The notes under the pieces: model-generated
What the model saw: only the letters and a program-made list of their open reading frames with translations
What the model was told of the DNA's origin: nothing
Databases searched by the model: none
In this document: positions 1 through 64,000 of the stretch, piece after piece
How positions within the stretch are numbered: position 1 is the stretch's first letter
Layout of the letters: the number at the start of each line of letters is the position of its first letter
From: Promethearchaeia archaeon
GTDB taxonomy: Archaea; Asgardarchaeota; Lokiarchaeia; Sigyniarchaeales; SOKP01
Reading direction: 5' to 3'
Length of the DNA stretch: 64,000 nucleotides
Assembly: GCA_029856105.1 (NCBI GenBank)
Contig: JAHQWH010000193.1
Coordinates: 50,449-114,448 of the forward strand
Position numbers and translations under genes: made by a program

Positions 1-530
1 CTAAGTTTATTTTGATCGTTATGAGCTCCACGGTTAAAACCGATAATTAACTGCAAATCTGATGCTAATTTATATATATCAGTCCTAAAATCAGTATCTC
101 TAGCAAATTCAGCGATCTTTGAGGCGATAGGGTCATCTGGTAAATAATAATCTTTAACGATTTCAGCAGCACATTTTTTAGTGTCATTTGAGTAAATATG
201 AACTAAATTTCTTAGTTTTTCTTTTGTTAAATCGTCTACAATGTGATGATCGAACCACGATATCTTACATTCTCGTTTTTTCGCATTTTTGAAAACAGAG
301 AACAAATCTACAAAATCTTCGTTAAATCCTATATCAGAAATTATTAGTTGTGAAGGGAGAGATTCTGAATCTAAGATATTGCTAACTTTTTCAACGAAAT
401 CAATGTAATGAGCGTAAAAACATCTGATCTCATCTGGATGGATTTCTCGGTTTAAATTGAAATATCGTTGAATAATTGCTTGTGACCCTAATCCATCGAG
501 ATCATGTTCATGAGTAATAGAAACGATCAT
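1..530 (-). CDS. DHH-family phosphoesterase (3' end runs off the window)
   Basis: Not in the ORF track. Manual translation from ATG at 530 gives MIVSITHEHDLDGLGS...IISDIG...SWFDHH, containing the DxD, D and DHH motifs; the frame is open to position 1. Confidence 0.85.
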   Translation of the reverse strand, partial: MIVSITHEHDLDGLGSQAIIQRYFNLNREIHPDEIRCFYAHYIDFVEKVSNILDSESLPSQLIISDIGFNEDFVDLFSVFKNAKKRECKISWFDHHIVDDLTKEKLRNLVHIYSNDTKKCAAEIVKDYYLPDDPIASKIAEFARDTDFRTDIYKLASDLQLIIGFNRGAHNDQNKL

Positions 531-595
531 TCTTAGTTAACTTCTCAATAAAATTTATTAAATTATAAGAGTAAAGATGTTTTTTAAATTTTAAC

Positions 596-1048
596 TTAAA
601 ATAAATCCAAATACGGTCTAACTTTTTTCTTATTTTGAGGATCTTTTACCGATTCTAATATCTTTTTCGCTAATTGCTTTTTTTTTTCGTAATATATTTT
701 CATGTACTCTTCTTTAGTTTTATCGGGATATCTCTTTTCTAAGGCTGGATCTCTTCTGGGGCAACCTCCTCTTCGCATACAACAATACGAAATAGAGCCA
801 AAACAAACTAAATCAGAATCCCAGTCATTATCTTTTGAAAATTCTTCCTTTATTTTAATAAATTCTTCTTGACTTATCCCCAACTCTTTTAATGTTTCAT
901 CTCTCTTGCACTTAAAGCCAAAGGTGAGAGAATAGCCTGGTTTACAGCAAAAAGTTAACCCTCGATAATCTGCATCCATACATATGTGAATAGGTGCATT
1001 CTCCCATCCTGTTACATCTCGAAGTTTGTCTGGATCTAATTCAACCAT
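596..1048 (-). CDS. Methanogenesis marker 9 domain-like Cys-rich protein
   Basis: WENAPIHIC..DYRGLTFCC and CFGSISYCC..CPRRD resemble the duplicated Cys motifs of the marker-9 domain. Confidence 0.7.
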   Translation of the reverse strand: MVELDPDKLRDVTGWENAPIHICMDADYRGLTFCCKPGYSLTFGFKCKRDETLKELGISQEEFIKIKEEFSKDNDWDSDLVCFGSISYCCMRRGGCPRRDPALEKRYPDKTKEEYMKIYYEKKKQLAKKILESVKDPQNKKKVRPYLDLF

Positions 1049-1171
1049 GATATAAAATAAATCCCCATCCTAAAATTGAATAAGTAAATTCACTAAAAGA
1101 TATTAATTTTCTACTTTATAGGTTATAAAAAAGAATGTAAGTAAAAAAGTTGAATTTATTAATTATAAGAG

Positions 1172-1335
1172 GGCTCGGAGGGGGATTTTCATACTGCTGA
1201 TAAATTCAACAATATATTGAACCCCCCTTTCCCCAATACAAGAGAATTCCCTTGTATTTCTAGGGATTCACAGTGGGGATTCTCGAAAGAACCTCAAGAT
1301 TTGTCCCCAATACTAACCACTATACGACCCGAGCC
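1172..1335 (-). tRNA. tRNA-His(GUG) with three introns (1273-1302, 1229-1259, 1186-1215)
   Basis: Removing three BHB-flanked inserts gives G-GCTCGGG TC GTAT AGTGGTTA GTAT T GGGGA CTGTGAA TCCCT AGAG GGGGG TTCAATT CCCCC TCCGAGC C. This is a cloverleaf with anticodon GTG at 1271-1269 and the His identity pair G-1:C73. CCA is not encoded. Confidence 0.92.
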
Positions 1336-1354
1336 ATGTTTTTTTTTAATTAAG

Positions 1355-1362
1355 TTATAAAA
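1355..1362 (-). promoter_or_regulatory. Putative TATA box of the tRNA-His gene
   Basis: TTTTATAA on the minus strand, 20-27 nt upstream of the tRNA 5' end. The background is AT-rich. Confidence 0.45.
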
Positions 1363-1401
1363 TTTAATCTTTCTTTCTAAAAAAATTTGTCCTTTGTTAA
1401 T

Positions 1402-1998
1402 TTAAAATATTTCTTTTCCCCCAACCACACTTACTAGATAGTTTAAAAATTGATTAATTGCATTTTCTAATTCTTCAGAATTATCAACAGCAAAATCAGC
1501 ATCAGGAAATTTCTGATTCCTTTTTGCTCTTTCTATTCTTTCTTCTAATCTTTTTCCGCTCTCTCTGGCGCGGGCTTTTAACCTTTTTAAAGTAATTTCA
1601 AAAGGAACTTCAATAAATATTATTTTTAAATTTCTATAAATTTCACAAGCTTTTTTCACAATTGTTCGACTAACATTTACGAGCACGGGATGTCCTTTTT
1701 TTAACCAACTATCAATTTCTATAGGAACTCCGTAATCAAGACCATAAATGTGCCATTTTAAGGTAAATTTACCTTGTTTTGACATCTCTCTGAACTCTTC
1801 TGGGCTAATCGATATATTGTCTTCGTCTTCAGAAGGAGGTCTTGTAATATACCGTTGAGTAAGGCGAATACTTTTTAAATCAGAAGGATACCTTTCTAAT
1901 ACAGCTTTGATAATAGAATCTTTACCCGAACCAGAGTTTCCGACAACTAAGAATAATGTTCCAGAAAATACTTTTCTATTTTTTTCTTTTGTTTTCAT
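1402..1998 (-). CDS. phnN: Ribose 1,5-bisphosphate phosphokinase PhnN-like (guanylate kinase fold)
   Basis: P-loop VVGNSGSGKDS, RYITRP, WHIYGLDYGVP, VLVNVSR and RLKARARES match PhnN. ATG at 1998; an alternative TTG lies at 2007. Confidence 0.8.
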   Translation of the reverse strand: MKTKEKNRKVFSGTLFLVVGNSGSGKDSIIKAVLERYPSDLKSIRLTQRYITRPPSEDEDNISISPEEFREMSKQGKFTLKWHIYGLDYGVPIEIDSWLKKGHPVLVNVSRTIVKKACEIYRNLKIIFIEVPFEITLKRLKARARESGKRLEERIERAKRNQKFPDADFAVDNSEELENAINQFLNYLVSVVGGKEIF

Positions 1999-2146
1999 CT
2001 GTTTCAAAATTAATAATTATTATTTCAATTTTAGTTTTAATGGTAAAAAATTAATAACTTTATTTATAAAAACGAAAAGAAATATTAAGAATAATAAATG
2101 TTATGAGACTTGGCAAAGAAAAAAATAAATATTTCTTAATTAGAAA

Positions 2147-2563
2147 ATGACAAGTAGTACAAAAAGCACTGGAGAAATTTCAGAAATACCCGAGAGCTAC
2201 CAGAGATATATAGATGTCATTTATACTATTTCAAAGAAAAAAAGAGGAGGATGGGTAACAAATAAAGGAATTGCTGAAAGCCTCCAAGTTGAGCCTGCCT
2301 CGGTGTCAGGAATGCTCGAAAAATTAAGAAAAAAAGGTTTAATTAACTGGGAGCCACGAAAATCAATAAGACTTACAGATAAGGGGAAGATGTATGCGCA
2401 ACAGTTAGAAGAAATTGAAAAATTGCTCCACACTTTTTTTAAAGAAGTATTAAAAATCGACGACGAAGAGCTTGTTGAAAAGATATCTTGTGAAATAGAA
2501 CATCATATTACTCGAGAAGTAAAAGAGTCCTTTAAAGACTTCTTGTCAAATTATCATAAATAG
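2147..2563 (+). CDS. DtxR/MntR-family metal-dependent transcriptional regulator
   Basis: YIDVIY, wHTH IAESLQVEPASVSGMLEKL, LTDKG and CEIEHHI metal motif. Confidence 0.9.
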   Translation: MTSSTKSTGEISEIPESYQRYIDVIYTISKKKRGGWVTNKGIAESLQVEPASVSGMLEKLRKKGLINWEPRKSIRLTDKGKMYAQQLEEIEKLLHTFFKEVLKIDDEELVEKISCEIEHHITREVKESFKDFLSNYHK

Positions 2564-2630
2564 ATTTAATTATAATTAACAATTTATTGATTTAACTAAT
2601 TTAAATCAAACCTACAAAGAGTTTAGATAT

Positions 2631-3383
2631 ATGTCTGAAGAATTAATTGGGAAAATAAAAGTTGTTAATGAATACTTTAAAGATTTCAATAATTTTCTTG
2701 AACTCAAAGATTTTCGAGCTTTCCTATTATTGACGTTAACAAGTCAAGCCGTAACGAATATTATGGCTCAACTTGGTATAGGGGGTGATAAAGATGTTAT
2801 TAATCTACCTTATAACCCTAACTATAAATTCTATTATCAAAAAATCAATTTAATGTCTTCAAGCTCGATAATATTATACGTAAAGTCTGAACCAATAACA
2901 AACGAGCTTATTTTGGAAAAAAATAACGAAGTTTTTAAAAAATATTTAAGTTCAAATGAGATAGCTCTCGCATTTAGAGGCAAAGAAAAGTTTTTATTTC
3001 CGAAAGTTAGCGATTGCAGCACATTGGAAGCTTCAGACATTACTGTGAAGGTTGACGATTTATTTCACACTTTAGATTCTTTCATTTCTTATGCTCAACC
3101 AAATATCCTGTTTGTCTTTGATGCTGAAACATCTTCGAAACCAGATTTAGTATTTACATTTAACATGATGCCACAATTGCCAAAAAAATTAAATGAAAAT
3201 GTGTTAAAAGTTGATACCTTTTTGGATTACGAAAGAAAGACAAAAGATATTACTTACATTAAGCGGGAGGAAGATTATAGTCTAACTTATTTAGAAGATA
3301 TCAAAGAAATCAGCCACGCGGAATTATACAAGTCATCCTTTTCCTTAGTGATACATTTAAAATCTATAAATAAACCTACTTGA
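2631..3383 (+). CDS. Hypothetical protein
   Basis: 250-aa ORF with no recognisable motif. Confidence 0.7.
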   Translation: MSEELIGKIKVVNEYFKDFNNFLELKDFRAFLLLTLTSQAVTNIMAQLGIGGDKDVINLPYNPNYKFYYQKINLMSSSSIILYVKSEPITNELILEKNNEVFKKYLSSNEIALAFRGKEKFLFPKVSDCSTLEASDITVKVDDLFHTLDSFISYAQPNILFVFDAETSSKPDLVFTFNMMPQLPKKLNENVLKVDTFLDYERKTKDITYIKREEDYSLTYLEDIKEISHAELYKSSFSLVIHLKSINKPT

Positions 3384-3518
3384 ACAATTTCTTTTTTATT
3401 TTATCAATCATATTAAGCGTTTAATATTAATTATTCGTTAATGATTAAGCCGTTAACACCATTAAAGGATTAATACTCTTAATTTATAAATTATCCGACA
3501 AAATATGATTAGTAATTA

Positions 3519-3534
3519 AACTGTTAAAACAGTT
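3519..3534. promoter_or_regulatory. Inverted repeat AACTGTT-N2-AACAGTT, candidate operator upstream of the RHH regulator
   Basis: Perfect 7-bp inverted repeat about 30-45 nt downstream of TTTATAAA (3483-3490) and upstream of the RHH gene. Confidence 0.4.
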
Positions 3535-3578
3535 AAAACTTCAATTTAATATTTCAAACAAATTAAGGGTTGGTAGTA

Positions 3579-3782
3579 ATGAAAATAATAACTATTAATT
3601 TACCTGAGAAGTATTTAGCAGCAATTCAAGTCTTAAATGACTTGGGCGTGTATCCAAGTCGAAGCGAAGCAATAAGAACTGCTTTAAGAGATTTCTTAGA
3701 TGACGAATTAAAAATGTTTAACAATTTAGAAGACGAAACTTTTAAAATGCTTGTTAGAAACACAGCAAATAATAGACGATAA
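3579..3782 (+). CDS. Ribbon-helix-helix (CopG/Arc/MetJ) transcriptional regulator
   Basis: MKIITINLPEKYL...GVYPSRSEAIRTALRDFL is a typical RHH signature. Confidence 0.88.
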   Translation: MKIITINLPEKYLAAIQVLNDLGVYPSRSEAIRTALRDFLDDELKMFNNLEDETFKMLVRNTANNRR

Positions 3783-3808
3783 TTTCTATTTTTTTTTAAT
3801 TTTAAGAA

Positions 3809-4273
3809 TTAATCTACATTTACATCGACTTTACACTTATTACAACGTTTTGATCCCCGAAATAATTGATTGCCACAATTTGGACAATGATATCTATTCT
3901 CTTCTTGTTTTACAAATTCTTCTGTGCCATTTTCTCGCCAAAATGGGATTGCTCGGAGGATAACTTTCTTCCCTACTGTTATCGGAAAGTTATTAATAAA
4001 TTTACACGGAAACTCGTCGCACTGATGACATCCTTCAATCCCTTTATCGTTACAACACTTTTTAATAGAACATACTCTGCAAACCGGGAAAACAATTCCA
4101 TCTGATAAGCATCCCGTACAAGCTATGTCGTCTACGCTTTTTGCAAACGCTTTATAGACGGGCAATAATTTTTCTTTAAATTTCAAATTATTATCTCGGT
4201 GAGCGATATAAATCGAGCAAACTCCACAATACAATCCACAAGGTGCTAATAAATTTTCTTTGATCTCAACCAT
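3809..4273 (-). CDS. DUF3795-like Cys-rich protein with C-terminal Zn ribbon
   Basis: APCGLYCGVC, CTGC, CSIKKCC..GCHQCDEFPC and C-terminal CPNCG..CNKC. Confidence 0.8.
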   Translation of the reverse strand: MVEIKENLLAPCGLYCGVCSIYIAHRDNNLKFKEKLLPVYKAFAKSVDDIACTGCLSDGIVFPVCRVCSIKKCCNDKGIEGCHQCDEFPCKFINNFPITVGKKVILRAIPFWRENGTEEFVKQEENRYHCPNCGNQLFRGSKRCNKCKVDVNVD

Positions 4274-4414
4274 TTAATATCATCATTTAAACATTCTAAA
4301 TATTAAAAATTAATAATATCGAATTAAATCTTTTGATTTAAGATCTTACTTTTAATAATTATAAAAACATATTATTTTTAATACTGTTAATTTTGAATTT
4401 ATGTAGGTATTACA

Positions 4415-5464
4415 ATGAAAATTGCACGATATTATAACAATAACGATGTTAGGCTTGACGAGATACCAAAACCAATAATTGGTTCAGGAGAATTTTTGGT
4501 AAAAGTAGTAAAGTCAGGTATTTGTGGTTCGGATGTTCTAGAATATTATAGATTTGCCAAAATGAAAAAACTAGGCGTAGATAATCTAATTCTTGGGCAT
4601 GAAATAGCAGGCGATATTGTTGAGGTAGGAAAGGATGTAAGACGCTTCAAAGTCGGAGATCGTGTTTTTGTTTCTCACCATGTTCCTTGTTATGATTGTT
4701 ATTATTGTCATCATGGGCACCATACTGCGTGTGCTCTACTTCACAGTACCAATTTCGATCCAGGCGGTTTTTCTGAATATGTTAGAATTCCTAAGATTAA
4801 TATCGAGAAAAAAGGAGTATTTGTTTTAGATAAGTCGGTATCGTATGATGAAGCAGTTTTTATCGAACCCTTTGGGTGTGTGTGTAGGGCACAAAGATTA
4901 GCTATTGTTGGAAAAGGATTAACAGTTTTAATACTCGGTATTGGAGTTTCTGGAATTTTGCATATTCAACTAGCAAAATTGCGAGGGGTGGCAAAAGTGT
5001 TTGCAACGGACATCAATGAATATAGGTTAAAAATGGCGAAGAAGTTTGGGGCTGATGAGGCTTTTTTTGCTAGTGAGGATATCCCTTCAAACCTTTTGGA
5101 ATTGAACGATCATCGATTAGCAGATATTGTTATCGTATGTACTGGTGCTTTATCTGCCGCAAATCAAGCTTTAAAATGTGCTGCTCCTGGTGGTAAAATT
5201 ATATTTTTTGCAGTTCCTGCCCCCGGTATTAATTTAGAAGTCCCTATAAACGAATATTGGAGAAATGAGATAACAATAACGACATCATATGGTGCAGCAC
5301 CTGAAGATCTTCAAGAGTCTTATATATGGATATTATCTAAGAAAATAAAAGTCTTAGAATTAATAACTCATAGATTCCCCCTAAGTCAAGCTGGAAAAGC
5401 CTTCAAGGTCGTTTGTGAAGCAAAAGAATCCCTAAAAGTTGTTTTAGAGCCCAATAAAGAATGA
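4415..5464 (+). CDS. Zn-dependent medium-chain alcohol/polyol dehydrogenase
   Basis: GICGSD, GHEIAG, structural Zn site CYDCYYC..C and GIGVSG Rossmann loop. Confidence 0.92.
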   Translation: MKIARYYNNNDVRLDEIPKPIIGSGEFLVKVVKSGICGSDVLEYYRFAKMKKLGVDNLILGHEIAGDIVEVGKDVRRFKVGDRVFVSHHVPCYDCYYCHHGHHTACALLHSTNFDPGGFSEYVRIPKINIEKKGVFVLDKSVSYDEAVFIEPFGCVCRAQRLAIVGKGLTVLILGIGVSGILHIQLAKLRGVAKVFATDINEYRLKMAKKFGADEAFFASEDIPSNLLELNDHRLADIVIVCTGALSAANQALKCAAPGGKIIFFAVPAPGINLEVPINEYWRNEITITTSYGAAPEDLQESYIWILSKKIKVLELITHRFPLSQAGKAFKVVCEAKESLKVVLEPNKE

Positions 5465-5469
5465 GTTAT

Positions 5470-6432
5470 TTATAGATTTGTTCTTATACTTCTTTCAATA
5501 TGCTTTCTTATTATCCAGGATTCCCAAAAAGCGTAAACCTTTAGCATTGCTCCTTTCATTTTTCTTTTAGGAAAAAAAATATCTAATTTAAGCAACGCTT
5601 CTGTTTTTTCGCTAATTGCAAGTTTATGATCAAGCGTTTTTAGTGCAGAATTAACTTTCTCTTGATTTTCTTCTATTTTTTTTCTCATATAATTAAACGG
5701 TGTTCTATCGGGATTTTTAACTACATACGAATGACTCGAAGTTAATTTAATTGCTTTCTCAAGAAAAAATTCTTCAGCAAGATTAATATCCCTGATAGTC
5801 TGCTCAATAGAGCAATCCCTAAATCCGTACCAAGGGCCAAAACCATTTACTTCTGGTTGAGTTTGGTCAAATCCCATACAACTTATATGTAAAATTTTTT
5901 CGGAAGGAAAAAAAAATCCAACATGACCTAAGGAGTGTCCTGGAAAAGAGATGGTTTGCAGTTCGAAATTATCGAATCTTAACATATCACCGGGTTTAAA
6001 CGAAATAACTTCATTACATTTTTTATAACCCATTGAATTAACGAAACTCATTCCAGTTTCTAAGTCAAGATCCTCTAAAAATCCAAAGTTATTTAAAAAA
6101 TTATAACTATCTAACAAATTCGTATGTTCTGGAACAGGAGCATATATATTTACTCTTTTTTCGCTCCAAATATGCACATGAGCTGCGTGATCTAAATGCG
6201 TGTGACTACATACATAATCCGAAATGGGCTTAAACAAATTGTATATGGTATTTGCATACCGTGGCTCAATATTAAGATCTATAATAATAGCGTGCCTATT
6301 TACACCCTTTTCGGGTAATTTAATTAAACCGTCGCACCTTGTAAAGACGGCTGATGCTTTTATTTGGTGAACTCTTAATAAATTTTTAGTAACCTTAGAA
6401 ATTTGAAGATTATCAATATTAGGTAAAGACAT
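5470..6432 (-). CDS. Metallo-beta-lactamase fold hydrolase
   Basis: SHTHLDH, PGHSLGH and SSH motifs. Confidence 0.85.
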   Translation of the reverse strand: MSLPNIDNLQISKVTKNLLRVHQIKASAVFTRCDGLIKLPEKGVNRHAIIIDLNIEPRYANTIYNLFKPISDYVCSHTHLDHAAHVHIWSEKRVNIYAPVPEHTNLLDSYNFLNNFGFLEDLDLETGMSFVNSMGYKKCNEVISFKPGDMLRFDNFELQTISFPGHSLGHVGFFFPSEKILHISCMGFDQTQPEVNGFGPWYGFRDCSIEQTIRDINLAEEFFLEKAIKLTSSHSYVVKNPDRTPFNYMRKKIEENQEKVNSALKTLDHKLAISEKTEALLKLDIFFPKRKMKGAMLKVYAFWESWIIRKHIERSIRTNL

Positions 6433-6540
6433 TAGTGCGAATATAATCTCTATAGTAATTATAAAGGAAAATTATGAAATATTTAAGAACTTAATCTTAA
6501 CACAAAATATTCTTAAAATATAGAAATAAAAAAAATAAAA

Positions 6541-7323
6541 TTATAATCCTACTGGACCATTACTATAGATTTCATATGCTTCATCTACGGAAGCATTTTC
6601 GTGAACTATTGCTCTTACTGCTTGAATCATTCCAATTGGTTTATCAGATTGGAAGATATTCCTCCCCATGTCTACACCGATAGCTCCAGAATTAATAGCA
6701 TTCTTTGCCATTTGTAATGCATCCCTCTCCGATGTTTTTTTCCCTCCCGCAATAACTACAGGTACAGGACAAATACTTGTTACGTTTTCAAAATTTTCAC
6801 AATAGTATGTTTTTACAAATGTAGCACCTAACTCCGCGGCCATTCTACTAGCCATCCCTAAGTAACGGTGATCTCTAACCATTTCCCTACCAACTGCGGT
6901 GACTGCTAAGGTAGGAATTCCATATTCTTGTCCCCAATTTACTATTTTCGATAAATTCATTAAGCTTTGCTTTTCAAACTCTCCGCCGACAAAAATCGAG
7001 CAAGTTATTGCTGAAACATTTAATCTTATGGCTTCTTCAATAGTTACGTTAATTTCTTCATTTGAAAGGTCTTTTAACATGCTAGCTCCAGCCGATACTC
7101 TTAATACTATCGGAATATCAAAATCAGCGGAAACGCAACTTCTTAGCATCCCCCGAGTAAGCATTAAAGCATCAGCATATTGAAATAACGGATTTAAATC
7201 TCCAAAACATTTCAATTGACCAGGTATATTACCAAAGTATCCATGATCGACGGCAAGCATTACACAACGCCCAGACTTAGGTTTGATAATCCTTGCTAAT
7301 CGATTTTGCATTCCCCAATCCAT
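6541..7323 (-). CDS. lsrF: LsrF-like thiolase / DhnA-type class I aldolase
   Basis: MDWGMQNRLARI, MLAVDHGYF, AAELGATFVKTYY, VVIAGGKK and GVDMGRNIFQS are characteristic of LsrF. Confidence 0.85.
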   Translation of the reverse strand: MDWGMQNRLARIIKPKSGRCVMLAVDHGYFGNIPGQLKCFGDLNPLFQYADALMLTRGMLRSCVSADFDIPIVLRVSAGASMLKDLSNEEINVTIEEAIRLNVSAITCSIFVGGEFEKQSLMNLSKIVNWGQEYGIPTLAVTAVGREMVRDHRYLGMASRMAAELGATFVKTYYCENFENVTSICPVPVVIAGGKKTSERDALQMAKNAINSGAIGVDMGRNIFQSDKPIGMIQAVRAIVHENASVDEAYEIYSNGPVGL

Positions 7324-7467
7324 TTTTAATTCACTTTATTTGATTTTCAATTAAATTATTGCATTGATAAATTATGAAAATTATTAATTTATTATCTTTT
7401 TTGTGCTTTTGCATAGAAATGTCTTTAAAGAAGAGAGTGTAAAGAAAATGGTTAATGATTCATCAAA

Positions 7468-8316
7468 TTAGTTCCTTATTTTTTTACCTAAATCCTTCGA
7501 AATTCGTCTACTAATAAATTCTTTTATTAAAACGATTCTGTTTCTATTGATCGTAGAAACTATTAACTTTTCTTTTAACTTTTTTGTTAATTCTTTTTCG
7601 TTGATACCTTTAGCGTTCTCTAAAAGCGAAATAGTAAATTCTACATCACTTAAAAATTGTTTAATATAGAGCGCTAAATACTTTAATTGATCGTTTTTAT
7701 CTGTCTTACCCAGAGCGTTGCTTAATATAGACTTTTCAAAATCAATCTGCGAATGCCATGGTACTTGGATAACCAATTTACGATTATTGATTAAAAACGC
7801 GTTGGAATATTCTTGTTTAGTCATAGTATAGAAATAATTTGGATTAGGAAACACATAAGAGTCAAATTCTTCGTCTATTATAACATTCGAATTTCGATAC
7901 TCGACAGGGATTAATCTGTCAAATAATTCGTTTAATTGCTCTATGTTGAGACTAGTTTCTTCGTTTCTAATAATTCGGGAGTCGTAATCGAATAATTTAG
8001 CGTGTATGAAACCTGCAACACAATTGAAACCAAAAGCATCGATTAATTCATCTAATGTCAAACTGATTAAATCAATCGGTAATTTATCTTTTTGATCTAA
8101 CGATACGGAAGCATCAATTATGTCGTATCCAATAACATTTCCTTTAGTAGAAATAAAAACGATAAAATTGTGCTCTTCACAAACTACTCCTTTAGGTACT
8201 TTAATCTTAACGGTACCAAACTTTTTATCAACAAACAATGATTCTGGAACGGATATTTCTTTTCCCACGCCACATCGGGGGCAAGAAACCTCAAACTTTT
8301 TCAAGTTACTACTCAT
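7468..8316 (-). CDS. Hypothetical protein with N-terminal Zn-ribbon-like motif
   Basis: CPRCG...VCEEHNF at the N-terminus, followed by a helical region. Confidence 0.7.
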   Translation of the reverse strand: MSSNLKKFEVSCPRCGVGKEISVPESLFVDKKFGTVKIKVPKGVVCEEHNFIVFISTKGNVIGYDIIDASVSLDQKDKLPIDLISLTLDELIDAFGFNCVAGFIHAKLFDYDSRIIRNEETSLNIEQLNELFDRLIPVEYRNSNVIIDEEFDSYVFPNPNYFYTMTKQEYSNAFLINNRKLVIQVPWHSQIDFEKSILSNALGKTDKNDQLKYLALYIKQFLSDVEFTISLLENAKGINEKELTKKLKEKLIVSTINRNRIVLIKEFISRRISKDLGKKIRN

Positions 8317-8562
8317 TTAATCCCTAAATTTAGATTATTTGTTTAGTTAATTTTTTTTTATTTTTATATTTTTTTTTAGACAAAAATACTAAAAAAGTTT
8401 TCATTAAAAAGCTTAAACATTTCGTCAAAAAATATTATAAAATATTATAAAATTTTAAATACAATTTAAATATCAAATACAATTTTTAAATTCGTCTTAA
8501 ATTAAATATTAAATTTTTTAAAGCAATTTTAAAATCAATTAACTAGTATTAGGTAAAAATTA

Positions 8563-9840
8563 ATGATTGTAATTTCAAGCGAAGATTCAAAATATATGTA
8601 TGAAATAATCCAAAGGATTATCGAAGAATGTGGCCCAAGAATGCCTTGTAGTCCTCAAGAGGCTCAAAGTGCGGAAATAATCAAAGAGGAATTAGAACAT
8701 GTCTGTGATAAGACGGTAATAGAACCCTTCTCGTGTAATCCTCGCGCCTTCTTAGGATTTATAAAGGTTAATCTTACTTTAGTTGTTATGTCGTTTATAG
8801 CCTTTTTTCTTATACCGTTTAATTTAGTAAATTATTGGAGCTATTTAATGACATTTTTATCGTTCGGTTTGAACGTAATTGCGTTCCTAATCATATGGAA
8901 TGAATTTTTTAATTATCGAGAATTCATTGATCCATTATTTAAATCAAGAGAATCACAAAATGTTATTGGAAAGATTTCCTCTGAGGAAGAATTAAAAAAA
9001 ATCGTGATCTTTTCTGGACATCACGATAGTGCGCTTCAGTTTAATTTATTAACTCATTTAAAAATAGGCTATCCCATTATTATCTTTTTAGGCCTAGGTA
9101 TTATGTTCTTGTGGTTGTTTGTATCAACCCTTATATTACTCTTAACCTTAATGGGTTTATTTTTCTACGAAATCTTTTTTATTTTTGTATTAAGCCTGTT
9201 TTTAATAGGAACCCCAGCTTTTATTGGTTTATTTTTCTTCGTATCGTTTGGAAAAAAGGCTAATAAAGTACCAGGAGCCGTTGATAATTTAAGCGCTGTA
9301 GCAATCGTGTTAGCTATTGGAAAATACCTAAAAAATCATAAAGAAATTATACCCAAAAACACAGAGATTAGATTAATATCTTTTGGGTGCGAAGAAGCCG
9401 GTTTAAGAGGCGCTTATAGATATGTTAAAGAACATTACGACGAGTTAGTAAAGTACGACGCAGAATGCGTCAATATGGATGGAATTCACAGCAAAGACAA
9501 TATTTCTATCATAGATTTTGAACCAACAACTCGTACAAAACATTCTGATATTGTTGTTCAAAAAATAATTAATGCTGCTAAAAATTCCGAAATTAAACTT
9601 CAATCATCAGGATTAGGAGGATCAAGTAAGTTAGAAAAATTATTTGGCCAAATTACTGGTGGCACAGATGCTACAGCATTCTCAAAAGCAAAGATCAAAG
9701 CTGCTAATATTTCTGCCATGAATTTAAAACAAATGGTTGGATTTTACCACCAACATACAGACACAGTGGATAAAATTGAAAAAGGATCCCTTGAGAATGT
9801 TTTAAAGATTTGTATTTCCTACATTAATGGCGAATCTTAA
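8563..9840 (+). CDS. M28-family metallopeptidase with inserted transmembrane segments
   Basis: SGHHDS, GAVDNLSA, CEEAGLRG, NMDG and YHQHTD metal/catalytic motifs; two hydrophobic hairpins. Confidence 0.88.
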   Translation: MIVISSEDSKYMYEIIQRIIEECGPRMPCSPQEAQSAEIIKEELEHVCDKTVIEPFSCNPRAFLGFIKVNLTLVVMSFIAFFLIPFNLVNYWSYLMTFLSFGLNVIAFLIIWNEFFNYREFIDPLFKSRESQNVIGKISSEEELKKIVIFSGHHDSALQFNLLTHLKIGYPIIIFLGLGIMFLWLFVSTLILLLTLMGLFFYEIFFIFVLSLFLIGTPAFIGLFFFVSFGKKANKVPGAVDNLSAVAIVLAIGKYLKNHKEIIPKNTEIRLISFGCEEAGLRGAYRYVKEHYDELVKYDAECVNMDGIHSKDNISIIDFEPTTRTKHSDIVVQKIINAAKNSEIKLQSSGLGGSSKLEKLFGQITGGTDATAFSKAKIKAANISAMNLKQMVGFYHQHTDTVDKIEKGSLENVLKICISYINGES

Positions 9841-9866
9841 AAAAAGTTGAAAGAGATAAAAAAAAA

Positions 9867-12500
9867 TTAGTTAATTAAATCAATTCTCTCGTCTTTTTCT
9901 TTAACAACTAATTTAATTAACAATATTCCAAAAACAGTTGGAAGAATTCCGACACCTATTACTGCAAATAAAATAAGTTGACCCATATTCTCAAAACTCA
10001 CAAATAAAAATAGTTGTCCAACAGAATCTATGAGATAGTGCGCAATTATGCTAGGTATTATACTCTTAGTTTTGAGAAACATGTATCCGAAGAGAAACCC
10101 TAATAGAGCCGCGTATATTACTTGTAAAATTGTTAGAACCAAATATCTCCCAACTAATAAATTAACAAAATGAAATAATCCAAATAATACGGATACTATT
10201 ATCCACGTTGTTCTTTGAGAATATCTCCTTAAATTTAATTTAGTGATTACACCCCTAAATGCTACTTCCTCCCATATCCCTGGAATCAACATTATAATAA
10301 ATAAAAACCATCCAAAGAGCGCAATACTAGAACCAGGGGTTCCAAAAATCACCTCTAAATCAAAGATATAATGCCCGAAAAGATTAGCTGTAATATAAGT
10401 GCTAATGAAAAATATAATAGAACATCCAATTCCAAGCATGATATTGCGAACTATTTTATTATCAAATTTCAACCCAATGTTTTTTACGAATTCTTTTAGA
10501 GATTGTTTTCCCTCTGGAAGATTTAAGGAGCGTGGAACAATTAATAACCAAAATAATGCCATTACTCCAAAAGTGACAAAGAAATCAAAAAAGAGTAACG
10601 CAATAAAGGGGATATCTACGAAAATATCTACGATAATGATTAAAGGTAATTCAATAAATATTGGTAAAAATAAGAATCCCGCATATAATAACAATAGAAT
10701 TCCTGTACCAAAGATAGGGTATTTTCTGAAGCCTTCCCTTATACTTATCATTATCTTCTTTCCTAGTACTTTTGGAAACATGCCATTAAATGAAATTAGT
10801 AAAATGCCCAAAGAGAACAAGCCCGCAATAAAAGTTACTAAAAACATCAAACTGGCACCGTAAAAAATTAATAATATGCCCCCTAAGACGTTAAATGCTA
10901 AGTAAATCAAATGTAAACCAACTCCTATTATAATCCATTTAATTACTTTTTTTTCTGGATTAACTTCCTCAACAACAAATTTATATTTCATTCTACCGAA
11001 AAATCGAATTTTCAATTGGAACATGGATAATAGCAATGTTAATACTACTGGATACCATGCAATAAACGACAGCAAATAGTTTAAAAATTCGGGATTTCCA
11101 ATAAACAGAAAAATCGGTAGGAAATAAGAAATCGTCTGAATTGAACCCAATAAAAACAATTTCGCTTTAGCTTGGTCGCGAGGATTAATTGGTAAAGATG
11201 AGAGTATTGCCGCCCCAGAATCTTCCATATTTAAAAATGCTGAAGTAAGCATCATTGAAACCATGGGTTGGTACATAGTTAGAAAAGACCAAATTACAAT
11301 ATAGTCTTCATAATAAGAAGCGCCTAGTCCGCTTGAACTCATCAAAAGGGGAATTAAAGTTATAAAAGGGAAGATGAAAGGTATAATTACAAACATAAAT
11401 GTTTGCATATCTCTTGTCGTAGTAGATAAATCCTTACGAATATAAGCTTTTATTGGGGATCGTGATTCAATAAGCACTTCTATTTCTTTTTCAGGTTTTT
11501 TTTTGGAAGTAGTCTTTTTTTTTGTTTCAAGTGCGGCTGAAGAAGTTACTATCCGCATTGACTTTAACGCTCTTTTATAGGCGAATCGGGTTAATAATAT
11601 GGAGAGCGCGACTCCTAAAATAGTAGTAATCCAAAAAATAGCAGAAAAACTCGTTGGTTCAATAGCCAATGTTAATAAATTAGTTGATGCAAAAGGAAAC
11701 GGGATTAAACTCATAATGATTTTTACTATAAAGGGAATTTCAAGTGAAGCGCTTAAATAAAATAATTCACTCGAAACAGTTATTATCCATTGAATAAAAA
11801 ACGAAGCGGAAAATATTACGATTACATAACTCAACATAGTAAATATACGGATAAGTGTCGCCTTCTTAGAACCTGCTTCGCTAACTTTTAATACGCGACT
11901 AATCCTTTCTGCTATTAAAACCAGTACGCTAAAAGAAAACATAACGTTAATTATAGAAACAAATGCAGCAATTAAAGCCAATATTATATTTAGAGATATG
12001 ATGAACATTATAACAGGAAAAGCAAGAGTCATAGTTATAAGTCCGATATCTAAATTGCGAAAAACCGTCATAAATCCTAATTTCCTTAATTTATCCTTAG
12101 AGATGGGTAGGGTCTCGTACCACCTAAAAGCCTCTCCAGACATCATAGCCGCAATACTGAACATCCCCAACATTGTTAAATATAATAATTGCATAATAAA
12201 AAATGCTCCAAAAAGAATACTTCCGGGGATTAAGACCGAATCTGCAGAAATTAGAGGATTGCCAAGGGCGTATTTAGCTTCTAGATAAGTACTTATTGGT
12301 AAAAATGAGATAGATAAAAACAATCCTGAAAATATTATTTTGATAGCAATAACTTGTTGTTTAATAGATTTTTTATTTTTTTTGTATTTCTCCATAAGGC
12401 GGGCTTGGTTAGCTCCAGAAGATTGAACCTGCCCCTCCATCGTGATCTCTAAATTAGTGAATTTAGCCAGTTTATAGAGCGTTAAATCCTTTTCTGTCAT
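9867..12500 (-). CDS. ABC exporter permease-like protein fused to a C-terminal CPBP (Abi/CAAX) intramembrane protease
   Basis: Multi-TM N-terminal region with LPI/LxxLPI motifs; C-terminal WEEVAFRG, FGLFH and HYLID. Lies downstream of an ABC ATPase. Confidence 0.82.
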   Translation of the reverse strand: MTEKDLTLYKLAKFTNLEITMEGQVQSSGANQARLMEKYKKNKKSIKQQVIAIKIIFSGLFLSISFLPISTYLEAKYALGNPLISADSVLIPGSILFGAFFIMQLLYLTMLGMFSIAAMMSGEAFRWYETLPISKDKLRKLGFMTVFRNLDIGLITMTLAFPVIMFIISLNIILALIAAFVSIINVMFSFSVLVLIAERISRVLKVSEAGSKKATLIRIFTMLSYVIVIFSASFFIQWIITVSSELFYLSASLEIPFIVKIIMSLIPFPFASTNLLTLAIEPTSFSAIFWITTILGVALSILLTRFAYKRALKSMRIVTSSAALETKKKTTSKKKPEKEIEVLIESRSPIKAYIRKDLSTTTRDMQTFMFVIIPFIFPFITLIPLLMSSSGLGASYYEDYIVIWSFLTMYQPMVSMMLTSAFLNMEDSGAAILSSLPINPRDQAKAKLFLLGSIQTISYFLPIFLFIGNPEFLNYLLSFIAWYPVVLTLLLSMFQLKIRFFGRMKYKFVVEEVNPEKKVIKWIIIGVGLHLIYLAFNVLGGILLIFYGASLMFLVTFIAGLFSLGILLISFNGMFPKVLGKKIMISIREGFRKYPIFGTGILLLLYAGFLFLPIFIELPLIIIVDIFVDIPFIALLFFDFFVTFGVMALFWLLIVPRSLNLPEGKQSLKEFVKNIGLKFDNKIVRNIMLGIGCSIIFFISTYITANLFGHYIFDLEVIFGTPGSSIALFGWFLFIIMLIPGIWEEVAFRGVITKLNLRRYSQRTTWIIVSVLFGLFHFVNLLVGRYLVLTILQVIYAALLGFLFGYMFLKTKSIIPSIIAHYLIDSVGQLFLFVSFENMGQLILFAVIGVGILPTVFGILLIKLVVKEKDERIDLIN

Positions 12501-12514
12501 AAAAATGAATCACC

Positions 12515-13312
12515 TTATTTTTTGGTGTTTTTAAAAGATTTTCGCAATTTTTTAACAATTTCGTTGACGCTCGTATCTTGTTCTGTCAATCTTAAGAAAA
12601 CGTCTTCTAAACTCGCACCTAACTTGTCGGCTTGCTGTCGAAGTTCGTCCATCGTTCCAATTCCAACCAATTTTCCCTTACTCATTATTGCTATTCGGTT
12701 ACATAAATCTTCTGCTATTTCCATGATATGGGTAGAAAAAAGAACGGAACCTCCTTTCTCAATATGTATATCCAATATTTCTTTAACAACTCTTACGGAC
12801 TTCGCGTCAAGTCCTGCCAAAGGCTCGTCTAAAATTAGTAAATCTGGGTCGTGAAGAATTGCCGAAATAATTTGAATTTTCTGCTTATTCCCGTGGGATA
12901 AAGTTGCTACTAATTGTTCGTAATAATCCAAGGCTCCCAAACTTTCCAGATACTCTTTCGCTCGCTCTGTGGTTTCCTCTGCGTCTAATCTACGAATAGA
13001 AGCTATAAAATTAAACAAATCTTTAGGCGTGAGGGATTTGAATATGAGGGGCTCTTCTGAGACATAGCCTACTCGACTCTTAATTTGGACCTCATCTGTT
13101 TCTGGGTTTAAGCCCATTATAGTTATATTTCCTTCTTTGGGCTCTAATAACCCTAACAACATTTTTAAAGTAGTTGTCTTACCCGCTCCGTTCGGCCCTA
13201 AGAGCCCGAAAACTTCACCCTTTTTTACGTCAAAGGATATTCCATTTACTGCTTTAACATCCCCAAAAAACTTTTTCAATTCGTTAACAGAAATCATAAC
13301 ATTATCGTTCAT
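12515..13312 (-). CDS. ABC transporter ATP-binding protein
   Basis: GPNGAGKTT, LSHGNKQK signature, LILDEP and STH. Confidence 0.95.
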   Translation of the reverse strand: MNDNVMISVNELKKFFGDVKAVNGISFDVKKGEVFGLLGPNGAGKTTTLKMLLGLLEPKEGNITIMGLNPETDEVQIKSRVGYVSEEPLIFKSLTPKDLFNFIASIRRLDAEETTERAKEYLESLGALDYYEQLVATLSHGNKQKIQIISAILHDPDLLILDEPLAGLDAKSVRVVKEILDIHIEKGGSVLFSTHIMEIAEDLCNRIAIMSKGKLVGIGTMDELRQQADKLGASLEDVFLRLTEQDTSVNEIVKKLRKSFKNTKK

Positions 13313-13345
13313 TCTTTATCACTCTAACAAAATTATACAAAATTT

Positions 13346-15988
13346 TTAATATTTTTTAAATTGTAAATCTTTTTTTTTCTCTTTCCTAAAAAGTAATTTT
13401 ATAAAGAGAATATTTAAAATTGTTGGGATTACGCCAACAAACCCGATTAAATATATTCCAATAATAAATATATTTTCTATATAACAGCTCATCAAGATTA
13501 GACCTACTGTATCAATTAAATAATGATATATGATAGATGGAAGCAGACTTTTAGTTTTTATAAACATATATCCCATCGAAAAACCAATTAAAGTCGCGTA
13601 TATGACTTGAAATACTGCTAATAAGGGATCTAGTCCTGATAATAAAACAAATGTGAGATTAGGCGCATGTACTAATCCAAAAATTACGCCACTAATTAGA
13701 ATCGATATTATTTGCTTATATTTTCTTGAAAGGAGGGGTAAAATAACACCTCGAAAAGCTACTTCTTCCCATAATCCTGGTCTAATCATAAAAATCCAAA
13801 TAAACCAACCAAAACTAGCGACTCCAGGAATCAAAGGGTTTGGATCTCTAAATAAGAATTCAGGGGTCCAAATAAAAGTTCCTAAAAGATTAGCGCCAAT
13901 CCATACAACGATACTAAAAATTGCAAAAGAAACTAATCCAATAAGGAGATTTCGGCCTAAAGGTTTAACCTTAGTTAATCCGATTGTTCTAAAATAATCG
14001 CTAATCTTTTCATCTCTACAAGGTAATTTCAACCCCTTTGGAACTACTAAAAGAAATAAGAGTATTAGAAACCCCTCTATGAGAAAAAATTCAACAAATA
14101 ATATTCCCACAAATGGTAGCGTTAATAAAAACGGGAGAAAAATAATCTCAATAATACTTGCGAGATTTAGAAAAATTGTAAATAATACTAATACTACTAA
14201 TCCACCTAGAATCGGTTTGTTTCTTAATAACCCTCGTGTTTCAAATAATGGTAGTTTGTCAGCCTTTGGGAACATTTTTGAAAAAATATAAACAACCATT
14301 GATAACCCAACCAATCCTATGATAAACAACGCTATTATTGAAGTTGTAATCCCTACACTAACGAATAATGTAAAACCGATAATTAATATAAATATACATA
14401 TAGCTACATCAGCACCAATCATCAAAAGCCATTTCTCTATTTTATGTTTTTTATTTACTTCCTCAAGAACATATTTGTATTTCATTGTACTGAATAATCG
14501 AATCTTCATTTCGAATACAAATAGTAGAAACATCCAAACAATTGGTAAGCTGCTTAGAAATAGGATTAGAACTATAATCGATTGAGTTAGAATCGTTAGA
14601 AGTGTAGCCATTAAAATTAATGAAATTCCTTGGATAATTAGCATCAATATTAATTTGCCTTTAGCTTGGTCGCGTGGTAAAAGGGGCAATGAAGCAAGAG
14701 TGGATGAACCTGATTCTTCAAGATTTAATAATCCTCCAACAAGCATAAATGGTATAAATTGACTAGCCACCAAAATAATTGCCCATAATATCATAATACT
14801 AAAGGTAGATGATACTTCTCTAGTTATTACAGTTTGCATCGAAAGAACCATAATTATAGGATAGAGAAGAGGCATAAGAATAAAAATTAAAGATTGATAA
14901 TCCCGCGTTGAAGATATTAAATCCTTACGAATATAAGATTTGACGGGAGACTTCGTTTTTATTTCAATTTCAATAGTTTTTGTTATTGTCTTAGATTTCT
15001 TTTTTTTCTTAACAGAATCTTTTTCAATAATGGCTACGCTATTTAAAGATTTTATAGCTACTTTATACAAAAGAAAAGCGATTACTGCTAGAATTGCCGT
15101 TCCTATTAGGCTTGATATCCATAAATTTAGAGGAACTTGTCCCGGCGCTAAACTTAAGCCAACTAAATAGCCGGGCGCAAACGGTAAGGGAATAAAACTC
15201 AATATTATATTTAAATCCATTGAGGGCGGATTTATACTAAAATTATCAATAAGAGATACTATAGAATTCATTCCAAATTGTAAAACAAAACTTGAGCCAA
15301 AAGCTAAAAGAAAAAACCCCATCATAGAGACAGTTCTTAAAATATTTGCTTTTTTTGATTTTCCACTTGATTCAGAAAAAAGTCGGCTAAATCTCTCTGC
15401 AACAAAAATCAAAATACTTACACCTAATATTGTAATGAAGAATGATGATATAACACTTAAAATAAAAGTTAAAAAACTCTGAGTTATTATAAGTAAAACA
15501 ATTGGAAAAGCAAAAGTCATTACAATTATCGGGGCGCTTAAATTTCGGAATAATGTCATAAATCCTAATTTTTTTAAATCATTTCGAGATATTGGTAAGG
15601 TTTGTAACCATTTGAAGGAGTTACCTGACATTAAAGAACTAGTGGTAAACAACCCAAATAGAAAGATATATAGGATAGATATTGTTAAAAATATCCACAT
15701 AAAAAAACTATAGAGAAAGATTTGTCCTTCTATAGGGTATGAAGGATATATCCCCTCGGTAATTTCAAAATATAAAATAATTGACATAAATGGCATGAAC
15801 ATCATAACGAAAGCAGAAGCAAACTTTAGCGCAATCGATTGATTTTTTATATATTTATTATTTTTCTCAGACTTTTCAAGTACTTTAGATTGATGAGCAC
15901 CAGAAGAAGCTAACATAGAATCCATAATCATCTCGTAATTAGTGAATTTTGATAGTGAGAAACAGCTTAATTTCTTCTTATCTTCCAT
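13346..15988 (-). CDS. Second ABC permease-CPBP protease fusion (paralog of 9867-12500)
   Basis: Same architecture, with WEEVAFRG, FGLVH and HYLID. Shares YIRKDL, LPxxPRDQAKxKL and MKYKxVxEEVN motifs with the first copy. Confidence 0.82.
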   Translation of the reverse strand: MEDKKKLSCFSLSKFTNYEMIMDSMLASSGAHQSKVLEKSEKNNKYIKNQSIALKFASAFVMMFMPFMSIILYFEITEGIYPSYPIEGQIFLYSFFMWIFLTISILYIFLFGLFTTSSLMSGNSFKWLQTLPISRNDLKKLGFMTLFRNLSAPIIVMTFAFPIVLLIITQSFLTFILSVISSFFITILGVSILIFVAERFSRLFSESSGKSKKANILRTVSMMGFFLLAFGSSFVLQFGMNSIVSLIDNFSINPPSMDLNIILSFIPLPFAPGYLVGLSLAPGQVPLNLWISSLIGTAILAVIAFLLYKVAIKSLNSVAIIEKDSVKKKKKSKTITKTIEIEIKTKSPVKSYIRKDLISSTRDYQSLIFILMPLLYPIIMVLSMQTVITREVSSTFSIMILWAIILVASQFIPFMLVGGLLNLEESGSSTLASLPLLPRDQAKGKLILMLIIQGISLILMATLLTILTQSIIVLILFLSSLPIVWMFLLFVFEMKIRLFSTMKYKYVLEEVNKKHKIEKWLLMIGADVAICIFILIIGFTLFVSVGITTSIIALFIIGLVGLSMVVYIFSKMFPKADKLPLFETRGLLRNKPILGGLVVLVLFTIFLNLASIIEIIFLPFLLTLPFVGILFVEFFLIEGFLILLFLLVVPKGLKLPCRDEKISDYFRTIGLTKVKPLGRNLLIGLVSFAIFSIVVWIGANLLGTFIWTPEFLFRDPNPLIPGVASFGWFIWIFMIRPGLWEEVAFRGVILPLLSRKYKQIISILISGVIFGLVHAPNLTFVLLSGLDPLLAVFQVIYATLIGFSMGYMFIKTKSLLPSIIYHYLIDTVGLILMSCYIENIFIIGIYLIGFVGVIPTILNILFIKLLFRKEKKKDLQFKKY

Positions 15989-15989
15989 T

Positions 15990-16796
15990 TTAACCCGTCT
16001 CCTTGATTTTTTTCTTATATGACGCCCTTAACTTCTTAACAATCTCTTCTACGGAAGAATCTTGTTCAGTTAATCTAAGAAAAACCTCTTCCAAACTCGC
16101 ACCCAATTTATCTGCTTGTTGTCGAAGCTCGTCTATAGTTCCAAGTCCTACTAACTTACCCCTGTTTATTATTGCTATACGATCGCACAAATCTTCTGCG
16201 ATTTCCATGATATGGGTAGAAAAAAGAACGGAACCTCCTTTCTCAATATGCATATCTAAGATTTCTTTTACTACCCTAACAGATTTAGCATCAAGTCCGG
16301 CTATTGGCTCGTCTAAAATTAAAAGCTCTGGTTCATGAAGTATAGAGGCAATAATTTGCATTTTTTGCTTGTTTCCGTGTGATAATGTAGAAATCAATTG
16401 TCCATAATACTCCACAGCGCCTAGGCTTTCTAAATACCTTTGTACGCGTTCTGTGGTTTCCTCTGCGTCTAACTTACGAATAGAAGCAACAAAATTAAAC
16501 AAGTCTTTAGGCGTGAGCGATTTAAATATAAATGGCTCTTCTGACACATAGCCTACTTTCTCTTTCATTTGAACCTCTTCACGCTCTGGATTTAAACCAA
16601 AAATACTGATATTTCCTTCTAATGGTTCAAGTAGTCCTAAAAGAAGTTTAATTGTAGTTGTTTTCCCAGCTCCGTTTGGGCCTAAAAGACCGAAAACTTC
16701 ACCCTTTTTTACATCAAAAGAAATACCATTAACAGCTTTAACCTCACCAAAATACTTTTTCAAATCTCGAACGGAGATCGTTAAATTATCATTCAT
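15990..16796 (-). CDS. ABC transporter ATP-binding protein (paralog of 12515-13312)
   Basis: Walker A/B and signature motifs; closely similar to the other copy. Confidence 0.95.
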   Translation of the reverse strand: MNDNLTISVRDLKKYFGEVKAVNGISFDVKKGEVFGLLGPNGAGKTTTIKLLLGLLEPLEGNISIFGLNPEREEVQMKEKVGYVSEEPFIFKSLTPKDLFNFVASIRKLDAEETTERVQRYLESLGAVEYYGQLISTLSHGNKQKMQIIASILHEPELLILDEPIAGLDAKSVRVVKEILDMHIEKGGSVLFSTHIMEIAEDLCDRIAIINRGKLVGLGTIDELRQQADKLGASLEEVFLRLTEQDSSVEEIVKKLRASYKKKIKETG

Positions 16797-17051
16797 TTTT
16801 AATATTTCCTTGAATTTTAAGTTGAATATTTAGGTAATAATCTTAATTTAACTTAACTTTTATTAATATATTTTTTAATATATTACTATATTTCTTCAAT
16901 ATATAAATGTTATGACTAATGTTTTACCTTTATAAATTGACGTTCTAACAGAGGAACAATATAATATATGAGAATATATTACAATATATAAAATAACAAC
17001 TTAGGATTTCAATATTGATATTACTGAAAATTAGGTTTGATAATTTATGAT

Positions 17052-17996
17052 TTATTTTTCTTTTTGCTTAACAATTATAACGATCGATACGACAATGATA
17101 ACAAGTCCTATTAAATGAAAGATTGTAAATAGTTCTCCTAAAAATAACGTAGCAAATATCGCAGTAATAATTGGCGTTGGCGAAAAAAGGATTGTTGCCT
17201 TCGAAACATCTAAATATGAGAGCGTTTTGTACCAGCAATATAATCCCGCCCCATAAACGGTTCCCATTGAGATGTAATAGAATTGGTTGATTGGTACAAA
17301 TAATAGGCTAATATTCTCGAAAGGAAAGAATAGAAAATAAGTAGAAAATAAAATAATACCACTCAAAATATTTCTAATAAAAACCATCTGAGTCGGAGTA
17401 GCTTCATTTCGAACAAAAACCGGCTTAGTAATTGAATGTCCAAACATCCATAAACAAGTAATAAATAACATAATCAACACGCCACTCAAGATATCTAAAC
17501 TAAAAGTTAAGAGATTAAATGATCCTTGCGAAATAGCAAGGATTAACCCAAAAAATAAAATCGTTGAAAAAATTATTTGTACTTTAGTTATCCGCTCTTT
17601 TAAAATTAGAAAACCAAAAATCAAACTAAAAAAGACTGTTGTTTTTTGAGTAAGAGACCCATTAATTGCTCCTGCTAATTCATATCCTATAAAAAATAGT
17701 AGTTGGTTAAAACCAAAGATTATTCCAATAAATAGAAAGAGCCAAATATTTTTTCTCCAGTTTTTAATCATGGAATTGGTATGATTGGTACTTGCATTAT
17801 TATTCTTAGCTAGATTCACTTTTTTCTCTATAATAATTAATGGTAAGAAAAGCGCTGCTTCTACTAAACAAGTCATTACGGCGAAAATGTGAGCATCAAG
17901 CGCAACTGGGCGGCTGTTAGCAATTATTGGTTGAAAACCTACAAAAATATTCCCAATAACCCCGAAAATTAAACCTTTCTTTAAGTTGGTGTTCAA
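17052..17996 (-). CDS. DMT/EamA-family transporter
   Basis: About 10 TM helices; FSLIFGFLILKERI and FATLFLGE motifs. Confidence 0.88.
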   Translation of the reverse strand: MNTNLKKGLIFGVIGNIFVGFQPIIANSRPVALDAHIFAVMTCLVEAALFLPLIIIEKKVNLAKNNNASTNHTNSMIKNWRKNIWLFLFIGIIFGFNQLLFFIGYELAGAINGSLTQKTTVFFSLIFGFLILKERITKVQIIFSTILFFGLILAISQGSFNLLTFSLDILSGVLIMLFITCLWMFGHSITKPVFVRNEATPTQMVFIRNILSGIILFSTYFLFFPFENISLLFVPINQFYYISMGTVYGAGLYCWYKTLSYLDVSKATILFSPTPIITAIFATLFLGELFTIFHLIGLVIIVVSIVIIVKQKEK

Positions 17997-18114
17997 GATA
18001 TTTAAGATAAGGTATAAAAAATTAAAAAGTTTTACAACTAAAAAGAGTAGAAAAGTCTAAACCTCGATATAAAGAAAAAATACTATTAAATATTCCTATG
18101 TTGAAATATTAATT

Positions 18115-19275
18115 ATGAATAGTTTCGAACGAATATGGGCAGCTTTAAATCTCGAAGAACCCGATAGAATTCCAACACATACGATAAATATCGATGGTAA
18201 TGTTGCTGATAAGATCATAGGTCGTCCAGAAAGAACTGCGTTTGATGTATTTGACGATTTGGAAAAACAATACCCAGATGATTGGCTTGATAAAATCAAT
18301 TCTATCATTGTCGATATTGAAATATCTACTTTTTCGAAAGCAGTTAGAGCGGGGTATGAAATAGGGTTTGATGGCGTTGGAGTACAATATATACCATTCA
18401 TCTTCGAAAGTCAGACAGAACTGACGGATGTATTTGGAAAGAGACATAAAGTAAGAAATATTGATGGAAACCCTTATCCAGATTATTATGGAGGATACAT
18501 TAAAAATCGAGATGATTGGGAAAAATATCCTAAGCCAGATATGAAACAGGAATTTAAAACTGCTAAAAAATTTTATAAAGGAGTTCTAAGAAAGTGTAGA
18601 GATATCAAAGACGATATTTGTATTATAGCTCAAAATGCTTTAACGTCAGTATTTCCACCTGTATGGCAAGGCATGGGAATGAATAACTTTGCTCGCGCTT
18701 TAAAGAACGACCCAAAATTAATTGAAGAACGTTTTCGATTTTGCACTGACTTCGTCTTGACCGTTTTTAGAGCGTATTCCGATTGTGGTGCAAAGATTTT
18801 TCTCGAAGGAGGGGACATAGCACATAAAGGAGGTCCAATGATGAGTCCAAAATACTTCAACAAATATCTTTTACCACGATACCAAGAAGTTTCAGAAGCT
18901 ATACATGATTGGGGCGGGAAATATATATTACACACAGATGGTGACGTTACTTCTCAATTAGATTTTATTGTTGAATCTGGTTTTGATGGCCTCCAATGCC
19001 TCGAACCTCCTTGGGTTGATCCTTATTTGGTTAAAAAGAAAGTTGGAGATAAATTATGCTTATCTGGAAACATTGATACAAAACATATCTTAGTCGATGC
19101 TACTAAACAGGAAGTAGAACAAGCCGTGGCGAATGCGATAAAAGCAATGGGTAAGGGGGGAGGATTTATGATATCTCCGGCTAACTTTCATCCAAACATG
19201 ACAGTTGATCGTTTAAAATGGATGATTGAAGCTGCTAATAAATTAGGCGTTTACCCCTTACATAATATTGAGTAA
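18115..19275 (+). CDS. Uroporphyrinogen decarboxylase / MtaA-CmuA methyltransferase superfamily protein
   Basis: N-terminal ERIWAALNLEEPDRIP, MMSPKYF, ILHTDG, LSGNIDT and GGGFMISP. Confidence 0.85.
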   Translation: MNSFERIWAALNLEEPDRIPTHTINIDGNVADKIIGRPERTAFDVFDDLEKQYPDDWLDKINSIIVDIEISTFSKAVRAGYEIGFDGVGVQYIPFIFESQTELTDVFGKRHKVRNIDGNPYPDYYGGYIKNRDDWEKYPKPDMKQEFKTAKKFYKGVLRKCRDIKDDICIIAQNALTSVFPPVWQGMGMNNFARALKNDPKLIEERFRFCTDFVLTVFRAYSDCGAKIFLEGGDIAHKGGPMMSPKYFNKYLLPRYQEVSEAIHDWGGKYILHTDGDVTSQLDFIVESGFDGLQCLEPPWVDPYLVKKKVGDKLCLSGNIDTKHILVDATKQEVEQAVANAIKAMGKGGGFMISPANFHPNMTVDRLKWMIEAANKLGVYPLHNIE

Positions 19276-19276
19276 A

Positions 19277-20251
19277 TTACTTTTTCTCATCAAGCATAAG
19301 ATTCTTTTTTAACTTTTTTTCTCTTACAATCATGTAAATTGAAATTATAATAATAATCATGCCTATTAAATGGAAGATTGTGAATATATCGTCCAGAATG
19401 ATCCAAGCGAATAAAGCTGTTATAATTGGTGTTACTGAATTTATTACGCCAGCTTTTCCTATTTGTATATAAGATAAAGTTTTATACCAAAGAAATAAGC
19501 TTACACTGTAATCTAGTCCCATCAGAAGATAATATATGAAATAATTAGGGTTGAATACAATATTTATTCTGTCTAGAGGAAAAAAAATGAAATATGTAGA
19601 AAATAAAATTATTCCACTTAACAGACTCCGGATAAAAACTACTTGAATAGGGGAGAGCTCATTTCTGTCGAATCTAGATTTAGTGAATGTGTGGACGAGA
19701 GTGAACAAGGCAACATCTATCAGTAAGATTAGAACTCCAACATTAAATTCAAGCAAATTAAAAGATCCCTGTGTTATTGCAATATATACTCCGAAGAATA
19801 GAATTGCGCAGAATAGAAGTTGAACTTTTGAAATACTTTTTTCTTTTAAAAATATGTAACCAAATAATAAAGCGAAAAAAACTTCACTCTTTAAAGTTAG
19901 TGAGCTATTTATTGCCCCTGCAAGGTCAAAACCCACAAATAATAGCACAGGGACGATTGAAAAGGTAATTCCTATTATTGCAAGAAACTTTAAGTTGGTT
20001 TTCTTTTTCCATCCGTTTAACAAGGAATATAACTTTTCATTTGAGTTTACATCTATTGACGATTTTAGTTTGTGTCTTTCAAGTACAAACAACGGAAAAA
20101 AGATTGTAGCCATAATTAAAGCTGTTACTGCAGCAAATATGTAAGAATCAATAACTGATGGTCTAGAATTGGCAATAATCGGTTGAAGAGAGATCCCTAA
20201 TACACCAATTGTGCCACAAATCAATCCTTTTCTTAAATTATAATTTTCCAT
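19277..20251 (-). CDS. DMT/EamA-family transporter (paralog of 17052-17996)
   Basis: Shares QPIIANSRP, LAGAIN and WYKTLSY with the other DMT gene. Confidence 0.88.
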   Translation of the reverse strand: MENYNLRKGLICGTIGVLGISLQPIIANSRPSVIDSYIFAAVTALIMATIFFPLFVLERHKLKSSIDVNSNEKLYSLLNGWKKKTNLKFLAIIGITFSIVPVLLFVGFDLAGAINSSLTLKSEVFFALLFGYIFLKEKSISKVQLLFCAILFFGVYIAITQGSFNLLEFNVGVLILLIDVALFTLVHTFTKSRFDRNELSPIQVVFIRSLLSGIILFSTYFIFFPLDRINIVFNPNYFIYYLLMGLDYSVSLFLWYKTLSYIQIGKAGVINSVTPIITALFAWIILDDIFTIFHLIGMIIIIISIYMIVREKKLKKNLMLDEKK

Positions 20252-20352
20252 TTGTCGTTTGTAAATTCAGATTTAATTGATACTAGTTAAAAAATAGTCT
20301 CTTTTTAAAATTTAAGTAATTAACAATTTAAACAAAAGAAAAGTAAAAAAGA

Positions 20353-22170
20353 TTATTTAGAATAACTTCCAAATTGAGGAAATGTCTTTAATTGGGTCGA
20401 ATTGAAGATAGGCCCATCTTTACATACGCTAATATCGTTCTTTTCTCCTACACAACAAGAACCACATAATCCTACTCCACATTTCATTTTTCTTTCCAGA
20501 CTAGCTTGAATTTCGATGTTTTTAGAATCTGCGATTTCGAGAACCCGTTTCATCATGATTTCCGGTCCACATGTAATAATAAGATCTATATTTTCCTTTT
20601 CAATTATATCTTCAATAGGATCCGTTACAACACATTTCTTACCTACAGACCCGTCTTCCGTAGTACACATCGTATTTGGAATTAGATCTATTAATCGATC
20701 GGCAAATATTAACGAGGGCTCATCTTTCGCTCCGATCGCTACAAATACATTCTTTTTATTTAATCTTAGAGATTCTGTTATAGTAATTAACGCTGGAATT
20801 CCCATTCCACCTCCTACTACAAGGATACTTTTTGCTTTTTCGTAATTAAACGAGTTTCCAAAAGGACCTCTAATCCCTATAGAATCTCCTTCTCTTAATT
20901 CAAATAATTTTGATGTTCCTTCACCAATTTTTTGAACTGTTACTTCGATAAGATTACCATTTATGCTAGAGATGGACATTGGTAAGAAATCAATATCGGG
21001 AAGCCATAATATAACAAACATTCCGGGTTTGTAGGCTTTCGCAATTCGCGGGTTTTTAACTATGAAGCTTTTAATATCGTGAGCATGCTCTTTTATCGAT
21101 TTAATTTTTACTATATCAGTTTTATTTCTTGTAATGTCTAAAATCAAATCCTCCTTTTCGTGTTCTAGAGGCTTTGTTTCGAGGAAACCTTGTTCGACAG
21201 CTAGCTCAAAAACTTCTTTACCTCTTTCAGTTCGCACAATTATAGTATTCCATCCGTCTTCACTGCCAAACTCTCCAACAGATATATCTGCAAACGAGGC
21301 TGTATAATCGGAACACGAAAAACAAGCAGCTCTAATTGCTTTATCGTATAAATAATTAAGGGGTATTTCTTTGACTGTTGAATCAACGCTTACTTTCATT
21401 TTGAAATTATCTTTATCGATATCAATTTTATCAACCTCGCTTAGGTTGATGTTAAATTCCTCAAACGCGATTTTTAATAATTGGTTGTAATAAGTTCCAA
21501 AACAAAAGGTTCCAATGGCTAACGTTACTAGATCGTAAGCTTCGTAATCGAAAGCAGGATGGTTTTGTACTTTTCTCAAAGCTTGTATTTGGCATGGAGT
21601 GCCTACTACCGCGATATCTTTACACTCCTTATTGATGGCATCGCCTAGAAGCGAAAGAGTTGGACCTTGACTTGGTTTATACCCAGCTCCTTTAAGTAAA
21701 TCTTGTTGACTCTGAGCAATTATTGGAAAAGGTCTGAAGTTCTCATCTTTATCAGTAATAATCGATGCGTCGATGAGACCATTCTCCATAGCAACCCATA
21801 GTAATCCTGTTAAAGGTCCTGCTTCAGCTGGGATCTTTTTACGTGCTTTATTTGTTAATTTTACAGAAACTATTTCGATATAGTGACCCAAAATTTTATC
21901 GTGTTCTTTACCAAAAACCCATTTATCTAATAGTGACAGAGGAATCTTCTCATTTTCAGTTTTCGGACAGAGATTATAACAGAGCCCGAATCCGTCTTTA
22001 CAAGTATTCATATCTTTGCAAGATCCATCTTCTATTGGGATTTCTTTTTCTCTATCAAATTGAATGCTAGCACAAAAGGCTCCACAAGCTCCACAGTATA
22101 CGCATTTTCCCGTTTGAATTATTTCCTCGTATAGTTCTTTCCAACCTTTTTGAGTTTTCCCAATATACAT
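20353..22170 (-). CDS. Fusion of F420 hydrogenase/dehydrogenase beta-subunit-like domain (FrhB) and PyrK-like FAD/NAD/[2Fe-2S] electron-transfer domain
   Basis: N-terminal CVYCGACGAFC ferredoxin; FrhB motifs VVGTPCQIQA, IGTFC, ACFSCSDY and ADISVG; C-terminal KPGMFV, RGPFGN, VGGGMG, CGPEIMM and ERKMKCGVGLCGSC..VCKDGP. Confidence 0.88.
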   Translation of the reverse strand: MYIGKTQKGWKELYEEIIQTGKCVYCGACGAFCASIQFDREKEIPIEDGSCKDMNTCKDGFGLCYNLCPKTENEKIPLSLLDKWVFGKEHDKILGHYIEIVSVKLTNKARKKIPAEAGPLTGLLWVAMENGLIDASIITDKDENFRPFPIIAQSQQDLLKGAGYKPSQGPTLSLLGDAINKECKDIAVVGTPCQIQALRKVQNHPAFDYEAYDLVTLAIGTFCFGTYYNQLLKIAFEEFNINLSEVDKIDIDKDNFKMKVSVDSTVKEIPLNYLYDKAIRAACFSCSDYTASFADISVGEFGSEDGWNTIIVRTERGKEVFELAVEQGFLETKPLEHEKEDLILDITRNKTDIVKIKSIKEHAHDIKSFIVKNPRIAKAYKPGMFVILWLPDIDFLPMSISSINGNLIEVTVQKIGEGTSKLFELREGDSIGIRGPFGNSFNYEKAKSILVVGGGMGIPALITITESLRLNKKNVFVAIGAKDEPSLIFADRLIDLIPNTMCTTEDGSVGKKCVVTDPIEDIIEKENIDLIITCGPEIMMKRVLEIADSKNIEIQASLERKMKCGVGLCGSCCVGEKNDISVCKDGPIFNSTQLKTFPQFGSYSK

Positions 22171-22171
22171 T

Positions 22172-22771
22172 TTATTTACCTTCCTCCTTTAATTTTTGAA
22201 GAAATTTTTTTGCTTCTTGTTTTCCAAGCTCAAACGCTTCTATATTTGTGTCTAAGGTTGAACTTGGCACAAACTTTTTAATCGTTTTTAAAGCAGATTC
22301 TTCAGAAAATATCCCTGCAAGTATAGTAAAAACAGCAAACAAAATTGTATTTCCAAATACTATGTTACCAAATTTTTCAACAGCTAATTTCTGAACGGGG
22401 ATGTTCAAGGCTTTACTTATTTTTTTTGCCCCTCTAAATTTGTTTATCGTTGAGGGATCCCAAACTAAAAACCCGGTATTTTTATCAGATTTAACAAAAT
22501 TAGCTTTTATATCATTAGCAGATTCTTGAGACAAAACAATTAGAAAATCGTACGGCTTTAAGGCTTTCGGGTAATCAATATATTCAATACTTTTATCTAA
22601 ATCAACGACAACTTCCGCCCAACATTTTCCTCCGCGTGCAGCGGCAGAATAAGCTTCTGTTTGCGTAGCAGCGAGACCTTCATAGATTGAACTTGCCATA
22701 ATTATCATTTTGCTGAGAGTGATAACTCCTTGGCCGCCAAATCCACTTACTCGAATTTCGTATCGAGACAT
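22172..22771 (-). CDS. 2-oxoacid:ferredoxin oxidoreductase gamma subunit
   Basis: EIRVSGFGGQGVI, YSAAARGG and NIEAFELG. Confidence 0.92.
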   Translation of the reverse strand: MSRYEIRVSGFGGQGVITLSKMIIMASSIYEGLAATQTEAYSAAARGGKCWAEVVVDLDKSIEYIDYPKALKPYDFLIVLSQESANDIKANFVKSDKNTGFLVWDPSTINKFRGAKKISKALNIPVQKLAVEKFGNIVFGNTILFAVFTILAGIFSEESALKTIKKFVPSSTLDTNIEAFELGKQEAKKFLQKLKEEGK

Positions 22772-22774
22772 TGT

Positions 22775-23692
22775 TTATGTGCCTCCTCTTGCGATTTTTT
22801 GTATTTTAGCGTATTCTTCTGAGTACTCTGGTTTATCTGGCTCGTATCTAAATTCACCAATAATGTATTTATTAAACAATTCTACTTCACTCATGAATTT
22901 CGCTTGGTTTTTTCTTACGCTATTTCGCTTAATCCATTCTATCATCTTACCTGCTGTATCCATTTTTTCTCCTTTTTCTCCTAAATATTCAGCTCCTAAA
23001 CTACTCAAATTTTTTCTACCAAAATAAGTAACACAAGGCGTGATTAGCTCAATTACTGAAGTGCCTTTATGTTTTAAGGCTTTTCTGAAATACTTCATGA
23101 AAGTACGAGGATGAGCTACGGTAGTTCGTGCTACATAAGTTGCACCAGCTGCAAGAGCAAGTTTCACTCCATCACTTCTATTTTCAAACATTTTATATGG
23201 TGTTGTTGTACTATTAGCACCGTACAGGGTTGTTGGCGCACCTTGACCACCTGTCATTGCGTAAATACTATTGTTAAATATTAATATAATGCAATCTATA
23301 TTTCGGCGACAAGTATGGATAAAATGGTTCCCTCCAATTCCTAAACAATCGCCATCTCCTGTAAATATTATAGGTTTCATTTGAGGGTTGGCCATTTTCA
23401 TGCCAGTTGCTAACGAGGGTGCCCGACCGTGGAGCGATAAAACTTTTTGGGTAGCATGATGTACTAGTAATAACATCTGACTATAGCATCCAATACCGAT
23501 AACTAACGGGTATAATTTTGGATCTAGTTTTTCGTCTTCAAATATTCGGGTAAAAATATGGGCGATGATCCCATAACCGCATCCAGCGCAAAATCTAGAC
23601 GAATAATTACCCAATAAATGGCCCGCGTAAGAGATTAATACGTAAGGATTCTCTGGTTTCTCGTTTGGAAACATTGGTCCTATTCCCGACAT
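22775..23692 (-). CDS. 2-oxoacid:ferredoxin oxidoreductase beta subunit
   Basis: FCAGCG, GIGC, LHGRA and TPP motif GDGD..NNSIYAMTGGQ. Confidence 0.93.
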   Translation of the reverse strand: MSGIGPMFPNEKPENPYVLISYAGHLLGNYSSRFCAGCGYGIIAHIFTRIFEDEKLDPKLYPLVIGIGCYSQMLLLVHHATQKVLSLHGRAPSLATGMKMANPQMKPIIFTGDGDCLGIGGNHFIHTCRRNIDCIILIFNNSIYAMTGGQGAPTTLYGANSTTTPYKMFENRSDGVKLALAAGATYVARTTVAHPRTFMKYFRKALKHKGTSVIELITPCVTYFGRKNLSSLGAEYLGEKGEKMDTAGKMIEWIKRNSVRKNQAKFMSEVELFNKYIIGEFRYEPDKPEYSEEYAKIQKIARGGT

Positions 23693-24861
23693 TAATTAGC
23701 CACCTCCTTAATAACTTTTAAAATATCATGTGGATGATGTATTTCACATGCTTTTGGAATTCTAATAACTGGTGTGCTAAGCTCAGTTACCCGTTCGACT
23801 TGTTCTGCTATAATTCCTGTATAGTTTAACTCAGGAACTATAACTGCTTTAACATCCTTAACAGCTTCTTTAACTTTCTCGTCTGGAAAAGGCCAGATTG
23901 TTATAAGTCTGAAAATTCCAACTTTTATTCCTTCTTTCCGTGCTAAATCAACCGCACGATAACTGGTTCTAACAGGTAGACCATAAGCAATTATAACTAT
24001 TTCAGCATCGTCCAATTTATAAGTGCTTGTTAGCGAAATTTTATCTATATTGCTAGTTATTTTATCGATCATCATCTCTATAAATTGAAGTGGTTTGGGT
24101 GTCGGTAAACCTTCGTAATTGTGAGGTTGCGAGAGAAACATTCCTGGACAATAATCAGTACCTATAATCGGTGGTTTAGGGATAACATATTTCCCGAGGT
24201 TCTCGTCTTTATAAGAAAATTTTTTGGTAAAATCATTTGGTAATTCACGGTCAATTACTCTCTTTAACACCTCTTCTTGTTGTGGTATATTAACTACTTC
24301 GTGAAGGTGTCCTAAATAAGCATCTGACATAATAAACACTGGGCAACGGTATGTCTCAGCAAAGTTAAATGCTGTAATTGTTAAATCATATAATTCTTGA
24401 CAACTCATTGGTGCTAATGTTATAACTTGAAATTCACCATTTCCCGCAAAGCGCATTAACCCTATATCATTATGATGCGGTTCTGTTACATATCCCGTCC
24501 CAGGACCATTACGCTGTACATCACAAAAAACAAACGGGATTTCTAAATTTGCTGCCATTGAGATCGTTTCGGTCATTAAAGAAAGACCAGGACCAGAAGT
24601 TGCTGTCATAGCCTTAGCGCCGACTAAGGAAGCCCCGATTACAGAATTAATAGATGCTATTTCGTCCTCCATTTGCATACAAACACCTCCAATTTGTGGC
24701 AATCTAACTGCAAGATGTTCAATTACCTCGGTACTTGGGGTGATAGGGTAACCTCCAAAAAATTTCAATCCAGCAGCTATAGCGCCTTCGGACATCGCTA
24801 TGTTTCCCATCATTAGATGTTTACCTTCTGGTAAGAATCTTTTACTATTTTCTATATCCAT
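23692..24861 (-). CDS. 2-oxoacid:ferredoxin oxidoreductase alpha subunit
   Basis: GYPITPSTE, QMEDEIAS, TATSGPG and PELN. Confidence 0.93.
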   Translation of the reverse strand: MDIENSKRFLPEGKHLMMGNIAMSEGAIAAGLKFFGGYPITPSTEVIEHLAVRLPQIGGVCMQMEDEIASINSVIGASLVGAKAMTATSGPGLSLMTETISMAANLEIPFVFCDVQRNGPGTGYVTEPHHNDIGLMRFAGNGEFQVITLAPMSCQELYDLTITAFNFAETYRCPVFIMSDAYLGHLHEVVNIPQQEEVLKRVIDRELPNDFTKKFSYKDENLGKYVIPKPPIIGTDYCPGMFLSQPHNYEGLPTPKPLQFIEMMIDKITSNIDKISLTSTYKLDDAEIVIIAYGLPVRTSYRAVDLARKEGIKVGIFRLITIWPFPDEKVKEAVKDVKAVIVPELNYTGIIAEQVERVTELSTPVIRIPKACEIHHPHDILKVIKEVAN

Positions 24862-24875
24862 TTTTTTTCACCTTG

Positions 24876-25145
24876 TTATACTTTGGCTTTATTAGCCACA
24901 TTTTCATTTTCTGATTCTTGCAAAATGTATATACACCAATCTGGACATCCATATTCGCATCGTTTACACGCTGTACAATATTTTGCTTTCCCTTCTTTAA
25001 CTCGTGGAATATAAGCAATTCTCATATTTAACTCGTCTCCCATTTCTAAAATACCTGTTGGGCACACATAGACACAAACTTGACAACCACCACACCTATT
25101 TTTATTTAGGAATAATGAAAAATTCTTCTCTCTATTCTCTAACAA
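24876..25145 (-). CDS. 2-oxoacid:ferredoxin oxidoreductase delta subunit (2x[4Fe-4S])
   Basis: CGGCQVCVYVCP and CTACKRCEYGCP; first gene of the operon. Confidence 0.88.
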   Translation of the reverse strand: MLENREKNFSLFLNKNRCGGCQVCVYVCPTGILEMGDELNMRIAYIPRVKEGKAKYCTACKRCEYGCPDWCIYILQESENENVANKAKV

Positions 25146-25301
25146 TTTTGGAATTTTAGACCAACTCAGTTTTTATCTGATATTTTATTTAAATATTTTT
25201 ACCGTTATAAATTTCAATTTAATTTATTTTAAGTCTTTCTGCAATTATTCTTAAATAAAATAACATCAAATCTTAATTAAAACTAAAAAGTTAATTAAAT
25301 T

Positions 25302-26039
25302 ATGAGAAAGATAATTTATTTAGGGTGTTTATCAAGCTCAAAATACAAAGAAACTTGCGAAAATGGAATAAAGATCATTAAATTCCTTGACAATGAATAC
25401 GAAATTCTTGATGGTGTCCCTTGTTGCGGCGCGTTATCTTATCACATTTCCAGCGACGAAGAATTAAAGAAACACGTAGAATTTGTGAATAATTGGTTTA
25501 AATCAAACGATGTTTCTAAAATTGTTACGATTTGCGCAGGTTGTTATAATTATCTAACTCGATATTATAAACAATATTTAGGCTCTGATTTCAATGTCGA
25601 AGTTAAACACCTTTTACAATTTATGGCTACACCTGAAAATTTAAAGAAGTTGAATTTAAAGTATTCTGGAAAAAAATTAATTGTCAATTATCACGATGCT
25701 TGTCATCTACGAAATGCGATTCCACCAATCATCGAAGAACCAAGAACAATCATCAACTCGATCGATAATATAGAAATATTCGAAATGGAAAACACAAAAA
25801 TTAATAGTATTTGTTGTGGGGCTGGCGGAGGTGTCTATGCCATTTTTAAAGAAAATAGCGATTATAACGCTAAATCGATTTTCAATCAAATGAGGAAAGG
25901 AAAAGCTTTGTTAACAGCCTGTCCATTCTGTTATACTGCATTACAAAGAATACGAAAAGAAAATAATATTAGGAAACCTGTAATTAAATTTGAGGATTTT
26001 TTAATCAAAATAATGAATCAGGAGGATCCCTTAATATGA
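25302..26039 (+). CDS. CCG-domain Fe-S protein (LutA/GlpC/HdrB-like)
   Basis: YLGC, CCG, CAGC, YHDACHL, CCGAGGG and TACPFC. Confidence 0.88.
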   Translation: MRKIIYLGCLSSSKYKETCENGIKIIKFLDNEYEILDGVPCCGALSYHISSDEELKKHVEFVNNWFKSNDVSKIVTICAGCYNYLTRYYKQYLGSDFNVEVKHLLQFMATPENLKKLNLKYSGKKLIVNYHDACHLRNAIPPIIEEPRTIINSIDNIEIFEMENTKINSICCGAGGGVYAIFKENSDYNAKSIFNQMRKGKALLTACPFCYTALQRIRKENNIRKPVIKFEDFLIKIMNQEDPLI

Positions 26040-27340
26040 GCGAAAAAGGAAAAGAGCTATATGAAAAAGTAAAAGAAAAGATAGAACAATTAAACGATAA
26101 AGATTCAGTCTACAGCAAGTTTGGAGATATCTGGAAGCTAGCAAGCTTAGGTAAGTATCGTTCCTTCGATTTACGATATCTTTACGAAGATACTAGTAGA
26201 GAATTTGTTGAAGAACACAAAGAACATCTTACCAAAATACGTGAAGATTTCGTTGAAAATATTGATGACTATGTAAAAAAATGCATAGATGTGATGCGTA
26301 AGACTAATAAATTTAAGGTTTATTACGCCAAAACAAACGAGGAAGCCCAAAAAATTTTTATGGAAGAGTTAGGAGATAATAAAGTTTTATACAAATCAAA
26401 ATCTTTGGAAGCAAAGGATATAGGAATAATTGATGTTTTAAAGAAAAATAATATAGAAATTAAAGAAACAGATTTAGGCGACGTCCTATGCCAACTATTT
26501 GATTACAAATATCCAAGTTTCACCTTAGCTCCTGGAGTTCAATTTACTGAAAAAGAAATCGTCGCAAAAATGAAGGAAAAATATGGAATAGATATAGAGG
26601 AGAAAGCAGAAGCAATAGTAGCCTATTACCGGAAGAATTATCGCCCAGAATTACTTAATGATGTTAAGGTTTCTCTTACATCAGCTAATGTAATTGCTGC
26701 AAATGATGGTTCTATCGTTCTAATTGAGAATGAAGGAAATATTAGTCTCTTAACTAGGGCGACTGAGAAACACATCGTTGTAGTAGGAATACAAAAAATC
26801 GTTCCAAATGTTTTTGATGCTCTAATTGTAGCTAAATTACATGAGAGAATAAATAATGTAGATGGAGCTTATATTAGTTTTATATCCGCGGCATCAAATA
26901 CTTCCGATATTCAAGGAAAGCGTGTATTTGGGATGTATGGTGCGAAAGAAGTAGTTATAATATTTGTAGATGACTGGAGAATTAAAGCAGCAAAAGAAAA
27001 TCTATTTTATAAAGATATTCTAAAATGTATCTCATGTAAAAGTTGTGATTATGTATGCACAGCTTCTCGAGCATTTGGTAATATCTACGCATCAAAATAC
27101 GGTATTGGAGCAATAAATATCGTTCGAGATTATATTCATAATGGAATCGAAGCTGCTGTTAAAGATGGTTTATTCTTATGTACAGGTTGCGAAAATTGTA
27201 CGAATTGGTGTCCTGTGGGAGTTGATTTAGCAGAAATCATGAAAAAACTTAAAAAAGAAGCTACTGAAAAAGAGCTTTGTCCTCCTTCGTTAAAAGAATA
27301 TAAAGAAAAAATATTCAGAGATAAGAACCCATTCATTTAA
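26036..27340 (+). CDS. LUD-domain Fe-S protein (LutB-like)
   Basis: KSKS, ETDLGD, IENEGNI and two 4Fe-4S motifs (CISCKSCDYVC, CTGCENCTNWCP). ATGA overlap with the upstream gene. Confidence 0.88.
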   Translation: MSEKGKELYEKVKEKIEQLNDKDSVYSKFGDIWKLASLGKYRSFDLRYLYEDTSREFVEEHKEHLTKIREDFVENIDDYVKKCIDVMRKTNKFKVYYAKTNEEAQKIFMEELGDNKVLYKSKSLEAKDIGIIDVLKKNNIEIKETDLGDVLCQLFDYKYPSFTLAPGVQFTEKEIVAKMKEKYGIDIEEKAEAIVAYYRKNYRPELLNDVKVSLTSANVIAANDGSIVLIENEGNISLLTRATEKHIVVVGIQKIVPNVFDALIVAKLHERINNVDGAYISFISAASNTSDIQGKRVFGMYGAKEVVIIFVDDWRIKAAKENLFYKDILKCISCKSCDYVCTASRAFGNIYASKYGIGAINIVRDYIHNGIEAAVKDGLFLCTGCENCTNWCPVGVDLAEIMKKLKKEATEKELCPPSLKEYKEKIFRDKNPFI

Positions 27341-27455
27341 TTTTAGAATAAGATTATTTTTGTTTGGGTGCAAAATTTAGTGATTCAATATCAACATTTA
27401 AAGTAATATAAAATTGGTTTGATTTAATAATCCTATATTGTAATATAACGAATAG

Positions 27456-28085
27456 CTAATTAAAATAATAAAATAATAAACTAACTATTATTTGAGTAAG
27501 TATGCAAATAGTAAATAGCATGGAAAATGTCCCAAATTTCTCTTTCTTTCCAAATTTACCCACCCATATGCTCTCAGATTCTTTCCTGACTTTGAAAACA
27601 CCAGTTGATATTCCTATACTAAAAATCGCACTGTAAGTAAACATTCCAAGAATAGATCCAAAATCAATAATATTTAACAAGTAAAGTTCTAATGCTAAAA
27701 AAACTACGAGTGGCAAGAATATTATTTGAAACAAAAATATTGTTGATTTTAAATTTGCTATCGCTATCTGAAGTTTATTGAAACTATGAATATCCTCTTT
27801 TTCCTTGACTCTAAGTATAAGTTGCAAACAAATTTCACCAATTTCATTTAATATATATTTTCCATCAACATCTTTTTTAATCAGCAAATCGTTCATTTCT
27901 CTTAAATGATAGTTTAAAAGACTACTTTCCGGAATATTAAGATTTTTCAAAATTTGTGAGTAAGTTTGTGGACTTTTAGATAATTGTTTAAGAATTCCTC
28001 TCCGCATTGGATGTTTTAACAAGTTAAAAATTTGTGAAAGTTCTTTTTCTGAGAGATATTTATTTATTACTATCAAAATCACCAA
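27456..28085 (-). CDS. Membrane-anchored ArsR-like winged-helix protein
   Basis: LKHPMRRGILKQL..YSQI..LNYHL..YILNEIG, followed by three TM helices. Confidence 0.75.
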   Translation of the reverse strand: MVILIVINKYLSEKELSQIFNLLKHPMRRGILKQLSKSPQTYSQILKNLNIPESSLLNYHLREMNDLLIKKDVDGKYILNEIGEICLQLILRVKEKEDIHSFNKLQIAIANLKSTIFLFQIIFLPLVVFLALELYLLNIIDFGSILGMFTYSAIFSIGISTGVFKVRKESESIWVGKFGKKEKFGTFSMLFTICILTQIIVSLLFYYFN

Positions 28086-28237
28086 TTAATCAGAAAAAAG
28101 ATATTGATATAAACTTTTTTGGAAAATTTTCTTTACAAAAAAAAACTTACTTATTTTCGACTGGAAAATCGTAGATCATTTAAATTTAAATGCATTTTAT
28201 GTTAAGTTCAAAAAGGATTATTAATTCTATGTAAAAT

Positions 28238-29422
28238 CTATAGCTGATACATTGTTGAAAGGATTGTATTTGCTCTCAAAATTGCCAAATCTTCAAAACC
28301 TAGAATTTCAGCACAAGTTCGTTCCCCATTGCATGTTGATTTTAGTTTAGTCCATAGTACTTCAGCAATATCCTCAACTGTTTTATTTTCCGTAAAAATC
28401 TTACTCGCGTCAATATCGATATTTCCTGCCATCCATTCACAACTTCGTGTATTCCCACAAACTTTGATTACAGGGGCAACTGGATTCCCGCATGGACTTC
28501 CTCGACCTGTTGTCATAATAATTACCTGTGCTCCCGCAGCAGCAAGCCCCGTCATTGATTCTATATCTAATCCCGGTTCAATCATTAACCACAAACCCCT
28601 TCCTTTTGGGGGCTCCGAATAGTCTAATAATCCTTGGATAGGTGCCTTTCCTGCTTTGGCGATGGTACCTAATGATTTTTCCTCGATTGTAGTTAATCCA
28701 CCCTTTATATTTCCAGGTGTTGGTTGAATTCCTCGGAAATCTATTCCGAGTCTTCTAGTTCCTTCTAGAAATCGATTTAAAGTGGAATGGATTTTTTCAG
28801 CTACGTCTTTATTTACTGCCCTTTCAATTAGCAAATGTTCTGTACCTATCCATTCTGTAAATTCAGGAAGAATAGATGTGCCTCCTAAATTTACAACTTT
28901 ATCTGAGACAATTCCCAAAGAAGGATTAGCAGATATTCCCGATATTGAGTCAGAACTCCCACATTCTAATCCTAATACGAGATGAGAGAAGTCGAACGGT
29001 TCACGTTTTAATTCCTTTGCAGCCTCTGATATTTTTTTTCCAATTTTGATGCCTTTTTCTATTGCTGCAGTTGTTCCTCCTTGAATGTCTTGGACATCAA
29101 AGAATTCCACTGGTTTTTTTGATTGTTTAATTTTTCTTGCCAATAATTTACTGGTGATATTCTCACAACCTAAACCAACCACAATAACCCCATAAATATT
29201 TGGGTTTATTCCTAAACCAGATAAAGTTCGAACTGTATAATTAAAGTCTGGACCAAATTGACCGCAACCTAGCGGGTGCGTTATAGCAACCGCATTTTCA
29301 ATTTGGTTCGCAATTTGTCGTGTGACGTGATTAACGCATACTACTGAAGATATAACAGCTACTTTATTACGAATACCTACTTTTCCTTTAGGTCTTTGGT
29401 AACCAAAGAATTCTTCGGTTAT
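28238..29422 (-). CDS. UxaA/GarD-family sugar-acid dehydratase large subunit; start extended to ATA at 29422
   Basis: The frame continues 80 codons upstream of the track start through the conserved FFGYQRPKGKVGIRN and HPLGCGQ. Other motifs: GLECGSSD, GNIKGGLTTIEEKSLG, TTGRG. Confidence 0.88.
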   Translation of the reverse strand: MTEEFFGYQRPKGKVGIRNKVAVISSVVCVNHVTRQIANQIENAVAITHPLGCGQFGPDFNYTVRTLSGLGINPNIYGVIVVGLGCENITSKLLARKIKQSKKPVEFFDVQDIQGGTTAAIEKGIKIGKKISEAAKELKREPFDFSHLVLGLECGSSDSISGISANPSLGIVSDKVVNLGGTSILPEFTEWIGTEHLLIERAVNKDVAEKIHSTLNRFLEGTRRLGIDFRGIQPTPGNIKGGLTTIEEKSLGTIAKAGKAPIQGLLDYSEPPKGRGLWLMIEPGLDIESMTGLAAAGAQVIIMTTGRGSPCGNPVAPVIKVCGNTRSCEWMAGNIDIDASKIFTENKTVEDIAEVLWTKLKSTCNGERTCAEILGFEDLAILRANTILSTMYQL

Positions 29423-29706
29423 TTTTTAGCCACCTCCAAATAGTAACTTTTTAGATTGTGTGTGTGAATCCAATCACCCGTTTTTATATCTTGAGTAGTT
29501 ATGCCAATAATTTGACCATATTTTTTTACTAATTCTCCTTTATTAATATCTTTCAGTGAGAATTTATGCCCCATCGGAATATTTTGATTTAAATTTATGA
29601 AAATTTCGTTTGATTTTAATTCAGTGTCTTTAGATATATCTATTAAAGCCGTAGCGCAATTATCATCCAAATGCATAATAATTAATTTATTTTTTAAATC
29701 AGACAT
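29419..29706 (-). CDS. UxaA-family dehydratase small (SAF-domain) subunit
   Basis: DNCATAL, IPMGHKFSL, KYGQIIG and GDWIHTHN. Confidence 0.9.
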   Translation of the reverse strand: MSDLKNKLIIMHLDDNCATALIDISKDTELKSNEIFINLNQNIPMGHKFSLKDINKGELVKKYGQIIGITTQDIKTGDWIHTHNLKSYYLEVAKK

Positions 29707-29821
29707 CTTAGATAAATAATTTTCAAATTCTATTTTATAATGTTTTTAAACTTTCTTAGCATTTATTATATTTAATAATTGTTTATGAATATATTACAAA
29801 TTTTTAAAAGAGTTAATAAAA

Positions 29822-31660
29822 ATGCCAAATGGTTATATGGGAAAAATTCTCTGGGTAAATCTTACTGATGGGACTTTTAAGGAAGAAGATGTGCCAGAAG
29901 AGTTATATCGGCAATATTTAGGCGGTTTTGGGTTAGCAGCTAAGTATATTTATGAAAATACGCCTAAAAATGTAGACCCTTTGGGTCCAGATGCAATATT
30001 AGGCTTTTTTCCAGGTTTCTTAACTGGAACATTGGCACCTCTTACAGGGAGATATATGGTAGCAGGTAAGTCGCCTCTTACGGGAACATGGGGGGATTCT
30101 CACTGTGGAGGTTTTTTCGGACCTGAAATAAAAAAATCTGGATACGATGGTATATTAATAAAAGGTATAGCAAATAGTCCAAAAATTATAACGATAATCG
30201 ATAATGAGAAGCAAATTATTGATGCACCAGACATATGGGGTTTAGATACCATAGAAACGGAAGAGAAATTATTAGAAAAATATTCAGGTGCTAGAATTGC
30301 TAGTATTGGGGTTGCTGGTGAAAATCTTTCTTTAATCTCAGGAATCGTAAATGATAAGGGAAGGATAGCAGCTAGATCTGGTTTGGGTGCTGTAATGGGT
30401 TCTAAAAAACTTAAGGCAATTGTATTAAAAGGAAACCAAAAAATTGGGTTAGTAGATAAGGATGCTCTTATTCAATTAGTGAAAGAATATAATAATAGCA
30501 TAAGCGCTGCTACAGTAGGTTCAATACAACTATGGAGGGATTTGGGTACACCATGGATGAATGACATCTCAGCTAAAACAGGTGATGCTCCTATAAAGAA
30601 TTGGGGTGGATCTTCTGCCGAAGATTTTACAACGGAAAGTCTAAATAAAATTACCGGTTTAGAGTTCGATAAATTTAAAGAAAAAAAATACGGTTGTTTT
30701 GGTTGCCCTGTCCAGTGCGGAGCTATATTGAAAGCACCCCAAATTAACATTGAAGAAACGCACAGACCTGAATATGAAACATGTGTATCTTTTGGACATC
30801 TTTTGTTGAATGACGATTTGCTTTCTATAATTGAAATTAATGAACTATGCAATCGTGGAGGAATTGATACAATTTCTGTTGGTGGAACTGTAGCTTATAC
30901 CATTGAATGCTATGAAAAAGGTTTACTAACTAAGGATGATTTAGATGGTCTTGAATTAAATTGGGGTAAATCAAAGGCAATTGTCGAATTAGTGAAAAAA
31001 ATTATTAGCCGCGATGGTATAGGAGATATTTTAGCTGACGGTTCGAAAGTTGCTTCAGAGAAACTTGGAAAGGGCGCTGAATATGCGATACATTCGATGG
31101 GGCAAGAACTTCCGATGCATTCACCTAAATATTACAAATCGCTAGGAATGTCCTATGCTTTCGATCCAACTCCGGGTAGGCACACCTCAGGATGTTTAGA
31201 TATGATGGTTGCAGGGCCATTGATGAAACCTGATGGACTTTTTTCGGGATTTAGTTTACCTAGAAAATTTAAAAGACCAAGCGAAGATCGTAATGAAGCA
31301 CTTAAATCGGTTTCAGCTCTTTGGCAAGCAACAAGTTGTACTGGCTTGTGTGAATTTGCTTACTTCTTCCAGAAATATCCTCTCACAGAATTTATAAAAT
31401 GCATTGTTGGTTGGGATATTACTATGGACGATATCGTAAAGATAGGAAAGCGTATTCAAACTCTAAGACAATCATTCAATGTTAGAGAAGGCATTGACAT
31501 GGCTAAAAACAAATTGCCAGAAAGGGCTGTAGGAGTAGACTATGTAGCAGATTACAAAGCTTACTGCGAAAGTTTCGGTTGGAACCCTGAAAATGGTCAA
31601 CCACTAAAAGAAACTCTTTCAGAATTAGATTTGGATTTTGTAATTAAAGACCTTTACTAA
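29822..31660 (+). CDS. aor: Tungsten-dependent aldehyde:ferredoxin oxidoreductase family protein
   Basis: GYMGKILWVNLT, KSPLTG, GAVMGSKKLKA, CFGCPVQC, RPEYET, GIDTIS and GLCEF. Confidence 0.92.
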   Translation: MPNGYMGKILWVNLTDGTFKEEDVPEELYRQYLGGFGLAAKYIYENTPKNVDPLGPDAILGFFPGFLTGTLAPLTGRYMVAGKSPLTGTWGDSHCGGFFGPEIKKSGYDGILIKGIANSPKIITIIDNEKQIIDAPDIWGLDTIETEEKLLEKYSGARIASIGVAGENLSLISGIVNDKGRIAARSGLGAVMGSKKLKAIVLKGNQKIGLVDKDALIQLVKEYNNSISAATVGSIQLWRDLGTPWMNDISAKTGDAPIKNWGGSSAEDFTTESLNKITGLEFDKFKEKKYGCFGCPVQCGAILKAPQINIEETHRPEYETCVSFGHLLLNDDLLSIIEINELCNRGGIDTISVGGTVAYTIECYEKGLLTKDDLDGLELNWGKSKAIVELVKKIISRDGIGDILADGSKVASEKLGKGAEYAIHSMGQELPMHSPKYYKSLGMSYAFDPTPGRHTSGCLDMMVAGPLMKPDGLFSGFSLPRKFKRPSEDRNEALKSVSALWQATSCTGLCEFAYFFQKYPLTEFIKCIVGWDITMDDIVKIGKRIQTLRQSFNVREGIDMAKNKLPERAVGVDYVADYKAYCESFGWNPENGQPLKETLSELDLDFVIKDLY

Positions 31661-31661
31661 T

Positions 31662-31700
31662 CATTTTTTAATTTTTTTTTTCTTTTTAAAAAAAAAAGAT
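31662..31700. terminator. Bidirectional oligo-T/oligo-A terminator region
   Basis: Long T tracts followed by an A tract between the convergent aor and PLP-enzyme genes. Confidence 0.5.
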
Positions 31701-31703
31701 ATT

Positions 31704-32906
31704 TTAAGAAAATCTTTTACCATAACCTCTATATGTTTTATAAGTGTCTATTATTTCACCGTTCTGATAAATATAAACTTGATTAAAATGCTCTAAAGGT
31801 TCCCCTGCTTTACCAAACCTACAAAATATCGGGGCTCCAAGATCTAAATCTAATTGCTCCGGGTTGAAAGTAAAGGGCGTTTGCACTTCTCCGAATTCTT
31901 CGTCTTTAGATGTTATTAAATTCTTGGGGATAACAGGGATTGGTAATGCTCTTACGCTTCCAGAACTTACATAACCTCCTGAAAAAGCAGTTGCAATATT
32001 TTCTTTTGGCTTACGAACAATTTGAATAACGAAAAAAAGAGATGGTAAAAACTCGTTCAAAGAATTAATTGTATCGAAGATATGCGATTTAAAAAGCAAA
32101 GACCCTATACCAATTTCTGTTATAGAGGGTTCGGCAGCAGTTTCTTGAAAACACCCAGATCCTCCACCGTTAACAACTTCAGGTTTAAACCCGGCGTTAT
32201 TAAGGGCGTCTACAAAGTTTTGGCGCCAAATATTTACGTGTTTCCTAGATCTTTTTTTTGCAAATCTAAATAATGCTTTATCATCGCCTATACTAGCATT
32301 TTGAGCTTCGTAACCCATAATTCCCCTAAAATGCAAGTTATTTGCTTTACTTATTATTTGTGCTAGTTTCACTGCTGCTTCGGGTTCCCTTATTGGACTT
32401 CTATAAACGCCAACATTTCTTCCAAATAATTTGTCTGCAACATCTATTTCAATCAATGTATCAAATTCAACATCATTTTTAACTGCAAATTCTTCTAACA
32501 AATTAATCTGTTTTATATCGTCAACCATAACTGTAATGCTTACACCGTCTATGCTAGCTGCTTTGCATAATTCATCAACATCCACCTTAGACATCGTGGG
32601 ATAACCCAACAATATATCTTTAGTTTTATAATTTTCAGCGTAAAACAAAGCTTCAGCTGAATTATAAGTAAATATCCCGTTAACAAAATCCTCTTTTTCA
32701 ATTATATTTACCAATTCAGGAACTCTAACTGATTTAGTACATAATCTTAAACTTTTTTTCACTTTCTTTAAATAATTCCCAACACTTTCTAAATTCTGAT
32801 TGAAAGCATCGAGATCGCAGATTACCATAGGAAACTTTTTACCTTTAACTAAATCTTTTAATTCCTCATAACTAGTGGATAATATCAATCTATTTTTACC
32901 TTTCAA
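31704..32906 (-). CDS. Fold-type III PLP enzyme (alanine racemase / D-serine dehydratase DSD1-like)
   Basis: LRLCTKSVRV (PLP Lys), GIMGYEA, NGGGSG, TEIGIGS and FGEVQTP. Confidence 0.85.
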   Translation of the reverse strand: MKGKNRLILSTSYEELKDLVKGKKFPMVICDLDAFNQNLESVGNYLKKVKKSLRLCTKSVRVPELVNIIEKEDFVNGIFTYNSAEALFYAENYKTKDILLGYPTMSKVDVDELCKAASIDGVSITVMVDDIKQINLLEEFAVKNDVEFDTLIEIDVADKLFGRNVGVYRSPIREPEAAVKLAQIISKANNLHFRGIMGYEAQNASIGDDKALFRFAKKRSRKHVNIWRQNFVDALNNAGFKPEVVNGGGSGCFQETAAEPSITEIGIGSLLFKSHIFDTINSLNEFLPSLFFVIQIVRKPKENIATAFSGGYVSSGSVRALPIPVIPKNLITSKDEEFGEVQTPFTFNPEQLDLDLGAPIFCRFGKAGEPLEHFNQVYIYQNGEIIDTYKTYRGYGKRFS

Positions 32907-33031
32907 ATTTAATAATTAATTGATAGTACATGAAAATTACTTTTTAGACTTTGTTAATAAGGAATTGGCTTTGACAAAACCTAAAATTAGAAATAACAAT
33001 TAAGATAAAAAAAAAAAGATAATTAATTTAT

Positions 33032-33427
33032 TTACAGCGCTACTATAGCACTTATTTCTATTAACATACTAGCAAGAGGTAAATTTGATACTTCCACTGT
33101 TACTCTCGCGGGATAAGATTCAGAAACTCCGTTGTCATTAAAAAATTTTTTATAAACGCTGTTCATTTCGTTAAATTCTTTAATATTTTTTAAAAATACG
33201 GTTGTATTGACAATGTTCGAAATTTTACATCCAGCAGCTTCTACGATTTTTTTAATATTGGTTAGTGCAACTAAAGTCTGTTCTTTAATATCATTTGCAG
33301 GTTGAGCCGATCCTTGGCCAGAAACAAATAGTAAATTACTTGCTTTTATGCCCGGGCTATAAGGTCCCGCAACGGGAGTTCCAGGATTAATAATTTCAAT
33401 ACCTGACATAATTAATTTTAAGCTCAA
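33032..33427 (-). CDS. ridA: RidA/YjgF-family enamine deaminase
   Basis: GPYSPG, LFVSGQ, MNSVY, PARVTVEVSNLP and IEISAI. Start position uncertain. Confidence 0.88.
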   Translation of the reverse strand: MSLKLIMSGIEIINPGTPVAGPYSPGIKASNLLFVSGQGSAQPANDIKEQTLVALTNIKKIVEAAGCKISNIVNTTVFLKNIKEFNEMNSVYKKFFNDNGVSESYPARVTVEVSNLPLASMLIEISAIVAL

Positions 33428-33569
33428 TTATTTTAAAAGATTTTCTTCTCAAAACCTCCTAATTAGAAAAATCAAAAATCAAGTATTTTGGTTGAATAAA
33501 ATCGAAAAAAATATTTGTAAATGATCGTTTTTTTAAATAACTCTAGCGTTAATTTAATTGAATAATATT

Positions 33570-34919
33570 ATGTCTAAGAAATTTTCAACAAAACCACTAA
33601 GAGGAATGAAAGATTATTATCCACCGGATTTACGAGAAATAAACTGGATAATTGATACAATTCGAGATGTTGCGGAATTGTATAGTTATGAAGAATTTGA
33701 AAGTCCAAGATTAGAACCAATTGAGATTTTTGCTGCTAAATCTTCAGACGAGTTAGTGAATGAACAATCCTTCATAGTAGAGAAAAAAAAAGGAGAAAAG
33801 TTAATACTAATTCCAGAACTTACTCCATCGTTAGCGCGAATGATCACAGCAAAAAGTCAAGAACTTAAAAAACCCATAAGGTGGTTCTCAGTACCTACAT
33901 GTTATAGGTACGAGCGCCCACAGAAAGGCCGGAGAAGGGAATTCAAGCAAATTAATATGGACATCTTGGGAGAAAATAGTCTCTATGCCGAACTCGAAAT
34001 ATTCAATGCAGTTGTTGATATCTTTTTAGAATTTGGAGCCATTTCAGACCAATTTCAAATTTTTTATAATAATCGACGATTTATCGATTCTGTGTGTGAA
34101 CTGATACTAAATGTACCTAAAGAGAAATTAAAGTTAGTATATAAAGTATTAGATAAATTCGATAAATTAGAGGAATCGGAATTAGAGAGATTTGTTTTTG
34201 ACTCTTTCCAAGACGAGACAATTGTGCAAGGCATTTTTAAACTAAAAGAGTCTACATCTTTAGAGGATTTATTAAATAAATTTGAGGACATCCCCGAAGA
34301 GTTTTATAATTCTCGTGGTTATGTTGAATTATTAAATTTTAATTTATTACTTTCAGAAGCAAAAATCACCGAATATTGTACATTTTCTTCAAGCGTTGTT
34401 AGAGGTCTAGATTATTATACTGGCATTGTATTCGAAGTACTTGATACTGGAAAAGATAACATCAGAAGCATTTTTGGAGGAGGACGCTACGATGACTTGT
34501 TATCCCTATTCTCAGACGAAAAAATATCAGGAATAGGGTTTGGAATGGGCGTGTTAATGTTTTCATTATTCTTAAAAACATATAATTTAATTCCTGAAGA
34601 TATTAAAGAAAAAGTTTATACTGATACTATTTATATTGCCTCTATTAACGATAATGCGTCTAGTTACGCGTTAAAATTAGCAAAAATGGTTAGAGATGAG
34701 GATTTTCCGTGTATAATAGATTACAAGTTTAAAAATTTAAAAAACCAATTAAAAAAAGCTAATGAGCTCGGTGTTTTAGTCGTATTGATAATAGGACCAA
34801 AAGAAGCTGAGAATGATAAAGTTTCTATTAAAAATATGGCAACAGAAGAACAAAAAACAATTGATATCGGAGAATTAATTGACGAAATCTATAACATTAT
34901 TGAAGAATTTGGAAGTTAA
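33570..34919 (+). CDS. hisS: Histidyl-tRNA synthetase
   Basis: RGMKDY, PELT, YRYERPQKGRRREFKQ, VRGLDYYTG, GGGRYD and GIGFGMG. Confidence 0.97.
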   Translation: MSKKFSTKPLRGMKDYYPPDLREINWIIDTIRDVAELYSYEEFESPRLEPIEIFAAKSSDELVNEQSFIVEKKKGEKLILIPELTPSLARMITAKSQELKKPIRWFSVPTCYRYERPQKGRRREFKQINMDILGENSLYAELEIFNAVVDIFLEFGAISDQFQIFYNNRRFIDSVCELILNVPKEKLKLVYKVLDKFDKLEESELERFVFDSFQDETIVQGIFKLKESTSLEDLLNKFEDIPEEFYNSRGYVELLNFNLLLSEAKITEYCTFSSSVVRGLDYYTGIVFEVLDTGKDNIRSIFGGGRYDDLLSLFSDEKISGIGFGMGVLMFSLFLKTYNLIPEDIKEKVYTDTIYIASINDNASSYALKLAKMVRDEDFPCIIDYKFKNLKNQLKKANELGVLVVLIIGPKEAENDKVSIKNMATEEQKTIDIGELIDEIYNIIEEFGS

Positions 34920-34941
34920 AAAAAAAAGGAGATAGCATTAT

Positions 34942-35286
34942 TTGGATATAGAAGAGTTAAAAAAATTTGGAATTGATGGTCCTGATGAAGGTATATTTAT
35001 AATTGTTTTATGTTCTAAATGGTGTAGGTCTTGTAAATTATTCACTACAATATTAGAACAAATTAGAGACGAAGGTATTATAAAGTTAAAAATAGTTGAT
35101 ATTGGTGAAAGTTCTAAGTTAGCTCAAGAATTGAAAATCAATGCAATACCCGCTTTAATAATTTTTAAGGATGGCAAGCTCTTAAATAAAAACATTAAAT
35201 TGTATGGGGAATTAATCGTTAATAAAGGAATTACAATTGGATCTTTCAATGAAGAGATTTTGAAAGAGATAATTAACCAAATTTAA
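34942..35286 (+). CDS. Thioredoxin-family protein
   Basis: WCRSC CxxC motif, cis-Pro AIP and IFKDGK. Confidence 0.85.
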   Translation: MDIEELKKFGIDGPDEGIFIIVLCSKWCRSCKLFTTILEQIRDEGIIKLKIVDIGESSKLAQELKINAIPALIIFKDGKLLNKNIKLYGELIVNKGITIGSFNEEILKEIINQI

Positions 35287-35465
35287 ATTTCTCTGATATT
35301 TTTAGAAGTTAAAAAAGTTTTTTTATTTGCGTGTTCCCGCTTACTCATGTCTTTCAAGAGCTTTGAATAGTTTTCAAGCTGCCTTTCAATAGCATTTTTT
35401 GAATAATATAACTTAAAGTCTGAAAACACGAATATTTTTAAGATTTCAAGTAATTTATTTTATTT

Positions 35466-36434
35466 ATGAATCTAGATCTCAAAAAATTTGATATATTTTA
35501 TATAATTGGTTTAGTTGCAACCACTATTTTCATGATTCTTGAATTGATCTTTGGATTTATTGCGGTGAATATTACTTTCTTAATTTTCTTTTGGACAATG
35601 AAGCTTCTTTCCGGTTTTGGTTTGATATTAACTGTTGCAAATGGTATTTTGTGGATTCTAAATCGTTTTACTGAAAAATTTAGTAAAAAAGACGTTCAGG
35701 TTCTTATAATTATTCAGGTGATAGTTCCAGGAATTTTCATAGGATATGCTGTTTATAGCATAATTTCAAGCTTACCTCCCACAATACCTAAAACAGGTAT
35801 ACAATTTTGGTTTGATCTTCTATTATTTCTTTACGGTATTATCTCTTTGATGCTATCATTATATATAATTCCCTTAATTAGAGAAGAGTTTCAAGAAGCT
35901 GTAGACACGGGAACAATTAAGCGTATTAAGAGAGGAACAAAAAAAATAGGAAGAAAAATGAAGAAAGGATACTTTAGCTGGAGAGGAAAGTATGCGAAAG
36001 TTCAAATTCAAGATCAGATGACGTTAGGAGAAGTCCTGGATATCTGGAGAAATCAATTTGCAGTGTATTTGCTTATCCCGATTGCCATAGGTTCCCTTAT
36101 CTTTACGCCTATTGCATTTATTTGCATAGTTTTTTGGTTAAAAATAATTGTTTTTGATAAAGGCGAGCCTAAGTTTTATGAAAGAATAGCTTTACTTATC
36201 TCCATGATTTGGATCACAACGATCACATGTTTGTCTTACGCTTTCAAACTTGTATTCTTTACATCAATCGAGCCATTTTTCTGGACTATTCAAGTGTTTT
36301 ACCTAATTGGAATTGTTATCTCCACCAGTATATTTATTTACCAATTCATTAAACTCAAAGGAATCACAATAAAAAAGATTAAGGAAGAAATCCGAGAAAG
36401 AAGAGAGCCAGAAGATATTGAGGAAACAGATTAA
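35466..36434 (+). CDS. Hypothetical multi-pass membrane protein
   Basis: About 7 hydrophobic helices with a basic central loop. Confidence 0.75.
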   Translation: MNLDLKKFDIFYIIGLVATTIFMILELIFGFIAVNITFLIFFWTMKLLSGFGLILTVANGILWILNRFTEKFSKKDVQVLIIIQVIVPGIFIGYAVYSIISSLPPTIPKTGIQFWFDLLLFLYGIISLMLSLYIIPLIREEFQEAVDTGTIKRIKRGTKKIGRKMKKGYFSWRGKYAKVQIQDQMTLGEVLDIWRNQFAVYLLIPIAIGSLIFTPIAFICIVFWLKIIVFDKGEPKFYERIALLISMIWITTITCLSYAFKLVFFTSIEPFFWTIQVFYLIGIVISTSIFIYQFIKLKGITIKKIKEEIRERREPEDIEETD

Positions 36435-36639
36435 GTTGAATAAATTTTAAAAAAAATTAATTAATTCTATTTTTATTTTAGTAGACATTCCCATCACTAA
36501 ATTTTTTAGAAACCACTTCCTATACATATTCAGATTTAAGATTATTGCCAAAAATTTCTAAAATTTAGATCATTCATGGTCAATAATTATTAAGTGGATT
36601 GCCAATATTATTAAAAAAAAATCATCACTAAAGGTAGAT

Positions 36640-37560
36640 ATGCAATTTATTGAACGATTAATTCAGTCTATTAAGGATAAGAAAAGCGTAGTTTGTATGG
36701 GACTTGATCCCAGGATGGATAAGCAAGGCGAAATTCCAAAGTATTTAATAGATGAGTTAAAAGATCCAAATAAAATAATTCTAGAATTTAACAAAAATCT
36801 TATTGATCATACATCTGATTTAATCCCCGTTGTAAAACCGCAGATCGCTTTTTACGAGAAATATGAGGCGTTAGCAGCGTTGAAAGAAACGATAAAATAC
36901 GCCCATAAAAAAGATTTACTTGTCATTTTAGATTCAAAGCGTAACGATATTGGTTCAACTTCGGAAGCGTACGCGTATTCCACGTTTAAAGTTTACAATG
37001 CTGACGCTTGTACAATAAACGCATACCTTGGATTTGATGGGATTAAACCTTATTTAAGTTATAAAGAGAAAGGTCTATTTATCCTAGTAAAAACTTCAAA
37101 CCCTAGTAGTAAAGATTTTCAAGATATCTTTAGCGCTAGGATCCTTAATGTTCCCGACTCTGATGTTGAAGTTATAGTAGATCAAATAACACTGGAAAGA
37201 AATTATATCCACATGGCAAAACTAGTTTCTGAGTGGGGAAAGAACCTTGAACAATTTTCTAATTTTCATAATTTGGGAGTAGTAGTAGGAGCAACTTACC
37301 CACAAGAATTAAAAGCAATAAGGAAAACAGTCAAAAATTCCTACGTGTTAATACCCGGATATGGGGCTCAAGGTGCTCAAACGAAAGAAATTAAACATGG
37401 TTTTAACGATAAAGGATTGGGGGGAATTGTAAATTCGTCAAGAGGGATAATATATTCGTATAATAAAAAAGAATTATTCTCGCCTGATAAGTATGGTGAA
37501 GCTGCGAGAGACGAAATAATTGACATGAACAAAAAAATTAACAAAGAAGTTAATTTGTGA
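36640..37560 (+). CDS. pyrF: Orotidine-5'-phosphate decarboxylase
   Basis: CMGLDP, KPQIAFYE, DSKRNDIGST, KTSNP, VVGAT, PGYGAQG and NSSRGI. Confidence 0.95.
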   Translation: MQFIERLIQSIKDKKSVVCMGLDPRMDKQGEIPKYLIDELKDPNKIILEFNKNLIDHTSDLIPVVKPQIAFYEKYEALAALKETIKYAHKKDLLVILDSKRNDIGSTSEAYAYSTFKVYNADACTINAYLGFDGIKPYLSYKEKGLFILVKTSNPSSKDFQDIFSARILNVPDSDVEVIVDQITLERNYIHMAKLVSEWGKNLEQFSNFHNLGVVVGATYPQELKAIRKTVKNSYVLIPGYGAQGAQTKEIKHGFNDKGLGGIVNSSRGIIYSYNKKELFSPDKYGEAARDEIIDMNKKINKEVNL

Positions 37561-37576
37561 AAACAAATTAGTTCAA

Positions 37577-37990
37577 TCACATTATATTTGAGAGAATGGA
37601 TCCCATATTAACCATAATAAAAACGATTGGAAGGATTATTATCGAAACTACGGTTAACGAACGTTTAAGGCCAACTTGATGTATGACATTAATTACGTTT
37701 AAGTCAATAAAAGTACAAAATATTATTATTGGGATGATTACTTCGGGGGCTCCCTTGAACTCCCCTGCGAATCCTAACAAAAATAAAGGAGAACTAATAA
37801 AAAAAATTACTCCAAATTGAATTAGAAAACTTACCGCCACCCATTTCATTCCTGTTCTTTTTTTAGCTTTAGTTATTGCTAACCCGAACTTTAATAATAA
37901 GATATCTCCACCCGCAAAAGCAGCCATAAGGATTAGAAGCATAATATCCCCTTCTGGAGGATCTCCCATTTGTAATAAATTTAATAACAT
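37577..37990 (-). CDS. Hypothetical membrane protein
   Basis: Four TM helices. ATG at 37990 is preferred over the track start at 38068. Confidence 0.7.
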   Translation of the reverse strand: MLLNLLQMGDPPEGDIMLLILMAAFAGGDILLLKFGLAITKAKKRTGMKWVAVSFLIQFGVIFFISSPLFLLGFAGEFKGAPEVIIPIIIFCTFIDLNVINVIHQVGLKRSLTVVSIIILPIVFIMVNMGSILSNIM

Positions 37991-38204
37991 CTCTATTTCA
38001 CTAACCGTAGAAGTTCTATTTAAATTTGATTTAATCAAACTTTTTTTATTCAATTGCTTAAAAAACACATAAAAGATTTTTGATTTAAAGTTAATTTTTT
38101 TAATCAGTTATTTTAAATTAGAATAAAATATTTAGATTCATAATAACAATAATTACAAATTATTGGAGGAAACTAACAAAAAGGAACAAAAGGAATGATA
38201 TGCA

Positions 38205-40169
38205 ATGGTAGAAACTAAAATTACAAATGATGAACCAAGAATCTTCGTGGCAGTATGCCAATGAGGTATTAATATTGCCGAAATAATCGATACAAAAGCT
38301 CTATCAGAATATTCAAAAACGCTTCCAAATGTAGTTGAAGCTTTAGATTACATTTCAATGTGCACACAAGGCGGAGCCGAATTCATTAAAGAAAAAATGA
38401 TCGAGAGCAACGCTAATAGGTTAGTTATGGCATCTTGCACCCCAATAACTCACGAACCTGTTTTTAAAAGCGTACTAGAATCTATGGGTTTGGACCCTTC
38501 TTACTTGGAATTCGTGAACATACGAGAACACTCGAGTTTTGTCCATAGACAAGATAAAATAGGGGCACAAAGAACCGCTGAGGATCTTATTCGGTCTGGT
38601 GTTGCTAGGGCTAGTGTTTTAGAAAAAATTCTAATCAAAGAGGTAGATATCACTAAAAAGGCCTTAATTATTGGTGGTGGCGTGGCAGGACTAACAGCAG
38701 GAATAGATTTGGCCGAAGAAGGTTTTGAAGTCCATTTGGTTGAGAAAAATCCGACAACTGGAGGAAAAATGGCTATGTTAGATCGAACATTTCCCACTGA
38801 CGATTGTAGTATATGAATTCTTGGCCCTGTTATGCTCGAAGCGGCAAGAACTCCAGGGTTAATTGTATATACTTATAGTGACGTGGAAGATGTTTCTGGA
38901 TTTGTTGGAAACTTTAATGTTAAAATCCGCAAAAGGGCAAGGTACGTTAATAACGACTGCAATGGTTGCGGTGCTTGCTTTGATGTGTGTCCCGCTTACG
39001 GATACGATGAATTTAACGAAGGAATGAACCCGAGAAAAGCAATTTACGTTTCCTTTGCTCAAGCAGTACCCTCGATGGCTCAAATTGATATGACGAGATG
39101 CATTAAATGTGAATTGTGTAAAGGTGTCTGTGAAGTTAAAGCAATTGATTTTGATCAAGAAGATGAAATTGTAGACGTTAAAGTTGGCTCAATAATAGTA
39201 GCTACAGGATGGGACGAGTACGAACCAGAAACGGGTTATTTAGGATACGATGTTTATCCAAATGTAATAACCCAAATGAAGTTAGAAAGGATTCTTGCAC
39301 CTAACGGACCAACTCTTGGGCATCTAGTTCGCCCTTCTGACGGAAAAAAACCTGAAAAAATACTATTTATTCAATGTGTAGGGTCGAGAGATTTAAACAT
39401 GAATACTTATTGCAGTGGCGGAGTATGTTGTATGGTTTCAATTAAAAATTCTAAACTTATAAAACAACATTATCCTGAAATAGAAATCTCTGTTGCCTAC
39501 ATGGATATTCGAGCCGCTGGAAAAGATTACGAAGAGTATTACACCGCATCTCGAAAAGAAGGTATTAGATATATTAGAACTAATGTCTCAAAAATTCAAG
39601 AAGACCTTGAAACTCAAAATCTTAAAATAATTATCCAAAACACACTTAGCAGTACAAGATTAAAAGAACTTGAGTACGATATGGTGGTTCTATCGTGCGC
39701 TATGGTACCCGCAAAGGGAGTAGAAAAAATTGGAAGAATCTTAAAGCTTGAAACGAGCCAAGATGGATTTTTCAAGGAATTCCATTCTCGATTAAATCCA
39801 ATTGACACCAAAATTCCGGGTATCGTACTTGCAGGAGCTTCTCAAAGCCCCAAATCTGTAGCTGAATCAATAGCTCAAGGAAGGGCAGCAGCATCTTCTT
39901 TAGCACGATTGATGTGGAAGGATAAGTATAGGATTTTATTAATTCGAGCTACTGTAGACAAAGATAGATGTGCGAAGTGTGGGCTGTGTGAATTAAATTG
40001 TCCTTACGATGCAATTAAGACTTTAGCTGATGGAGCAGAAGTAAACGAGATATTGTGCCGTGGATGCGGTTCGTGCTTAGCCAATTGTCCTTCTGAGGCG
40101 ATTACGCTAAGATACTACCGTGAACCTCAATATGAAAAACAAATCGATGCTATTTTAGAAGAGATATAG
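38205..40169 (+). CDS. hdrA: Heterodisulfide reductase subunit A, selenoprotein (Sec20 and Sec204), 654 aa
   Basis: One frame from ATG 38205 through TGA 38262-38264 (EPRIFVAVCQUGINIA, cf. HdrA VCHCG) and TGA 38814-38816 (DRTFPTDDCSIUILGP) to TAG. Contains GGGVAG, QCVGSRD, YCSGGVCC and ferredoxin motifs. It joins track ORFs 38358-38816 and 38832-40169. Confidence 0.95.
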
Positions 40170-40182
40170 AGAGGTGTAAAAA

Positions 40183-40668
40183 GTGGCGACAATAGATAAA
40201 GACCAAATAAAGATCTTAGCATTTATGTGCTGGAAATGAGGTTATGGTGCTGGAGATATGGCGGGTACGATACGCGCTCAATACCCTTCTACGATTAGAC
40301 CTATAAGAATCAACTGTACTGGACGCGTAACGCCTTCACTTATGATGCGCGCGATTGGAAAGGGTGCCGATGGAGTAATTGTTGCTGGATGATACGAAGG
40401 AGAATGCGATTATGAAACCGGTAATTTGGTAGCAGCAAAAAACGTGAAGTATACGAGAGAAATTTTAAAAACCACGGGTGTTTCCCCTGATAGAATCCAA
40501 ATGTTCCATTGTAGCGCAGCTGAAGGTCAACGATTTCAAGAAGAAGTCACCAGAATCTCAGAAATAATCGAAAATTTAGGCAGCAATCCAATTAAAGAAT
40601 CTCTGCGTTCCGAAAAGAACAAAAAAGATTCAAAAAAAGAACAAAAAAAAATTAAACCGAAGGAATGA
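40183..40668 (+). CDS. mvhD: F420-non-reducing hydrogenase delta subunit MvhD/VhuD, selenoprotein (Sec19 and Sec70), 161 aa
   Basis: GTG at 40183 follows SD GAGGTG. Translation KILAFMCWKUGYGAGDMAG..QYP..INCTGRV..GADGVIVAGUYEGECDYETGN has TGA at 40237-40239 and 40390-40392, both at Cys-equivalent positions. Confidence 0.95.
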
Positions 40669-40722
40669 CTCTTGCGAGAAAATATTAGTCGCAAGACGAC
40701 GAACCATTAGCTATGGTTTCGG
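40657..40722 (+). promoter_or_regulatory. Eukaryote-like SECIS element
   Basis: AUGAC (40665-40669), 8-bp stem UCUUGCGA/UCGCAAGA, loop GAAAAUAUUAG and 3' CGAC giving tandem GA/AG pairs. Basal CCGA/UCGG pairing with a side hairpin AACCAU/AUGGUU. Confidence 0.85.
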
Positions 40723-40904
40723 AAATTATTATTTCTATAATAATTTTTATTATTTATTCTAAATTAACGTAATTTGAAGTTTAAAACTATTAAACTTCTA
40801 CTTAGTAAGATAAAGTATAAAAACTCATCTTTCTAGATAAACTATAATTTCAATTTTGTTTGAAATTAAAAAAATAAATGTTAAAAACAAATAAGTGAAA
40901 AAAT

Positions 40905-41525
40905 ATGGGAGAAACTTCTAAAGTAGGAATCTCAGCATCTAAAGTTGTAGCTCTTATTGGTGCGTTAGTCGTTATTCAAGTATGTATAGGATATTTTGCA
41001 ACATTAGATGCATTGAATATATTATATGGCATAATAGGACTAATATTTGCGGCTGTAATCTTCATATCATTAGAAATCGTGGATTTAAAGAAAGTGAAAA
41101 TACCTTATTTATGGTGGGTATTGTTAATCATCGGGATTCTCTTAATATTATTTGAATTTGCTGTTGGACCCTCATATCTTGGAGGTATTTTAGTTTTAAT
41201 AGCAGCATTACTAGAATTTTTAAGTCAGAAGAAAACTTATGCGGAATCCAAAATTGTTGCTTTAATTGGAGCATGTTATCTAATATATGAATCCGTAATG
41301 CCACTTCTTTCTGTTTCACCTGCACCTACAAGTATAGCCCTTTCTATTGTTGGATTCGTTTTTGCAATAATATTAATTTTAACATTGCAAGATAAAATAG
41401 ATGTAAAAATACCTTATGCATGGTGGACAATTCTCATAATTGGCTTTGTAGTATTTACATGGGTGACGACAGTTAGCGGAACGGTCATAATGGTAGCCTT
41501 TATCCTTATCCTGATGGCTTTTTAA
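40905..41525 (+). CDS. Hypothetical membrane protein with internal duplication
   Basis: Two repeats: SKVVALIGA..VKIPYLWWVLLIIG and SKIVALIGA..VKIPYAWWTILIIG. Confidence 0.8.
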   Translation: MGETSKVGISASKVVALIGALVVIQVCIGYFATLDALNILYGIIGLIFAAVIFISLEIVDLKKVKIPYLWWVLLIIGILLILFEFAVGPSYLGGILVLIAALLEFLSQKKTYAESKIVALIGACYLIYESVMPLLSVSPAPTSIALSIVGFVFAIILILTLQDKIDVKIPYAWWTILIIGFVVFTWVTTVSGTVIMVAFILILMAF

Positions 41526-41658
41526 TCCAAAATTAAATCTATTATTTTTTTTATTTTTTTTAAGGTATTATTCTTTGTAAGATTGTAATAGAAAATTCAG
41601 ACTATTCACTTAATTTTTAATTTCACAATGAATTTATAATAATAATAGTGATTTTTTA

Positions 41659-42966
41659 ATGGGAAAGGATCAAAGATTAGTTGCCGAAAATCAATTTTTA
41701 AAAGCTGAGCAATTGTTTAAAGCTAGACAATTTAAAAAAGCAGGTAATAAATACCATGTAGCGGGAAATTCGTATCTTAAGTTAAATGAATTTGAAAAAT
41801 CAAAAGTCTGTTTCATTAAAGGTGCAAAATCGTTTATAATATTAGAGAAATTTGACACTAGTATAGAGTTATTAAGACAATCTGGAGAGGCTTGTCTATA
41901 TGATAGTAAGTTTGTAGAAGCTAACCAAATATATAAAGAAGTCATTAACTATATTCCTAAATTGAAAAGTCTCAGCGATAGGAACTCAAATTTCGTAATA
42001 TTTTCGGTATTATCGTATTTATGCTCGTTTGTTAAAGGTACTCCTGATGAGGGTTTAGATTTTATAAAAAGAACTAAAAAAAAAGTTGATAAAGAATTTT
42101 TTAAAGAACATTCTCTGATAAAGCTCGTTTCTGAACTAACAATAGCGCTAAGAGATAGCGATCCAAAATATCTCGAGAAAATTATAAATAATGTTGGGCG
42201 TTATAAATTTAGAGATGCTGAATTAAAATTGTTAAAGAAAGTACTACTTTTAACAAAATTTAAGCTTTTAATAAACGTTACCTTTAAATTAGATAAAGAA
42301 ACATACACGACTAAAGAAATTATAAATTTGAATTTGGGTTTTGATACTTCAAACCTCTTACAAATTTTAAAAGACTCTTTTTTACGTTATGAATTAGACG
42401 AGTTCAATATAACAAAAATATTGGTAAATCTCTCAGATAATTTGTCTATTAGTAAAAAACCAAAAGCTCCCTTCCAAATTGAAGTTGGAAAACAATCGAA
42501 CTTAGAGTTCACATTTAAACCACATTTTCAAGTCGATAATCCAAGAATAGGTCCTATGTTTTTAACGTGTGAGTTAAACAATAATTTGATATTTATTTAT
42601 GAAACTCAATCGATAGAACCACAACTAATTTCTCCTCCTACCACATTAAACACATCGATTAAGAATTTAAGACCTCCTCTTATTGGTCAAACTTTTCCCT
42701 TAGAGATTGTGGTTGAGAATAAAGGCGAAGGAGAAGCGTTAGATGTAAAAATTGATGTCGAATTTCCCGAAGATTTGAAAGTTATGAGGGGTACCACGAA
42801 TAAACAAATCTTTTCGTTGAAGTCGAATGAAGATTTAAAATGGGAAATTAGTCTTAAACCCATTGAAGCAGGAGATTACATAATTAAAATAGATATAAAA
42901 TTTATGGACTCTGATCGAAACAAAATAGAAGAAACAAAAGATTTTCCATTCTCTATAAAATTATAA
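41659..42966 (+). CDS. TPR/SNAP-like helical N-terminus plus C-terminal Ig-like domains
   Basis: Helical repeats KAEQLFKARQFKKAGNKYHVAGNSY; beta-rich tail GQTFPLEIVVENKGEGEALDV..LKPIEAGDY. Confidence 0.7.
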   Translation: MGKDQRLVAENQFLKAEQLFKARQFKKAGNKYHVAGNSYLKLNEFEKSKVCFIKGAKSFIILEKFDTSIELLRQSGEACLYDSKFVEANQIYKEVINYIPKLKSLSDRNSNFVIFSVLSYLCSFVKGTPDEGLDFIKRTKKKVDKEFFKEHSLIKLVSELTIALRDSDPKYLEKIINNVGRYKFRDAELKLLKKVLLLTKFKLLINVTFKLDKETYTTKEIINLNLGFDTSNLLQILKDSFLRYELDEFNITKILVNLSDNLSISKKPKAPFQIEVGKQSNLEFTFKPHFQVDNPRIGPMFLTCELNNNLIFIYETQSIEPQLISPPTTLNTSIKNLRPPLIGQTFPLEIVVENKGEGEALDVKIDVEFPEDLKVMRGTTNKQIFSLKSNEDLKWEISLKPIEAGDYIIKIDIKFMDSDRNKIEETKDFPFSIKL

Positions 42967-42980
42967 CGTTTTTCTTTCAA

Positions 42981-44120
42981 TTATATTTGAATTGGTTCTT
43001 TTGAGACAGAAGTAACTTGCTCGCATTCAGTTTTACCTATTATTATATCGTCTTCTAATCTTATTCCCCACTTACCTAACCAATATAAACCTGGTTCGTT
43101 AGTGTATACCATATTTTCTTTAAGTTTATATTTGTCAGGCATTTTCCAACTTATTCTTCCCCCAACATCATGCGCTTCAAAACCTAACGAATGCCCTAAT
43201 CCATGGAAAAATAGTTTCTCATGATCGTACCCCTCTTCTGATAAATGTTCGCGACATTTTTTAGCGGGCATATTGTTTGGGGTACCATCAGTAAAGTATT
43301 TATTTGCCACTTGTTTCGATTCATAAAGAGCGTGATACGCGTGAATAAACTCTTCCGTAGGATGTTTACCAACCCAAAAACTCCTAGTAATATCAGAGCA
43401 CATCTCATTAATTTGTAGTCCAGTATCTATTAATAAAACTCCTTGTTCAATTTTTTTCATGGATGTGTTGTGGTGAGGATCGGCCGAATGAGCTCCAGTT
43501 GCAACAATCGCTCCAAATGATGGTTTTCCTAGCTTCATATATTCGTATTCTATTTTTGCTTTGATTTCTTTTTCCGTCATACCAACTTTAACCCAATCCG
43601 GTATCGTATCTAAGATTTCTATAGTTGCTTTACACACGTTCCGTAAGTCATTTAATTCCTCTGAAGATTTAACGCTCCTTAAATTATATATTATTGGTGC
43701 TGCTGAAATAAACTCCGTTTGAGGAGCCAACTTTTTCAAAGAAAAATAATCTCCAGCACGAATATAATCAGCATATGCCGTACTTTCCGCGCTTAAAATA
43801 TTTTCCCCAAAATTAAGAGCTATCCGCGGCTTATTAATTATTGAACTTAACGATGAAACTAAATCCTTTATAGTTCTATAGCTTATTACATCCGCATCAA
43901 TTCCTTTGCTTTTTAAAGAATGTTCGATCATAGGTGCTTCCATTTCGACGGCAAGGACCTTATGTTTCCCATCCTTTGCCACATAGATGTAGTGTCGGGC
44001 GTGAGATTCAACACCTATTAGAAATCGAGAATTAACATCGCTGTCTTCGTTACAAACAATTAACCAACCATCGCTCTTCAGTTCTTGGAGTACTTTTTGA
44101 GCTTTTTCGAACTTATTCAT
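42981..44120 (-). CDS. Xaa-Pro aminopeptidase (M24)
   Basis: PHH, IDTG, CSDITR, HGLGHSLG..HD, NEPGLY and GIRLEDD. Confidence 0.92.
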   Translation of the reverse strand: MNKFEKAQKVLQELKSDGWLIVCNEDSDVNSRFLIGVESHARHYIYVAKDGKHKVLAVEMEAPMIEHSLKSKGIDADVISYRTIKDLVSSLSSIINKPRIALNFGENILSAESTAYADYIRAGDYFSLKKLAPQTEFISAAPIIYNLRSVKSSEELNDLRNVCKATIEILDTIPDWVKVGMTEKEIKAKIEYEYMKLGKPSFGAIVATGAHSADPHHNTSMKKIEQGVLLIDTGLQINEMCSDITRSFWVGKHPTEEFIHAYHALYESKQVANKYFTDGTPNNMPAKKCREHLSEEGYDHEKLFFHGLGHSLGFEAHDVGGRISWKMPDKYKLKENMVYTNEPGLYWLGKWGIRLEDDIIIGKTECEQVTSVSKEPIQI

Positions 44121-44269
44121 ATATCAAATCATTTAATGGTTTTTAATTAATTTTATTAAAATGAATAAATAAAATAATCGAAAAAACCTAATACAATTGT
44201 AAAAATTTCAATTAAATTTATTTAATCAAGCTCTCTAATTAATAATTAATTACACAAAATTTTGATTTT

Positions 44270-45808
44270 ATGAAGTTAAAAGTAAAAGAAATTAATTTCG
44301 AAACTGGGAATATTAAAGATGTTGTTCTTAATATTAAAGACGCACAAGAATTAGGACAGAAAGCTGGCGAACGTATTGTCGTAAAAAATCCTCAATCAAA
44401 GTCTCTTGAAGATAAATATTGGGTAGCAATACTACAAATTGATTATTCTAATTCTTTGGTTCGTCCCGGAGAGATTGGAATATTTTTAGATATCCTTAAA
44501 GAGAAAAATAATTTAATTGACAATATGATTGTATCCGTTAAACCGGCAGATCCACCTGATTCTTTTAAATATATTCAGAGAAAAATAAGAGGAGCTAAAC
44601 TAACAACTGAAGAAATCAATAGTATAATTAGCGATACAGTCTCTGGTTCATTATCAAGAATCGATTTAGCAGCATTTATAACGGCGGTGTCTATAAATGG
44701 CATGGATAACGAAGAGATGACAGCATTGACTTATGCTGAAGCAAGAAGTGGAGAGCTATTCGACTTCGGACCGGAAGTTTATGACAAACATTCGACTGGT
44801 GGTGTGCCAGGAAATAAGGTTACGCTTATCATTGTTCCAATTGTCGCAGCTGCCGGGCTAACAATTCCAAAATCATCAACAAGAGCTATAACATCTCCCT
44901 CTGGAACTGCTGATTCTATGGAAGTTCTGGCTCCTATTGCTTTTGACGCTGAAAAATTAAAAAGCATCGTATCGAAAGAAAAAGCGTGCATTATATGGGG
45001 TGGAGCTCTAAATACCTCGCCTGCAGATAATATATTGATCGAAATTGAACGTCCATTACACATGGATCCAGTAGGACTTATGATTCCATCTATACTCACT
45101 AAAAAAATTTCTCTTGGAGTTAAAAAACTCGTATTAGATATACCCGTTGGCGAAGGAACAAAGTTTCCTACTCCAGATAATGGGAAACAGTTTGCTTATT
45201 TATTTAAAGAAATTGCAAAAAATGTGGGGATTGAAACGGAGTGTGCCCTAACTCTTGCCCATCAACCAATTGGCCACGCAATTGGTCCAGGATTAGAAGC
45301 TAAAGAAGCGTTAACTTTGCTTATGGATTATTCTGCAGGTCCGAATTCTTTGATTGAGAAATCAACTGATTTAGCGGGTATATTACTTGAAATGGGTGGA
45401 AAGGCTCAGAAGGGGAAGGGACAAAGCTTAGCCAAAGAGATATTGCGTTCTGGTAAAGCTTATGAAAAAATGAAAAGAATAATCGAAGTTCAAGGAGGAA
45501 ATCCAGAACTAAAACCCAAAGATATAAAAATAGGCCCTCATTCTAAAGATTTTTTTGCTATTAAAGCAGGACATATAACTGGAGTAAATAACGCAATTAT
45601 TAACAGTATAGCTAAATCTACTGGTTGCCCCCATTCAAAAAACTCCGGTGTTGAGATTTTTAAAAAACAAGGAGCAAGAATAAAGGAAGGAGATTTAATT
45701 TTTAGAATTCATTCTGATAGTCAAAACAAATTAAAAAAAGCCGAGAAAATATATAATTCGACTGGTGGACCCATCATTTTGGGAGGTATGATGATTGAAA
45801 GGATATAA
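44270..45808 (+). CDS. deoA: AMP phosphorylase (archaeal thymidine phosphorylase family)
   Basis: N-terminal double-psi-barrel-like extension, DKHSTGGVPGNK, PKSSTRAITSPSGTAD and DIPVGEGTK. Confidence 0.92.
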   Translation: MKLKVKEINFETGNIKDVVLNIKDAQELGQKAGERIVVKNPQSKSLEDKYWVAILQIDYSNSLVRPGEIGIFLDILKEKNNLIDNMIVSVKPADPPDSFKYIQRKIRGAKLTTEEINSIISDTVSGSLSRIDLAAFITAVSINGMDNEEMTALTYAEARSGELFDFGPEVYDKHSTGGVPGNKVTLIIVPIVAAAGLTIPKSSTRAITSPSGTADSMEVLAPIAFDAEKLKSIVSKEKACIIWGGALNTSPADNILIEIERPLHMDPVGLMIPSILTKKISLGVKKLVLDIPVGEGTKFPTPDNGKQFAYLFKEIAKNVGIETECALTLAHQPIGHAIGPGLEAKEALTLLMDYSAGPNSLIEKSTDLAGILLEMGGKAQKGKGQSLAKEILRSGKAYEKMKRIIEVQGGNPELKPKDIKIGPHSKDFFAIKAGHITGVNNAIINSIAKSTGCPHSKNSGVEIFKKQGARIKEGDLIFRIHSDSQNKLKKAEKIYNSTGGPIILGGMMIERI

Positions 45809-45927
45809 TTTTTATCATCATACTTGAAAAGCTATATATACTAAAAACTCAAATTATTACACATTAAGTATAGTGAATCTAATAAAATTTATAAGTTAGT
45901 AAAAGTACGTTAAAGATTTGATTTATT

Positions 45928-46173
45928 TTGGTAAAATCTAAATTAATTGAGATAATTATACACGAGGAAAGATGTACAGGATGTAGAATCTGTCAACTAA
46001 TCTGCTCTTCCATATATAAGAATAAATATTCTCCTACTGAAGCTTTTATTCAAATTGTTGATGTCTACGAACTGATCCCAAAAATCTCGTTCTTGGATGG
46101 ATGTACTCACTGCGGGCAATGTGCAAATTATTGTCTGTATGGAGCTTTAGAACTCAAGGAGGGTGAGGAATAA
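45928..46173 (+). CDS. 2x[4Fe-4S] ferredoxin-like partner of the AOR-family enzyme
   Basis: CTGCRICQLIC and CTHCGQCANYC; overlaps the downstream gene. Confidence 0.88.
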   Translation: MVKSKLIEIIIHEERCTGCRICQLICSSIYKNKYSPTEAFIQIVDVYELIPKISFLDGCTHCGQCANYCLYGALELKEGEE

Positions 46174-48074
46174 CGGATTGGTTTGGTTACACTGGAAATA
46201 TACTTGACATTGATTTAACGGAAAATAAAGTGTCAGTTATTAAAGAAGATATCAGAGACCTTAAAAGGTTCATTGGCGGATTTGGAATGAATTGTAAACT
46301 TTTTGTTGATCGATTCAAACCGTTAACGGATCCATTTTCATCAAAAAATTTAATAATATTTGGAACTGGGTCTTTAGTAGGAACAATTGTACCAGGTTCT
46401 TCTCGAACCGTTGCAATTTCAAAATTTCCGGCTACCGGAGCCGTTGCTAATTCTTGCGGAAGTATGAGTTTTGGGTTTAACTTGAAGCAAGCGGGATTTG
46501 ATCATATAATTGTAACTGGGAAATCAGAAAAACCAGTATATTTACATATATCTGACGATCATGTTGAATTACGTAAAGCTGAAGTAATATGGGGTAAAGA
46601 TATTGTTGAAACAACTAATTATTTAAAGAGGAAACATGGTTCAAGTGGCGTAATTGCTATTGGACAAGCGGGAGAAAATCTTGTTAAATCTTCAATGACG
46701 CTAATAGATAAAACCTCAACTTTAGGGCGTGGTGGACTTGCTGCAATTATGGGGTCGAAAAACCTTAAAGCCATTTTGACTCAAGGGACAAAAGGGATTC
46801 CAATAGCAGAACCAAAAAAATTTAATAAGCTGTATAATAGTCTTATTGAGCGCATTCGTAAATATCCTCATAGAGATTCTTGGATTGAATTGGGCATGTT
46901 AAGAAGTTTGCCAGTTGGCATGCTCTTAACCGCAAAAGGTCAAAAGAAAAAGGCTCGTCAATGTAGCGATAGGATGTACCTAAAAAAAATGAAAAAAAGA
47001 CGTATTGCTTGTCCATCTTGCCCTATGGCCGATAAAGATATCCTTGAAATGCGTGAAGGAGAATTTAGCGGTTTGATTAATTACACATCCTCAATAATTA
47101 ACCCCTTACTGTTATTTACCGTTGATGGGTTAGACACATACGACCAAGCGATAAAAGTTTTTGATTTAATTAGTAGATATGGGTTGGACTCATTAACTAT
47201 GACCGCGTTATTCGAATTTATAAGTAAAATGAATGAACGAGATATTCTCACCAATGAAGTACTAGGTTTCGAGTGGAAGCGGGATTATAAGACTTTTCAT
47301 CACCTAATTGAGATAACAGCAAAAAGAGAAGGATTTGGAGATTTATTAGCAGAGGGGTGGAAAAAATTGGCTGAGGAAAATAAAATGTTTCCAAACGAAA
47401 TGCTTACGGTGAAAGACTTAGATGTTATATTCGAACCTAGGTTTTTGCGCTTAGGAACAATGGAATTTGAACAAGTAGTAAATCCTAAAGGCGCTCATGT
47501 AGCTTCGGGTGGATCGCCAACTTATGTTGGCGCTGGAGGGTCTCTGGATAAAATGAAAAGCCATTTTAACAGGATGGGTATTCCCGAAACCGCTTTCTCT
47601 AGAATTTTTAATCCCCCCAAAAAAGAAATGGGCGTAAATGTTGGACGACTAACGAGATACTCTGAAGACTGGTACACTGTTCTAACATCTCTAGGATTGT
47701 GTGCTAGAGCTCAAATGAATAGATTTTTTAGTTTAGAATTAGTTACCGATTTATACAATTTAATTACTGGATTCAATTTGCATCAAGAAGAATTAAGACT
47801 ATCGGCTGAACGTTCTTGGAATTTATTAAAGTTAATGAATTTAAAGGAAGGTTTTTCTCGAAAGGACGATAAATTCCCTAGCGGATGGTTTAAACCATTA
47901 AAAATTGGAGAAAATGTGCTTAAATTGCAAGACTTTTATGGAGAAGTAATTATTACTCAAAATATTGCCAATCAATTATTGGACGATTATTACGACGAAC
48001 GAGGTTGGGATAAACAAAGTAGTTACCCCACAACAAGTAAAATTAAAGCGTTAGCTTTAGAGAAATATTTTTAG
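46170..48074 (+). CDS. Atypical aldehyde:ferredoxin oxidoreductase-family protein; start extended to ATA at 46170
   Basis: Upstream in-frame (I)TDWFGYTGNILDIDLT is the conserved AOR N-terminus. Other motifs: GRGGLAAIMGSKNLKA, GLDS and YYDERGWD. Confidence 0.88.
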   Translation: MTDWFGYTGNILDIDLTENKVSVIKEDIRDLKRFIGGFGMNCKLFVDRFKPLTDPFSSKNLIIFGTGSLVGTIVPGSSRTVAISKFPATGAVANSCGSMSFGFNLKQAGFDHIIVTGKSEKPVYLHISDDHVELRKAEVIWGKDIVETTNYLKRKHGSSGVIAIGQAGENLVKSSMTLIDKTSTLGRGGLAAIMGSKNLKAILTQGTKGIPIAEPKKFNKLYNSLIERIRKYPHRDSWIELGMLRSLPVGMLLTAKGQKKKARQCSDRMYLKKMKKRRIACPSCPMADKDILEMREGEFSGLINYTSSIINPLLLFTVDGLDTYDQAIKVFDLISRYGLDSLTMTALFEFISKMNERDILTNEVLGFEWKRDYKTFHHLIEITAKREGFGDLLAEGWKKLAEENKMFPNEMLTVKDLDVIFEPRFLRLGTMEFEQVVNPKGAHVASGGSPTYVGAGGSLDKMKSHFNRMGIPETAFSRIFNPPKKEMGVNVGRLTRYSEDWYTVLTSLGLCARAQMNRFFSLELVTDLYNLITGFNLHQEELRLSAERSWNLLKLMNLKEGFSRKDDKFPSGWFKPLKIGENVLKLQDFYGEVIITQNIANQLLDDYYDERGWDKQSSYPTTSKIKALALEKYF

Positions 48075-48168
48075 AATTATAATAATTCTTATTTTTTAAA
48101 AAATGAAATTAGAAATTTAATGTATAAAAATAAAAAATTTAAATAATTAAACCAAATTTCGAGAATTA

Positions 48169-49668
48169 ATGGAATTATCTCCAAAATTAATTTATAAAAA
48201 TTACAAGAACAAGAAGTTAAATAAAATTTCAGCGATAAATCAATTAATATCGATTATTGATAATAGCGATAATTTAGATACAAGAATTGAAAGCATTGAT
48301 ACCCTATCTCAGATTGATGCTAAGTCTAATGATGTTTTCAAACTATTAGAAAATTTACTCATTTCAGATTCTCATGAATTTATAAGATTTAGTTCAATTA
48401 GAGTCATAGAAAAGTTATTTTTGGATAATGCTCTTGAGCCAATGAGATGGGCTTTGAAACATGAAGAATCCTTAAAATGTTTGTTAGCAATCTCAAAGAT
48501 ACTAGGAAAAATTAATACTCCTCAATCAAAATCCTTGTTAATTAATAAAATAAAAAAAATAAAAAACGAGAAAATAATTGAAAATTTAAATCTTTTATTC
48601 AAAAAAAGAGATATTGAAAGTTTCTCGAGTTTTGAACTTTCAGGAATTATCGAGAATTATTTTATTATAGCCGATCTGGAAAAAAGATTTGGTCAAATTA
48701 ATTTTAAAGTAAAAGAGGGACTAATTTTTGAATTAGATTTATCTGATGTTAGTAGTCACGTTTTTGGATGGACAATTTTGAACAAATTTCCAGATTTTAT
48801 TGAATTTTTAACATCATTAGAAATTCTAGATTTAAAATTTAATAGACTTACTGTGATACCCAAATCTATTGGTTACTTATCCTTAATGATTCATTTAGAT
48901 ATGAGTTATAACAAAATTAAATCAATTCCTCATTCTATCGGTTTATTAACGGCTTTAAAAGAGTTAAACTTGAGATACAATAAACTTAAAAGTTTACCCC
49001 TTTCTATTGGCTCGTTAAAATCGTTAAAATATCTAGATCTAAGAGCTAATGAATTAGCTTCTTTACCAAAAACAATAAAAAATATATCCACTTTAGAAGT
49101 CTTAGATTTGCACGGAAACAACCTAACCAAATTCAAGGGTTCTTTCAAGGGAATGACTTCTCTTAAGCAATTAGATTTGGGATTAAACAATATAGAAAGA
49201 CTTCCTAAATGGGTGAAGCCTCTTAAATTTCTTAAAAAATTGGGTTTGGGAGGAAATAAATTGACATCACTTCCTTCTTGGCTTGGGTCGCTGCAATCAT
49301 TAGAAATATTACAATTATTTGATAATAAGTTGATTGAACTTCCTGAGTCAATTGGTAAAATTACTAAGCTTAAAGAATTAACTCTATGGAATAATAATTT
49401 AACTTCTTTACCTAAGTCGTTTAGCTCGTTAATTAATTTAAAAAATTTAAATTTAAATTGGAATTGTTTTGAAAATTTACCCGATTGTTTAGGGTCTCTT
49501 AAATCTCTTGAGATATTGAGTTTATGGGGGAATGAATTGAAAAAACTTCCAAAATCTCTTGATAATCTTAAATCATTGAAAATTCTAGATTTAAACTTTA
49601 ATAATATTGAAGAAATACCCGATTTTTTGGGTAAATTAGAAAAAAAAGGATTAATAATTTATAAGTAG
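48169..49668 (+). CDS. HEAT-like N-terminus plus leucine-rich repeat protein
   Basis: More than 10 LxxLxLxxNxLxxLPxxI repeats; N-terminal ENLLISDS..WALKHEES. Confidence 0.92.
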   Translation: MELSPKLIYKNYKNKKLNKISAINQLISIIDNSDNLDTRIESIDTLSQIDAKSNDVFKLLENLLISDSHEFIRFSSIRVIEKLFLDNALEPMRWALKHEESLKCLLAISKILGKINTPQSKSLLINKIKKIKNEKIIENLNLLFKKRDIESFSSFELSGIIENYFIIADLEKRFGQINFKVKEGLIFELDLSDVSSHVFGWTILNKFPDFIEFLTSLEILDLKFNRLTVIPKSIGYLSLMIHLDMSYNKIKSIPHSIGLLTALKELNLRYNKLKSLPLSIGSLKSLKYLDLRANELASLPKTIKNISTLEVLDLHGNNLTKFKGSFKGMTSLKQLDLGLNNIERLPKWVKPLKFLKKLGLGGNKLTSLPSWLGSLQSLEILQLFDNKLIELPESIGKITKLKELTLWNNNLTSLPKSFSSLINLKNLNLNWNCFENLPDCLGSLKSLEILSLWGNELKKLPKSLDNLKSLKILDLNFNNIEEIPDFLGKLEKKGLIIYK

Positions 49669-49681
49669 TTGAGGGATTTAC

Positions 49682-51064
49682 ATTACGAAACGCATACCGA
49701 CTAAGATATTTGACGAATTTAACAAAAAAATAATAGATGTATCGTCGGCAGTTAAACAACTAATCGCATTAATAGAAAACAGTACTAAAGTTAACGACCG
49801 CTACGAAAGCCTTCAAATTTTAAGAATTATTGGAGATAATTTTGAAAATATTGGCGTAAAGAAGGAGGAGATTTTTAGTTTCTTTGAAAATTTACTTATT
49901 TCGGACTCAGATGAAAAAATCAGAAACGAAGCCGCTCTTATTTTGAGTTATAATTTTAAAGATAAAGCTTTGAACCCACTAATATGGGCCCTTCATCACG
50001 AAGAATCTCAAACTTGTTTGTATACAATTTTTGATTCATTAATAGCTATAATTAACAACTTAGAAAAAAGAAATGAACGCATTACAAAACTAATCTTGAT
50101 TCACGAGATAAAACAAATCGATGATAAAGATTTTAAAATTGGCTTCGAGACTTTAAATTTTGCTAAGGGTGCGAAAATATTTACTCGTATGGAATTAGCT
50201 GACATTTTAATTAATTATTTCACATTAATTTACTTGAAAAAGACTTATTGGAGATTGAAGTATACTCTTGACAGTTGTAAAATTGTGGAGTTAGATTTTA
50301 TATTTAAAGGTTTAACAAAATTTCCTATCGCTTTAAAACACCTTAAAGCACTTAAAAGGCTTACTCTAAGATACAATCAAATAATAGAAATTCCGGAGTG
50401 GATTAACTCTTTAAAATCGTTAGAATATCTTAATTTAAATGTAAATAATATAAATAAAATTCCTGATAATATAGGTTCGCTTTCTAAACTTAAGGAATTA
50501 TTACTTTGGAAGAATGAACTTCAAGATCTTCCAACCTCAATTTGTTCGTTAAAATTATTAGAACATTTAAATTTAAGATTAAACCAACTTACACTATTGC
50601 CCAATGAATTTGGAAATTTAATAAATCTTAAAACACTAAATCTCCACGATAATAAATTAACTTATTTTCCAGAATCTATATCATCTCTAAAATATTTAGT
50701 AGCTTTGAATTTAAGTTGGAATTTATTAACTACCCTCCCTTCCTCAATTAATCACCTATTATCATTGAAATCGTTAGACCTTGAAAGAAATGAATTAATA
50801 AATGTACCATCCTCAATAGGATCACTTGCTTCATTAGAAATCTTAAATTTAAGCGATAATAAATTAGGAACGATCCCTGAAACATTTGGAAATTTAAAAA
50901 ACTTAAAAATTTTAAACTTATCTAGAAACAAACTAACTGTACTTCCAGAATCAATCTCGTCTCTTGTACTTTTAGAAGAATTATATTTAGGAGAAAATAA
51001 TTTTAAAAATTATCCCTCTTTTTTAAAGAAATTAGAAGAAAAGGGGCTCCATATTTATATTTAA
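49682..51064 (+). CDS. HEAT-like N-terminus plus LRR protein; start extended to ATT at 49682
   Basis: 87 upstream in-frame codons (..AVKQLIALIENS..FENLLISDSDEKIRNEA) align with the N-terminus of the paralog at 48169. C-terminal LRRs. Confidence 0.88.
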   Translation: MTKRIPTKIFDEFNKKIIDVSSAVKQLIALIENSTKVNDRYESLQILRIIGDNFENIGVKKEEIFSFFENLLISDSDEKIRNEAALILSYNFKDKALNPLIWALHHEESQTCLYTIFDSLIAIINNLEKRNERITKLILIHEIKQIDDKDFKIGFETLNFAKGAKIFTRMELADILINYFTLIYLKKTYWRLKYTLDSCKIVELDFIFKGLTKFPIALKHLKALKRLTLRYNQIIEIPEWINSLKSLEYLNLNVNNINKIPDNIGSLSKLKELLLWKNELQDLPTSICSLKLLEHLNLRLNQLTLLPNEFGNLINLKTLNLHDNKLTYFPESISSLKYLVALNLSWNLLTTLPSSINHLLSLKSLDLERNELINVPSSIGSLASLEILNLSDNKLGTIPETFGNLKNLKILNLSRNKLTVLPESISSLVLLEELYLGENNFKNYPSFLKKLEEKGLHIYI

Positions 51065-51081
51065 TAAAAAGACTTTTTTCT

Positions 51082-52839
51082 TTATTGAGATTTATACAAA
51101 TCTTTAATTTCATCGACAGTAGTTATATCCTTTTGAGCCTTTTCTGGTCGAAACCGTAGAAAAACGGGAAATCTCAAGGAGAATCCTAAAGAGGGAAATT
51201 TATCGCTAATAGTTATTTCATCTCCCATAATTTCGATCACTACTTCCGGTTGAAACCATTGATCTGGTTTATCGTTACACATCACATCGTTAGGTTTTTT
51301 ATCTACTTCGTACAGCGACATTTCTTTCATTAAATTTTCTAAAATTTCGTCTGTCCAACCTGAAGCAACGCGAGTAAACGCTTTGAAAGAATCGTCTTCA
51401 GGATCGTAAACCGCTAAAATATAAGCGCTATAAACTCCTTTTCTACGACCTCTTCCATATATCCCTCCTATTATTACGCAATCTAGAGTATCGCTTAGTT
51501 TTCCCCCTTCTAAACCCTTTAATTTGATCCAGAGAAAACCACGATTCCCTGCTTGATATGTAGAATCCTCTTTAATAGATTTTGCAATAATTCCTTCCGT
51601 TCCATTATTTCGTGCTTCATTAAAAATATCTAATAATTCTTCTGTTGTGTTTATTAAAACGGATTTAACTAAATGTATCTCGTCCCTTTCCTTCACAATT
51701 TCTTCTAATTTTTTACGTCGTTCAAGGAATGGTTTTTCTATATAGGATTCGTCTTCAATTTTTAACAAATCAAATAAAAATAAGCTGACAGGAACTTCTT
51801 TTAAAACATCTTCGACATCATATTTTCTCCTTCTTTTACTTAAAACCTGAAATGGAAGCATTTTTTCGTAAAATGCATCCATAGCAACAATTTCTCCTTC
51901 AATAATAGCGTTACTTACTTTCAAATTTTCTCTTATAATTTGACAAACATCTGGATACTGTTTAGATATCTCAAGTAATCGCCGTGAAAAGAGCAAAACA
52001 TTATCTCCTTGCTTGTGAATTTGTAATCTCTCTCCGTCTAATTTATATTCTGCTATTAATGGTGAACCTGTTTTTTCAATAATTCCTCCATAAGGAACCC
52101 GAGAGGCGAGCATACTTCGAATTGGAACGCCATAACTAATACTAATCTTTTTTACTTCTTCTATACCGTTTTCTGCTAAAATTATTGTAATATCTCCTAA
52201 ATCAGGATGCAAATTATAGGCTTTTTCGATATATTCTCTATTCTTTTTAACGCCAGTAAACCCTAAAGCTAACCCATCAATGATTGTTAAAGTTGATACG
52301 CCTACTCTTAGAGTTGATGTAATTATGCGTAATAAATACTTAATCTCTAAAGGAGAACTTTTACTCATTAAACCTCTTAAAATTCCTAGTTTCACGTCCT
52401 GTGATCCTGCTCCTTTACTTAAGGCAATTTTCTGTAAAGCAGAATATAATTCAGAAATCTTTAATAAAGATTCTAATTCACTAGGTTTATCTTCAAAATC
52501 AAATAGAGATTTTTGCTTTTTCTTTTTTGTTAAAATTGATTCAGCAGTAGCCCCAATATCTCCAATTTTTATTAGAACTTCTTTTATTTTTTTTTTTCCG
52601 ATCCCAGAATGTAAAGATAGCGCTTCAATTATCATTTTTTCTGCAAGACCGATTTTTGGAAATTGTTTTATATTTGAAACTAATTGACCTTGCAACAAAT
52701 AGATTATTTTATCTAAATCCTTAAAATTCTTATTCTTTTTTATATTTCCAAAAAATGTTGACAAGATATCGATCATTTCGAGCCTTTTTGGGGTAGCCTC
52801 TAAATCAGAAAATAAAACTGCTAATGTTATGAATTTCAT
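51082..52839 (-). CDS. lig: ATP-dependent DNA ligase
   Basis: Motif I EYKLDGER, IIEGEIV, FLFDLL, EGIIAK, WIKLK and SLRFPVFLRFRPEK. Confidence 0.97.
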   Translation of the reverse strand: MKFITLAVLFSDLEATPKRLEMIDILSTFFGNIKKNKNFKDLDKIIYLLQGQLVSNIKQFPKIGLAEKMIIEALSLHSGIGKKKIKEVLIKIGDIGATAESILTKKKKQKSLFDFEDKPSELESLLKISELYSALQKIALSKGAGSQDVKLGILRGLMSKSSPLEIKYLLRIITSTLRVGVSTLTIIDGLALGFTGVKKNREYIEKAYNLHPDLGDITIILAENGIEEVKKISISYGVPIRSMLASRVPYGGIIEKTGSPLIAEYKLDGERLQIHKQGDNVLLFSRRLLEISKQYPDVCQIIRENLKVSNAIIEGEIVAMDAFYEKMLPFQVLSKRRRKYDVEDVLKEVPVSLFLFDLLKIEDESYIEKPFLERRKKLEEIVKERDEIHLVKSVLINTTEELLDIFNEARNNGTEGIIAKSIKEDSTYQAGNRGFLWIKLKGLEGGKLSDTLDCVIIGGIYGRGRRKGVYSAYILAVYDPEDDSFKAFTRVASGWTDEILENLMKEMSLYEVDKKPNDVMCNDKPDQWFQPEVVIEIMGDEITISDKFPSLGFSLRFPVFLRFRPEKAQKDITTVDEIKDLYKSQ

Positions 52840-52977
52840 AATTTTACAAAATTATTTTGTTAAAAATATTAAATATAATACTAAGAATCGAAACTCTTAT
52901 TCTTAATAATAATAAAGAAAATAGCTTAAAATTTAAATTCCAATATACAATATATAAAAAATTAGGAAAAAAAAGAA

Positions 52978-53838
52978 TTATATTAGCTTTGATAGTTCGA
53001 CAAATTTTTTTTGAATTTCCGTTTTAATCTTAGTAGAGATGCCTGAAAAAGAATCTACTGTAAATTTAATCTTACCTTCGACAATTGAGAATTCACACAC
53101 TCTTCCATCCATATGTTCGACGGAATAACTCCCATCTTCTTTTCTTGAAATCCAAATATCATCGTAATGATCTAAAACTCCCATTAAAACAAATCCTATT
53201 TTAGCTTGGATGGAAAGACCTAACGCAGGTTTAGACGCAACTTTGGGTTCTGGTGTAGAAACTTTTGTAGTAGATGTTGATGGCTTTACCGTTGGTTTGC
53301 TTTCTATAACAGGATCTGGCTTAATATCATATTCAGAAGCAAATTTCATTTCTGTTTTTACAACTTTAGGAGGTTCTTGCACGATTATGGGTTCAGGTTC
53401 AGGTTTAGGTTCAGGCTTAGATTCAGGTTTAGGTATTACTTTTACAATGGGTTCTACAATTTCTTTTAATTCAAAGGTTATAACAAAATTATCTAATTCC
53501 TTATACTCTCTATTTAATAAAGTTTGAAGCTCTTCATTTATTTCATCGATTTCAAGAACCCTGCCAATTTTCCTTTGATCAATTTCTTTTAAATCTCTAG
53601 TATCTCTCCCGATTATGCTTTTACCGACAGTAAATCCGTGCCCTCTTAGTGATTGAGCTTGTCTAAGCGCAGTTCTTCTTGAAACCAAACCTTGCTTTGC
53701 CCCATACCATAAAAAAAGAGAGGAAGATCCCTCATCTAAGATGATAATATTGCTTTCAGCTGTGAGACTTTCTTTATTCCATTTTATAGGCGTACTTACT
53801 CCGCCTTCTAAAACATTAAACATAATAGCAAATTGCAC
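52978..53838 (-). CDS. Single gelsolin-like domain protein with Pro/Lys/Glu-rich linker and C-terminal domain
   Basis: SLTAESNIIILDEGSSSLFLWYGAKQGLVSRRTALRQAQSL fits the gelsolin repeat pattern. Confidence 0.65.
   Translation of the reverse strand: MQFAIMFNVLEGGVSTPIKWNKESLTAESNIIILDEGSSSLFLWYGAKQGLVSRRTALRQAQSLRGHGFTVGKSIIGRDTRDLKEIDQRKIGRVLEIDEINEELQTLLNREYKELDNFVITFELKEIVEPIVKVIPKPESKPEPKPEPEPIIVQEPPKVVKTEMKFASEYDIKPDPVIESKPTVKPSTSTTKVSTPEPKVASKPALGLSIQAKIGFVLMGVLDHYDDIWISRKEDGSYSVEHMDGRVCEFSIVEGKIKFTVDSFSGISTKIKTEIQKKFVELSKLI
53390..53434. repeat. Degenerate hexamer repeat encoding the PKPESKPEPKPEPEP linker
   Basis: gttcaggttcaggtttaggttcaggcttagattcaggtttaggt. Confidence 0.7.
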
Positions 53839-54096
53839 TTTAAATCACACTTTATCTCTATCTTCTATAAATAATATTATAAAATTAATAGATTTCATAC
53901 ATTTAAAAATTGAGTTTTTTGACTTGTTTTTATAAATAGAAAAAAAAAGTTGAATTCGAAGGACAGCAAGTCTCTAAAAAATCAGTGAATGGGGATTTAA
54001 AAGAAAAAAAATAAATGTTATAACATAGTTATATAAAATATTAAATTATAAAGAAATTGCTACCAAATAGTCTATTTTAAAAAAAAGGTAATCGAG

Positions 54097-55188
54097 ATGG
54101 AATTAGAAAAGTTAATTAGAGAAAATCTTCGAAATTATAACGCTTATGAACCAGAAGAACAACCGGAAGGAGACGGCTGGGTACAATTAAACTCAACTGA
54201 TAACGCATACCCCCCAATCCAAGAAATACTAGATGATTTAAAATTAGCTATAGAAAATAAAGATTTGTTACGAAAATACCCCGATTCGTTAGCTCTTGAG
54301 GTTCGTAAAGCGGTCCTAAATCAACTATTGAGAGATAAAGATACATTAACTAATAGAAATACTGTTTTTGTAGGAAATGGTTCCAGCGATATTTTGGATG
54401 TAATTTTCAAAGTATTTGTTAATCTAGGAGATGAGGTTATTATATTCTATCCTACTTTTGGATTATATAAAGTTTTAGCTAATCTTTATGGCGCAAAAAT
54501 CACCGAGATTAAATTGGATGACAAATTTAAGATACCAGAAAGTGTTTATAACCAAAAAGGAAAATTACTCTTTATAAATTCACCAAACGATCCTAGCGGG
54601 AAGTCGTTTGATAATGATACTATTCTTAAAATTTGCCACAATTTTCCTGGAATTGTTGTAGTGGATGAAGCGTACGCTGATTTCTCAGAATATACGTGTT
54701 TACCATTACTGAAAAATGTAAAAAATTTAATTGTTTGCAGATCGTTCTCAAAAGCTTTCTCACTTGCTTCCTTAAGAATTGGATACGCTTTAGCTGATGC
54801 CTCTATCGTTAAAGAAATGAATAGCGTTAAATTACCTTTTAATACAAATTATATCGCACAACATGCTGCATTATCTTGTATAAAACATAGAAATAAAGTA
54901 TACGATCAAAATAAGAATATAATCACAGAGAGAAAAAGATTGTCAGAAATACTTAATAAGTATGCAGGTGTCAGCGTGCAACCCTCAGATGCGAATTTTA
55001 TCTTTATTAAATTTGATGACAAATCAACTACTTTAAAATTTTTATGGGATTTAAAAGACATCAAAATCTTAGTACGGCACTTCAGCAAACCGGACCTTTA
55101 TAACTATATTAGAATAACTGTTGGAACAAAAGAAGAAAATAATAAGTTCTTGCAAGCATTTAATACTGTTGCTGACAAATATTTATAA
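54097..55188 (+). CDS. hisC: Histidinol-phosphate aminotransferase-family PLP enzyme
   Basis: YPD, GNGSSD, PTFGLY, VVDEAYADF, RSFSKAFSLASLRIGY, ANF and RITVG. Confidence 0.8.
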   Translation: MELEKLIRENLRNYNAYEPEEQPEGDGWVQLNSTDNAYPPIQEILDDLKLAIENKDLLRKYPDSLALEVRKAVLNQLLRDKDTLTNRNTVFVGNGSSDILDVIFKVFVNLGDEVIIFYPTFGLYKVLANLYGAKITEIKLDDKFKIPESVYNQKGKLLFINSPNDPSGKSFDNDTILKICHNFPGIVVVDEAYADFSEYTCLPLLKNVKNLIVCRSFSKAFSLASLRIGYALADASIVKEMNSVKLPFNTNYIAQHAALSCIKHRNKVYDQNKNIITERKRLSEILNKYAGVSVQPSDANFIFIKFDDKSTTLKFLWDLKDIKILVRHFSKPDLYNYIRITVGTKEENNKFLQAFNTVADKYL

Positions 55189-55283
55189 TCTTTAATAAGA
55201 TTTACATAATTTTTTATTTCCAAACTTCAATTATTATTTATTATATTTTATTAATTTAACATTTTTGGCGGAGTTGGTAAAAC

Positions 55284-56471
55284 ATTTTTAGCACAGACAA
55301 TCGTAAAACCCTAAAGTGCAAAGATTGTGGTTATACAATTGTAAAACCATATCCGGAAGACCAACTTTGCCCCAAATGCAGAAAATTCTTAGCAAATTTG
55401 TTTGAATATACCGATTCAGAAATTAGTGAACCGAAAAGGATTATCCCTCAACAATATAAAACAAAAACTTCAACAGCTTCCTCAAAATTAAAAGGTAAAG
55501 TCAGAGTAAAGCAAGTAGCAACTAAATTTTCTTTAGAAGACGAAAAAATTATATTAAAAGGGGGCGGAAAAGGAGACGGAGGAGAATACATACAATTCTG
55601 TGGAATAACCTCGGTAGAGAGAACTCCCTTATTTGCAAGTAATAGTAAACTAACTTATTTATTAGAATTATCAAATAACTTAGATTTCATTGCTACTAGC
55701 ATTTTAGGTGGAGACCTTGACAAAATGCTCCTCAAATCCGAAAACAACGAAGATGTAAAATGCCAATTCTTCGAAAAGAATAATATCATATATTTAATCT
55801 ATGGTGTTTTTCCCGATAAAAAGGGAAAGTGGTTTCTCGAACAAATGGCGAAGTATTATTCAGATCTAGTACGAGGTAAAGACGTTAACAACTTAACAAA
55901 AATAGATAAATTTGAAATTAATAATAAGTTTAAGGGTCATCTTATTTTTATCTTAAAGGAATATTTACAATTACAGGATGTATTTTCAGACCAAGAAATT
56001 CCATATTTAGAGGATTGGATAAGAATTGATTACCTTGGATTGTCATCAATGTCGATTGGTGTAATTTCGCTCTTACTTGATGAAGAAGGTCAATTGATTG
56101 TAAAAGTACCGGGAGAATTTGAGAATCTAGAAGAAGAGATGGAAATGAAAGAATCGCTACTAACTGCCCAAATAGAGGCAATTGCTGCGAACACGTTAGG
56201 AAACACTGGTGCGTATCCACGCTGGATTGCTGTTAAATTGGGGTTTCAAAAGTATCGATTTTTAACTTTTAGAAAATATCAAAATGACTATTTTCTTTCT
56301 TTCTTATCTGAAGGAAATTTAAGGAAGATCGAAGATGTAGAAGCCCAAATAGAACCTATCTTATATCATGGTATCAGTGAACCTTTTTCGGGAAATTTAA
56401 GACCTTTCAATAGGCTAAAAGCTACAATTAAAGATTTGTTTAAGAAAGTTCCTAAACGCAAATTTACTTAA
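55284..56471 (+). CDS. Hypothetical protein with N-terminal Zn ribbon; start extended to ATT at 55284
   Basis: Upstream in-frame CKDCG..CPKC lies before the track TTG (55398). The remainder has alpha/beta segments reminiscent of longin/roadblock folds. Confidence 0.75.
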   Translation: MFSTDNRKTLKCKDCGYTIVKPYPEDQLCPKCRKFLANLFEYTDSEISEPKRIIPQQYKTKTSTASSKLKGKVRVKQVATKFSLEDEKIILKGGGKGDGGEYIQFCGITSVERTPLFASNSKLTYLLELSNNLDFIATSILGGDLDKMLLKSENNEDVKCQFFEKNNIIYLIYGVFPDKKGKWFLEQMAKYYSDLVRGKDVNNLTKIDKFEINNKFKGHLIFILKEYLQLQDVFSDQEIPYLEDWIRIDYLGLSSMSIGVISLLLDEEGQLIVKVPGEFENLEEEMEMKESLLTAQIEAIAANTLGNTGAYPRWIAVKLGFQKYRFLTFRKYQNDYFLSFLSEGNLRKIEDVEAQIEPILYHGISEPFSGNLRPFNRLKATIKDLFKKVPKRKFT

Positions 56472-56543
56472 ATTTTTTATTTTTAGATCATTTTTAATTA
56501 ATAAATCAGTGTACAAACATTTAATAAATAACAATATCGCATA

Positions 56544-57500
56544 ATGGAGTTAAATCCTCAAACTATATTTGAAGAGTATTGTAATGAACTCTTAGATAAA
56601 TCTTCTGCCACTAATTTGTTGATTTCTATCATTGAGAACTACGAGGAAGATATAATTAGAGCAGATTCTATTAATATATTAGGTAAAATGAATTTAAAAG
56701 ATCAGAATTTATTCAATTTCTTTGAAAACATATTTCTTTCTGATTCAAGTGAGATTGTAAGGAACGCATCTGCTAGCTATATTGGTAATAATTACCTAAA
56801 TAATACTTTAACTCTATTTAAATGGGCGATTCAGCACGAAACTTCTTATCATTGCTTAATTACTATAATAAAATATTTAGTAAAAATGAATTCTCGCGAT
56901 TCTAAATTAATTTTAATCGAACAATTAAAAAAAATTAAAAAGATTCAATTTTTGAGTATTGAAAAAGGCTTCGAGAATAAAAAGTATAGAAAATCTCTAA
57001 AAGCTCTACTCAAAACAAATAGAGTTAAAAATTTTACCACGACACAACTAGCTGAAATTTTAATTGATTATTTAACTATTAAACACCTAATAGATAAAAT
57101 TCCGAATGTGTATTTTGAACTAGACCCTAATACAATACTGGTTGAAAAATTAGATTTATCAGATTATCTTGAATTTGAAGTTAGAGGCACTCCATGGGAT
57201 TGGAAAAACAACATTCGTGAAATTTCTGAAATATCAGGTTTACACAATTTAAATTATTTAAAAATATTAGATCTTTCAAATAATCAAATAAAAAATGTAA
57301 AAGGATTGATTAAACTAAAAAATTTGACTCATTTAATATTATCAAACAATAAAATTAGCGATTCAATAAATCTAAAATACCTCAAACAATTACCAAAACT
57401 CCAGTATTTAGATTTATATGGCAATTCTATTGTGGAGGTTGTAAAAAATGATGATTTCAATCCAAATATAAGAGTTTTATTAAAAAGAGACATAGAATAA
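56544..57500 (+). CDS. HEAT-like N-terminus plus short LRR protein
   Basis: MELNP..ENIFLSDS..WAIQHETS N-terminus shared with the LRR paralogs; LDLSNNQI and LILSNNKI repeats. Confidence 0.88.
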   Translation: MELNPQTIFEEYCNELLDKSSATNLLISIIENYEEDIIRADSINILGKMNLKDQNLFNFFENIFLSDSSEIVRNASASYIGNNYLNNTLTLFKWAIQHETSYHCLITIIKYLVKMNSRDSKLILIEQLKKIKKIQFLSIEKGFENKKYRKSLKALLKTNRVKNFTTTQLAEILIDYLTIKHLIDKIPNVYFELDPNTILVEKLDLSDYLEFEVRGTPWDWKNNIREISEISGLHNLNYLKILDLSNNQIKNVKGLIKLKNLTHLILSNNKISDSINLKYLKQLPKLQYLDLYGNSIVEVVKNDDFNPNIRVLLKRDIE

Positions 57501-57544
57501 AGTTTGAAAATAAAATAAAAAATAAATAAAAAAGAAGTTATATC

Positions 57545-58861
57545 TTATTCGATTAATGCAGTCTTTCCGGTACCCCACACTCCAAGAGCTACTCCCAATT
57601 CCTTGTGTTCTTTAGCGTACTCCTTTACACTTATCCCTTGCATTACCGCATCAATTGCTTGCCTAAATGCTTTTGCCCCTGATGTTGGACCATCTGGATG
57701 GCTATGAATTCCCCCTCCACTTCCAATTAAAATATCATTACCTGCTTCTTTCATGGCTTTCTCCACCATCCCCTGCGTGATTCCTCCACTTGGCATTGGA
57801 AGAGTAGGTTTAATATGTTGAAACGGAAATCTGAGCGTTTTTAAAATTGTTTCGTACCTTTCATCTAATATTTCTGCCTTGCCATACGGTGCTGGAACGA
57901 CAACTGAATCAGCTCCACACATTCTTGGGAATTTAGCAAGAGTTAGCATGCTTGTTAATCCTGTCCAATGACCGCCAAAATATGCGCCTGAAAAATCCAT
58001 GTGTCCTAAGATTGGTACTTTTATTGAAGGATCTTCCGCAACAGCTCTTAATGCTTCGAAACCAGCTGTGCAAAAATTTATCATTAAAGCGTTTGCGCCC
58101 ATTTCGACCATTCTATCAGCGTATTCAAACATTTCTGGGAATTTACTAGTGATATTTATTGTATATAAAGTCTTTTCTCCTTTTTCTGAATCTGCTCTAT
58201 CGATACTTTCCATAACTGCGCTAATTCTGTCTTCTAAAGTGTTAAACGATGGGTTTGAAATTAACTCGTCGTCTTTTACGACATCACAACCTCCAACTGC
58301 AGCTTGATATACTAAGTCCGCAGCGACTTCACATGTATGTCCCGTACATGGTTTTACCATATTATTTAACATTGGCCTTTCGGGCACTTTCAAGAGTTTT
58401 CTGAGCCCATCAATTCCAAATTTTGGACCCTTGAAATCTTTTAAATATTCTTTTGGAAACGCGAGATCAACTAATTTCAATCCATGTGTAATACTAATAT
58501 TACCAATAACTGAAGTAAGAAGCATTGGGATTCCATCTCCCTTAATATTAATTATTGGGAAACCAATCTGAACGAAATATAATCGTTCCTTAACATCCTT
58601 TGGAATCACATATTCGTAATGTGGTATTTCATAGACACCTAATACCCGAGCCACGTGATTTTTTCTCACTTCTTCAGTTTCAGCCGGTACTCGAACCCAA
58701 GTTCCTGTCGATTGTTCAATTGCCGCAAATCGAGATAAATAATTCACATTCATTCCTTTTGGTCGTTTGATGATATAACTTGCGATAATGTATTTCTCTA
58801 AATCAATACCATCTAAACCTATTGCCTCTGGTGTATCTAAATATTTTTCAGTACTATCCAT
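57545..58861 (-). CDS. RuBisCO-like protein (form IV, RLP)
   Basis: EQSTGTW, GPKFG, GGCDVVKDDE, PSGG and GGGIHSHPDG are present. KPCTG, GHMD and VVVP replace the KPKxG, HRA and His motifs of carboxylating RuBisCO. Confidence 0.9.
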   Translation of the reverse strand: MDSTEKYLDTPEAIGLDGIDLEKYIIASYIIKRPKGMNVNYLSRFAAIEQSTGTWVRVPAETEEVRKNHVARVLGVYEIPHYEYVIPKDVKERLYFVQIGFPIINIKGDGIPMLLTSVIGNISITHGLKLVDLAFPKEYLKDFKGPKFGIDGLRKLLKVPERPMLNNMVKPCTGHTCEVAADLVYQAAVGGCDVVKDDELISNPSFNTLEDRISAVMESIDRADSEKGEKTLYTINITSKFPEMFEYADRMVEMGANALMINFCTAGFEALRAVAEDPSIKVPILGHMDFSGAYFGGHWTGLTSMLTLAKFPRMCGADSVVVPAPYGKAEILDERYETILKTLRFPFQHIKPTLPMPSGGITQGMVEKAMKEAGNDILIGSGGGIHSHPDGPTSGAKAFRQAIDAVMQGISVKEYAKEHKELGVALGVWGTGKTALIE

Positions 58862-58961
58862 AATTACATCAAAAATAATAATTGATTAACATTGAAAAAT
58901 TTTTTTATAAAGAAATAAAGAAATAAAAAAAAAAAAATAAAAAAATAAAATTTATGTAAAT

Positions 58962-60065
58962 TTAATCTTCCGCTTTAACTGCAGATTTTAAGTTAAGATA
59001 TGCGTTTTCGAGGACAGTTAAGTATTCTAGTAAAACTTGATCAGCTTTTGATTTCTTCTCGTATTCAGCTTTAATGACGTTTAATAAATATTTTGGAAAT
59101 ATCTTATCTATGAAAAAGTCTGATACTAACGCGTAATATTCGTTGTTTCTATCGTCTTGGAATACTTGAATTATTTGCCTTTCCCATAATATTTTCAAAA
59201 CTTCGTCAATGTCGTCAACGCCTTTCTTTTTTAACTTCTCAAGGTCGTTTTTAGTTACAATTGCAGTTCGTAACAATCGCAAAGTCTCGTAAACTTGAGG
59301 ATTTATGATAATTTCTATGACTCTTAGGTTATCTTGCTCAGAAGGACGGTAATTTTGGAAAAATTTCTTAGTTTCAGTTCTATAGTCTGCGGCTAATTGA
59401 GAAGGCAACCCTTTATCGGCAGGATCTTTGAGTAATTGAACTGGAGGCATTCGCAACATTAAAATGTCATTTGTAAGAAAAATCAATTCAGAGGGCATCC
59501 CCTTTACTGAAGTTTCTTTGATAAGCTCCCTTTTAATCAATTCAATTAACACGCCTTCTAAATCGACAAATCCTTGTCTATACTTGTCTTTTAACCAAAC
59601 AATTAACTCTGATTTTGAGACAGCACCTTCTTCTCTTAGACGATTGATAATCATCCTTTTGATTTCGTCTTGATAAGTAATTGCTAATCGTTGTTCGTCG
59701 TTTAAGGTTGGATAGACTGATAATCTCCTGAAAAGGGAAGGAACCAGCTGTGCATATCCTTCGTCTTCAAGGTTTTGTAAGATTATCCGTGACGCATCAG
59801 CTAAACCACCTTCGTAAGCGTCAGGATCGTCGTCCAGGTTTAAAAGTAAAAGTATATAATACCCTTTTTCTGGTCCCGTGTAATAAGAAGCAATGTTTAA
59901 AGAACCAACCATTAAACTAATCATCCCCGATTCCCCACTATACTCGTGCGTGCTGTACACCTGCATAAGAGTTTTATCCGTGATCACAATCTCTTCGGGA
60001 TACTTCGCTAGGATTTCAGTACCGACTCTTTCGTCCCATTTCATGACTACTAATCCAACGGGCAT
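58962..60065 (-). CDS. Longin/uDENN-like N-terminal domain plus winged-helix domains (NPRL2-like architecture)
   Basis: GLVVMKWDERVGTEILAKYP resembles the first strands of uDENN/NPRL2 longin domains; two wHTH-like segments follow. Confidence 0.6.
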   Translation of the reverse strand: MPVGLVVMKWDERVGTEILAKYPEEIVITDKTLMQVYSTHEYSGESGMISLMVGSLNIASYYTGPEKGYYILLLLNLDDDPDAYEGGLADASRIILQNLEDEGYAQLVPSLFRRLSVYPTLNDEQRLAITYQDEIKRMIINRLREEGAVSKSELIVWLKDKYRQGFVDLEGVLIELIKRELIKETSVKGMPSELIFLTNDILMLRMPPVQLLKDPADKGLPSQLAADYRTETKKFFQNYRPSEQDNLRVIEIIINPQVYETLRLLRTAIVTKNDLEKLKKKGVDDIDEVLKILWERQIIQVFQDDRNNEYYALVSDFFIDKIFPKYLLNVIKAEYEKKSKADQVLLEYLTVLENAYLNLKSAVKAED

Positions 60066-63000
60066 TTAGAAGGCACCTCCTTTGCTTTCAGTAGATTCCG
60101 GTAATTTCTTTTTCTTCTTAGTATCAATACCCAATATTTCTTCTAACGATAAGCCAAGCATTTCCCATTTATCTCCTAGTCTTTTTATGATAAACTCTTC
60201 CTTAGATGGATACAAAAGCGAGTCTGAAATAGATTTTCTTCCTTTTATGCCTTTGCTCATCTCCCTTACTTTCTTTACAAATGTAGGAATTCTAGCTCTT
60301 TGAATCTGACGGTAAGCTACTAAACTACCCGCTATAGCAATTATTCCAATTAAAATCATCAAAAAGTAGAACATAGGAAAACCAGGAAATATTTCGACTA
60401 ATTTAACATCTATAAAGACAGATATTTTTGATTCAGTATAATTCGCCTTATTAATTGTAATTTCCCCAGGAATTTGTTCAGAAAAGATAAATGCTTCTGG
60501 AATTGCTGAATCAGGAATAATAACGCTATAAATACCATCATCATCGTCATCACTAAAATCATATCTTTCACCATCTAACATCAAATAAACTTCTGCGTTT
60601 AATAGTGGCGTTTCATCAATAGGATCTGTTACAGAGATATCAAACGTTAAATCATTGCCTGATACTATTGAAATGATATTATCAACTTCTACTTCTATAT
60701 CTCTTGGAATAATGTGAAGAAATATTATAGCATCTCTTTCTACATAATTCGTTTCACCTAACTTAACTATTAATGTATATGTAGCAATATCTAAAGATTC
60801 TGTGTCTAAATCTAATTCATAAATTCCATTACCCAAATCATTTAAACTAGCCATTCCAGTATCTACAACAACACCATTAATGTCTTTCTCCCAAGTACAT
60901 TCGCTCACATCTACATCTGACAATCCAAATCCAGTGGTTTCAATAGTATATTCAAAGTAAAAGTTTTTAGATGTCCCTATATAAACATCGAATGTTTCGT
61001 ATATTGCTGCTGAATCATTTAACCTTGTATTAATTTCATTTATTGTTAAAGGAAGAAAAATTGATTTGCTTTCATAGTTTTGTTTGAATGCTGAGATTTG
61101 TAGGAGATAATTTCCATATATCGGAAATGCAGAACTACTGAATTCTAATCGATACAATCCTCCAGAACCATATGGCGTTAAATAACCCGTTATTCCACTA
61201 ACCCCAATTGCGAAATATTGAACGGTTGCTCCATCAATATCCTCATCAGGATCAGCATAAAGATCGACATAGTGGATATCTAAGGAAATAAGATCGTTCC
61301 AATAGACTTGTGGATTAGCATCACTTGAAATTAAATCTGTGGTTTTGTCAAGAAGAGTAAAGGTTGTTGATGTTTGGTTTATAATATATCCTGGTTTTGA
61401 AGCAGTAATTTCCATCGTGTATGTTACACTTGACTCCCAATTTGCTCCTCCAGATTCTATTGGGTTAGATGTATCGATAATAAGGCTATAAACTCCGTTT
61501 CCCGTCTCAGAAAAAGTTAATACGCCTGTATTAATTTTCATTGCGCCAATTTTAATATCGTATGTAACTATACCACCTTCAATAGGTTGTATAGGTTCAA
61601 GATTCTTCTGGAAAGTGTAATTGACCCATAGGTTTAACGAATCTCCTAACATTATATTTTCTGTTCCACTGGAATTAACCATCAAAAAGGATTTATAAGA
61701 ATTTCCCGTTGTAACATTGATAACCGTGTAAAGGTATTGGTAAAATGGCAAAGTAATACTTGTTATATCACCAGAGTCTAAATCGTCATTACAACCCAAG
61801 TCTTCGTAAGGTTCACCATGCCAATTAACCGTTAAACTAATGTTTCCACTATTAGCGTCAGTTAAATTCGCCCATCTAAAAAAAGTTATTCCCGTGGAAC
61901 TAGTGATTTCATATCCTAGTAAAGCTGATCCAGAACCATCATCAATAGAAAAAGTTATATTTGCACCTACAACATCCTCATAAATAACGCCACCATCTTC
62001 TCTCTGAAACTTCAATTCTAAAGAAGTTATTTTTACTTTTTTGAATTCTACATCATATAGGCCATTTATATCTACGCTAGTTTCGTTTAGTTCTATTGTC
62101 TGAGGCGATGTTATTGTTAGAGTTTGACCATATCTCACGTACGACACATTTACAACGTAAATTCCATCTTCAAATCGGTTGAAAATAGTACTTCCAAATT
62201 CATCTGTAGTTTGAGTCCAATATTTTGCATAATTTGAGGCGTTCCAAACGGTTACTGTGGCATCTGGTAATAAGTTATCATCTATATCAGTTACATTTAC
62301 ATCTATGCTGTAGAAAAGACTATCTTGTTGATACATGTAAATATTTGAAGATTCTCTTAATGACATAAGAGTATCGTCAAAATGGTTCACCATTCCTGCA
62401 TTATCTAGATTACCTGATTTATTTACACTTCCAGCTAACTCCCAGAAATCAATAATTAATTTATAGGATTCATTACCAACGCTATTATCAAAATCGTTTA
62501 TTGAGCCTGGTAAAAACTCAATAATACCATTATCATAAATAACATCTCCTTTAAAATAACTAATCGAAGTATGAGCCGGATCAGATAATTCGTATCCTTC
62601 TATGAAAATTCCAACTGCGTCGTTAGATGGATCTGGAGCATTGTGAATAATCGTGTAATTTTCAGCAACAAATCCAGCAGTTGTAATATCTTCTTGAAGG
62701 TTTCCATCATAGATGTATAATAAGTTGGTATGCTCGTCAACGACTGAGAAATCGTAGTTTGTATTTAACGCAAACATACGATCGATTGTTGAATTAAATT
62801 CATTATCAAAGTAGATGCTACGTTCAATGTTCCATAGATCGTAATCGTAGTAGAATGTACAAATATCTTGAACATGCATATCAAAAGCAGTAGTCCAATC
62901 TATTTGATAACTTGAAAAAACATCACCATTCTCTAATTCTGTTATTGTTTGAATAGTAGAAGGCATAGATCCATATTTAAAATCCTCAACTTCTTGATCA

Positions 63001-64000
63001 GAGAGGTATTTATTGTATACAGCTACCTCATCGATGATACCTTTGAAGTATTGATTAATATGTTCGGATGCTCCAATTGTGAACGGACTTCCATCTGCTT
63101 CGTCAATATCGCTTGCACCTGACCATGTAGCTGTATTAGAATCCCATGTGTCTTGGATTCTAACTTCTGCCGTACCTTGTTGATATCTAAAAACTATAAA
63201 ATACCACCCGCCAGTTGTTGTAATTGTTCCAGGTACTCCAAAATCGGCATAAGTATCTCTTGTTTCAGTATCAAGATATACATGGATGTTTCCTTCGTTA
63301 TTTACACCAATTTCGAAATTATCATTGTAAGGATCACTAGCTTTTGCTAATATTACATTTTCAGTTAGATGATTTGTAGCACCTCCTGATAGGGCGCTTG
63401 GATTAATCCAGGCACATACAGTAAATTCTGTGCTTAGCCCATCAAAAGGGTCTCCAAGATCTTCAAGACCATTTGCATAGCTAACAAAATCGTTTCCGTC
63501 AAAATCAAGCCCATATTGTACCATACCATTTACATATTGAGGATCGCCGTTTAATACGCCATCAGGAGTGTTACCTGTTGAATCAGAGGCAGAATTCTCT
63601 AGATGTGCTAAAAATTTCAAACTGGGATCTGATAGTTGTTTTTCAGGGGCTAAAGAATCGTCCAAATGGAAATCTAGACTCTCCCTAATTAATTGAGTCG
63701 ATGCTAATCCTTGCTCTAACACTACTTGATATTCCGTTCCAACTGTAACAGTAAGCGTTCCAGCTAATAATTCACTTGAGAAATTAGTAGCGTAATCTTT
63801 TTGCTCGATTTCATCCATATTTTCGTTGTAATAAAGAAAATACGTTTTATTTGCGCTGGCAGTTAAATTTGCAATAAATGTTATAGTACAAGATTCAATG
63901 AAGTTAGTTGCGGGAAATTTAGTAACATTCCATACCTGTAATGGAATTGGATCGCTCCATTCGTCATTTCCAGTTGCATTAAAACTTACAAGTCTTTCAG
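60066..64000 (-). CDS. Giant cell-surface protein (LamG and Ig-like repeats, C-terminal TM and cytoplasmic tail); 5' end runs off the window
   Basis: Frame is open to the window end. LamG motifs LDFDG, FTVCAWINP and FKGIIDEVAVYN; repeated GxGxY / KxxY Ig-like units; many NxS/T sequons; TM FYFLMILIGIIAIAGSLVAY. Confidence 0.9.
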   Translation of the reverse strand, partial: ERLVSFNATGNDEWSDPIPLQVWNVTKFPATNFIESCTITFIANLTASANKTYFLYYNENMDEIEQKDYATNFSSELLAGTLTVTVGTEYQVVLEQGLASTQLIRESLDFHLDDSLAPEKQLSDPSLKFLAHLENSASDSTGNTPDGVLNGDPQYVNGMVQYGLDFDGNDFVSYANGLEDLGDPFDGLSTEFTVCAWINPSALSGGATNHLTENVILAKASDPYNDNFEIGVNNEGNIHVYLDTETRDTYADFGVPGTITTTGGWYFIVFRYQQGTAEVRIQDTWDSNTATWSGASDIDEADGSPFTIGASEHINQYFKGIIDEVAVYNKYLSDQEVEDFKYGSMPSTIQTITELENGDVFSSYQIDWTTAFDMHVQDICTFYYDYDLWNIERSIYFDNEFNSTIDRMFALNTNYDFSVVDEHTNLLYIYDGNLQEDITTAGFVAENYTIIHNAPDPSNDAVGIFIEGYELSDPAHTSISYFKGDVIYDNGIIEFLPGSINDFDNSVGNESYKLIIDFWELAGSVNKSGNLDNAGMVNHFDDTLMSLRESSNIYMYQQDSLFYSIDVNVTDIDDNLLPDATVTVWNASNYAKYWTQTTDEFGSTIFNRFEDGIYVVNVSYVRYGQTLTITSPQTIELNETSVDINGLYDVEFKKVKITSLELKFQREDGGVIYEDVVGANITFSIDDGSGSALLGYEITSSTGITFFRWANLTDANSGNISLTVNWHGEPYEDLGCNDDLDSGDITSITLPFYQYLYTVINVTTGNSYKSFLMVNSSGTENIMLGDSLNLWVNYTFQKNLEPIQPIEGGIVTYDIKIGAMKINTGVLTFSETGNGVYSLIIDTSNPIESGGANWESSVTYTMEITASKPGYIINQTSTTFTLLDKTTDLISSDANPQVYWNDLISLDIHYVDLYADPDEDIDGATVQYFAIGVSGITGYLTPYGSGGLYRLEFSSSAFPIYGNYLLQISAFKQNYESKSIFLPLTINEINTRLNDSAAIYETFDVYIGTSKNFYFEYTIETTGFGLSDVDVSECTWEKDINGVVVDTGMASLNDLGNGIYELDLDTESLDIATYTLIVKLGETNYVERDAIIFLHIIPRDIEVEVDNIISIVSGNDLTFDISVTDPIDETPLLNAEVYLMLDGERYDFSDDDDDGIYSVIIPDSAIPEAFIFSEQIPGEITINKANYTESKISVFIDVKLVEIFPGFPMFYFLMILIGIIAIAGSLVAYRQIQRARIPTFVKKVREMSKGIKGRKSISDSLLYPSKEEFIIKRLGDKWEMLGLSLEEILGIDTKKKKKLPESTESKGGAF

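Follow-up and report, generated by a model that had tools for sequence, protein, structure and literature searches.

In Nanoarchaeum equitans, tRNA-His is split into two trans halves joined at 37/38, with EndA cleavage at a BHB-like motif and an encoded G-1.

Among Asgard archaea, Valentin-Alvarado et al. (2024) reported introns in 92-95% of the tRNA genes of Atabeyarchaeia and Freyarchaeia, often several per gene and at non-canonical sites (PMC11291895). A 2026 preprint covering 90 Asgard genomes described (i) up to five insertions per gene, (ii) many insertions missed by tRNAscan-SE, (iii) BHB enrichment at the boundaries, with repeated gains, and (iv) two EndA paralogues in most genomes (bioRxiv 10.64898/2026.10.13.758758). 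An earlier interpretation of the present locus, made from the letters alone and referred to below as the sequence-only reading, had placed multi-intron tRNAs chiefly in Thermoproteales, a view outdated by their publication for Asgard archaea (PMC11291895; bioRxiv 10.64898/2026.10.13.758758).

A tRNA-His gene in four pieces

The window, the whole stretch of 64,000 nucleotides that was analysed, belongs to a 238-contig MAG of 3.66 Mb (31.9% GC, 92% complete, 6% contaminated). Read directly, positions 1335-1172 of its minus strand display four GC-rich exons alternating with three AT-rich hairpins, and the segment is confirmed as a real tRNA-His gene in four pieces with three short introns at unusual positions. 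The gene sits within a 353-nt gap separating two minus-strand ORFs and comprises, with its flanking signals:

1355..1362, minus strand: TATA-like box TTTTATAA, 20-27 nt upstream of G-1; candidate archaeal promoter, position read from the sequence
1303..1335, minus strand: exon 1, with G-1, the acceptor 5' strand, the D arm and the anticodon-stem 5' strand to C32; supported by the sequence and the ARAGORN tRNA-His call on the spliced product, and the same in three close species
1273..1302, minus strand: intron 1, 30 nt, site 32/33
1260..1272, minus strand: exon 2, U33-G45, with the GUG anticodon and the anticodon-stem 3' strand
1229..1259, minus strand: intron 2, 31 nt, site 45/46
1216..1228, minus strand: exon 3, A46 and G48-U59, with the T-stem 5' strand and T-loop nucleotides 54-59
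1186..1215, minus strand: intron 3, 30 nt, site 59/60
1172..1185, minus strand: exon 4, U60, the T-stem 3' strand, the acceptor 3' strand and C73
1143..1148, minus strand: T6 run, 24-29 nt past C73; candidate oligo-T terminator, read from the sequence

A sigma-70 promoter and intrinsic terminator scan of the locus is uninformative for an archaeal host.

The spliced exons add up to 73 nt and are called tRNA-His(gtg) by ARAGORN, with a normal cloverleaf comprising acceptor (7 bp), D (4 bp), anticodon (5 bp) and T (5 bp) stems. The anticodon G34 U35 G36 occupies 1271-1269, CCA is not encoded at the 3' end, and the variable loop is 4 nt long with position 47 absent. The intron coordinates given by the sequence-only reading, with lengths of 30, 31 and 30 nt at 32/33, 45/46 and 59/60, are right to the nucleotide, and the encoded G-1 and C73 that it described are read at 1335 and 1172, opposite each other. 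U33 to A38 run uninterrupted in the anticodon loop, so that the canonical 37/38 intron is absent, as had been stated. G15 and G48, which the same interpretation took for an unusual feature of this gene, are both present; G48 is common to most relatives and represents a lineage trait.

On unspliced DNA, neither ARAGORN nor Rfam reports anything at the locus, bearing out the suspicion that default scans could miss the gene. An Rfam search of positions 1000-1500 with E up to 10 returns only meaningless matches (Brucella sRNA, trypanosome rRNA), and no self-splicing intron family matches at the locus. Genome-wide, ARAGORN reports 23 tRNAs (several doubtful) and Rfam 20 above threshold, with tRNA-His in neither set; without the present gene, the genome thus appears to lack tRNA-His. 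The intact tRNA-His elsewhere that the sequence-only reading had considered as counter-evidence is found by none of ARAGORN, Rfam and exon BLAST in the 92%-complete assembly. Since the MAG is incomplete, a second tRNA-His could lie on the missing DNA; it is very probable, however, that the genome has no tRNA-His(GUG) gene other than 1335-1172.

Relatives, exact junctions and splice motifs

Orthologues came from two sources, 40 related genomes searched at the DNA level and the GTDB species collection, where a 23-nt tRNA-His pattern matched 43 records. These comprise 42 Asgard-type MAGs, 34 of them titled Promethearchaeota, Promethearchaeia, Hod-, Hermod- or Thorarchaeota and eight 'uncultured archaeon', and one record titled Nanopelagicaceae bacterium. 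Promethearchaeia, the NCBI class name (former Lokiarchaeia) for the group with Promethearchaeales and Helarchaeales, is the title borne by members of the same genus; the tRNA-His sequences of the same-genus genomes G002 and G014 equal those of ABR04 and ABR11, which bear this title. Judging from these labels, the description of the host as an Asgard-type genome in the sequence-only reading appears correct. Spliced alignment against a panel of explicit references yielded 45 distinct Asgard tRNA-His genes with 91 introns, all 45 sequences keeping the GUG anticodon and the G-1/C73 pair. As a side observation, a three-intron tRNA-His of Asgard type on contig L051 (DATKTW010000051.1), whose title is 'Candidatus Nanopelagicaceae bacterium', equals the one of the same-genus genome G011; the contig or the entire bin is probably mislabelled or misbinned.

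The same-genus genome G007 (L009) encodes an intron-free tRNA-His of 73 nt; its seven differences from the predicted product are confined to the acceptor and T stems and preserve base pairing. The Rfam score is 57.4 bits for this gene, 59.1 bits for another intron-free orthologue and 44 bits for an orthologue with one intron. The close relative G005 (L003), with flanks 92-96% identical to those of the window, retains intron 1, bears an extra 15/16 intron and lacks introns 2 and 3; across both missing-intron sites its sequence is identical to the predicted spliced exons, which leaves a single possible junction for intron 3 and two equivalent placements for intron 2.

All three introns also occur in two other species, 33X4 (L002/L059) and CSMAG_2258 (L066), with 0/73 differences in the exons. 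The intron differences fall in loops or bulges or keep pairing, the latter comprising (i) compensatory replacement of A-U by G-C in L066, both at i7/i20 of intron 2 and at i3/i23 of intron 3, and (ii) a G-C to G-U change at i6/i20 of intron 3. Exon identity combined with pairing-preserving intron changes is the pattern that would be expected of a functional gene with introns constrained in shape.

These comparisons bear on the reading of the locus as a dead or dying tRNA-His pseudogene, inactivated by three hairpin insertions, with histidine decoding left to a copy missing from the assembly. Such a reading would suit a MAG that is only 92% complete and a gene to which default tRNA finders are blind; it is very unlikely given exons 100% identical in four species with flanks differing by 4-8%, the compensatory changes in the intron stems, and the lack of exon decay in any of the 45 distinct tRNA-His sequences examined. 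The geometry of the insertions, described next, argues in the same direction, with three of them in exact 3-4-3 BHB arrangement at places where excision restores a perfect cloverleaf.

According to the BHB rule applied here, the 4 nt preceding the last 2 exon nucleotides pair with the 4 nt preceding the last 2 intron nucleotides, leaving 3-nt bulges that are each cut after the second nucleotide. The rule agrees with the canonical intron geometry, where the central helix includes anticodon positions 34-35 and the bulge contains 37/38 (PMC4090602), and with the unambiguous junction of intron 3. All three introns display a 3-4-3 BHB, with a 4-bp central helix and two 3-nt bulges on opposite strands (cuts marked by hyphens):

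Intron 1: G27-G30 paired with CCCC (GGGG/CCCC); bulges AC-A and AC-U; inner hairpin of 7 pairs; outer helix 2/4 pairs
Intron 2: C40-U43 paired with GGGG (CCCU/GGGG); bulges AG-A and AA-A; inner hairpin of 10 pairs; outer helix 1/4 pairs
Intron 3: U54-A57 paired with UGAA (UUCA/UGAA); bulges AU-A and AA-U; inner hairpin of 8 pairs; outer helix formed by the T stem, 4/4 scored

The central helices, bulges and intronic stems proposed from the letters alone are all found as described. Intron 3 represents a strict hBHBh' site and stands alone in having a complete outer helix on the exon side. Introns 1 and 2, each of which holds one strand of the anticodon stem, belong to the relaxed HBh' type, and their weak exon-side helix would make them dependent on an enzyme of relaxed specificity.

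With the junctions fixed, an equal BHB arises by chance in 0.22%, 0.006% and 0.014% of 200,000 intron shuffles for introns 1, 2 and 3, respectively, and the three probabilities (2.2e-3, 6e-5 and 1.4e-4) multiply to ~2e-11. The idea that AT-rich hairpins beside GC-rich patches merely mimic a tRNA draws on the abundance of BHB-like hairpins in this AT-rich genome (345,177 genome-wide candidates under loose criteria). Against that product of shuffle probabilities, and against orthologues with 0 to 4 introns whose intron-free members are recognised by Rfam at 57-59 bits, its probability is negligible, and the orthologues effectively refute it.

The precursor folds with a minimum energy of -69.8 kcal/mol, compared with a shuffle mean of -43.7 (z = -6.6). 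A fold with all three BHB motifs present simultaneously is valid and nested, the motifs occupying separate nucleotides, and has an energy of -56.9 kcal/mol, 13 kcal/mol above the unconstrained minimum, in which some pairs around the bulges are moved. Three placements of intron 1, two of intron 2 and one of intron 3 give the same mature product.

A real interrupted gene with other junctions or another mode of removal, for example with intron 1 at 30/31 or 31/32 or with ordered splicing, could be drawn from these alternative placements, from the weak outer helices of introns 1 and 2 and from the local departure of the minimum-energy fold from the ideal BHB. Only the 32/33 and 45/46 placements produce a 4-bp helix with flanking 3-nt bulges, however, and for intron 1 the choice of 32/33 follows from the BHB rule alone. 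All equivalent placements lead to one mature product, and intron 3, with its single placement, obeys the same cut rule. The capacity of the three motifs to coexist speaks against ordered splicing, and the lack of a self-splicing family match in Rfam against a different mechanism, leaving little probability for readings of this type. It is highly probable that 1335-1172 is a functional tRNA-His gene that would be spliced at exactly the junctions listed above.

Splicing enzymes and other interrupted tRNA genes

The genome encodes RtcB (558.8 bits) and two proteins with the tRNA-intron endonuclease catalytic domain PF01974 (98.5 and 72.3 bits):

L021:1171-1773: alpha-like EndA, 200 aa, aligning to the A. 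pernix catalytic subunit (3P1Z_B) over residues 26-200, E 3e-34
L022:1210-1815: beta-like EndA, 201 aa, with its best alignment to the M. jannaschii enzyme

In the alpha-like protein, Y141, H149 and K180 align with the A. pernix catalytic triad Y125, H133 and K164, and the equivalents of R157 and W183 are kept. In the Crenarchaea-specific loop, GISKPR aligns without gaps to DVEKPR, with K58 and R60 corresponding to A. pernix K44 and R46; the residue roles are those established for A. pernix EndA, in which K44 is required for non-canonical substrates (PMC3241643). The beta-like paralogue displays a Ser at the position of the M. jannaschii catalytic His, keeps the Tyr and Lys, and would fit a structural, non-catalytic beta subunit, as expected. 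This combination of an alpha-like and a beta-like EndA was reported for Asgard archaea by Kaneta et al. 2018 (PMC5829648), and we infer that the two proteins form a heterotetramer. Typed by sequence, the enzyme would thus belong to the (alpha-beta)2 type with the Crenarchaea-specific-loop lysine, and the broad-specificity endonuclease predicted by the sequence-only reading has a plausible counterpart in this alpha-like protein, with its triad and loop K/R residues, and its beta-like partner.

In the proposed pathway, a precursor of ~164 nt would be transcribed from the upstream TATA-like box, and the three BHB motifs, which use separate nucleotides, would form together. Introns 1 and 2 would pair with the 5' and 3' strands, respectively, of the anticodon stem, and intron 3 with T-loop positions 54-57, stacked on the T stem. 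The (alpha-beta)2-type endonuclease would cut past the second nucleotide of each 3-nt bulge and RtcB would join the four exons, after which the 73-nt product would adopt the cloverleaf, in which G-1:C73 serves as histidine identity pair, and receive its CCA. Gene structure, motifs, exact junctions (by way of the relatives) and the presence of the enzyme genes are evident at the level of sequence; we infer that splicing takes place in the cell and that its order is irrelevant. The known splicing mechanism is left unchanged by this gene.

The numbers of tRNAs found by ARAGORN and Rfam in 3.66 Mb indicate that roughly half of the tRNA set is hidden from these programs. A simple BHB-removal screen was informative for annotation: BHB-like sites with GC-rich flanks outside long ORFs were selected, all compatible subsets were removed and ARAGORN was run on each variant. 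This unbiased screen of 42,712 in-silico spliced variants recovers tRNA-His with exactly these three introns, together with about nine or more further loci unseen by ARAGORN and by Rfam at threshold. At seven tRNA loci, the T loop is interrupted at ~58/59-59/60 by a BHB intron of 27-33 nt (intron coordinates on the plus strand):

C2:3422-3448, T-loop intron
C219:11841-11869, T-loop intron
C191:99915-99944, T-loop intron
C71:6343-6372, T-loop intron
C163:24218-24247, T-loop intron
C34:34619-34649, T-loop intron
C191:97136-97168, T-loop intron

The provisional names of these seven are Gln-CUG, Gln-UUG, Lys-UUU, Arg-GCG (two loci), Met-CAU and Leu-GAG. None of these loci is called by ARAGORN, and only the two Arg-GCG genes pass the Rfam threshold, with 34.6 bits recorded for one of them; the T loop looks like a favoured insertion site in this genome. 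The screen also yields two-intron candidates for Thr-GGU and Sec-UCA, the latter appearing only once both BHB-bounded segments are removed:

C16, minus strand: candidate tRNA-Sec(UCA), introns at 26802-26841 (40 nt) and 26723-26750 (28 nt)

For the multi-intron loci on C29, C147 and C153, the isoacceptor names from the screen disagree with direct ARAGORN calls and are provisional. The survey of the other tRNAs, which had been suggested along with the original description of the locus, thus finds ~30-nt non-canonical introns at many loci, and such introns are therefore the norm in this genome.

Two pairs of identical sequences were observed on different contigs, namely the Arg-GCG tRNA with its intron (C71 and C163) and a flagged hairpin with the same frame lengths on both sides (C10:60288-60318 and C26:6540-6570). 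The assembly probably holds redundant contigs, consistent with the 6% contamination or duplication estimate.

A screen for BHB introns in protein genes found that removal of 279 of 44,444 strong BHB-like hairpins (0.63%) joins two open frames, compared with 0.59% for random position pairs, and that in 52 of the joins (0.117%, against 0.126% for random pairs) both frames reach 100 codons or more; loss of the stop codon and intervening spacer likewise fuses adjacent genes in frame, so the screen cannot discriminate. The window's contig contains no long-frame hairpin joins.

Possible intron turnover and comparison with known systems

The 45 distinct tRNA-His genes carry 0 to 4 introns each, distributed over seven sites as follows: 15/16 (2), 22/23 (15), 32/33 (26), 37/38 (1), 45/46 (30), 58/59 (14) and 59/60 (3). 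The canonical 37/38 intron is thus found in a single gene out of 45. A 4/4 central helix at the junction that restores the exact mature sequence is present in 82 of the 91 introns. The introns are also uniform in length regardless of site or sequence, 89 of the 91 measuring 26-31 nt and most exactly 30.

The 59/60 intron is limited, among the 45 genes, to the window gene, 33X4 and CSMAG_2258, and an intron that is unrelated to it and shifted by one nucleotide, to 58/59, occurs in 14 other genes. Within the four genomes sharing 92-96% identical flanks, three display the combination 32/33 + 45/46 + 59/60 and the fourth, G005, the combination 15/16 + 32/33. The tRNA-His locus may well record intron turnover at the species level, for which copying from a tRNA with the same T arm and loss of the 3' introns via a spliced copy are candidate routes. 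Searches of the genome itself for copies of the three introns (blastn-short, with and without 8-nt flanks) returned chance-level matches only, and copying between tRNA genes of this genome is consequently unsupported.

In a separate observation, the tRNA-Ala(GGC) of the same-genus genome G021 (L020:503-625; G021:C122) contains a D-loop intron and a 30-nt 59/60 intron. The latter matches intron 3 of tRNA-His at 19/30 positions, with the same loop GAAUUUA and the same 3' end, and the T-arm sequences of this tRNA-Ala and of the window tRNA-His are the same; the tRNA-Ala intron may be a relative of intron 3 residing in a different tRNA gene. If turnover of this kind is real, before-and-after pairs could reveal how BHB introns enter or leave a gene, a question left open by the 2026 census. 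As a record of intron history, the series of 45 genes with 0-4 introns at seven sites fixes junctions and documents recent gain or loss.

Compared with the split tRNA-His of N. equitans, the present gene shares the dependence on EndA and BHB motifs and the encoded G-1, but it is one continuous gene with three cis introns.

The multi-intron tRNAs of Thermoproteales, such as the Pyrobaculum tRNA-Pro interrupted at 25/26, 37/38 and 56/57 (PMC4090602), likewise contain up to three BHB/HBh' introns, and are processed by an (alpha-beta)2 EndA with the Crenarchaea-specific loop, which the protein alignments suggest for this host as well. On the other hand, Thermoproteales constitute a different phylum, and their introns form families shared between tRNA genes, suggesting transposition (PMC4090602), whereas the tRNA-His introns described here lack a detectable paralogue in their own genome and do not include a 37/38 intron. 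As for the enzyme, the alpha-like protein keeps the counterparts of Y125, H133, K164, R157, W183, K44 and R46 of the A. pernix (alpha-beta)2 EndA (PDB codes, 3P1Z and 3AJV; PMC3241643). Unlike in A. pernix, the beta-like partner has its nearest sequence match in the M. jannaschii alpha4 enzyme rather than in a crenarchaeal beta subunit, and the Asgard enzyme is known from sequence.

The phenomenon is already published for Asgard archaea, and the tRNA-His gene fits the published description in every respect, including (i) an Asgard host, (ii) several short non-canonical introns with BHB boundaries, (iii) two EndA paralogues, (iv) genes missed by standard annotators, and (v) repeated intron gain and loss between close lineages. 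Differences of degree concern intron length, with a published median of ~22-23 nt compared with 30-31 nt in this tRNA-His; the distribution of the heaviest loads, reported in Jordiarchaeia and Atabeyarchaeia, whereas this gene belongs to a Promethearchaeia (former Lokiarchaeia) genus; and detection, the published missed introns lying mostly in the D arm (tRNAscan-SE), whereas in the present case ARAGORN and Rfam overlook the gene altogether. What is new is modest and comprises a further Asgard genus with heavily interrupted tRNA genes, which bears the Promethearchaeia label of the Lokiarchaeia class, a gene overlooked in its entirety by ARAGORN and Rfam, and intron turnover at 4-8% flank divergence.

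Follow-up and report, generated by a model that had tools for sequence, protein, structure and literature searches.

The locus, a two-gene unit in which hdrA precedes mvhD (vhuD), comes from a selenocysteine (Sec)-using Asgard archaeon of the Lokiarchaeia type with low GC content. We analyzed it within a window of 64 kb, which is the whole stretch of DNA under study; the coordinates of its features are collected in Table 1. With translation table 11, the two genes fall apart into open reading frames (ORFs) of 152, 445, 44, and 80 amino acids, just as the first-pass annotation had said standard ORF callers would fragment them. If TGA is read as Sec (U), then the 654-codon frame of hdrA (38205-40169) and the 161-codon frame of mvhD (40183-40665) are both unbroken, and these frames bear out the TAG stop of hdrA and the intergenic gap of 13 nt that had been reported from the sequence. 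HdrA has an FAD domain and 4Fe-4S ferredoxin domains and is similar to 5odc_A (E = 3e-197); its MVET start is kept among orthologs. MvhD matches PF02662 (E = 2e-42). No hdrBC or mvhAG genes adjoin the pair in the 64-kb window.

The arrangement of the two genes is conserved: in all 30 orthologs, the spacer between hdrA and mvhD measures 13-15 nt and contains a purine-rich motif resembling GAGG, usually GAGGTG. A spacer of 13 nt is too short for a SECIS or a promoter. The gene upstream of hdrA (37577-38068) is on the opposite strand. The block at 38067-38101, whose sequence is conserved upstream of hdrA in 15 orthologous loci, may be the promoter of both genes. At the other end, transcripts may terminate in an AT-rich tract with T runs (40723-40760), ahead of the next gene, which begins at 40905.

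Table 1. Features of the hdrA-mvhD locus (positions within the 64-kb window).
Feature	Positions	Strand	Description
Conserved upstream block	38067..38101	+	TATA-like TTTAAA at 38084-38089; candidate promoter of the pair
hdrA	38205..40169	+	654 codons, TAG stop; HdrA-family flavo-iron-sulfur protein
HdrA U20 (VCQUG)	TGA 38262..38264	+	Aligns to Cys in 5/5 solved HdrA chains
HdrA U204 (DDCSIU)	TGA 38814..38816	+	Aligns to X of 9sfi_A, canonical Sec site
hdrA/mvhD spacer	40170..40182	+	13 nt; Shine-Dalgarno-like GAGGTG
mvhD/vhuD (PF02662)	40183..40668	+	161 codons, GTG start; stop TGA 40666-40668
MvhD U19 (CWKUG)	TGA 40237..40239	+	Aligns to X of 9sfi_K
MvhD U70 (GUYEGEC)	TGA 40390..40392	+	Aligns to X of 9sfi_K
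lokiSECIS	40657..40722	+	66 nt, starts within the last mvhD codons
lokiSECIS helix I (lower helix)	40657-40661 with 40718-40722	+	Moderate support
lokiSECIS AUGA core	40665-40668	+	ATGA immediately 5' of main stem
lokiSECIS helix II	40669-40677 with 40689-40697	+	8 Watson-Crick pairs plus C.C at base
lokiSECIS apical loop GAAAAUAUUAG	40678-40688	+	11 nt, A-rich start, ends AG
lokiSECIS GA	40698-40699	+	Directly 3' of stem, C next
lokiSECIS helix III (3' mini-hairpin)	40703-40707 with 40713-40717	+	Moderate support
AT-rich tract with T runs	40723..40760	+	Directly 3' of the SECIS; possible transcript end, from sequence only

The four in-frame UGAs are selenocysteine codons. The first-pass annotation had placed all four (38262, 38814, 40237, and 40390) at conserved cysteines, and alignment to homologs (5odc_A, 9sfi_A, 9sfi_K, and the solved HdrA chains) confirmed the Cys/Sec equivalence: every one of them lies on a Cys or Sec position of a solved homolog. 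HdrA has Sec at the canonical position near 200 (U204), and MvhD has, along with the PF02662 domain, Sec at both of the VhuD positions, which are about 50 residues apart. We checked the TGA positions in 20 orthologous loci from the same genus that were fetched at full length. Codon 204 of hdrA and codons 19 and 70 of mvhD are TGA in 20 of 20, and codon 20 of hdrA is TGA in all 19 of the full-length orthologs that cover it. A third hdrA TGA is found at Cys53 in five of the 20 loci. Furthermore, each of 30 mvhD orthologs from the genus (77-98% amino acid identity) has two or three in-frame TGA codons. Because the TGAs are kept in the 30 mvhD orthologs, and at the same four positions in 20 loci, they are not there by chance. 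TGA is also used as an ordinary stop codon: among the 30 orthologs, hdrA ends in TAG (20) or TAA (10) and never in TGA, while mvhD ends in TAA (16) or TGA (14). Since 14 of the 30 mvhD genes stop at TGA, the code has not been reassigned.

To look for the Sec insertion signal, we built covariance models for both types of SECIS in this genome (lokiSECIS type and selD type). The SECIS-like hairpin that had been noticed after mvhD is real: with filters off, the lokiSECIS model gave one significant match in the 64-kb window (102 bits, E = 3e-26), and the runner-up scored 19 bits. The element at 40657-40722 has all of the published sequence features of a lokiSECIS (AUGA, a 9-position stem, an 11-nt loop, the loop bases, and GA). 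As for its placement, it overlaps the mvhD stop, and the strong matches in the genome all follow TGA-containing ORFs. The TGA stop of mvhD (40666-40668) is itself the UGA of the AUGA core, which is also the case in 11 of 30 orthologs. Across 36 aligned elements, the AUGA is invariant, as are the AAA and the terminal G of the loop. Pairing in helix II is at 93%, all nine of its pairs show compensatory changes, and none of 500 shuffles reached the observed score. The pair next to the core, a C.C mismatch here, is unpaired in about half of the orthologs and Watson-Crick in about half. Helices I and III have moderate support here and strong support, from covariation, in the selD-type element. The earlier description of the hairpin as eukaryote-like fits its AUGA/GA core and its A-rich loop, but it fails for the Rfam eukaryotic SECIS model and for an SBP2-like gene. 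When the window and the subregion 37900-41000 were scanned against Rfam, neither the gathering threshold nor a cutoff of E <= 10 gave any match, even for the real element. No SBP2-like gene was found in the genome (92% complete), which has two genes of the PF01248/L7Ae family, the number expected for L7Ae plus L30e.

We found no second element of the lokiSECIS or selD type in hdrA, its 5' region, or the spacer, either here or in the 20 orthologous loci (21 loci), so a covariance-model search across the locus agrees with the first-pass annotation, which had seen just one hairpin. The lokiSECIS model matched once per locus in the 20 orthologous loci, with about 700 nt upstream of hdrA included in the search, and the selD-type model found nothing across the locus except for a weak cross-match on the same lokiSECIS. 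Nor does the 5' region of hdrA have a conserved consensus structure. Within the same genome, the element is present at 4/4 Sec-type hdrA-mvhD loci, and in the regions of eight Cys-only hdrA/mvhD paralogs, nothing scored above 16 bits. (A homolog search with Sec back-translated as Cys gave just four Cys-type homologs.) As a control for sensitivity, other lineages show a SECIS right after a Sec-type hdrA when hdrA is last or alone. In a related lineage, there is a SECIS after each gene, both hdrA and mvhD.

Some other candidates were rejected. The matches at 17497-17565 (19 bits, no apical loop) and at 33107-33189 (minus strand, within a TGA-free ORF of 131 amino acids, no AUGA) are noise. Elsewhere in the genome, a match of 37 bits (contig C19, 120088-120180) is still a candidate element, with no convincing selenoprotein ORF upstream. 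A first search for SECIS-like hairpins by pattern lacked specificity and served as a lead only (146 matches, versus 82 in the reversed genome). Bacterial-type hairpins right after each UGA were inconsistent in stability and were not conserved.

The archaeal Sec-decoding trait is present in this genome. The machinery that the first-pass annotation had proposed to look for includes SepSecS (E = 4e-115) and two Sec-type selD genes with one TGA each, all of which score above their cutoffs; EFsec (best family selB, 231 bits) and PSTK (best family match E = 1e-40) are candidates that score under the NCBIfam equivalog cutoffs. Whole-genome ARAGORN and the Rfam tRNA-Sec model at first returned just tRNA-Gly and tRNA-Leu, and we located the tRNA-Sec gene by a permissive scan next to SepSecS. 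This gene, which is intron-bearing and has the anticodon loop CUUCAAA, adjoins SepSecS and is kept in 32 of 36 members of the genus. It carries two insertions, and ARAGORN calls it as tRNA-SeC once these are removed in silico. The genome also encodes a candidate selenoprotein family, a small membrane protein with the motif GGG-U-x-C.

Given these results, we think it quite likely that hdrA and mvhD are two co-transcribed selenoprotein cistrons and that all four UGAs are served by the one lokiSECIS after mvhD. All of the computational checks (no second element, the stop codon pattern, the controls, and the machinery) agree with what had been proposed from the sequence, namely one SECIS for two cistrons over 0.3-2.4 kb. 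We infer from sequence that the genes are co-transcribed, that the element functions, and that it acts across the cistron boundary. Because the genes are 13 nt apart and there is a ribosome-binding site in the spacer, they are most likely on a single mRNA. Its sole Sec insertion signal would be the 66-nt lokiSECIS, with its AUGA...GA kink-turn-like core, which most likely recruits the Sec-specific elongation factor and Sec-tRNA(Sec) via a putative binding protein. Ribosomes would then read the four UGAs, which are 275 to 2403 nt upstream of the element, as Sec, and the stop UGA of mvhD would still terminate translation, even though it is inside the element. In Methanococcus maripaludis, a lokiarchaeal SECIS did not function (PMC11881835), which counts against the model.

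The main alternative, which we consider unlikely, is that hdrA has its own recoding signal within or upstream of the gene (for instance, a third type of SECIS or an element for local redefinition) and that the element after mvhD is for mvhD only. Model searches find solely what resembles the models, and a SECIS type beyond them might lie inside hdrA; also, the related lineage has a separate SECIS after hdrA. However, neither model finds such a signal in the 21 loci, and the spacer is too small to house one. A pattern search of 37900-40800 found no euryarchaeal element of the GAA_A type, but this was a crude search with no positive control, which makes it a weak test. The 60 nt after UGA-204 of hdrA and after UGA-19 of mvhD are more stable than 93-96% of windows in the operon, but the sequence downstream of the other two UGAs is unstable. 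Besides the lack of a conserved structure, synonymous variation is not suppressed after either of the UGAs in hdrA (z = -0.98 and +1.64). Finally, none of the 30 hdrA orthologs stops at TGA, which is consistent with a SECIS that acts on hdrA.

It is also conceivable, but very unlikely, that the genes are transcribed separately, with a promoter for mvhD located within the 3' end of hdrA. The SECIS would then act in trans or on mvhD only, and HdrA would be made by rare read-through. Synonymous variation in hdrA reaches its minimum (z = -2.5) shortly before mvhD, at codons 636-650, and this stretch could be a promoter or a ribosome-binding region. On the other hand, the spacing of 13-15 nt with a GAGG-like motif after the hdrA stop, in 30 of 30 orthologs, is typical of coupled translation, and we know of no case of a trans-acting SECIS. 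Also, the UGAs in hdrA must be decoded efficiently, since the Sec positions are conserved and five species have a third one. We give almost no weight to the idea that the TGAs are not Sec codons but real stops (in pseudogenes or split genes), assembly errors, or sites of readthrough as another amino acid: it would account for ORF callers splitting both genes, but the four TGAs are on conserved Cys/Sec columns and are TGA in 20 full-length loci of the genus, the surrounding frames are open and conserved at 80-95% amino acid identity, the genome has Sec machinery (with EFsec and PSTK as candidates), and the element is found beside TGA-containing genes only.

The idea of a shared SECIS is already known (PMC4989117). 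Mariotti et al. 2016 described exactly such an element for HdrA-VhuD of Lokiarchaeota, with as many as six UGAs across some 2 kb, and Huang et al. 2024 (PMC11227280) repeated their model. With the arrangement in print for Lokiarchaeota since 2016, our locus is another well-supported example and not a discovery. If the model is true, then the shared SECIS would be the only known case of a single Sec insertion signal for multiple UGAs spread over two cistrons of the same prokaryotic mRNA, and it has also been argued to be a sign that Asgard archaea bridge archaeal and eukaryotic Sec decoding. What the locus adds is not a new principle but a clean comparative data set of 30 orthologs, along with the Cys-only paralogs as negative controls and a lineage in which each gene is followed by a SECIS. 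Together, these data reinforce the published inference and could help in designing reporters.

Compared to the published Lokiarchaeota pairs (PMC4989117 and PMC11227280), nothing essential differs. The gene order, the very short spacer, and the single element after the second gene are the same; HdrA has several Sec, one of them at the canonical position near 200, and there are two in VhuD; the stop of hdrA is always UAA or UAG, and the UGA of AUGA can double as a stop codon (this overlap is described there for VhuU.1 and is seen here for mvhD). The lokiSECIS itself is shared as well (AUGA, 9-position stem, 11-nt A-rich loop ending in AG, and GA). In addition, we document by covariation a lower helix and a 3' mini-hairpin; the sections consulted in the two papers mention neither feature, and we found no third helix in their SECIS models. 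The two SECIS types of the genome (hdrA-mvhD/vhuU/prxL and selD) have this three-helix layout in common. Tentatively, and with more doubt than confidence in the two proposals taken together, we suggest that the SECIS of this lineage is a conserved three-helix junction, in which a small 3' hairpin sits between GA and the lower helix that encloses it, and that helix III could dock an archaeal factor that replaces SBP2 and so aids action over 2.4 kb and across cistrons.

Like the eukaryotic SECIS (RF00031), the element is 3' of the coding region and has an AUGA...GA non-Watson-Crick core and unpaired loop adenines; kilobase-range action and a minimal-distance rule, under which a UGA close to the element can still be a stop, would also be in common. 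In contrast to the eukaryotic element, it has a shorter upper stem, an extra 3' hairpin, an overlap with the coding region, and no match to Rfam. Eukaryotes use SBP2 with eEFSec, whereas we found no SBP2 homolog here (as also in PMC4989117), and the mRNA on which the element would act is a prokaryotic one with two cistrons. The SECIS of euryarchaea (Methanococcales/Methanopyrus) has a GAA_A internal loop, with one element per selenoprotein gene, and our crude search did not find this type. Nevertheless, the HdrA and VhuD families, the hdrA-vhuD synteny, and the Sec positions are the same as in euryarchaeal selenoproteins, and the euryarchaeal VhuD SECIS also carries AUGA and GAC, according to PMC4989117. 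Finally, HdrA2 of Methanosarcina is an HdrA-MvhD fusion (NF040770). Here, there are two genes instead, which contain Sec and have no adjoining hdrBC or mvhAG in the window. HdrA matches the N-terminal 643 positions of the NF040770 profile and MvhD matches the C-terminal 131. Because both proteins match parts of the fusion profile, the hdrA-mvhD pair is a split form of one functional module.

Reading hdrA and mvhD with TGA as selenocysteine (Sec, or U) confirmed what the first-pass annotation had reported: two adjacent selenoprotein genes with four Sec codons and one downstream Sec insertion element (SECIS). All of its coordinates and motifs were correct (see table). The genes are 13 bases apart and, as had been expected of standard ORF calling, translation table 11 splits them into four ORFs. 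The first protein has FAD and 4Fe-4S ferredoxin domains, as in HdrA, and it matches solved HdrA chains (E = 3e-197) and NCBIfam HdrA models. The second is MvhD/VhuD (PF02662, E = 2e-42). Aligning homologs, a proposed check of Cys/Sec equivalence, places all four U residues on Cys or on an X of solved chains. Opposite U20 of HdrA, each of the five solved HdrA sequences has Cys; U204 lies opposite the X of chain 9sfi_A (the canonical Sec site), and U19 and U70 of MvhD lie opposite the two X positions of chain 9sfi_K. The neighboring genes (HisRS, OMP-decarboxylase-like, M24 peptidase, nucleoside phosphorylase-like, AOR, and unknowns) are not related to hdrA-mvhD, and the gene upstream of hdrA is on the opposite strand, so hdrA-mvhD is a free-standing two-gene unit.

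Features of the hdrA-mvhD locus and of the Sec system (C, contig of the same genome; L, fetched locus)
Feature	Location	Strand	Details
hdrA	38205-40169	+	654 codons in a single frame with TGA = Sec; stop TAG
hdrA Sec codon 20	38262	+	TGA in VCQUG
hdrA Sec codon 204	38814	+	TGA in DDCSIU
mvhD/VhuD	GTG start 40183, TGA stop 40666-40668	+	161 codons with TGA = Sec
mvhD Sec codon 19	40237	+	TGA in CWKUG
mvhD Sec codon 70	40390	+	TGA in GUYEGEC
lokiSECIS	40657-40722	+	helix I 5' strand CCGAA, then GGA, then AUGA
lokiSECIS helix II	within 40657-40722	+	5' strand CUCUUGCGA, loop GAAAAUAUUAG, 3' strand UCGCAAGAC
lokiSECIS 3' part	within 40657-40722	+	GA, CGA, helix III ACCAU-UAGCU-AUGGU, helix I 3' strand UUCGG
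selD-type SECIS	C222:11705-11790 and 13229-13310 (L142)		two elements; 30 relatives in alignment A7
tRNA-Sec gene	C16:26700-26862 (L021:6700-6862)	-	adjoins SepSecS; anticodon loop CUUCAAA; CCA encoded

When 60 related genomes were searched in six frames, mvhD orthologs were identified in the same genus. The best 30 orthologous mvhD loci (77-98% identity) have 2 or 3 in-frame TGA codons each. In the 20 loci that we fetched at full length, TGA is kept at hdrA codons 20 and 204 and at mvhD codons 19 and 70, and five species have a third hdrA TGA, at Cys53. This conservation excludes sequencing error or a pseudogene as the source of the TGA codons. Among the 30 orthologs, hdrA ends with TAG (20) or TAA (10) and never with TGA; mvhD ends with TAA (16) or TGA (14), and 11 of these 14 TGA stops, like that of mvhD in the window, are the UGA of the SECIS AUGA core. 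This pattern, which repeats a published observation, is expected if a distant SECIS recodes any hdrA UGA and spares a UGA inside the element.

Across 15 species, there is also an invariant GGAGG at 38165-38169, which, being 36 nt 5' of the hdrA ATG, is too distant for a normal ribosome-binding site, and a conserved AAGGnnTGATATGCA at 38190-38204 that abuts the ATG. Synonymous variation in hdrA reaches its minimum (z = -2.5) at codons 636-650 (about 40110-40155), just upstream of the mvhD start; signals for translational coupling, or an internal promoter, may be the cause.

The element after mvhD has all of the sequence features of the lokiSECIS, the published Lokiarchaeota element (Mariotti et al. 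2016): AUGA 5' of the stem, a 9-position stem, GA 3' of the stem, and an 11-nt apical loop with an A-rich start and an AG end. Its position, where a selenoprotein gene ends, also fits the published description, and an element is found in the same place in 30 of 30 orthologous loci. Across 36 aligned elements, 93% of helix II is paired; each of its nine pairs shows compensatory changes, and its covariation was matched by none of 500 shuffles. Helices I and III are conserved among orthologous elements, and comparison of paralogous elements from different gene families reveals compensatory changes in both helices (66-68% paired, model-fitted alignment). A lower helix and a 3' mini-hairpin, each supported by compensatory changes, also occur in the selD-type SECIS, which comprises AUGA, a 7-bp stem, AAAA with an apical mini-stem, and GA; both types thus share the three-helix layout. 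In this genus, each of the three helices of the selD-type element is 93-100% paired, with compensatory changes.

To look for other signals, we used covariance models of the lokiSECIS (R1) and of the selD-type element (R2). With filters off, R1 gave one significant match in the whole window (102 bits, E = 3e-26), in agreement with the claim that the only SECIS-like hairpin lies after mvhD; we rejected the second-best match (19 bits, 20 kb away), which lacks the loop. In 20 orthologous loci, including about 700 nt upstream of hdrA, R1 gave one match after mvhD (84-100 bits) and nothing above 15 bits elsewhere. At the hdrA-mvhD locus, R2 gave only a weak cross-match to the 40657-40722 element, so neither model shows a separate SECIS in or upstream of hdrA. 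There was no consensus structure in the 165 nt upstream of hdrA (15 species) and no synonymous suppression in the 15 codons after the hdrA UGAs (z = -0.98 for UGA-20 and +1.64 for UGA-204). Folding energies 3' of the four UGAs were inconsistent between UGAs, and a crude search did not find the euryarchaeal GAA_A element.

The genome's four Sec-type hdrA-mvhD loci (on C194, C11, C132, and C175) each have an element after mvhD. Their hdrA genes have 2, 3, or 4 TGA codons; hdrA on C175 is truncated, and a fragment on C57 may belong with it. In eight Cys-only hdrA/mvhD regions of this genome (30 kb), R1 found nothing above 16 bits. The model does detect hdrA-proximal elements in other lineages of the class (loci L130, L134, and L135), so the negative result for hdrA in the window is meaningful. 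The match at L134, after a lone Sec-hdrA, is weak. At L130 (related genome G060, C3:39800-44400, minus strand), the order is reversed: a Cys-only mvhD precedes Sec-hdrA (U20, U204), and the SECIS (48 bits) is directly 3' of hdrA. The SECIS goes with whichever Sec-containing gene comes last, rather than with mvhD itself. A further candidate in this genome is a 37-bit lokiSECIS-like match from outside the model's training (L101, C19:120088-120180, minus strand); only small zinc-ribbon-like ORFs lie upstream of it, with no convincing Sec codon.

A search for Sec machinery, also proposed earlier, found tRNA-Sec, SepSecS (C16:25323-26480, E = 4e-115), and two tandem selD genes with one TGA each in this genome (3.66 Mb, 32% GC). 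There are candidates for PSTK (E = 1e-40) and for EFsec, about 5 kb from tRNA-Sec/SepSecS (best family selB, 231 bits versus 142 for EF-Tu). The L7Ae family has just two genes, which implies that there is no SBP2-like protein. The tRNA-Sec gene has two insertions, of 31 nt in the T loop and 34 nt in the D arm. Without them (in silico), it is 91 nt long and ARAGORN calls it tRNA-SeC; the 9-bp acceptor stem cannot form with the D-arm insertion in place. The gene is kept in 32 of 36 genus members, and the nearest relatives have the whole two-insertion architecture at 99% identity. The T-loop insertion is published for Lokiarchaeota (PMC4989117, PMC5330540), and the tRNA-Sec passages of those papers describe a T-arm intron only and report no D-arm insertion. 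The SECIS type, the T-loop intron of tRNA-Sec, and the GC content and size of the genome together suggest a Lokiarchaeia-type archaeon.

Separately, a family of small ORFs is a candidate for a new small membrane selenoprotein. These ORFs (about 65 amino acids) have one N-terminal hydrophobic helix, the motif D-x-GGG-U-x-C with a single in-frame TGA, and a lokiSECIS behind each. They are found in this genome at C48:29551-29824 (L092/L110), C122:1120-1411 (L086), and C190:1603-1802 (L091), and in relatives at L108-L119. Of 151 genomes in the class, 55 have such ORFs, including 53 of the 126 from the same taxonomic family; nearly all of the ORFs have a single TGA, and 10 of the 11 fetched loci have a SECIS match of 46-65 bits directly 3'. 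This ORF family is absent from the 11 archaeal selenoprotein families of a 2026 review (PMC13188914).

Overall, every computational test that we ran agrees with one SECIS serving both hdrA and mvhD, which supports this as the probable arrangement. A lokiarchaeal SECIS was non-functional in M. maripaludis (Peiter et al. 2025, PMC11881835). At L135 (G056:C26:46500-50700, minus strand), from a related family of the same class, Sec-hdrA and Sec-mvhD are separated by a 133-nt spacer, which holds the SECIS of hdrA, and each gene is followed by a full three-helix SECIS (29 bits at 1889-1793 and 45 bits at 1359-1259). The locus resembles the ancestral state postulated by Mariotti et al., and the shared-SECIS arrangement may have arisen from such a two-SECIS state. 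The shared SECIS itself is already known, not new. According to Mariotti et al. 2016 (PMC4989117), every HdrA-VhuD tandem has a single lokiSECIS, 3' of VhuD; the authors consider the two genes most likely to be translated from one polycistronic mRNA, in which as many as six UGAs across about 2 kb may depend on a single element. The same arrangement is described for hundreds of Asgard genomes by Huang et al. 2024 (PMC11227280).

Follow-up and report, generated by a model that had tools for sequence, protein, structure and literature searches.

A lokiSECIS element with a predicted three-way-junction fold behind the hdrA-vhuD gene pair of a Promethearchaeia archaeon, and its labile overlap with the vhuD stop codon

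The stretch of Promethearchaeia archaeon DNA analysed here (64,000 nucleotides; "the window") encodes on its forward strand a gene pair, hdrA and vhuD, that is followed by a structured RNA element. The hdrA product carries 4Fe-4S and FAD/NAD-binding domains (Pfam), and the product of vhuD, also named mvhD, is an FlpD protein (PF02662, E = 2.4e-42). Translation with TGA read as selenocysteine (Sec, U) gives each gene two in-frame Sec codons, and a gap of 13 nt separates the terminal TAG of hdrA from the start of vhuD. The features of the locus are:

38205-40169, + strand: hdrA, with Sec codons TGA 38262-38264 and 38814-38816 and a terminal TAG (translation with TGA = U)
40183-40668, + strand: vhuD/mvhD (FlpD family), GTG start, 161 codons, stop TGA 40666-40668 (translation)
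40609-40665, + strand: A-rich, Lys-rich C-terminal tail of vhuD (SEKNKKDSKKEQKKIKPKE), including an A9 run at 40643-40651
40657-40660, + strand: 5' strand of the basal helix, CCGA, pairing with 40719-40722
40663-40668, + strand: bulged strand of the kink-turn, GAAUGA, whose U40666-G40667-A40668 is also the vhuD stop
40669-40697, + strand: upper stem of 9 positions with the apical loop
40698-40700, + strand: non-bulged strand of the kink-turn, G40698, A40699 and C40700 (-1n)
40702-40718, + strand: side hairpin (third arm), AACCAU/AUGGUU with loop UAGCU, stem 40702-07/40713-18 (RNAfold)
40719-40722, + strand: 3' strand of the basal helix, UCGG, abutting the side hairpin with zero linker
40744-40748, + strand: T5 run in an AT-rich tract, about 22 nt past the SECIS (sequence only)

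Both Sec codons of vhuD, TGA 40237-40239 (codon 19) and TGA 40390-40392 (codon 70), are kept in 29 same-genus orthologs and align with Sec/Cys columns of the paralogues. A scan of genome contigs with DNA patterns from the VhuD alignment, in which Sec columns were read as Cys, returned only 4 Cys-type Borrarchaeota/Promethearchaeota loci; Sec-vhuD relatives were therefore gathered by protein match rather than by such patterns. The source genome encodes SepSecS. No tRNA-Sec was found above the Rfam cut-off (RF01852, sub-threshold matches only) in this 92%-complete MAG, and at that completeness the missing match says nothing about absence; few tRNAs were found by aragorn across the whole MAG. One of the sub-threshold RF01852 matches is a tRNA-Leu(UAG) and was rejected as tRNA-Sec, and a better-scoring one lies at C50:1158-1230 (37.8 bits, 73 nt).

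The last four codons of vhuD, KPKE, form the 5' half of the SECIS base, and the next ORF after the element begins at 40905. The T5 run between them is a possible candidate for an archaeal transcription stop. Metatranscriptome (RNA-library) contigs over vhuD reach only 40584, and none runs across the tail or the SECIS.

Folding of 40650-40730 with RNAfold predicted a three-way junction (-18.5 kcal/mol, z = -2.86; 2 of 200 shuffles folded equally well) that reproduces exactly the one drawn in the original prediction, in which a CCGA/UCGG helix is combined with an AACCAU/AUGGUU hairpin. At the level of sequence, the centre of this junction has the layout of a kink-turn, with a C helix, a 3-nt bulge and tandem G.A/A.G pairs running into an NC helix. 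G40663 (-1b) and C40700 (-1n) make up the closing pair, A40664-A40665-U40666 the bulge, and G40667 with A40699 and A40668 with G40698 the sheared pairs of the core. The upper stem begins with a non-Watson-Crick position (C40669/C40697), continues with 8 bp (40670-77/40689-96) and is capped by an apical loop of 11 nt, GAAAAUAUUAG (40678-40688), which begins with GAAAA and ends with AG. A covariance model of the whole junction scored the element at 82.6 bits (E ~1e-20). No SECIS of its own was found for hdrA, the element being the single match of covariance model R2 in the whole 64-kb window.

This arrangement is that of the published lokiSECIS (PMC4989117; PMC11227280). As there, one element right after vhuD serves both genes of an hdrA-vhuD pair, consistent with the one R2 match in the window, and the gene immediately 5' of the site is a selenoprotein gene with UGAs that align with Cys. 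The element shares with lokiSECIS the AUGA core 5' of the stem (ATGA 40665-68) and the GA 3' of it (40698-99), the stem of 9 positions, the 11-nt loop with leading adenines and a terminal AG, and the overlap with coding sequence. The motif AUGA...GA (or AA) around the stem was located by pattern in 28 of the 29 same-genus orthologs, and the 29th has it too, with a 13-nt loop. The SECIS families of Rfam 15 gave no match at gathering score in the window and none at E <= 10 in 40400-40900; weak Rfam matches to RefA9, PrrF and mir-890 were set aside as chance. The element at 40657-40722 is an ordinary member of the published lokiSECIS family (Asgard type I, eSECIS-like). Judged solely by its position and its resemblance to the family, it is most likely the signal by which all four UGAs (38262, 38814, 40237 and 40390) are read as Sec.

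Eukaryotic elements of the kink-turn type have the same AUGA...GA non-Watson-Crick core, apical-loop adenines and a lower helix under the core, but here the upper stem is shorter, a hairpin replaces the 3' side of the "internal loop", and the element abuts or overlaps the ORF whereas eukaryotic elements lie far off in the 3' UTR. SBP2 has no known archaeal counterpart (PMC4989117). The euryarchaeal SECIS of Methanococcales/Methanopyrus vhuD (PMC4989117) likewise stands 3' of vhuD, serves two Sec codons and has AUGA and GAC sides; it contains a GAA_A bulge, an extra stem and a GC-rich upper stem, whereas the upper helix here is continuous, A/U-rich and 8 bp long. Sequence reading and the fold accordingly gave no Methanococcus-type architecture (two stems, GAA_A bulge, GC-rich upper stem) for this element.

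Relative to the lokiSECIS model as presented in the main texts, two parts of the structure are additional: the lower part, which here consists of a covarying basal helix and a side hairpin with a G-C loop, and the conserved G-C pair that closes the 3-nt bulge. The original prediction had taken the side hairpin for an extra of this particular SECIS, and here the comparison points the other way. When the Loki-type elements of the source genome (about ten, from a pattern scan) were each folded, the same three-way architecture with a side hairpin was found in 10/10 non-SPS-type SECIS. The stems of these hairpins differ from one element to another: AACCAU/AUGGUU, ACCUU/AAGGU, AACCC/GGGUU, ACCCC/GGGGU, UUACCC/GGGUAA, AAACC/GGUUU, AACUU/GAGUU and AUGG/CCAU. 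Seven of the ten elements follow genes for VhuD (four), VhuU or Prx-like proteins, and three follow small ORFs with an in-frame UGA, one of these three (C19:120158) having no clear upstream gene. A covariance model of the full junction recovered 9 elements from this genome (E <= 5e-9). An ORF with an in-frame UGA directly precedes eight of these, and for the ninth (C19:120158) the search upstream gave no credible ORF. The same model has matches in 25/25 genomes sampled from the same family and in 39/151 sampled from the phylum.

To these we added 20 Sec-vhuD 3' regions from other genera, families and classes, chosen by protein match alone, which avoids picking elements by their structure. All 19 that could be assessed contain the core, the side hairpin and the basal helix (11 by the covariance model, 8 by RNAfold). 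Compensatory changes were then counted over 45 distinct diverse elements, in an alignment that was fitted by a hairpin-containing model with which some members had been found, so that the pair counts lean towards the structure: such changes occur in 6/6 pairs of the side hairpin (90% of cells paired), in 4/4 pairs of the basal helix (98% of cells paired) and in 9/9 pairs of the upper stem, and the structure as a whole is 93% paired as compared to 34-48% when the partners are slid. In a MAFFT alignment of the paralogous SECIS, the hairpin and the basal helix did not line up in register, and this alignment was therefore left out of the counting. Among same-genus orthologs, 6/9 pairs of the upper stem show compensatory changes; the side hairpin is conserved in sequence at this range, with wobble changes only and double changes in 0/6 pairs. 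Because of this conservation and the lack of double changes within the genus, the side hairpin may have a sequence-specific rather than a structural role.

The same 45 elements define the details of the junction. The hexamer GAAUGA is present in 34/45; the -1b/-1n pair is G-C in 43/45 and paired in all 45; and the position adjoining the G.A pairs is non-Watson-Crick in 25/45. On the 3' side, the core dinucleotide is GA in 33 and AA in 12 elements, with C next in 43/45. The side hairpin starts 1-2 nt after the -1n C, the linker to the basal 3' strand measures 0-1 nt in 38/45, and the hairpin loop contains GC in 41/45 and G-pyrimidine in 44/45.

These results establish the side hairpin as a real, covarying, family-wide module of Asgard SECIS elements. 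In the main texts of Mariotti 2016 (PMC4989117), Huang 2024 (PMC11227280), Sun 2021 and a 2026 review, the models comprise only the core, the upper stem and the apical loop, with no mention of a side hairpin or a three-way junction, and a full-text literature search on SECIS three-way junctions (main texts) returned no relevant match. The third arm is a refinement for the whole family and not a peculiarity of this locus.

In secondary-structure topology, the module resembles the k-junction, the name given by Lilley's group (PMC10573300) to a kink-turn with tandem G.A pairs and a third helix opposite the bulge, on the non-bulged strand (Wang et al. 2014, PMC4005666; Li et al. 2023, PMC10573300). 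Unlike a k-junction, the element here has one G-C pair (-1b/-1n) before its third helix, and it has no bulge between G1b and A2b such as the TPP riboswitch examples have; the likeness, being one of topology only, would be a resemblance rather than membership.

Could the side hairpin instead be a separate 3'-UTR element, such as a transcript-end or stability hairpin or the site of an unrelated protein, that happens to adjoin the SECIS? Its place on the 3' side, ahead of an AT-rich tract that holds a T5 run, would suit such a role, published SECIS models do without it, and k-junctions showed no response to L7Ae (PMC10573300), so that the third arm is unneeded for binding of the classical kink-turn protein. 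We nevertheless regard this as improbable: the hairpin is enclosed by the covarying basal helix, it is held in most elements at a fixed spacing from the kink-turn (1-2 nt) and from the basal strand (0-1 nt), and it accompanies the SECIS of VhuD, VhuU, Prx-like and small-ORF genes regardless of what lies downstream.

Several elements depart from the common form. A GUGA-core element at C10:35867-35900 (L015:1568-1601) has a plain 7-bp lower stem (UGAGGGG/CCCCUCA) without a side hairpin, and probably represents the separate SPS/selD type known from the literature. Variant cores were seen behind two-Sec vhuD genes, namely AGGA in L054 (G058:C59, same class, ~393-472) and UUGA in L062 (G060:C5, ~415-494); both elements retain the G.A dinucleotides, the side hairpin and the basal helix. 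The vhuD SECIS of L058-L060 and L063-L066 (family f2 and relatives) have U instead of C after the 3' GA and a side hairpin of the AUCC/GGAU type, flanked by GAUGA...GAUGA-like repeats and with longer linkers, and model R2 fails to detect them.

Three small ORFs of the source genome, each with an in-frame UGA, lie at C122:1111-1320(+) (L013), C190:1701-1820(-) (L014) and C48:29630-29845(-) (L011). They encode about 70 aa (C122), about 72 aa (C48) and a 40-codon C-terminal stretch on a short contig (C190); the first two begin with an N-terminal hydrophobic helix. In all three the UGA is set within a G-G-U-C/UCC motif, and a three-way-junction SECIS follows 7-28 nt after the ORF (R2 E 1e-15 to 1e-17). 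None of the three has a Pfam family. Public gene calls of small candidate selenoproteins stop at the UGA (four found, 48 aa each), and the query used gave no match to the small candidates in 40 other genomes of the family. These ORFs may form an undescribed family of small membrane selenoproteins, or may be strain-specific. Another strong three-way-junction SECIS (C19:120096-120177(-), L009; R2 E 1e-13) has no convincing selenoprotein ORF found upstream.

We now turn to the triplet that vhuD and its SECIS have in common. As the original prediction stated, the reading frame runs through the Lys-rich tail into the SECIS, and its stop TGA (40666-40668) sits within ATGA 40665-40668 of the core; read-through of this stop would add ULLRENISRKTTNH, up to a TAG (40708-40710). 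Sequence and translation bear out each of these points, and the TAG falls in the side-hairpin loop; in the source genome one triplet is indeed both terminator and SECIS core element. The prediction's further idea, that the overlap could couple termination to Sec insertion upstream, fares differently when the 3' ends of vhuD are compared. Stop and core were located in the 29 same-genus orthologs (protein match), giving 30 cases with the window; relative to the core, the stops are distributed as follows:

Offset 0 (the core UGA): 11/30 orthologs, the window counted
Offset -13 (TAA in AUUAAACCG): 10/30 orthologs
Offset -4 (first UGA of a duplicated GAAUGAAUGA): 3/30 orthologs
Offset -14: 3/30 orthologs
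Offsets -6, -16 and -19: 1/30 orthologs each

The core-UGA stop is thus not conserved in the genus. The reading frame of the tail varies among the orthologs, with all three frames occurring among the 30, and a core-UGA stop in 11/30 is about the one third expected under an arbitrary tail frame, though relatives are not independent samples. A maximum-likelihood tree built from the 3' part of hdrA and vhuD (1296 columns) requires no fewer than 6 gains or losses of the core-UGA stop. The window pairs with L021 (SH-aLRT 98), a sister genome whose protein is 96% identical, and the pair is nested in a clade of 7, in which the stop of the remaining five is at -13. In place of the window's A9, these five relatives (94-95% identity) read A4GA5 (10 nt), so that the core-UGA stop of the window's lineage can be traced to a recent 1-nt length change in the A run. 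L021 has A12 at this place, which is the frame of the window plus one Lys, and more distant orthologs likewise end in ...IKPKE-UGA.

In a broader set of 46 diverse SECIS, the stop falls on the core UGA in about 15, VhuU genes included. Its distance from the core is at most about 28 nt in 45 of them, the remaining one being at -82. In 8 of the 46 (e.g. L072, L076, L005) a UAG stop is found 5 nt before the core UGA; the G of these UAG codons is the closing G of the kink-turn (-1b), which makes them a second recurrent stop built into the SECIS. It could be that the proximity of the stop to the SECIS is itself selected, even if the exact triplet is not.

The overlap is already published in kind: VhuU.1 has been reported to end at the core UGA of its SECIS (Mariotti 2016, PMC4989117), and stop codon and SECIS were said to "often overlap" (Huang, Xiao & Zhang 2024, PMC11227280). 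We read it as real, evolutionarily labile and incidental, a by-product of an ORF that enters its SECIS and not a coupling device.

The idea that the shared triplet is a selected dual-function device, in which termination unfolds the SECIS and so couples or meters Sec insertion upstream, has in its favour that the core-UGA overlap recurs (11/30 orthologs, about 15/46 diverse elements) and that, with stops within about 28 nt of the core in 45/46, terminating ribosomes almost always invade the SECIS. It is very unlikely all the same, given a core-UGA frequency of about one third, as for an arbitrary frame, at least 6 gains or losses of this stop in one genus, and nearest relatives that stop at -13 after a 1-nt indel. 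Every frame is in use, and since any stop within about 15 nt would equally melt the base of the SECIS, the exact triplet adds no specific coupling. Of the original prediction on this point, the part in which the terminating ribosome unfolds the SECIS and thereby keeps the UGA from being recoded is reasonable and already published; the coupling to upstream Sec insertion is not upheld.

That the overlap is an assembly error in the A9 homopolymer, with the true vhuD end ...EQKKN at the TAA 13 nt upstream, would agree with the A4GA5 and -13 stop of 5/6 closest orthologs (94-95% identity), but can be dismissed since Logan contigs from runs of three studies (depths 24, 25 and 9) show no difference or gap over 40300-40900, the listed indels (40620-40633, in short contigs) fall outside the A9 run, and L021 with its A12, as well as the distant orthologs, keep the frame of the window.

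An incidental origin of the overlap can be pictured as follows. From a tail that is A-rich, Lys-rich and free of constraint, the vhuD ORF would pass into the 5' half of the SECIS RNA, and whichever frame the tail takes would be closed by a stop in or next to the conserved SECIS, be it the UAA in AUUAAACCG, the UGA in GAAUGAAUGA or the core UGA; in the source genome, the frame is the one that ends at the core UGA. Given its footprint and helicase geometry, a ribosome at any such stop has to open the SECIS at least at its base. One with the core UGA in its A site would already have opened the basal helix and the kink-turn and freed the upper stem's 5' strand, and because of this the core UGA would terminate translation rather than be recoded. 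That a UGA this near to a SECIS is not recodable, as the ribosome must melt the element to reach it, was proposed by Mariotti 2016 (PMC4989117).

The third arm, a small hairpin on the non-bulged strand right after the kink-turn and presumably stacked against the basal helix, would, we infer, fix the kink-turn geometry and/or, through its G-C loop, contact the archaeal recognition partner. One may speculate further that the third arm, with its near-invariant G-C (G-pyrimidine) loop and k-junction-like base, is the docking site for an Asgard SECIS-recognition partner (a protein, the ribosome or an EFSec/SelB extension), that this arm disappeared or gave way to something else when the SBP2-dependent eukaryotic SECIS arose, and that a stop inside the junction, as nearly all of the elements have it, is a selected reset for each round of translation; we offer this as a tentative idea that is rather unlikely to hold in full.

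Taken jointly, a single lokiSECIS for the hdrA-vhuD operon, a three-armed, k-junction-like fold and an incidental stop overlap form the explanation in which we have good confidence. The lokiSECIS belongs to an RNA family that forms a link between selenocysteine decoding in archaea and in eukaryotes. The notion of a stop codon that doubles as SECIS core by design fails, as this arrangement comes and goes within a genus through single-base changes in the A-rich tail. As given in their main texts, the published core-plus-stem SECIS models appear incomplete, the conserved unit being a three-way junction made of a textbook kink-turn and a third arm. This unit matters for SECIS search tools, for the origin of the eukaryotic SECIS and for the hunt for an archaeal SECIS-binding factor.
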